Positions 1 through 32,024 of a stretch of 32,024 nucleotides of DNA are shown piece after piece. Location of the stretch: IMG/VR virus record IMGVR_UViG_3300025389_000068, positions 1 through 32,024 of that record; one strand, 5' to 3'. The position numbers and the translations under genes were made by a program. Below the pieces are notes generated by a model that did no database searches, had not been told where the DNA came from, and worked only from the letters and a program-made list of their open reading frames with translations. Within the stretch, counting starts at the first letter, position 1, and every line of letters starts with the position of its first letter. The DNA comes from a virus (taxonomy: Duplodnaviria; Caudoviricetes).

Positions 1-3000
1 TTCCATTTGCAGTTAGATTAATATTGCCATCAACAACAGGGATAGTTACATTCGTATTACCACTTGTCATAGATCCAGCAGTAACAGTTTGTAGATCATC
101 AAAGTACAATGTACTATTTGACAACCATAAATCTTTCCAACGATTAGTTGCGTTACCTAATGTGAATGTAATATTTGCGCTAGGGATCAAGCTTGATGAA
201 ACATAAGTTGATACAGATAGATTATTCACAGATACATTACTTGTGAATACACCTCTGCTAGCACCTATGTTACCAACATTAGCATTTCCTGTGACTGATA
301 GTATACCACTTGTACCAATGTTTCCGATGTTAGCATTACCTGTTACACTCAACTTACCAGTAGTTGATAAGTTACCACCACTTATATTACCGGTAACACT
401 CAATGCACCGCCTGTACTTAAATTACCTACAGTTGCATTACCAGTAACATTTAAGTCACCGCCTGTACTTAAATTACCACCACTTACATTACCAGTTGCA
501 GTGATTAGTCCACTAGTGCCTAAGTTACCAACATTGGCATTGCCTGTGACTGATAGTATACCACTTGTACCAATATTTCCGATGTTAGCATTACCACTGA
601 TGTTTGCAGTTCCTGCAACATTCATTCCTGTACTAGAAATTACAACTACATTACTTGTACCTGCACTACCAATAGTAATATTACCATTAACTACTGGAAT
701 GTTTACATTACTTGTACCATTTGCAATATTATTTGCGGTACCACCTGTTGTAACTACACCTGTTAATTGACTACCATTACCTATGAAATAGCCTGCAGTG
801 ACATTACCTGTTGTACCTAAATTACCAACATTAGCGTTACCAGTTACACTTAGTACACCACCTGTACTTAAATTACCACCACTTACATTACCAGTTGCAG
901 TGATTAGTCCACTTGTTCCTAAGTTACCAACATTAGCATTTCCAGTAGAATTCAATGTACCATAAACATTTAATCCAGTGCCTGTTACTACTACTACATT
1001 AGCATTTCCTACAGCACTAATGTTAACATTACCATTTGCGAATGGAATAGAAATATTACTATTTCCATTACTGACACCATCTGAACTAGAACTAAATTCA
1101 ATTTGTTGCGGGTAAGCAGCAGCGTTTGTAGTAATTGTGATTCCAGTGCCTGCTACAAATTGAACAGTGTCTTCGCCTACAGCTACAAGACTTGTTTGTC
1201 CTGCAACTTCCCATGTCTTAAATGAGCTACCTAATGAGATTAACGCCTCACCTGAACCCAAATCAGTAACATATATACCTGTGGTAGTATCAAATCTAAT
1301 TGTGTTAACATTAGCAACAATATTAGAAAGAGTACCAGAAGCATATTGGCTTACTGTTAATAAATCTGTTAAACTACTACCATTACCAATAAAGTAACCT
1401 GCAGTAATATTACCAGTTCCAGTAATATTACCAGTAGTGAATGTTATATTACCTACATTTGCATTACCTAAGACATTTAAGTCATTGGCTAAGTTTACAT
1501 AATTAGCAGTTACTAGATTACCTAAGTTAGCGTTACCTGATGTAATGTTGCCAGTAACATTAGCATTATTATTGATGTTTATATAGTTGGCAGTAACTAG
1601 ATTACCTAAATTAGCATTACCACTAGTGATATTACCAACTATATTTGCATAGTTAGCAGTAACTAGATTACCTAAATTAGCATTGCCACTAGTGATATTA
1701 CCTGTTACAGTTAATATATTAGAAGTTAATGTGCCAGTCGCAGCATTAAATGATAGATTTGCATTACTACCTAATATATAATTACCTGCAGTATTTGCGC
1801 TTACAAAAGTTGGATAGAATATACCAGTTGTGTTTGAAGTAATTACACTATAGTCGCTTACATTTGCACGGGCAGCATATAAGTTAGGAACTAATGTTGT
1901 ACTAGTTACTGTTATCGGGCTAGTACCTGTTGCTACATTACTTGTCAATGTACTTGCTACTACTTGTGAAGATACATTCAAGTTACCAGATGTAATATTA
2001 CCTGTTCCAACATTTAAGCTTGAACCAGTTGCATCACCAATGTCAGGTGTTAATAATGATGGAGTGTTTTGACGAACAAAATTACCAGATCCTGTACCAG
2101 TATATTCTGCTTGTGATAAGTGGAAGTATTCATTTGCTTGGCCACCTTGCAATCCAGCCAAACTATCGTGTAATGTAGCAAATGGTGTCGTTACATGGAA
2201 TGCTTCTTGTGTTCCACCTGTATTAACTGTGAATGTCTTACTGCTACCACCAGATACGGAACCAAACACAAGTACACCCAATGCATCAGTTTCATTAATG
2301 CTTATTAATGATTCAGTAGTGCCTAATAAATATTCCTGTATGCCAGTAGAAGTAATAGTTACACCATCAATATAGAAATACTGATTCCAAACATTACCTG
2401 TTACTGCACTTTCATTAGTATATGTAGTTGGTGTGTCAATTGTAGCTACTGTATTACTTGTGATAGCACTAATCTGATAAACACCTTTTGGTGTTTCCAA
2501 GAAGCTAGCAGCAGTAATTGTAGCACTACCATTAGCATTGAAGAACGGAGTACCTGTTGTAAATGTAGCTGTTCTAGTTGTACCAGTACCAGACATTGTG
2601 ACAGTACCAGACTCTTGTGTAATTACATAAATAGCAACGCCTATATTTGATGTACCACTTGTACTATTAACATTGGCCCAAATTGAGAAGTCCCAGTTAC
2701 CTGGATCGATTTGTGTTCTACCCAACGCAAGTGACTGACCACCTACGATAACATTTGTACTACCATTAGCTATTGTAATGCTTGTATTAGATGGTGTTGT
2801 GTTTGGATTACCATCAAATGTCTCAACTTGGAAATAGTTATTAGCCGCAACATTAGCAATTAATGTTGGAGGAGCTAACCAGAAATTAACGCCTGCACCA
2901 GCAGATACTGTATTTGTATTATTAGCTGGAATCCAAATAACACCATTATACTGTAGTATTTGACCATTTGTTGCAGATGATACGCTTACATCAGTTAAGC

Positions 3001-6000
3001 TATTAGCTAATGTCAATCCAGAAATATTTACACCATTACCATTGATATAGTTTGCTTGTACTAGATTACCTAAGTTAGCGTTACCTGCTGTTATATTACC
3101 AGTAACTACTAAACTACTCAATGAACCCACGCTAGTAATATTTGGCTGTGCTGCTGTTGTTAATGTACCTGTTAATAAGCTAGCACCTATTGTTCCGCTA
3201 TTAGCAAAAACATTACCGGCTTCAATATTGCTTTGTACACTTACATTACCAATTACTGCTAAGTTACCAACAACATTTGCAGTACCTGAAATGTTTGCCC
3301 CAGTATTAGTTACAACTAATGTAGTATTTCCACTAGATACAAAATTGATATTACCATTAGTTACTGGTATACTTACATTGCTTGTACCATTTACCAAGTT
3401 ACCTGCAGTAGCAACATTCATGTTTGCTATCTGAGTATTGCTTATTACTACCAATGGTGCAGTACCAGTTGATATGTTGCTTATTAATTGTGGTGCAATG
3501 ATATTTGCAGTTGCTAATACTTGAGTGGCGCCTAAGTTACCTACATTAGCATTGCCTGTAATATTTGCAGTGCCAGTAATATTTGCACCAGTATCAGTAA
3601 TTACTAATGTAGAATTACCAATTGCAGTAACCGTTACATAAGAGTTTGCAGCAATAGTTACATTACTATTACCATTTTGCAACAATCCACTATTGATAGT
3701 AGTAATATTACCTGTTGTAATGATTGCTGTATTTGTAGTTAAGTTACCAAGATTAGCATTACCAAGTACATTCAAGTCATTAGCTAAGTTTACATAATTA
3801 GCAGATACTAGGTTACCTAGGTTAGCATTACTTGCATAGATATTACCAAGTACATTTAAGTCATTAGCTAAGTTTGCATAGTTAGCAGTAACTAGATTAC
3901 CAAGATTAGCATTACCAAGTACATTTAAGTCATTAGCTAAGTTTACATAATTAGCTGTAACTAGATTACCCAAGTTAGCATTACTTGCTGTAATATTACC
4001 TAATATATTAACATCGTTAGCAAAGTTTGCATAGTTAGCAGATATTAAATTACCAAAATAAGCATTACCTGCTGTTAGATCACCTGTAAAGTTTGCAGTA
4101 CCAGATACATTTATACCAGTACCAGTAATCACAACTACATTAGCATTACCGGCTGATGATATGATAACATTTCCGTCAGCTACTGGAATATTTACATTAC
4201 TACTACCATTAGCGATTGTGTTTGCAGTACCACCAGATGCATTAATACCAGTTAGTTGACTACCATTACCAAAATAGTATCCTGCAGTAATATTACCTGT
4301 ACCAGTTATATTACCAGCATTAAATGTTATATTACCAACATTAGCATTGTTTGTAATTTCAATAGAATTTGCCGATACTACATTAGCGCCCTGAATGTTA
4401 CCGCCACTTAATGTGATGTCACCACCGGAACCAGATGTATTGAAATTGCTAGCGGTTACTGTATTGCTTATATTAGCATTGTTTGCGTTAACATTACCTG
4501 ATACATTGACATCATTAGCAATATTTGCATAGTTAGCAGTTACTAGATTACCAAGGTTGGCATTACTTGCTGTAATATTGCCTAATGTATTAACATCATT
4601 AGCAAAGTTTGCATAGTTGGCTGTAACTAGATTACCCAAGTTAGCATTACCGCCATTGATGTTACCTAGAGCATTAATGTCGTTAGCAATATTTGCATAG
4701 TTGGCAGTTACTAGATTGCCTAAGTTTGCATTACCTGCAGTAACATTACCGGTGATGTTTGCATTAGCAGTAATGTTTATATAATTTGCAGTAATTAGGT
4801 TACCAAGATTTGCATTGCCCGCTGATACATTTCCGATTACATTTGCATTTACTGCAATGTTTATATAATTTGCTGTTACTAAATTACCTAAGTTAGCATT
4901 GCCACTTGTAATGTTACCAATGATGTTTGCATAGTTAGCAGTGACTAGATTACCAAGATTAGCGTTACCTGCTGTAACATTACCTGTGATGTTAGCGTTA
5001 GCGGCAATGTTTATATAATTTGCAGTTACTAAGTTACCTAAGTTAGCATTACCACTTGTAATATTAGCACTAACATTGATGTAGTTAGCTAATACCAAGT
5101 TACCTAAGTTAGCATTACCTGCAGTTACATTGCTTGATACATTTACATAATTAGCTAATACTAAGTTACCTAAGTTAGCATTACCCGCAGTTACATTACT
5201 TGATACATTTACATAGTTAGCTAGTACTAGGTTACCTAAGTTAGCATTACCACTTGTAATATTACCGAGTGTTGTCAAGTTACCTACATTTGCGTTACCA
5301 GTTACACTTAAATTGTTTGATAATGTTACTAATCCTGTTTCAGCAACTGTTACATAATTGGTAGTAGCGTTATAGCGTATAACTGCATTACCATTAGCAG
5401 AGCTAGCATCAGCTCCTATTAACCAGCGCTCTGTTCCGGCACGCTTAATTCTTGTAGCAGCATAACTAGTTGCAATAGCATTAATGTCGTTGTAAGTAGC
5501 AGCAGTGCCATTTCCTGTCATTAAGTTAACTGAAACACCCAATGAACCTACAACATTAGCACCTGTCTCAGTCACAACCAATGTAGTATTGCCATTTGCA
5601 GTTAAGTCTACATTACCATTAATTACCGGTATGGTTACACTTGAAGTACCGTTAGACACTCCTGAAGTACTTATAGTAGTAAATGATAGGTTACCAGTAC
5701 CATCTGTTTGAACTACTTGTCCTGATGTTCCACCGGTTATTTTAACATTGCCTACTGGACCTAAATTACTTACACCATTAACATTTATGCCAGTACCAGT
5801 TACAACAACTACATTAGCATTACCTGCACTACTTATATTAACATTACCATTCACTGAAGGTATATTAATATTACTAGTACCATTAGATATGCTTGATGTG
5901 CTAATAGATGTGAATGATAAATTACCTAAACCATCTGTTTGAATTACTTGTCCATTAGTACCGCCTGTAATCTTAACATTACTAATGCCATTTAAATTAC

Positions 6001-9000
6001 TATTTCCTGCAACAGATAAGTTGCTTGTATATAATCCTGAGTTTGCAACAATTACTACATCTGCAACACCATTAGCACCCATATGGATATTACCATTGAC
6101 TACTGGGATGCTAACATTACTAGTACCATTTGCAATGCTGTTTGATGTACCACCTGAAGCTTGTACACCAGTTAATTGACTACCATTACCAAAATAGAAC
6201 CCTGCTACTACATTACCACCAACATTGACATTAGTTGATATATTAGCGTCACCGGCAACAGATAAATCACCACCTGTTACTAAGTTGCCACCAGTAATTG
6301 TATCAGAAGCATCAATTACCCCGCCTGTATAAATATTACCACTTAATATTTGACCAACATTTAAATTTGATTGTACATTAACATTTCCATCTGAAGTTAT
6401 ATCACCTGCAGAATGAATAGTACTACGAGAGTATAGAGACAGAACATTAGCAGTGCCAATTGTGTTTATCCAGCCACCAACAGTAACATTTCCACCAACA
6501 GTTTCATTTCTAGCTACTGTTAAATTACCACTTAATGCTGTATCTCCTGTAATATTTAAAGGGCCGTTGGTTATAGTTACTGGACCATTAAGAATAGTAC
6601 TGAATAGAGAAGTTAGATTTCCAGTTTGTGTATTTCCAGATACTGTTAAGTTTTGTACCCCAGTAATAGTAGCAACTGATAGTATTCCTGTAATTGATGT
6701 ATTTTGCAATACACTCAAGTTACTAGTTAAAGTAGTTGATGTTGGGGTGACAGTTACAACATTAGATGTTCCGCTTACGCTAATACCAACTGCCCCACTT
6801 GGTGCAATTCTTAGATTACTTGTACCATTAATTATAGTGAAAACATTGGTTATGTTACTTACTTTTAGATTACCAGTAACATTCACATTACCGCCGATAT
6901 TAGCAGCATTTGTCAAATTCAGGTTACCAGCAATATTAGCATTAGCAGTAGAGCTTATATTACCAGAAACATATACACCATTGTTGGCAACTAAGAATAC
7001 ATTAGGGATGCCTGCAACTGAGAATGTAGTATTTCCGCTATAACGGGTAACAATATTACTTGAACCGTTAACCATTGATGTTCCGGCTGTAGCTTGGATA
7101 CCAGTTAGATAGAAACCATTACCTACAAAGAACTGTGCATTAGCTTGATAACCTAAATCAGCATTAGCTGCCATTAACTCACCAGCTACTGTTAGATTGC
7201 CACCTACATTAGCATTTGCAACTATATTAGCATTACCACCTACTACAACACTACCACCTATATTAGCGTTAACTCTTATATTAGCATTGCCACCAACAAC
7301 TAAATTACCAGTGATGTTAGCAATACCCTTGATATTAGCACCAATTGTAGAAACATTTAATACATTTGCAATACCACCAACTGTAATAGTTGCATTTCCA
7401 TTAGGGAATAATACCTCAATATTACTTGAACCATTTTCTAATCTACTATAAGGAGGTCCGCTAGCTACAACGCCAGTTAAATAGAAACCATTACCGACGA
7501 AATAATTACCTTGAACAGCATTACCCAAGTTAGAATATGACCCAGATCCTGCTTCAATGTTTCCAATGATTGTTATGTTGTTACCTACACTAACATTGTC
7601 AGCAAAAGTACCAGTGTTACCACTTACATCATCAACAGCGGAAATGTTACCCAATGATATTAAATTGCCAGCTGTGATATTACCTGGAACATCGAAATCA
7701 CCTGTAACAGTTATAGATTGTGCAGTTATAATACCAGTGACAGTTACATTACCATCAACATTAGTATTTTCTGTTACGCTTAAATTACCTTCTACTACTG
7801 CATCACCAATGAAGTTTACACCGCCGGTAAAATTAGCCTGTCCAGTTACATTTAACTTACCTTCTAACAGCATATTAGTATCTAAACTACTTGCTCTAGT
7901 TACAGTCATAGAACCACCGTAACCTATTCTGGTCATTGTCATTGAACCAGAACCAGTTGTTAATGTTAATGATGCACCACCAACAGTAGCAGAAATAAGT
8001 ATATTGGTATATGGTTGTGTAGGTGATAATGAAGCGTCAACCAGTCCAACTATATAATATGTTACACCAAGTGATACTCCACCAAAAACAGTGCCAGTAA
8101 ATTGCACTGCGTCATTTAAATTAAATCCATCAAGATATTCAGGTGGGTTTTGTACGGTAAAGTAATCACCACCTGGATCTAATGTAGCTAAAGTTATTGT
8201 AGCAACAATAGCATTAGTTACCTGCATTGATCCAGATGCATCAGTTAATGTAAGTGGTGCAAATGTTCCTGTGCTTTGTGGGTCTGAAGAAATCTGTAAT
8301 GTAGTAGAAGTAGATGAATATACATAGTATGTTGTATTTGCTACTATTCCACCAAATGTTGTACCAGTAAATTTAACACCTGCTCCAACTACAAATTGAG
8401 TTCCATTATTTACAGTTATTGTATTATCTGTTGCTGATGTTGCTGTTGCTGTACTAATTAATTCTACTGATAATGGTGCTTCACCTAATAAATTAGATAC
8501 TGTTAATGTAGTTGATGTTGGTTTTGTTTTTACATAATAAGTTCCACCAGTAGATACATTACCAAAAACAGTGCCAGTAAATTGTACTGGATCGTTAAGA
8601 TTGAATACAGTAGAATCAGTTACAGTGAATACATTACCAGCATAAACTGCTTCAGAAACAGAAGTACTTACTGTTGGTATAGGAGTTGCTGATAATCTAA
8701 TGATGTTTGTGCCAGGATCTGCAAGACTGTCAACATTACCTAAATTAATATATATGTTACCACTTGAGTCAGGTGTACTGATATAAGAATTACCTTTACC
8801 AAGTTTACCTATGATACCAGCAGAACCTAATGTACCACCTGATGCATCTACTGTTAAATAGTTACCAACTGTTGCATTTCCGCCAACACTGATATTGTTA
8901 CTCATTGAGGCGTTGTTACTACTTACTGTTCCTTCTGGTGCACTGATACCAGAATACGGTAAAGTTATACCACCGAATACAGTTACACCACCGGATAAGT

Positions 9001-12000
9001 TAGAACCATTGAATGCTTGGAAATAACCATATACATTAGTTTCTCCAGAAACAGATAGTGCTCTTCCAATTCTCGCATTTCCTGCAACAGTTAAATATCC
9101 GTCACCTAATTGAGAACCTTCATTATCATTGATAGTTATTCCACTTGAAGTGAATGCAGGGATATTACCTAGATTAGCATACAATGTATTAATATTTGCA
9201 TGAGGTCCAACAATGTACCCATGTTCTAATTCAATATTACCATAACCAGAAAGATTAATGCCACTATTGCTTATTAGGTTTAAATTTACTGGACCTGTAT
9301 ATGCTGATGGGATTCCACCTGGCCCTGCATCTCGCTGGGCACCTAATGTCATCGCTGCTGTTATTACTGAATTAGATATTACAGTTGATACTGTTACAAC
9401 ATTGACTGTATTAACAGACATGTTGATGTTAGCATTAGGGCCGTAAATAGATACATTTGAACTTCCGTTGCTAATATATGAACCAGCCGGAGACGGTGGG
9501 ATACCTTCTAAGAATGCAGCATTACCAAAATAGTAAGTAGTTCCTCTAGGATCACCATCACGCAAGCCGTAAATATTACCAAATACAGTTATGTTAGAAC
9601 GACCAGTATTTGCAAGTGTGTTGTCTTCACTCCATCCAACTGTTAAGTTTCCACCAATTGTTGTTTCACCTGCAATATTAGCATCAGATTTTATTACGGG
9701 TTTTCCTGGGAAACCAGAAGGAAAACCTGTACTATCAAATGTACCAACTAGTACATTTCCTATAACATTTGCATTAGAATGTACAATTAAATTTCCAGTA
9801 ACATCAGTGTATGTACCATGAATGTTTGCATTACCTACAATGTTTGCATTGCCACCAATTTGTAAATTAGATTCTAAATTACTATTTCCAGTAACAGAAA
9901 AATTACCAATAATGTTTACACTACTTGAAGTAGCTTGAATTACATTAGGTGTTCCAGCAACTGACAAAGTGATATCATCACTGTGTCTTATTACTAAGTT
10001 ACTAGTACCATTAGCAAAGCTAGGTGCAGAGATGTTACCACTGACATTTAAATCCATTGTGCCTGGATAACCAGTTAATGACATTGCACTACTTGAAATG
10101 CTAACTACATTAACTAAGTTAACCGACATTTCTATATTTGTACTAGGACCATATATAGAAACATTACTTCCGCCATTTTCTATTCTACCACCAGTAGAAC
10201 CAGTAAATGTTATGCCACTTAGATAAACACCGTTACCAATAAAATATGTAGGACCTGCAGGTGCTCCATCAACTTGTCCAACTACATTACCACTCAATAA
10301 TGTGATGTTACCAGTAGTATCTAAAATTATATTACCATTATCAGCGGTGATATTACCACTAACTGCTAGATCAGTCAATATACCAACATTGGTAATGTTT
10401 GGTTGATTGTACGCATATGCTGACAATGTGGTAGTTAAATTATTGATAGTAGCATTTCCAGTAATATCTAAATTACCACCATAGATTGTACCACCAGTAG
10501 ATATTGGAGAAAGATTTCTTGCAGAAAATCCAGAGTTAGAATATATAGTACCATCAGCCTGTAAGTAGCTAGCCACATTCGTATGACCACTTACATTCAT
10601 GTAGCCACTAATTTCCACTCTGCCTGAACTAATATTCAAGTTAGCACTTTGAATATCCATGTCTTTTGAACTGGATACTACAAATGTGTTTCCATCAGTT
10701 GACATTCCATTGGCAGTGAAGTTACCATGCGGTGTTAATAAGTGTAAATCACCGCCTAATACTAAATTACCATTGACATTTGCATTTCCACCTACATTCA
10801 AGTCACTTGAAAAAGTAGCAGCCAAACCACTGATATTTTCAATAGCACTTATATTACCTGATGCTATGATGTTGGTTCCTGATAGATCACCTAAGGTATA
10901 CAAATTACCAGACCCGCTATAGTTATTAGCAGATATATTACCAGAAGTAATCAAGTTACCCAACAATAGCATGTTGTTGCCGATATTAGCGTTTCCACCA
11001 ATAGTAGCATCATATTGAGAATATATATTACCCAAACTAGATATATTGCCAGTAGAGGTGATGTTACCACCTACATTAGCATCAAGTAATACATTTAAAT
11101 AACCATTAGCATTGACATTGCCATTACCTAAAATATTACCGTCTACTGTCAACACATTAGCAATGTATACTGAGTTAGTAGTGTTGTCATATGTAAAACC
11201 AACTGCACCATTCATGAATTGGTCATTTTGGAATATAACTTGAGTATTTTGCCCTGGACCTGCAATAGGTCCATATATATTACCCGTAAAGTTACCTAAG
11301 AACCAATTTGCTCGTAGATTACCTTCAGTATATTCTGTGATGATACCATTGTCAATTGTAACTTGGTTAGCAACTAAGAATTCTAGATTTGCCTGATGCC
11401 ATCCCATGAATGCATTTGTTGCAAATCCTAAGTTAGTTTCCCAATAGTTAAGAATTGCACCACGATCTTGTGCTCCATTTAATACTGCTATACCTGTACC
11501 TGAACCAACATTAGTTGCAGTAAAGGTATTACCAACGACATAATATTGATCTGCTATGCCAGTACCTGTACCAACATTAGTAGCAACAAATGTTGTACCA
11601 ACAGAAGATTCAGATGAAATAGTTGTTGGAGCTACTAATTGAGTAGTGTTAACTGTATATGTTCCTACACCACCAGTCCCAGTACCAAAAGATAATATAG
11701 TTGTACCAGATGTAACACCTGTACCTGTTATTACTGAACCTACGGATAATGTACCTGATGTAACAGCAGATACATTTAATGTAGTACCAGGAGATATTGA
11801 ATTTATTGTTGTGTCAAAAGCTGCTTGACTTGTATCTACTGTATAGTTACCTACACCAGATGGTGTTCCATCAATTTGTGCAAGAACTGTGGTATTAGTA
11901 ATAATTCCATCGCCAGATAATACTGTGCCAGCAATTATTGTTCCAGGTGTGTTTACAGTACTTACATATAAATTAGTACCTGGTAATATAGATTGGATAA

Positions 12001-14314
12001 TAGTAGTATCAACTAACTGCGAAACATCAACACTGTATGTACCTTCTCTACCTGTTGTTCCTGATATTTGTCCTGTAATCGTTGTAGGTAATCCAATACC
12101 AGCCCAAGTAAGTGACATACCTGTAGTTAGTAACACAGCTGGGTTTGTGTCTGCAACGGTTACTGTTAATATTAATCCAGGTTCAACTGATGGGTTTGTT
12201 GGATCTAATCCATTGCTTATATAACCAACAACTTGAACTACAGGTCCACCATCATTAATATGACCTTGAACTTGAGCAGGGCTAGTATCTGATATTTGTC
12301 CATAAACTACCGCACTTGGTGCAGCACCTAAACTAACCCAGTCAGTATCACCTACTGTAGTTATAATATAAGGTTCGCCTATTAATAAATCAGCTGGTGA
12401 TATGTTATTTGTTCCTGCAATAGAAGCCCAATTAGTATCACCTATTGTTGTGATTTGATATGACTCTCCTACTACAAAATTTCCAGCATCAACTAATCCA
12501 GCTTGTCCTTGATATATTAAAGAACCAGTAGTAGAGAAGGTAGCGTTAGCATTAATATTAGCATGACTAATCGTCAATACATTTGGTGTGCCACCTGATG
12601 AGATACTAATAGGACCATTATTACCAATGATTACATTACTATTTCCTATAGAGAATGATGCATTCTGTGTTGAACCAATTATGGTTAAAGTATTAGCAGT
12701 TATGTTACCATTAGCAACATTTAATGATGCTACTGACAATACTTCACTATCACTATCAAAGGTGAAGGTACCACTTGCACCAAAGTTACCTTCATAATTA
12801 TATTGTACTGTCTTGTTTCCACCTGCAGGGGCTGGCTGACTTCCACCGCCACCTGGACCCCAATCTAATGTGCCTGCTCCATCTGTTTGCAATACATAAC
12901 CTGGCAAACCACCTAAGATAGTTAAATTAGCAATATCACCTAAGTTTGCCTGACTAGATACTTCTAATGTAACAATATTAGCTGTTCCAGATACATTAGC
13001 AGATGTAGCATTTAAACTAGCATTGACATTAACATTACTGTTAGCCTGTATATCATCGCCAAATCTACTAACACCTGAATTAACTTCTAATGCATATGCA
13101 TTGGTAATATTTGCAGGTCCAATTGTAGTAGGTGCACCTTGAATATAAAATGTTGCTGCATTTGCAAATGTTACATTATTATTAACTGCACCAATGATAG
13201 GAGTAGCAATTGCATGTACTGCTCCATTCGCTATCATACCACTTGACGCTGTTACATTGTCAATGTATACACCTGATTTAATTCTAAATCCTACATTACC
13301 ATTGATAGTGTTAATGTTTAAATTACCCGCAGGATAACTAGTAAATGTTATATTAGTTAATACTCCTGCTGTGGGAGGTGAACTAACTGTAATAGTATTA
13401 GCACCTGTGTTAATACTTGTGATGATTGCTCTAGGTGTTGTATTAAATGGTGCACCAGACAATACCATACCAGTAGTTAAGTTAGCTACATTGTTTAAAA
13501 CAAGTGTAGGATTACCATTACCTGATACTACTGTTTTTGTATAAGAAACATTTGCTGTTGAAATAGTAAATGCAGGTTCTATTGTTATACCACTAGTAGT
13601 AGCATAAAATATATTTGCTACTCCATTTGAAGCCATAGATATTGCACCGTTTACTGGCGTAATATCTATATTACTTGTTCCGTTAGCTACTCTAGCCGCA
13701 GTTACTGATGTTAAATAATATCCATTACCAATAAAGTAATTAGCAGATAGATTTGCTTGTACATTTACATTACCATAGAAATTTCCGGTTATTGCATTTA
13801 AATCATCTAAGATTCTCAAATTACCAGTAATTACATTAGATGCTACATTTATATAATTGGCTGTAGCTAGATTACCCAAATTAGCATTTGCTGCTCTTAA
13901 ATTACCTGCAAGATTGGCAGCAAAAACTGCTAAGGTTGAAGTTATACTGTTGTAAGTAAATGTACCAGTGCCACCAAAGCTTCCAGCATTATTATATTGT
14001 ACTGCATTTGCTGGCGCCGCAGGTGTACCACCACCATTACCTCCACTGAATGTATACCAGCTTAAATTTCCTTGTCCGTCTGTAGCAATACCTTGCCCAG
14101 GAGCACCACCTGGAATACTAAGATTAGCAATATCAGTGATAGTAATGTTACCAGAGATATTAGCACTACCGGTTACATTGGCGTTACCACTGAAAGTAGC
14201 ATTACCAACTATATTTGCATTAGATAAATTAGCATCACTGTTACCATCAATGACTACATTTGCAGGTTGACCTACACTAAAACCATCTATAGAATTAAAA
14301 GCCTTATTTGCCAT
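1..14314 (-). CDS. Giant Asn/Gly/Thr-rich fibre/adhesin-like virion protein, at least 4771 aa, 3' end outside window
   Basis: ATG at 14314 gives [24 protein letters not shown]..., paralogous to the N-termini of the two upstream fibre genes. I hand-translated the same frame at about 12540-11460, 8750-8400, 8000-7860 and 160-2 (...[24 protein letters not shown]...) with no stop. The ORF track lists no terminated ORF from this ATG, consistent with an open frame to the window edge. Contains [11 protein letters not shown] repeats and [14 protein letters not shown] and [11 protein letters not shown] fibre motifs. Confidence 0.9.
3730..5290 (-). repeat. Coding tandem repeats with 66/84-nt units (22/28 aa, ANLGNLVxANYxN...) in the giant fibre
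   Basis: The ttacc(t/a/c)aa(g/a)(t/a)ttagc core recurs at 4884, 4950, 5034, 5100, 5166 and 5232 (spacings 66, 84, 66, 66, 66), with similar units over about 3750-4060 and 4540-4880. Confidence 0.85.
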
Positions 14315-14317
14315 TTA

Positions 14318-17300
14318 TTAAATCAACCTATATTGCGTAGTCCACACAGTGCTATTGCTGCTAGTTGGTACAACTTGTAGAGCAATACTTCCAGTAGCGG
14401 TGCTAACAGAAAGTATTCCAGTATCAGAACCTAGTGTGACGGTTCCAAATGTAGTATAATCAACATTGGTTCCATCGGTAACAGCATGAACTTTTGACAT
14501 ACTGTATTTAGCCCCGGAAGAATCATGACTTTTTACAAAAAATTCTATACCCACAATATCAGTGCCTGTCAATACATACTGTGCTATTGTAGTCTTATTA
14601 GTTGTTGCTGTTGTGGTAGTCGCTGAAAATATTATTGTATTACCTACAAATATTTGGTTAGCTTGTATATTATTGGCTGTTGTATTGCCAGAGAAAGTAG
14701 TATTGTATGCAAATACATTTATATTACCACTACCTACTGTAGCATTACCACCACTTGCACTAATACGGGCATCATAAGAAATTAAACTAGTTGCAGTGTG
14801 GAAATCTATGTTAGCATTACCTGGTTGATTTCTACCAGGTAATCCGAATGTGATAGCTGTGTCAAAATATCCTACACACGCAGTAGCTAAATTACTAATA
14901 GTAACTTGACTATCAGAATTATAGTTAAAAGTAGCATTGCCTGTTGTAGTTATATTACCCTTTAAATTTGCACTATTATTAGATATTACCAATACATTAC
15001 TAGTACCATTGACACTAGTTATAATATTACCATTTACTACTGGTATACTTACATTACTACTACCATTGTATATCTTATCAGTGCTAATTCCAATCAACTG
15101 ACTAGCATTACCAAATAAGTAACCAGCCGTGATATTACCAGTTGTAGTAAGATTACCAGTCGAACCTAAGTTTCCTACAGTAACATTACCAGAAACAACA
15201 AGCTGACTTAGTGTACCAACTTGTGTTACTTGTGGCTGTGAATTATTTACGCTGAATACACCTGCAGTAAGTGTAAGACCTGTACCAGCAGTATAGTGAC
15301 CAGCAGTGCTAAATTCAGTAAATATTACTGGATCATTACCAACTGTAATAACTTCTGAAATTTGAACCCAAGATGTGTTAAGATTAACTGTACCGCCACT
15401 TACAAATGTATAAGAACTTCTTCTCATTGTAGCAGAAGTATCATAATCAGTTGCTCGTGTTAATGTTGTTGAATTGGTGTAAGTGTAAATACCATTCCAA
15501 GCAGGGTCTAATTCGTTCTTAACAAGAATACGGGTTCCAGCAGTTGTTACATCTACACCATCAATTAAAGTATATGTGCCAGTTGTTTGTAATATGGCAT
15601 TAATACCTTCTGGTCCAGGTTGAATATATGAGACTGTTCCACCAGAGTAAAATGCAAGTGTATTGTCAGTTGCTGCTTGTGACGAGGCTACTGGATATAA
15701 ACCTTGAGCCAATGTGTCAACATATAACTTAGTAGCTGCATCAAAATCATTTGTAGGTGTTGCTAAGTTTGATATCCTATGTGCAAATACATCTACATTA
15801 CCAACACCAGTTGGAATTAAGTTAATATTCTGATCAACACCTGTTGCCTTAATAGTAACACCAGATGTAACACCAATAATGTTATCTGTGTATAAATTTG
15901 ATAATGTGACTAAGTTACCAGTAAAATTAGCAGCGTTACCAAATAAGTTTAAACCAACATATAAGTTTGAATCAGCACGAATAAAGTTGGCTTGAACTAA
16001 ATTGTTTACATAAAGATCATCTGCAATATTTGCAAAATTAACAGTAAGGTAATTGCCCAAATTAGCATTACCACTATTAAGATTTCCAAATATATTAGTA
16101 TCATATGTTATGTTCGCATAGTTTACATTGACTAAGTTACCTAAGTTAGCATTACGAGTAACAAGATTACCACTGAAGTTAGCTGTATTACCACTTAATA
16201 TTTGACCAACATTTAAATTTGATGAAACAGTTATATTATTAGACTGTGCCAAATTACCTAGGTTAGCATTACCTGCAACAATGTTACTAGTGAAATTTGC
16301 TGTGTTACCACTTAATTGTGCGTTTACAGTTATGTTATTAGAAGTAATATTACTTGAGACATTGACAAAATTAGCCTGTGTCAAGTTACCTAAATTAGCA
16401 TTTAATGTTTTAAGATTGCCTGCGAAATTTGCAGTGTTACCAGATAAGTTTAATCCAACAGATAAATTAGATGTTACATTGGCATTATTTGCTTGTACTG
16501 TATTGCCTACATTAGCGTTACCTGCTATAATATTACCAGTAAAGTTCGCAGTATTACCTAATAAGTTTAATCCAACAGACAAATTAGATGTTACATTGGC
16601 ATTATTTGCTTGTACTGTATTGCCTATGTTAGCATTTGCTGCACTGATGTTACCAACAAAATTTGCGGTGTTACCTGATATATCTGATCCAACATGTAAG
16701 TTTGATGATACATTAACATAGTTAGCATGTAATAAATTACCTAAGTTAGCATTTAATGAAGTTAAATTACCTGTGAAGTTAGCTGTATTGCCACTTAGTT
16801 GTGAGTTAACTGTAATGTTGTTGCTAACCAAATTAGCGGTTACATTTATATAGTTTGCATTTACAGTGTTACCACCTATATTACCCAAGAAAGAGTTAGC
16901 AACAACATTACCGTATGTATTAACTGTGATGACACTATTCAAATCAGTTACATTACTACCAAAGATGAAATTACCTTCACTGTTTTTCCAGCCCATGAAT
17001 GCAGAGACTGGACTAGTGGTATAATATTGTAGTAATGTACCTCTATCTTTACCATCATTAGATGCTAATGGTGTGCCATTAGGCCCGCCACCTAATTGTA
17101 TTATTGGGTCTGTTATATCTAATGTGTCTACATTAACATATGTAAGATTGCCTGTTACTGTTAAGTTACCAGTAAGTAATGTCTCTCCAGTAACATTAAG
17201 ATTTGATACAACATTGACATTACCATTACCTATCTGTACATTAGTGCTACCACTGGTAATGCTTATGTTACCATTTGCGCTAATACCATTACCATTAATT

Positions 17301-17833
17301 ATTAAGTTACTAGAACCTGCAGATACTTTTAAATTACTTGTGACATTGACATTGTTACTAGTGAAGGAAATGGTATTACTTGTAAAACTTACATTATTAC
17401 TATTGACACCTACATTTGCTGTGTTTATTAATACATTGTTGTTGTTAACTACTAATGTGTTACTAGTACTATTACCTACAACTAAGTTACCTAATATACC
17501 TACTTGTGCGTTGGACACAACCATTACATTCGGTGTGCCATTTACACTTAATAGTATATTACCATTTGCTATAGGAATACTTACATTACTTGAACCATTT
17601 GCAATAGTAGTAGAGACAGGGTTTACAAATGATAGATGACCATTACCGTCAGTTGATATAATTTGATTGGCAACACCACCAAGAATAATTACATTACCAA
17701 TTAGTCCTAAGTTACTTATACCACTAACTGATAAGTTAGATGTAACTATATCACCATTAGCAAGAATGATATTAGAAGGTGTATCCCCTACTGAGAATCC
17801 ACCTATAGAGTTTAGTGCCTTTATTGTTGCCAT
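14318..17833 (-). CDS. Fibre-like virion structural protein, 1171 aa
   Basis: Asn-rich beta-helix-like 39-aa repeats, a DPIIQLG...DRG...AFMGW module, a RISNLATPTNDFDAATKLYVD fibre motif and a RILVKNE...WNGIY...LTRATD module typical of phage tail/head fibres. Confidence 0.8.
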   Translation of the reverse strand: MATIKALNSIGGFSVGDTPSNIILANGDIVTSNLSVSGISNLGLIGNVIILGGVANQIISTDGNGHLSFVNPVSTTIANGSSNVSIPIANGNILLSVNGTPNVMVVSNAQVGILGNLVVGNSTSNTLVVNNNNVLINTANVGVNSNNVSFTSNTISFTSNNVNVTSNLKVSAGSSNLIINGNGISANGNISITSGSTNVQIGNGNVNVVSNLNVTGETLLTGNLTVTGNLTYVNVDTLDITDPIIQLGGGPNGTPLASNDGKDRGTLLQYYTTSPVSAFMGWKNSEGNFIFGSNVTDLNSVITVNTYGNVVANSFLGNIGGNTVNANYINVTANLVSNNITVNSQLSGNTANFTGNLTSLNANLGNLLHANYVNVSSNLHVGSDISGNTANFVGNISAANANIGNTVQANNANVTSNLSVGLNLLGNTANFTGNIIAGNANVGNTVQANNANVTSNLSVGLNLSGNTANFAGNLKTLNANLGNLTQANFVNVSSNITSNNITVNAQLSGNTANFTSNIVAGNANLGNLAQSNNITVSSNLNVGQILSGNTANFSGNLVTRNANLGNLVNVNYANITYDTNIFGNLNSGNANLGNYLTVNFANIADDLYVNNLVQANFIRADSNLYVGLNLFGNAANFTGNLVTLSNLYTDNIIGVTSGVTIKATGVDQNINLIPTGVGNVDVFAHRISNLATPTNDFDAATKLYVDTLAQGLYPVASSQAATDNTLAFYSGGTVSYIQPGPEGINAILQTTGTYTLIDGVDVTTAGTRILVKNELDPAWNGIYTYTNSTTLTRATDYDTSATMRRSSYTFVSGGTVNLNTSWVQISEVITVGNDPVIFTEFSTAGHYTAGTGLTLTAGVFSVNNSQPQVTQVGTLSQLVVSGNVTVGNLGSTGNLTTTGNITAGYLFGNASQLIGISTDKIYNGSSNVSIPVVNGNIITSVNGTSNVLVISNNSANLKGNITTTGNATFNYNSDSQVTISNLATACVGYFDTAITFGLPGRNQPGNANIDFHTATSLISYDARISASGGNATVGSGNINVFAYNTTFSGNTTANNIQANQIFVGNTIIFSATTTTATTNKTTIAQYVLTGTDIVGIEFFVKSHDSSGAKYSMSKVHAVTDGTNVDYTTFGTVTLGSDTGILSVSTATGSIALQVVPTSSNSTVWTTQYRLI
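16444..16680 (-). repeat. 117-nt (39-aa) near-identical tandem duplication
   Basis: ataagtttaatccaacaga(t/c)aaattagatgttacattggcattatttgcttgtactgtattgccta occurs at 16444 and 16561. Confidence 0.9.
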
Positions 17834-17864
17834 TTTATATACAGATTAAATCTCGTAATGTTAC

Positions 17865-19451
17865 TTAACAATATTCTGCATATTGAGTTATTTGCATCTT
17901 ATAATTAGTAAGTGATGCTGCATTAGGCGTTACTAATAGTTGTAATGTAGGTGGAGTTACCACATTACCCGCATTATATGCAACACTGAAAGTTCCCACA
18001 CCGCCGTTAATTTGTAGTCCAGCATATTCGTTAAATGCTATCATACCATTATAAATGGTAGCACTGATTTTAGTTGTTTCTCTAGACTCAGTTGTATCGT
18101 TTGTGCCCACAATAGTAAAATCAACTGCACATACTGAATTAGCTAATACCGAGTATATAACTTGATTAGTAGAAACACTAGTAGTTGAAGCAAAATATAC
18201 CAATGCAGTACTGAATTCATAAACACCTGAACCTATTGTAAATGTGTTTGCTATTAAGTTACCAGATACATTAACTGTTTGTGATGGACTATCAAAAGTA
18301 AAGAATGGACTACCACCAAAGATACCATTGTTATTATATTGTACTGTGCTGTTTGCGCCACCTGGGCCACCACCACCTCCTCCACCGCCGCCGCCTTGAT
18401 CAACCCATTGTAGGTTGCCAAGACCATCAGTACTTAATACTTGTCCGTTGAATCCACCTAATAGATGTACATTAGATACCAATCCTAAAGTAACATTAGA
18501 TCCATTTAATGCTACATTACCATTTGCCATTAATGTACCAGTAGTGATACTTACATTACCACCAACACTAGCATTACCTGTAACAAAAAGATTTCCACCA
18601 CCTAGTCTACTAGCTGCATTCAAATTACCTGATGTAGTTGTACCTATGACAGTCAATGATACCAAATCACCAACACTGGTAATATTTGGTTGACTACTTG
18701 CTGTTACTTGTATTGCATTTGGAACAGGTCCATTTAAATTCGCTGCGGGAATATTTGAGAGATGTCCAGCATCACCTTGAAAACTTTGTGCTACTACTGG
18801 TCCGCCAACTGTTAAATTAACCAGTGTACCAACACTGATAATATTAGGTTGTGCGCTGTTTGTAACAGTAACCGCAGTAGTTGCATTTGAAGCAGTACCT
18901 CTTAAATTGCCAACAAAATTTGATGCATTGACTTGCGGTACAGATAAAGTAGTAGTAAGATAATCATATGTAAAGCCTGAGTCACCTGCAAATACACCTG
19001 CGTTATTATACTGAACTTGTGTATTGCTACCACCTGGCTCGCCATTGCCACCGCCACCACCTGTTCCAGCAGTCCATGTTAATGTACCTAAACCATCTGT
19101 CTGCAAGAAATATCCATTCAAGCCGCCCAAAATACTAACATTAGCTACATCACCTAATGAAGTAGTACCCAATACATTTAAATTGGTTGTTGTTAATAAG
19201 TTGATGCTACTATCAAATGTTAAATTTGCGCTAGCTCCAAAACTATAGTTACTGTTATAAACTAGTTGAGTATTTGCACCCGGAACATAAGTATTTCCGT
19301 TTGCGTATCTAAGATTATTTGTTAGTACTGTATTTGCTAGAACATAGTCATTGTTGACATTTGCTACTACTGTTCCAGCACTAGTGACGACAGGTACAGC
19401 TGGTATACCAACTGTTAGCCCACCTAATGTATTAAATGCTTCTGATGACAT
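17865..19451 (-). CDS. Fibre-like virion structural protein, 528 aa
   Basis: Three GxNxxx(Q/V)YNxxxxFxx modules, two GGxNGxxLxTDGLG modules and poly-Gly linkers; N- and C-terminal domains resemble those of the 1171-aa protein. Confidence 0.8.
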   Translation of the reverse strand: MSSEAFNTLGGLTVGIPAVPVVTSAGTVVANVNNDYVLANTVLTNNLRYANGNTYVPGANTQLVYNSNYSFGASANLTFDSSINLLTTTNLNVLGTTSLGDVANVSILGGLNGYFLQTDGLGTLTWTAGTGGGGGNGEPGGSNTQVQYNNAGVFAGDSGFTYDYLTTTLSVPQVNASNFVGNLRGTASNATTAVTVTNSAQPNIISVGTLVNLTVGGPVVAQSFQGDAGHLSNIPAANLNGPVPNAIQVTASSQPNITSVGDLVSLTVIGTTTSGNLNAASRLGGGNLFVTGNASVGGNVSITTGTLMANGNVALNGSNVTLGLVSNVHLLGGFNGQVLSTDGLGNLQWVDQGGGGGGGGGGPGGANSTVQYNNNGIFGGSPFFTFDSPSQTVNVSGNLIANTFTIGSGVYEFSTALVYFASTTSVSTNQVIYSVLANSVCAVDFTIVGTNDTTESRETTKISATIYNGMIAFNEYAGLQINGGVGTFSVAYNAGNVVTPPTLQLLVTPNAASLTNYKMQITQYAEYC

Positions 19452-19482
19452 ATGTTATCCTGGTAATTTATATTCAATAATA

Positions 19483-19490
19483 TATTTATC
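19483..19490 (-). promoter_or_regulatory. T4-type late promoter (GATAAATA) for the fibre operon
   Basis: One mismatch to the gp55 consensus TATAAATA; intergenic, about 31 nt upstream of ATG 19451. Confidence 0.6.
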
Positions 19491-19540
19491 GTTGAACCAT
19501 TTTTAAAAACCGTGTTTTTAAGTACCCAACAAATCTTTTT

Positions 19541-19548
19541 TATAAATA
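19541..19548 (+). promoter_or_regulatory. T4-type late promoter TATAAATA
   Basis: Exact consensus, 4 nt before ATG 19553. Confidence 0.7.
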
Positions 19549-19552
19549 AAAC

Positions 19553-19918
19553 ATGCTAACACAACAACCAACTAGACCATTCTGTAAAAAATGCAATACT
19601 TCATTAGCCAAAAGTAATGGCACCAGTAAGCATGGGTTTAAACAGTGGCACAAATACTGTGTACAGTGTAGCAAAATAATGTACAACAGTAATTATGGGT
19701 ATCTATTGAATAAGAAAGATCATTGTGAACTATGCGATTTTGTACCAGTTGATAGTTGTCAACTTGATCTTGTTTATAAAGATGGTAACAAAAAGAACAA
19801 AGAACAAGATAACACACAAACATTATGTGCCAACTGTAGTAGACTACATAAAAAGAAACTACGAGAAAAGAAGAAGTCTATTCTTAATATTACTGTTGAT
19901 GCTGATGTAACAATTTAA
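19553..19918 (+). CDS. Zinc-finger protein with a degenerate HNH fold, 121 aa
   Basis: Four CxxC pairs; QLDLVYKDGNKKNKEQDNTQTLCANCSR resembles the HNH pattern DxDHIDGNxxNNxxxNLxxLCxNCH with both His residues replaced. Confidence 0.7.
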   Translation: MLTQQPTRPFCKKCNTSLAKSNGTSKHGFKQWHKYCVQCSKIMYNSNYGYLLNKKDHCELCDFVPVDSCQLDLVYKDGNKKNKEQDNTQTLCANCSRLHKKKLREKKKSILNITVDADVTI

Positions 19919-20622
19919 GCACGGGACAATTTGGCTAAGTTTAAAAATTCAAAAATCTTTAACCAAAAATAGCCCATATCAAATTCAAACCATTGTCTAC
20001 TTAGTTTTACACTTGCCGGATCTAAATGATGGTTATTATGTAGTTCTTCTCCACCTACGATAATACCAAGAAAAAATATGTTGCGACTATTATCTTTTGT
20101 ATCTCCATTACGGTATCCCCAGTAATGTCCTATACCATTGATAACACCAGCAGCCCAAAATGGTATCCAAATCATTTGTATACCCCAGATTAATATACCC
20201 ATCCAACCGAATATAAGTACATTGATTAAAAACATGATAATTATCCCAACTCTAGAGTGTTTAGTGTATAAATTATTTTCTATATAATCATCGGGAGTAC
20301 CAACACCATATGTGTTAATCATAGTATCATCTTTTGACGCTTTGTGATATAACAATGCTCCATTGAATAATACCTTGTTTAATCCATAAATCATAGGACT
20401 ATGTGGATCATTTTCAGTTTCACAGTATCTATGATGCTTGCGATGTATTGCTACCCATTGTTTAGTAACCATGCCAGTTGTAAGCCACAACCAAAAGCGC
20501 ATAAAGTGACTTAGTATTGGGTGAAATGTTATTCCTTTATGTGCTTGTCCTCTATGTAGATATAGAGTAACACATATTATAGTTATGTGTGTAACTATTA
20601 AAGTGTATATTAATATAGTCAT
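19915..20622 (-). CDS. desA: Membrane fatty acid (delta-9/DesA-like) desaturase, auxiliary metabolic gene
   Basis: Three His boxes HRGQAH, HRKHH and HNNHH, plus DPHSP, GEELHNNHH and WFEFDMG motifs and hydrophobic transmembrane segments. Confidence 0.9.
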   Translation of the reverse strand: MTILIYTLIVTHITIICVTLYLHRGQAHKGITFHPILSHFMRFWLWLTTGMVTKQWVAIHRKHHRYCETENDPHSPMIYGLNKVLFNGALLYHKASKDDTMINTYGVGTPDDYIENNLYTKHSRVGIIIMFLINVLIFGWMGILIWGIQMIWIPFWAAGVINGIGHYWGYRNGDTKDNSRNIFFLGIIVGGEELHNNHHLDPASVKLSRQWFEFDMGYFWLKIFEFLNLAKLSRA

Positions 20623-20626
20623 TAGA

Positions 20627-20634
20627 TATTTATC
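20627..20634 (-). promoter_or_regulatory. T4-type late promoter (GATAAATA) for the desaturase
   Basis: GATAAATA-TCTA-ATG, immediately after a terminator. Confidence 0.6.
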
Positions 20635-20637
20635 AAC

Positions 20638-20660
20638 AAAAAAGGCTCCGTAGAGCCTTT
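20638..20660 (-). terminator. Rho-independent terminator
   Basis: AAAGGCTC-TACG-GAGCCTTT then TTT; C(UACG)G tetraloop and U-tract on the minus strand. Confidence 0.85.
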
Positions 20661-20692
20661 AATGTAAACTTCCCATCCCGAGTGAGATAATG

Positions 20693-20700
20693 TATTTATG
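20693..20700 (-). promoter_or_regulatory. Possible late promoter CATAAATA overlapping the HNH stop codon
   Basis: One mismatch to TATAAATA; only about 55 nt of non-coding sequence and a terminator follow. Confidence 0.4.
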
Positions 20701-21451
20701 CTACTTTGCGCTTTTTGCCACCAAGTTGCCAACCATCATCTAAGTAACTCTGTAGTGTATCTTTCTTTACTTTTTTCTCTATATTGTCTTTGTTGATACT
20801 AATGTTGCCTAATACTGCGTTGGCTACATTAGTTGCGTGTGATTTTGTTTTCTTTTGACCAGTCATTGTTATTGAACGTGCTTGTTTTTGTTCTTCACTC
20901 ATAGGACCTTTAGGTTTACCTTTTGAAGCTAATGACATTAATCTTTTAGTTTCATCAGTTCTTTTTTGACCTAATACTTTTGCTATTCTTTTTTCTTGTG
21001 ATTCTTTAGAATATATTTTACCATTAGCGTGATTAGCTTTTGCTTTTTCTCTTAGCAGTTGCTTATGTTCATCTGACATAGGTATGCCTTTATTTTTTGC
21101 AGGTCTGCCTTTCATTCTTTTACTATGATTTTCTGCGTGTTCTATCCTATATTTCTCATATACTCTTGCAGTGATTTTTGTATGATAGCGTTCTTGATAT
21201 CTGTTCTCTGCCTTCATTCCGTTAAGTGCGTATAACATTTTACTTCTATCTTCACCCTCTGTCATTTTAATCAACAACCAATGGCATATGAAATGTTCTC
21301 TTGCTGTTAATTCTACTAGATTTTCTTTGTCATTACTACCGCCCATTGATTGAGGGATAATATGATGTAGTTCTGTGTAGCCCTCAGTAGTGCGTTGCTT
21401 CGCATTGGAAGTTATTTTGTAATAGAGTTTGGAGTATTTGTTTGTAAGCAT
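20696..21451 (-). mobile_element. Free-standing HNH homing endonuclease gene with NUMOD3-like repeats, 251 aa from ATG 21451
   Basis: ELHHIIPQSMGGSNDKENLVELTAREHFICHWLL HNH core and repeated (M)S(D/E)ExKxxxS...KG motifs. ATG 21451 is preferred over GTG 21475 because TATAAATA lies between them. Confidence 0.85.
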
Positions 21452-21456
21452 AATAG

Positions 21457-21464
21457 TATTTATA
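21457..21464 (-). promoter_or_regulatory. T4-type late promoter TATAAATA
   Basis: Exact consensus, 5 nt before ATG 21451. Confidence 0.75.
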
Positions 21465-21495
21465 CAGAATATCACTTTCCACTACTTTTAGATAC

Positions 21496-21521
21496 AAAAA
21501 AGGGTACCAAAGTACCCTTTT
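21496..21521 (-). terminator. Rho-independent terminator after gp23 (potentially bidirectional)
   Basis: AAAAGGGTAC-TTTG-GTACCCTTTTTT on the minus strand. Confidence 0.85.
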
Positions 21522-21562
21522 GTATTGATAATATCTGTAAAGATATTAAAGTGTGCTGAATT

Positions 21563-22759
21563 TCACTGAAACGTAAGGTTCTGCACGGCTATTTCACCAA
21601 CATAGTCCGCGGCATTCCCGAAAGAACTTGCGGTGTTGGTTAATTCGATGTAACCATAACGAGTCATAAATGACACGACTGGTTCGAAACTTGATGGATC
21701 TAGAACAACACCAGAACTCATCAATGGGATGTATGGGCAATAGAATGCTGCTGCATCAGTTTCGCTTGAACCTTTGTAACCAACCAATACAGGTTGTGTA
21801 TCAGGTGCATAGCTGTTTACGAATACACGCATTGCGCCATTCAATGTACCAACGAACTTAGTGTTTGTTGGAGCTTCGAAAGTACCTTCTGTTGTACGAG
21901 CAAAAGCTGAAGTAGTTGCAGATTGCAATACTGTCAAGCTAGCTGGAGAAACAACAGCCCAGTTACCAGCACCACGGCGTGTGCGTTGTGCGATCAAGTT
22001 AGCAACACGGTTGATTAGAACAGCTAAAGCAGCGTGTTCGTCACCAACATAAGTAGCTGTACCAGATACAGTAGCTTGGTTGTATGTATACTCTGTTGTA
22101 GCTAGAGTTGCTAGAGACAATAGAATTTCTTGGTCAATTTCAGCAGTAATTTCTTGTGCTAGAGCTGCCATGATTTCTGCTTCAACATCAATACCATGTT
22201 GAGACTGTGCGTCTTGCGCAGCTTCAAATGTCCAACGTGCTTGCAACTTACGACTCTTAGCTTCAACAGCTTGACGCAAGATTTGTACAGAAATTTGCTT
22301 ACCGCCATTACCTTCTAATGCAGCAGTATCAGCACCAGTGTAATAGCTAGTTGTTGGATCAAGTAACGCAGTGCGTGAATATGCTTGTGCAATCAAGAAT
22401 GGGCTCAATGCTTCTTGACCAGCTGTAACGCTAGTTTGAGCAGCACTGTTATCTTGCAAGCTGTTTGCATAACGGACACGCAATGTGTGAATCTGACCAA
22501 CTGGTCCTGTCATTGGCTGAACACCTACCAACTCGTTAGCGATAACTGTTGGCATGACACGACGGATAACTGGAAGAATCACACGGTTTAATGTAGCGAT
22601 GTTACCAGCTGTTGTTGTACCTGCTGAAGATTCAGCAAGTAATTGCTTTTTAGTGTTTTCTAAGATAACACTCATTGTTGACTTACGAGTCCCTTTAAGA
22701 CCTTCTAACAGGGCTTCCTTGGTCTCGTTCCAACGGCCTTCTAATAATACTTTTGACAT
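21563..22759 (-). CDS. gp23: Major capsid protein (T4 gp23-like)
   Basis: LVGVQPMTGPVGQI, AKSRKLQARWTFEAAQD, GIDVEAEI, EIDQEIL, RTRRGAGN, GYKGSSETDAAAFYCPYIPL and FMTRYG motifs; AGGAG SD. Confidence 0.97.
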   Translation of the reverse strand: MSKVLLEGRWNETKEALLEGLKGTRKSTMSVILENTKKQLLAESSAGTTTAGNIATLNRVILPVIRRVMPTVIANELVGVQPMTGPVGQIHTLRVRYANSLQDNSAAQTSVTAGQEALSPFLIAQAYSRTALLDPTTSYYTGADTAALEGNGGKQISVQILRQAVEAKSRKLQARWTFEAAQDAQSQHGIDVEAEIMAALAQEITAEIDQEILLSLATLATTEYTYNQATVSGTATYVGDEHAALAVLINRVANLIAQRTRRGAGNWAVVSPASLTVLQSATTSAFARTTEGTFEAPTNTKFVGTLNGAMRVFVNSYAPDTQPVLVGYKGSSETDAAAFYCPYIPLMSSGVVLDPSSFEPVVSFMTRYGYIELTNTASSFGNAADYVGEIAVQNLTFQ

Positions 22760-22786
22760 GTTAATTTCTCCTAAATTATGTCTATT

Positions 22787-23887
22787 TTAAAGCCCTGCCA
22801 GGCGTTTGATATCAATAACGTTATCACGTTGATCCATATCTACTTCTTGTTTAACGGCAGATTTATCACCAGTTACTTCTTTAATGCTTTCGTTGATCAT
22901 AGTCTTGGTAGACTTTTTCTCAACTCCAGAATTTAATACTGCTGGTAGATACTTATCAAAAGTGGCTTGCAGTTTTGGTGTTTGCACACTTTCTAGTAAG
23001 TTCTTCATTACGGAAGCTTTCTCATTGTTTAATGGAGCAAGTAACTCGCTCATCATTTTTTCACGCTGATTAGATTCTTTAATAATACGAACTTCACGTT
23101 CCTTTGATTCAACTAACTTTTTAGTGTCGTTGATTTGTTTTTGTGATTCGGCTAGTTGTTGTTCCTTTTCTTCTAAGGCTTGCATTAACTTGCGTGTTTC
23201 AGCTTTATCATTTAAATGAGTAACTGAAAACTCGCTTGCAAAGCTTTCAAAGATACGGCGACCAAAATTGTTCTCACGAGCAACTTTGATGTCTTCTTTC
23301 AACTGTCCTAATTCACCCTTAAGATGTTTAGTTACGACTGCATTCAATTTTCCTGCACTTTCACTCACAAAACGTGACTTCAATGATTCTAATTGTTTAC
23401 GGCCTTCAGCAACCAACTTAACTTTTGCTTCAACTACAGCTTTCTTGTCTTGTGAGAATTCTTTGATTTCACGAGCCAATGCATGAACAATAAATTGCTC
23501 TAGCTTTTGCTGACTTTCCATTTGTAGTTTGCGTTCACTGCGTAATTCTTTGATTTCTTCAGCTAGTTTAGTAACCATGAAATCATTGAACTTAGTTGCG
23601 TTTTCACGCAATTTCATTTTAGCTTGTACGCGGTCTTCGTTCATTGCTTGTCTTTCAACATGAAATTCTTCAATTTCAGTTGTTAGACCTTCTGTAACCA
23701 TTTTATCAAGGGCTTCAACCATCACGATTCTGTCATGTTCATAACGTTGTGCGAATTCCTCACGCAATTCAACACGTACTTGCTCTTTAGCCTCATTCAA
23801 CTTAGACTCCCAGGCTTCGTTTAATTCGCGCCCTACATCTTCGTTGATAAGTCCACTTTCAAGTAATGGCTTGATAGCATCAAACAT
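22787..23887 (-). CDS. gp22: Prohead core scaffold protein (gp22-like)
   Basis: Glu/Lys-rich coiled coil lying between the protease and capsid genes, as in T4. Confidence 0.8.
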   Translation of the reverse strand: MFDAIKPLLESGLINEDVGRELNEAWESKLNEAKEQVRVELREEFAQRYEHDRIVMVEALDKMVTEGLTTEIEEFHVERQAMNEDRVQAKMKLRENATKFNDFMVTKLAEEIKELRSERKLQMESQQKLEQFIVHALAREIKEFSQDKKAVVEAKVKLVAEGRKQLESLKSRFVSESAGKLNAVVTKHLKGELGQLKEDIKVARENNFGRRIFESFASEFSVTHLNDKAETRKLMQALEEKEQQLAESQKQINDTKKLVESKEREVRIIKESNQREKMMSELLAPLNNEKASVMKNLLESVQTPKLQATFDKYLPAVLNSGVEKKSTKTMINESIKEVTGDKSAVKQEVDMDQRDNVIDIKRLAGL

Positions 23888-23899
23888 GCTGTTTCCCCT

Positions 23900-24535
23900 T
23901 TATTTAATTTTGAGATCCTTGATCAGACGAAGGACTTCGCCTTTCAAGTATGTCTCTACTTTTTTGTTGCCTTGAGCATCTTTTGCAATATCTAACAACT
24001 TATGACCATGACGCATATTCATCATGCCTTCATATATTGCTTTAGGGTATGCATTAGGTGCACTTGGTTGTGCAACAATATCCACAGTGACTATTTCAAA
24101 GTCACTTACTTTGCCGTTCATGTCGTCCACGTTACCGCTACCACGACTTGAAACGCCGAGTTTCACTCCACTCTCCAACATGGTAGTTACTAACTGACCC
24201 ATTGGAGTTGGTAAAATCTTTAATTTGCCGAAGCCATTAGCGCCATCCATCCACATTTGAGTAATCATATGTGATACACGGTCTAAATTAATCTTTAAAT
24301 CATCTGGGTGATCTACTTCACCTAAAACTGAGTAGCCACCTGTAATTTGTTCATTAAGAGTTTTTACAGCAGATTCTATTTCAGAAACGGGATAAACACG
24401 CTCATTAGCGTTCTTTACCCCACCCTGAATGAAAATACCCTTCATGTAAAGGGATTTTCCTTTGCCTTCACCTTCACTTTCGACCACCATTCCGGCACGG
24501 TCGAAAGTTAGATGCTCTTTGAGATACAAAGCCAT
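23900..24535 (-). CDS. gp21: Prohead core protease (gp21-like)
   Basis: GIFIQGGVKNANERVY, GEVDHP, LGVSSRGSG and DIVAQPSAPNAYP motifs. Confidence 0.95.
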   Translation of the reverse strand: MALYLKEHLTFDRAGMVVESEGEGKGKSLYMKGIFIQGGVKNANERVYPVSEIESAVKTLNEQITGGYSVLGEVDHPDDLKINLDRVSHMITQMWMDGANGFGKLKILPTPMGQLVTTMLESGVKLGVSSRGSGNVDDMNGKVSDFEIVTVDIVAQPSAPNAYPKAIYEGMMNMRHGHKLLDIAKDAQGNKKVETYLKGEVLRLIKDLKIK

Positions 24536-24549
24536 TTCTCTCAGATTCC

Positions 24550-25365
24550 TTAGATGCGCTTCTTAGCTGTCTTGCGTGACTCAGCTACTGGGCTTTTTGT
24601 ACCAGATGCTGCATCTTTTGTTACTGGCTTAGGAGTACTTTCTAAGTCAGCATTGTTTTGTGCAGGAGCATTTTTCCACTTGTTAGCGTCTTTTACTTGA
24701 GTTTCGCCCTTTGAGTAAAAGTTGCTAGGTCCTTTTGGACTTGTTGGAACTGTCTCGCTTGAACCGCTGAATTTTACTGGCTTGCTATCCATACCAGCTT
24801 GTCCGCTATTTGCTAAACTTGTGCTTTTTGTATTTTGGCCATTGTCACCATGCGTTACAGAAACTTTCTTTAGTGCGATTGCTTCCATCATAGCTTCTTC
24901 GCTATCTTCTTCGTCACCATAGTCTTCTTCGTCGCCTTCTTCGCCGTCTTCTTCTTCTTCGTCGCCGAAGTCTTCTTCGTCGCCTTCTTCACCTTCTTCG
25001 TGACCCATGATTTCTTCAAACTCAGCCATTAATTGGTCTAATTTGTCTTCAATACTAACTAGGCGTTCTTCTGTACCATCTTCGTCATCCATACCATCTT
25101 CTGGCTCGATGTCAACGATATCATCATCGCCTTCGTCATCAAAATCGATTTCTTCTTCTTCGGTCATGCCTTCTTCTTCAGCACTGATTTCGTCCATCAT
25201 CTGCCCTACTTGGCCGCCCATGCCTTCTTCCATTTCGTCAGCCATCATGCTTTCATAGATTTCGCGGCTTTTCTCAACTACGATATCATGAAATAATGAG
25301 CGAGCTTGTTCTTCATTCTCATTGATAATTAAATCAATAAGTTGTTCAAATTTTTTGTTATCCAT
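24550..25365 (-). CDS. Highly acidic prohead core/internal protein (gp67/gp68 position)
   Basis: Asp/Glu-rich low-complexity middle, AGGAG SD, located between portal and protease. Confidence 0.65.
   Translation of the reverse strand: MDNKKFEQLIDLIINENEEQARSLFHDIVVEKSREIYESMMADEMEEGMGGQVGQMMDEISAEEEGMTEEEEIDFDDEGDDDIVDIEPEDGMDDEDGTEERLVSIEDKLDQLMAEFEEIMGHEEGEEGDEEDFGDEEEEDGEEGDEEDYGDEEDSEEAMMEAIALKKVSVTHGDNGQNTKSTSLANSGQAGMDSKPVKFSGSSETVPTSPKGPSNFYSKGETQVKDANKWKNAPAQNNADLESTPKPVTKDAASGTKSPVAESRKTAKKRI
24905..25000 (-). repeat. Acidic GDEED/E coding micro-repeats
   Basis: gtcttcttcgtcgccttcttc occurs twice among ttc/tcg triplet runs. Confidence 0.7.
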
Positions 25366-25396
25366 TGTGTATTCTCCTAAAAATGGCTTTGTATTA

Positions 25397-25404
25397 TATT
25401 TACA
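25397..25404 (-). promoter_or_regulatory. Possible late promoter TGTAAATA
   Basis: TAAATA core in the intergenic gap upstream of the 271-aa gene. Confidence 0.4.
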
Positions 25405-25468
25405 CTATATCAAGCCAAACAGCGTAATAAGTGCTGTTTTATTGAGTTTTTAGGAGAACTATAGAGAA

Positions 25469-25696
25469 TTATGCTGTGGGTCCTGCTTCTCCAGCAGTTT
25501 GACCATATTGTTGATGTACTTTTTTAAGATGTTTTTTGCGTTCAAAATTACGCACATCCATCATCTTACGCAGTTTACGAATCTGCTTTAATGTGAGTTT
25601 AGTTTTACGACTTTCTTTCCATTTAGGATGGCTATTATCAGAAGCAAGGTCCTGATAACCGGGGATTGCAGCATCAAACATTTCTAGTAGTCGCAT
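25469..25696 (-). CDS. Small basic head-assembly protein, 75 aa
   Basis: Directly follows the portal gene; basic RKTKLTLKQIRKLRKM helix; GATAAATA at 25704-25711 upstream. Confidence 0.7.
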   Translation of the reverse strand: MRLLEMFDAAIPGYQDLASDNSHPKWKESRKTKLTLKQIRKLRKMMDVRNFERKKHLKKVHQQYGQTAGEAGPTA

Positions 25697-25711
25697 AGTA
25701 TATTATTTATC

Positions 25712-27502
25712 TTACATTGCATTACCTGCGGGTGCAGGTGTTCCACCTGGCATATTACCAGCTTGTCCACCAACAACTGGTCCTGCAACTTCAGGGCCTT
25801 CAGGATTTTCTTCAGGTTGATTTTCAATAGTATCAGCAGTTTCTAAGTCAGCGTTTAAGTCACCTGCACTTACACCAATATTACGCAAATCACTTCCCGT
25901 AGGTTCAATGTCTTCATCCTTATTATGTTCTTCACGCCACATTTTTTCATTCTTGGTAATTTCTTCTTCAGTTAATCCCAAGAATCTTTCTAATGCAAAG
26001 CGTTTACTTATATAGGGAAATGCTTCCATAGAGGAAAATGTATTTACTCGTGTAGTATCTAGTTCACTTTGGCGATAAGCAGCAAAGTTTTGCGGTGGGT
26101 TGAATTCTAATGTGAACAATCCACTGTCAATGTTGAATCCTCTCCAACGCAAGAATAATTTAAATTCTTCGTCTAATTTTTGACTGATGTACTTTTGTAA
26201 CCGTTCACAATATTGATTGAAACGGAACTCTTGAATCATAGCAGTACCAACACGACCATCATTCATTGGTGTCGTGTTATCATCGGGACCTGTAGGTAGA
26301 TAACTACTAGGTACTCGCAAACCACGAGCCAAACGATTATTAAAGTACTTTAAGTCATCTATTTCGCCTAGATTTTGACCACCAGGTAACACTTCAACAC
26401 TAGATCCACGACCATCAGCAGTAACTGGGAAGAAGTAATCTTCGTTCATTGATAACGGATTATAACTAGCATCAACTATTGCTGAACCGCCATTTGTTGA
26501 TGGAATGCGTCTTTGGTGAATTTCATTCTTAATCCGTTCTACAAATGCCATAGCTAAGTGACTTGGCATATTACCAACATCAATTTTAAACATTCTACGC
26601 TCAGGTGCTCGTTGAACACGGTAAATAAGAACCGCATCTTCTAATAATTCTTTTTGCTTGTAAACTTTAAAGATATTTTCTAAAATACTTTGTCCGAAAG
26701 GCCAGAACCTATCTAATCCTTCTGTCAAACTTAAATGCACAACATGTTTAGCGTCAATTGCACTTTCGCTTTGTCCTAGTGTAAAACGACTACCTGTAGT
26801 ATTGTATGGCATACTAGGTACAGTATAGCCATTAGTGTTAGACCCACCACCTGTGCCACCAAGACCAGTTGCTGGGTTAGCCGCAAAGTCTGTATTTGTT
26901 TTCTGTGCTACAGTAAGATTCTGTAAGTTAATGTTAATATCTTTGATGACATACTGTTCCGGTAACTTACCTTCACTCTCGTTAACAATAACTTTGATAA
27001 CTTTGGTCATATCAATCCAGAATAATTTAAATGTTTCTGGATCACGCACAAAAACTTGATCTCCATACTTAACTACATTGCGAAAGATTTTAAATGTTCT
27101 TGTACCAAATTCATTTAACTTGCACCACTGTTGTAACTGTGTTTTTAATAGTTCTACTTCATGTGGGGTAGGGTCTTCAGTGAATTCTAAATTAAATGGT
27201 GTGTTATTATGTTCATTTTTCTGTGTACTGAATTCTGCTAATATGTCTAAACATGCATTGATTTCAGCATCAACATCCATCATTTCATACTGATTATAGC
27301 GTTCAATACGGTTTGGGTGACCTGTATAGACTTCAGGAAGTCTACTCATGTAGTTTTTGTAACCCATTTCAGCGTTATTCCAACCGCCAGTTGGTTGACC
27401 GTTTTGTCCAGGACTACCATTCCATGCGCCAGTGTTGCTATTGCCACCGGCTATTGGACTTGATATACCTGATTTATTAGTAAAGCGTTTTTTATATGAC
27501 AT
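25712..27502 (-). CDS. gp20: Portal vertex protein (gp20-like)
   Basis: LLEDAVLIYRVQRAPERRMFKIDVGNMP, MNEDYFFP, LPGGQNLGEIDDLKYF and LRVPSSYL motifs; GCTAAATA at 27521-27528 upstream. Confidence 0.96.
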   Translation of the reverse strand: MSYKKRFTNKSGISSPIAGGNSNTGAWNGSPGQNGQPTGGWNNAEMGYKNYMSRLPEVYTGHPNRIERYNQYEMMDVDAEINACLDILAEFSTQKNEHNNTPFNLEFTEDPTPHEVELLKTQLQQWCKLNEFGTRTFKIFRNVVKYGDQVFVRDPETFKLFWIDMTKVIKVIVNESEGKLPEQYVIKDININLQNLTVAQKTNTDFAANPATGLGGTGGGSNTNGYTVPSMPYNTTGSRFTLGQSESAIDAKHVVHLSLTEGLDRFWPFGQSILENIFKVYKQKELLEDAVLIYRVQRAPERRMFKIDVGNMPSHLAMAFVERIKNEIHQRRIPSTNGGSAIVDASYNPLSMNEDYFFPVTADGRGSSVEVLPGGQNLGEIDDLKYFNNRLARGLRVPSSYLPTGPDDNTTPMNDGRVGTAMIQEFRFNQYCERLQKYISQKLDEEFKLFLRWRGFNIDSGLFTLEFNPPQNFAAYRQSELDTTRVNTFSSMEAFPYISKRFALERFLGLTEEEITKNEKMWREEHNKDEDIEPTGSDLRNIGVSAGDLNADLETADTIENQPEENPEGPEVAGPVVGGQAGNMPGGTPAPAGNAM

Positions 27503-27529
27503 ATGAAATAGATTGTTTAGTATTTAGCG

Positions 27530-30130
27530 TTAAGCCATAGCTTTGACTAATTTGTCGGCGTAATTATTGCCTTGATCTAATTTGTCAATCATTTCATCAA
27601 ATTTATCTTGCATCATAGCGAAAAGTTCTGTCATTGCACTCATGTCCATTGCCGAGTCTGCAGGTGTGTTACTAGATCCAAGTGCAGATTTTTCTATCCT
27701 ATCACTAGCATTCATTCTTTCTGATGGATTGTTTAATGGAACGATAGCTTCCTTACCGTGTAGTTCAACTTGATAACCAGATTTAGGACCACTGAACACG
27801 CCACCATCAAAAGCTTGTGGTGGTTTTATTTCACCATGGAAATGTCCAGCAGTTGCCTTTGAACTTGGATTATGATATTCATCTATTACCAAATCTAATC
27901 CAAGCCCACGCAATTGTTCAACAATTTTCTTACCTTCTTCAGGTGAGGGTTTTTTCGCAACAGTAAAATCAAATGCCAAACCTTGAGTATGTTTACTAGT
28001 TGGTGCGTTTTCGTGATGGTATTGATCATTAAATCCAGTAAATTGCGTAAATCCAGGAACTACCTGTTGTACCTTTTTTGCTATTTCAATTAATCTTGGA
28101 TCTACTGCACCACCTTCTGATTGTACATCCCCTTTTTTAAGTATCAATCCTGCATTCATTAATGCCTGAGTTGATTGATTTGGGGTAGCTGATTTAGGTT
28201 GAATGCCGCGACCAGGTGCACTTCCCAATCCAGGTTTCTGTCCAGGAGCTGTTTGAATGTCAGGGGATACTGTGGCATTAGTTCGTCCCGGTGCAGAACC
28301 TACTGCAGGTTTGACAGGAGTGACATCACTCTCGCCCATCATCTTTTTAGCTGCCTTCATCATAAGTTCAGCAGCTTCATAATTTTTGTTCATTATAGCA
28401 GTTTCTAACTTAATAGCCTCTGCTCGATTTTTTCGTTCAAGTTCAACTTGTTCTTTTGTAGCTTTATCTGTTACTTCTATATTTTTCTTTAAGTATTCAT
28501 CTAAACTCATGCCAGCAGCAGCTTTTTCTGCATTCTGTTGAGCTAATTTTGCATCTGCAATTGCGGCTGTATTACCAGTAACACCAGCAATTGGTCCAGT
28601 TATTTTAGTTGTACCTGCGAATCTTCTTTCTTGTTCATAAGCTTGGTTTACAGCCAATCCATATCGTTCAGCTTCTGTTCCTCTACCTGTTTTAGTAGCC
28701 TCTATTAATCCTCCTCTACCGCCATACATTTGTTGTGCTCTAGCAGTAGATGCGTCAGTGACACCGCCTGCAGCCATCAACTTAGCAAATGCACCGGCTT
28801 CTTCTTTCATACCAGCAGCCATCATTGTTGAAGCTGTTTCATAGGCTCGCTGTAATTCTTCTGCTTTAGCCGTGTTGCCACTTTCTTTTGCCTCAATCAT
28901 CGCGGCGCGTAACTCATTAATTCTCATTACCGCTTTTCTAGCATCTTCTTGTTCTTTGCGTGAAGCACCAGTTAATTCAGCTAACTTATCAAGTTCCATG
29001 ATATAGTTAGAAACACTCTTTGATTGATCACCTTGTATTTTTATACCAAATCTAGCTTGTTGTGCCATGAACTGCGCAGTATGGGCCATCTGTTCTTCTA
29101 CGCTTATTCCCATAGCTTCAAGTGTTTTACCTAAACCAGATTTCACTAATGAGCTAGCAGTCTCAGTAAACTGCTTAACACCGTCAACTGTTCCGGCACC
29201 AAACAATACTAAATTCTTTGTATTTTCTTGTAATACTTTACCAAACTTATCAAAATCTTTGATTGATAGACCAAATTTATGCAAATCTTCATATAATCCG
29301 GTCATTCCCTTAGCACCGGTTAATGAAGATGCTGATAATTTTTGAAAGTTAGCATATAATGTATCATTCAGTTGGGCACGCTTTAGCTCCATGTCAGCAT
29401 TGCGCTTTTCTCTCTCAGCTTCGGCCTTTGCAGCCATTCCAAATAATTTTAATAATCCTGCTACCGCTAATGTAAGTGCGGCAAGAGGAAGGTTAACTAA
29501 GGCTAATTGTAATCCGAATTGTGCAAGACCACCACCAATGCCACTCAATGATCCTCCAAAATCAGATAGTGCATTTGCTTGTTCTTTTAATTGTGTTACA
29601 ACTGCAATAGTTTGAACCGTTTGACCTCGTTGACCATCTAATAAAGCATCTTGACTTGCAAGCATGCCTTTGTATGTTCCCACGACCGATGCCTGTAGGT
29701 AATTAAATGCACTAGATAATGCAAGTAATCCACCTTCTTTGGCAAAATCTTTAATTTTATTATTAAACCCATCAACAGCATCAGATGATGCTCTATATGC
29801 TGCATCAGTTCTAGCAGCAGTGGCTTCTTGTGCTCTTAATGTTTTTTTATAACTTTCGGCTTCTTCTCTATTACGAACTTTACCAGATTCAATAAGTTTT
29901 TTATTTACTTCTTCTTCAACTTCAAGTCGTCTTTTAGTTTTTGCTGCTCTAGTATCTTCTAGATCATTATTGCTTTTTAGCGTAATCCCTAATTTATCAA
30001 ATTCAGATTTTAAATCACTGGTAAATTTCTTTGCTTCTTTTTCAGAATCCGTTAAGGCAGTGTTTGATGAATGAAGGGATTCAGTAAACGCTTTAAGTGC
30101 TTCGTTAAATTCTTTTTGATTGTCATCCAT
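27530..30130 (-). CDS. Tape-measure/baseplate-hub-like protein with a C-terminal LAS (M15-like) metallopeptidase
   Basis: Long Ala/Lys/Glu helical region with a hydrophobic segment; SKHTQGLAFD (H-x6-D) and GHFH (HxH) zinc ligands; AFDGG...HGKEAIVPL motif common at tape-measure C-termini. Confidence 0.7.
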   Translation of the reverse strand: MDDNQKEFNEALKAFTESLHSSNTALTDSEKEAKKFTSDLKSEFDKLGITLKSNNDLEDTRAAKTKRRLEVEEEVNKKLIESGKVRNREEAESYKKTLRAQEATAARTDAAYRASSDAVDGFNNKIKDFAKEGGLLALSSAFNYLQASVVGTYKGMLASQDALLDGQRGQTVQTIAVVTQLKEQANALSDFGGSLSGIGGGLAQFGLQLALVNLPLAALTLAVAGLLKLFGMAAKAEAEREKRNADMELKRAQLNDTLYANFQKLSASSLTGAKGMTGLYEDLHKFGLSIKDFDKFGKVLQENTKNLVLFGAGTVDGVKQFTETASSLVKSGLGKTLEAMGISVEEQMAHTAQFMAQQARFGIKIQGDQSKSVSNYIMELDKLAELTGASRKEQEDARKAVMRINELRAAMIEAKESGNTAKAEELQRAYETASTMMAAGMKEEAGAFAKLMAAGGVTDASTARAQQMYGGRGGLIEATKTGRGTEAERYGLAVNQAYEQERRFAGTTKITGPIAGVTGNTAAIADAKLAQQNAEKAAAGMSLDEYLKKNIEVTDKATKEQVELERKNRAEAIKLETAIMNKNYEAAELMMKAAKKMMGESDVTPVKPAVGSAPGRTNATVSPDIQTAPGQKPGLGSAPGRGIQPKSATPNQSTQALMNAGLILKKGDVQSEGGAVDPRLIEIAKKVQQVVPGFTQFTGFNDQYHHENAPTSKHTQGLAFDFTVAKKPSPEEGKKIVEQLRGLGLDLVIDEYHNPSSKATAGHFHGEIKPPQAFDGGVFSGPKSGYQVELHGKEAIVPLNNPSERMNASDRIEKSALGSSNTPADSAMDMSAMTELFAMMQDKFDEMIDKLDQGNNYADKLVKAMA

Positions 30131-30154
30131 TTAATTTTACCCGTAATTATAGCT

Positions 30155-30178
30155 AATAAATAGCATACTGTATTTAGC
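30155..30178. promoter_or_regulatory. Pair of oppositely oriented late-promoter-like boxes
   Basis: AATAAATA on plus (30155-30162) toward gp26 and GCTAAATA on minus (30171-30178) toward the tape-measure-like gene. Confidence 0.5.
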
Positions 30179-30212
30179 ATCACAAAAAACATATTTTTTT
30201 GGAGAATTTTTA

Positions 30213-31034
30213 ATGACTAACCCACTAAGACAATATTTCCGTAGACCAGCACTACATTTTACTTTACCTAGCAAGGGAAAGTTTTATCCCGAAGGCGCAA
30301 TTGACATGCCAGAAACAGGAGAATTACCTGTATACCCAATGACAGCAATTGATGAAATAACTAGTAAAACGCCCGATGCATTGTTTAATGGAAGTGCTGT
30401 TGTTGATATTATCAAAAGCTGTGTCCCTGCAATTAAGGATCCATGGAGTGTTCCTAGCACTGATTTAGATGCTATCTTAATTGTTATCCGTTCAGCAAGC
30501 AATGGTAATGATTTTGAAGTTAACTCTACATGCCCAGAATGTAATGAAATGGGGTCGTATAATCTAAATTTAATGGGATTACTATCATCAATTAAGGCAG
30601 ACGGATTTGATGAGATTTTAGATATGGGTGAGTTAAAGATTAGATTTAAACCACTAAGTTATCGTGAGGTAAACAAAGGAAACATAGTTCAATTTAATAT
30701 GCAACGAGAAATTGCAATGATTGAAGAAATGGAAGACCCAGAACAGCGTAGTATTAAATCAGCAGAAACTATGAAAAAATTAACTAAATTAAATGTTGAT
30801 TTTTTGACTAACACAATTGATTGTATTATTACTCCAAGTGAGATGGTTTCATCACCCCAACATATACATGAATATCTAGAAAACTGTGATAAGAGCACAC
30901 ATGATTTAATTCGTGAAAGAGTTGTGAAACTAAGAGATGGGTCGTCAATTAAACCGCAAAAGATTAAATGCGTTAATTGCGGACATGAATATGAACAAGC
31001 ACTAGCATTGAATGTAACTGATTTTTTCGCATAA
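30213..31034 (+). CDS. gp26: Baseplate hub assembly protein (T4 gp26-like)
   Basis: LPSKGKFY, PMTAIDEI, DLDAILIVIRSAS, two CxxC pairs (CPEC, CVNC) and a C-terminal DFFA; GGAG SD. Confidence 0.75.
   Translation: MTNPLRQYFRRPALHFTLPSKGKFYPEGAIDMPETGELPVYPMTAIDEITSKTPDALFNGSAVVDIIKSCVPAIKDPWSVPSTDLDAILIVIRSASNGNDFEVNSTCPECNEMGSYNLNLMGLLSSIKADGFDEILDMGELKIRFKPLSYREVNKGNIVQFNMQREIAMIEEMEDPEQRSIKSAETMKKLTKLNVDFLTNTIDCIITPSEMVSSPQHIHEYLENCDKSTHDLIRERVVKLRDGSSIKPQKIKCVNCGHEYEQALALNVTDFFA
31022..31028 (+). other. Candidate -1 programmed ribosomal frameshift site T TTT TTC
   Basis: X XXY YYZ heptamer in the gp26 frame one codon before the stop; the -1 frame is open from 31022 to 31258. Confidence 0.6.
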
Positions 31035-31081
31035 GGCTTCTAAATTTAGGACCTGACCAGATTCAGAAGCTATTAGATGAC

Positions 31082-31258
31082 ATGGAGCAGGAGTGCAAAA
31101 TTATTAAAAGTAATGCACTGAAATTTTCTTGGTACATGCGTGGTGGCGTATCCTATGAGGATGTATTGAACATGTCCAATGATGAAAGAGCGGCTATAAA
31201 CGCAATAGTAGAAGATAACCTAGAAACTACTAAAAAGACACAAATGCCATTCTTCTAA
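31082..31258 (+). CDS. gp51-like baseplate hub assembly chaperone, 58 aa from ATG (or C-terminal part of a frameshift fusion)
   Basis: MEQECKIIKSNALKFSWYMRGGVSYEDVLNMSNDERAAINAIVEDNLETTKKTQMPFF; the SYEDVLNMSxxER pattern and position after gp26 fit gp51. Below the ORF-track length cutoff. Confidence 0.7.
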   Translation: MEQECKIIKSNALKFSWYMRGGVSYEDVLNMSNDERAAINAIVEDNLETTKKTQMPFF

Positions 31259-31263
31259 TTATT

Positions 31264-31298
31264 CCCGTAACTATTCATTTATGCAAATTACGGGTTTT
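31264..31298 (+). terminator. Probable terminator after gp26/gp51
   Basis: CCCGTAA (31264-31270) pairs with TTACGGG (31288-31294), followed by TTTT; the loop is unusually long. Confidence 0.5.
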
Positions 31299-31306
31299 CT
31301 ATTTAG

Positions 31307-31770
31307 AGATGAGCTTACGCTCATCTAAGACCTCACTTCGTTCGGTCTTATTTTCTAGGATCATCTATTGTTTTAATTGTTCTTATTGTTTTCTAAGTTA
31401 TCTCTTTTAGGAATACTCTGCCGCTTTGAAGCCATGGTAGTGCTATTCAGCACTACCAATGGTTAAGGGATCTTGCCATGCCCGTCATCCGTTGTCATTT
31501 TTCTCCCGTATAATCGCCTATTTAATGACACTATACGCTACCGGTTGCTCTGTAAAGTTTATGGAGCTGTAGTTAGGCCTATCAATGTCTTTCAATTGAC
31601 GCCTACGCAACGCACATTCTATGACTCAAAAATGAAGTTGTCATAGACTTGTTGAGGGTTCGCTTTGCCGATTGCCCTCTCGGTATTCCCATAGTTATTA
31701 CTAACTATGCTTACTCCAGTTCCATCGGCTATCTTTCAAGCTTCTTCAAGGAGGTCCTGCAACCAGAACA
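31307..31770 (-). ncRNA. Unidentified large structured non-coding element (RNA and/or origin)
   Basis: No ORF of 60 aa or more; at least eight hairpins, two with GUAA (GNRA) loops on the minus strand, plus long-range complementary pairs. Strand is tentative. Confidence 0.55.
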
Positions 31771-31788
31771 ACAAATTTTTATTATATA

Positions 31789-32024
31789 TTAAGTATTGAT
31801 TGTTAGAATATTATTTGTGTTTGACGTGGTGTCTGTTGTGATTGAATATGTTTTTAATATATCAGTACTGTATTGAAAGAAACTATCAAATTCAAAAATT
31901 GTCCAGTCTCCGTGTTTTTTTGAAGTGTAATATACAAAGTTGTCGCTAATCCATGTTAGTTTGCTTTGAACAGCAATATACCGACCTTTACGGTTAAATT
32001 TCATGAATAAAATATTAACATCAT
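31789..32024 (-). CDS. C-terminal part of a protein starting outside the window, possibly a Holliday-junction-resolvase-like nuclease
   Basis: Frame is open to the window edge upstream of Met 32004 (DVNILF-MKFNRKGRYIAV). The family guess is from memory only. Confidence 0.45.
   Translation of the reverse strand, partial: DVNILFMKFNRKGRYIAVQSKLTWISDNFVYYTSKKHGDWTIFEFDSFFQYSTDILKTYSITTDTTSNTNNILTINT

Follow-up and report, generated by a model that had tools for sequence, protein, structure and literature searches.

A conserved pseudoknotted RNA with co-changing direct repeats in T4-like jumbo phages: a possible replication primer and possible relative of Polynucleobacter-1

The gap between two converging gene blocks in a T4-like jumbo phage fragment carries, on the minus strand, a structured core of about 365 nt (31414..31778, ends approximate), for which an RNA-type fold with two pseudoknots is supported by alignment, pair counts, covariation and strand bias, and which ends in two direct repeats that change in concert. 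Sequence comparison suggests that the element belongs to a broader group of structured RNAs, well supported and part of the core genome of widespread jumbo phages, of which Polynucleobacter-1 is the only piece in Rfam. Among the functions proposed in the first-pass annotation (a new phage ncRNA class, a ribozyme or a replication primer) we favour the last: the element is likely transcribed and may serve in cis as the RNA primer with which a replication origin is opened, a reading to which we assign a probability of about 0.4 and which ranks first, with a trans-acting ornate RNA close behind and the remaining explanations less likely. A broader and more tentative proposal is that T4-like jumbo phages of 290-500 kb, from lakes and the sea to cultured phages of E. 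coli and Klebsiella, share one origin built on interchangeable pseudoknotted RNAs of 350-500 nt that find their own template through co-evolving direct repeats, Polynucleobacter-1 then being a fragment of a phage replication-primer RNA. If the element is an origin, it would show how giant phages start replication and give Polynucleobacter-1 a function; if it acts in trans, it would offer a new ornate RNA for structural work.

The window, by which we mean the whole 32,024-nt stretch of viral DNA that was analysed, was assigned to a T4-like jumbo phage by its gene content and its family and phrog matches, which include a prohead protease (23900-24535, phrog_207) and a portal protein (25712-27502, phrog_213); relatives of this phage reach up to 347-525 kb. 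The element occupies a gap (31259-31788) on which two plus-strand genes converge, a gp26-like baseplate-hub gene (30213-31034; PF12322, phrog_150) and a 58-aa ORF (31082-31258) that was called gp51 in the first-pass annotation and gave no match of its own in family and phrog profile searches. It starts directly 3' of the stop codon of a minus-strand gene for a RusA-like PD-(D/E)XK Holliday-junction resolvase (31789-32024; PF24608, E 7e-28; phrog_244), of which the window holds the 3' end. This gene, cut by the end of the window, encodes 184 aa and is complete in the identical locus L001, where genes for an HNH protein and a gp46-like ATPase lie ahead of it, and a resolvase lies upstream in 92 of 96 loci that carry the version of the element found in the window (type A). 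Within the resolvase gene, whose 3' tail is variable, that tail carries a DNA-level motif, GA[CG]A[AC]CA[AC][GC]TCA (minus strand, 31822-31833 in the window), at a distance of 35-60 nt from the start of the element in 74 of 94 type-A loci, sometimes twice. In L015 and L028 (5550-6456, minus strand) a GIY-YIG gene, followed by a resolvase gene without its N-terminus, precedes a type-A element, an arrangement which suggests a nuclease swap in progress. On the opposite side of the gap, a TTTTTTC run (31022-31028, plus strand) is located just before the gp26 stop codon, and a CCCGTAA/TTACGGG stem followed by TTTT (31264-31298, plus strand) behind gp51 is a possible terminator with a long loop; inside this stem-loop the minus strand carries a ATAAATGAATA motif that is kept in many relatives.

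Within the window, the stretch stands out from its surroundings by composition and folding, as had been noted from the sequence. Its GC content is 42.7%, compared with 31.1% and 28.2% in the flanks and 36.3% in the window, and its folding energy was reached by none of 100 shuffles on either strand (z -3.64 for the minus and -4.00 for the plus strand). The region had been described as free of open reading frames; two short plus-strand frames of 57 and 47 aa in fact overlap it, but coding remains unlikely, since the alignment of relatives contains indels of all sizes. The six local stems that had been proposed are exact reverse complements and persist as hairpins across relatives, and the loop at 31698-31701 reads GTAA on the minus strand. 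Three long-range complements fared differently: GGAATAC/GTATTCC and GGTTGC/GCAACC occur in the window as described, and so does TGTCATT/AATGACA, although TGTCATT lies at 31493-31499, one base from the position given, but the three are fully paired in only 2, 2 and 5 of 54 sequences. Similarly, the minus-strand TATAAT put forward as a promoter is present (31786-31781) but precedes the element in only 2 of 54 sequences, so that the three long-range pairings and the TATAAT characterise the present genome rather than the family.

To define that family, 80 loci were retrieved with the gp26 gene as query, and further loci were added by pattern scans. Type-A stretches were estimated at about 250 in IMG/VR and about 230 in metagenomes; a type-A match was found in 262 of 319 loci searched, never two per locus, and the element is single copy in the genomes G001, G003, G005 and G007. 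The matched elements comprised 224 of full length, 154 distinct and 95 non-redundant (<95% identity) sequences, the last falling to as low as 60% identity to the window element. No short contig limited to the element was seen among the 80 metagenome loci listed out of 119. The first 69 non-redundant sequences were taken for an alignment of 68, in which L098 was left out because of a long insertion and the window replaced L001. Over these 68 sequences, a structure of 89 pairs was 92.5% paired, compared with 80.2% after column shuffling and 34-43% when the pairing was slid along the alignment, and two-sided changes occurred in 60 of the 89 pairs, with both pseudoknots represented. Because this structure was drawn from the same sequences, a tree-aware null was added, in which our own G-test with APC (rather than R-scape) was compared with 10 replicates of substitutions redistributed on the tree; 14 pairs, of which 11 were canonical, exceeded every null value. 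The alignment of 68 further contained 292 G-U cells but only 92 A-C cells, which points to the minus strand as the RNA strand. Together, pair counts, covariation and strand bias support the large, multi-domain, pseudoknotted structure suggested in the first-pass annotation.

The type-A fold, read 5' to 3' on the minus strand, opens with hairpin P2 (31754..31769), which is 85.5% paired and shows two-sided changes in all six pairs, followed by the P3 domain (31714..31753) with a CTCC/GGAG closing helix, a conserved TTGA bulge and an inner hairpin; this 5' domain also opens a bridge form described below and, weakly, small type-B elements. Hairpin P4 (31690..31709) is capped by a GNRA-type loop that reads GTAA, GCAA, GCGA or GTGA in 43 of 68 sequences. 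The central domain (31539..31685) comprises P5 (31685-81/31539-43), P6 (31679-31654), P7 (31652-31614), P8 (31611-07/31544-48) and P9 (31605-31574), the last being weak (62% paired). Position 31556 tracks the 31685-31539 pair (T-A/T in 37, C-G/C in 10 and A-T/A in 7 of 68 sequences), which suggests a possible base triple. Pseudoknots had been suggested, and two are supported, but with partners other than those named: in pseudoknot 1 the P7 loop (31635-31630) pairs with 31495-31500 (95.6% paired, five of six pairs with two-sided changes), and seven changes fall on shared branches compared with 0.58 expected, while pseudoknot 2 joins 31566-31563 to 31503-31506 (96.1% paired, three of four pairs with two-sided changes), and its pair 31566-31503 exceeds every null value. 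Hairpin P10 (31507..31537) shows two-sided changes in 10 of 11 pairs. The terminal hairpin P11 (31432..31462) is 96.2% paired with two-sided changes in only 3 of 13 pairs, so that it is conserved mostly at the sequence level. A possible third knot between TTGAAG (31749-44) and CTTCAA (31431-26) is 81% paired, fully in 11 of 68 sequences, without compensation.

The terminal hairpin is flanked by two direct repeats, an upstream copy at 31473..31481 (GC-AT-GGCAA) and a downstream copy at 31418..31424 (GC-GGCAG), which are coupled by identity rather than by complementarity. Over the seven aligned repeat positions, the two copies are identical in 57 of 95 type-A elements, compared with 24.9 in shuffles, and on the tree the changes at position 31481 always coincide with a change at 31424 on the same branch (15/15, with 1.35 expected), a coupling tighter than that of any Watson-Crick pair tested. 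The same behaviour was found in a second version of the element, type C, in which identity covariation links five pairs of columns, each pair separated by exactly 50 columns, identical 7-mers occur in 87 of 95 parsed elements and all 37 changes in the downstream repeat share a branch with a change in the upstream one. Gene conversion as the sole cause was set aside by reasoning, since fixed differences persist beside identical bases. A partner for the repeats within the molecule was not found, and their complement is not enriched inside type-C elements (4 observed, 6.4 in shuffles), which argues that the partner is not in the RNA; the spacing of the copies (50-61 nt in type A, mostly 47-61 in type C) varies, and this makes them a poor fit to helically phased sites on duplex DNA. 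Concerted change of this kind is an unusual constraint and a precise one, and it directs attention to a partner external to the RNA; we infer that both copies are read by the template DNA strand, by another nucleic acid or by a protein. Downstream of the repeats follow an A/T-rich spacer (31349..31413, minus strand; 77% A+T in the window, 79% on average in type A) and two tail hairpins (31347-31329 and 31326-31307, minus strand) with C-GAA-G and C-GTAA-G loops. Loops of the C-GNA-G kind are known as DNA mini-hairpin loops, and hairpins with GNA loops can mark single-strand initiation sites. Of 54 type-A tails, 47 carry a hairpin with a C-GNA-G or C-GNNA-G loop on the RNA strand, and no tail carries one on the opposite strand.

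All versions of the element end in this manner, with repeat, strong hairpin, repeat, A/T tract and GNA-loop hairpins, and in all of them the repeat copies co-change. Of the 80 loci retrieved with gp26, 31 carry type A, 9 type B and 19 type C, so that 59 carry one version and never two, always at the same place and on the same strand; the other 21, many of them short, gave no detected element. Types B and C were estimated at about 680 and 960 stretches, respectively, by search patterns that overlap. Type-A core profiles do not match B or C cores, but tail profiles do cross-match, and spacer and tail follow all three versions. Polynucleobacter-1 (RF01718) turned out to be the 5' part of type C, with scores of 100.6 and 100.2 bits in two of 20 mixed B/C loci scanned; the window gave no RF01718 match at the gathering threshold (37 bits) or at E<=10, and RF01718 was detected in none of five related genomes. 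Type C agrees with the window's type A in position and strand, in its repeat-hairpin-repeat end and tail, and in having a similar central helix; the two differ in that RF01718 covers 141 positions compared with about 365 nt in the window element. A possible link between the versions came from a covariance model of the type-A 5' domain, which gave four matches in 237 kb from 39 sources, all at the 5' start of an element: one in L050 (E 8e-4) and three in small type-B forms (E 0.08-0.99). The L050 element (6330-6720, minus strand) is a bridge form in which a type-A-like 5' domain is joined to a type-C-like 3' half, and it carries its own repeat, TCGGAAA, twice. The gene upstream is exchangeable: a SegE-like GIY-YIG gene takes the place of the resolvase gene in the other types (type B, 55 of 59 loci; type C, 51 of 78). 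In L075-L080 (6880-7300, minus strand), a structured-looking gap behind a resolvase gene has the same tail and no A, B or C core-profile match, and is a candidate further type.

A version of the same architecture is also present in cultured phages. A gp26 homologue was found in 95 cultured-phage records, and at the syntenic place 121Q, Phosso and Paride have 0.8-1.5 kb of DNA in which no known gene lies; in Atu_ph07 the region next to gp26 lacks such a gap. The 121Q gap, which has a folding z-score of -3.76, is common to 72 records at 67-100% identity, among them cultured phages of E. coli, Klebsiella and Cronobacter, and in five divergent copies 40 of 97 predicted pairs show two-sided changes. 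The A, B and C profiles do not detect this element, but by eye it has a central CCGTTG...CAACC helix and the 3' layout of the family. Repeats were seen in six cultured phages: CGTCAAG occurs twice in three of them, CTTCAAG twice in RaK2 and CGTCAG, with both copies shortened, twice in GAP32, while the XaC1 copies differ at the last base. Since the version of the same architecture is found in 72 records of cultured phages, its function is directly testable.

According to the reading that we favour, read-through from the resolvase operon would make the RNA, the folded core would present the upstream repeat, and at the downstream repeat this copy would base-pair with the template strand of the DNA, which alone is complementary to both copies in every case. 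Such pairing could seed a persistent RNA-DNA hybrid running into the A/T tract, leading-strand synthesis would start from the 3' end of the RNA, and the GNA hairpins, exposed on the displaced strand, would serve as helicase or primase loading marks. In ColE1, the persistent hybrid of RNA II forms when a run of rG residues pairs with a run of dC residues in the template, and the T4 origins oriF and oriG use a transcript together with a downstream unwinding element (both PMC4412123); helicase is loaded on the displaced strand (PMC5043065). Like these RNAs, the element would be a folded RNA several hundred nt long with a readily unwound stretch behind it, for which the 77% A+T spacer provides the expected composition, and, as in ColE1, an RNA segment matches a downstream template segment, the match being evident in the concerted repeats and the pairing with DNA presumed. 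This ColE1-type logic accounts for the identity coupling, the fixed position, the single copy, the A/T tract and the tail, and an RNase HI gene beside the 1-kb syntenic gap of the Sinorhizobium phage Phosso (L460, 7837-9237) also favours it. However, in contrast to ColE1 RNA II, the element is pseudoknotted and far more conserved, and neither a conserved promoter nor an antisense RNA I was found; no sigma-70 site was detected upstream of the element in L001, and read-through or a phage promoter could possibly drive it. Such an elaborate fold, with so well conserved a sequence, may in fact exceed the needs of a primer. Further points against priming are that the type-A repeats, short and mismatched by a 2-nt insert, would form a weak duplex, that a protein binding two sites would explain the identity coupling equally well, that Atu_ph07 lacks a comparable gap, that types B and C carry tail hairpins on both strands (24 versus 33 of 54 and 64 versus 48 of 93, respectively), and that by nearest-neighbour energies the tail hairpins are no more favourable as DNA than as RNA. 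RNase H (PF00075) was found in none of five uncultured genomes, where a host enzyme could serve. In G001 and G006, skew at four-fold sites showed no switch at the element, the GC-skew extremes lie at least 39 kb away, and the element is located about 5 kb from the main divergent gene-strand switch, a proximity that may reflect shared synteny.

The principal alternative, somewhat less probable than priming in our assessment, is that the RNA acts in trans, as an ornate RNA of the ROOL, GOLLD or OLE kind or as the scaffold of a ribonucleoprotein, in which case the two repeats would each bind the same protein or a second molecule of the RNA and the tail would protect the 3' end. ROOL and GOLLD are described as phage-borne and pseudoknotted RNAs of unknown function (PMC12286853), and the size of the element, its two pseudoknots, GNRA loops, possible triple and many invariant unpaired bases agree with such a role, as does the variable repeat spacing, which fits binding at the RNA level. 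Yet the element is smaller than ROOL and GOLLD, is fixed in the core genome, has concerted repeats and a GNA tail, and matches none of these families, OLE included, in Rfam. Its position and strand stay fixed while its sequence and the upstream nuclease are replaced, and it does not sit at a tRNA cluster (in G001 the tRNAs occupy 225.7-240.9 kb and the element 293.7 kb, 53 kb away). A conserved promoter and a U-tailed terminator were not found, and a TROVE gene occurs in none of five genomes. The four ncRNAs reported for PA5oct lie outside the gap equivalent to the element's (PMC7318152), though the PA5oct gap itself gave no profile match to the element family.

The position directly behind a same-strand nuclease stop codon (type A, 92 of 96 loci; type B, 55 of 59; type C, 51 of 78) would also be explained if the element were a cis-acting 3' structure of the gp55-gp47-gp46-resolvase mRNA, serving its stability, processing, termination or nuclease feedback, or the RNA partner of the adjacent nuclease. 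We regard this as unlikely, because nucleases of three folds that are not related to one another (PF24608, PF19835 and PF02945) replace each other as the neighbour and because the adjacent nuclease gene in 121Q, Phosso and Paride is on the opposite strand and points away. An RNA-guided nuclease system of the HEARO or omega type was rejected in view of the neighbour, which is a RusA-like resolvase and elsewhere GIY-YIG or EndoVII, and of the single copy. Slightly less probable again is a ribozyme or templating RNA, either self-processing or serving as a template in the manner of DRT2 or telomerase, with repeats that allow template jumps: the compact multi-knotted core, the invariant joining bases and the repeat-bounded unit of 50-60 nt would suit this role, while the element interrupts no gene and matched no ribozyme in Rfam, and reverse transcriptase (PF00078) was found in none of five genomes. 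A retron or DRT template RNA was likewise rejected, as no linked reverse transcriptase was found in these five genomes. Least probable is a folded single-stranded DNA (an origin, packaging or recombination site) with no functional transcript, since the C-GNA-G tail loops and the largely sequence-level conservation of P11, which would fit it, are set against the one-strand G-U excess, varying GNRA loops, covarying pseudoknots and possible triple, all of which are RNA-like.

The type-A element is in no Rfam family. The window element gave no Rfam match at gathering thresholds; the sole match in the window at E<=10, CRISPR-DR62, scored 24 bits with a cut-off of 45 and was attributed to chance. 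ARAGORN gave no match on the window and no interrupted gene was seen, in agreement with the earlier view that hallmarks of tRNA, tmRNA, RNase P and group I or II introns are lacking. That view had extended to a possible new class; the element does stand outside Rfam, but the designation is too strong, given that the syntenic version contains RF01718 and bridge forms link the two. The published literature searched, with few subscription papers covered, held no description of the element, and the name Polynucleobacter-1 was found in a single paper, where it is listed in a table with no function given (Weinberg et al., 2010; PMC2864571). Pieces of the type-A RNA may be among the 8,495 short motifs that Fremin et al. 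(2023; PMC10690425) predicted from IMG/VR; a text search of its supplements, files 1 and 2 excepted, did not recover the conserved words of the element. Searches with BLASTN against cultured phages returned nothing for types A and B and only a 31-base chance match for type C, and a plasmid search with the element gave no sequence match. A search of sequencing runs listed none of RNA that contains the element, a result that carries no information on its expression. In bacterial genomes, 6 of 64 parts were scanned with a pattern that proved too loose, and none of 120 loci matched any family profile.

Two minor observations concern the related genomes. The near-complete genomes G001 (361980-362523) and G006 (287900-288233) each encode a permuted tmRNA, and G001 yielded 46 tRNA calls. 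In 121Q (L462, 7100-7800), part of the syntenic gap matches three to four further places in each Rak2-like genome.
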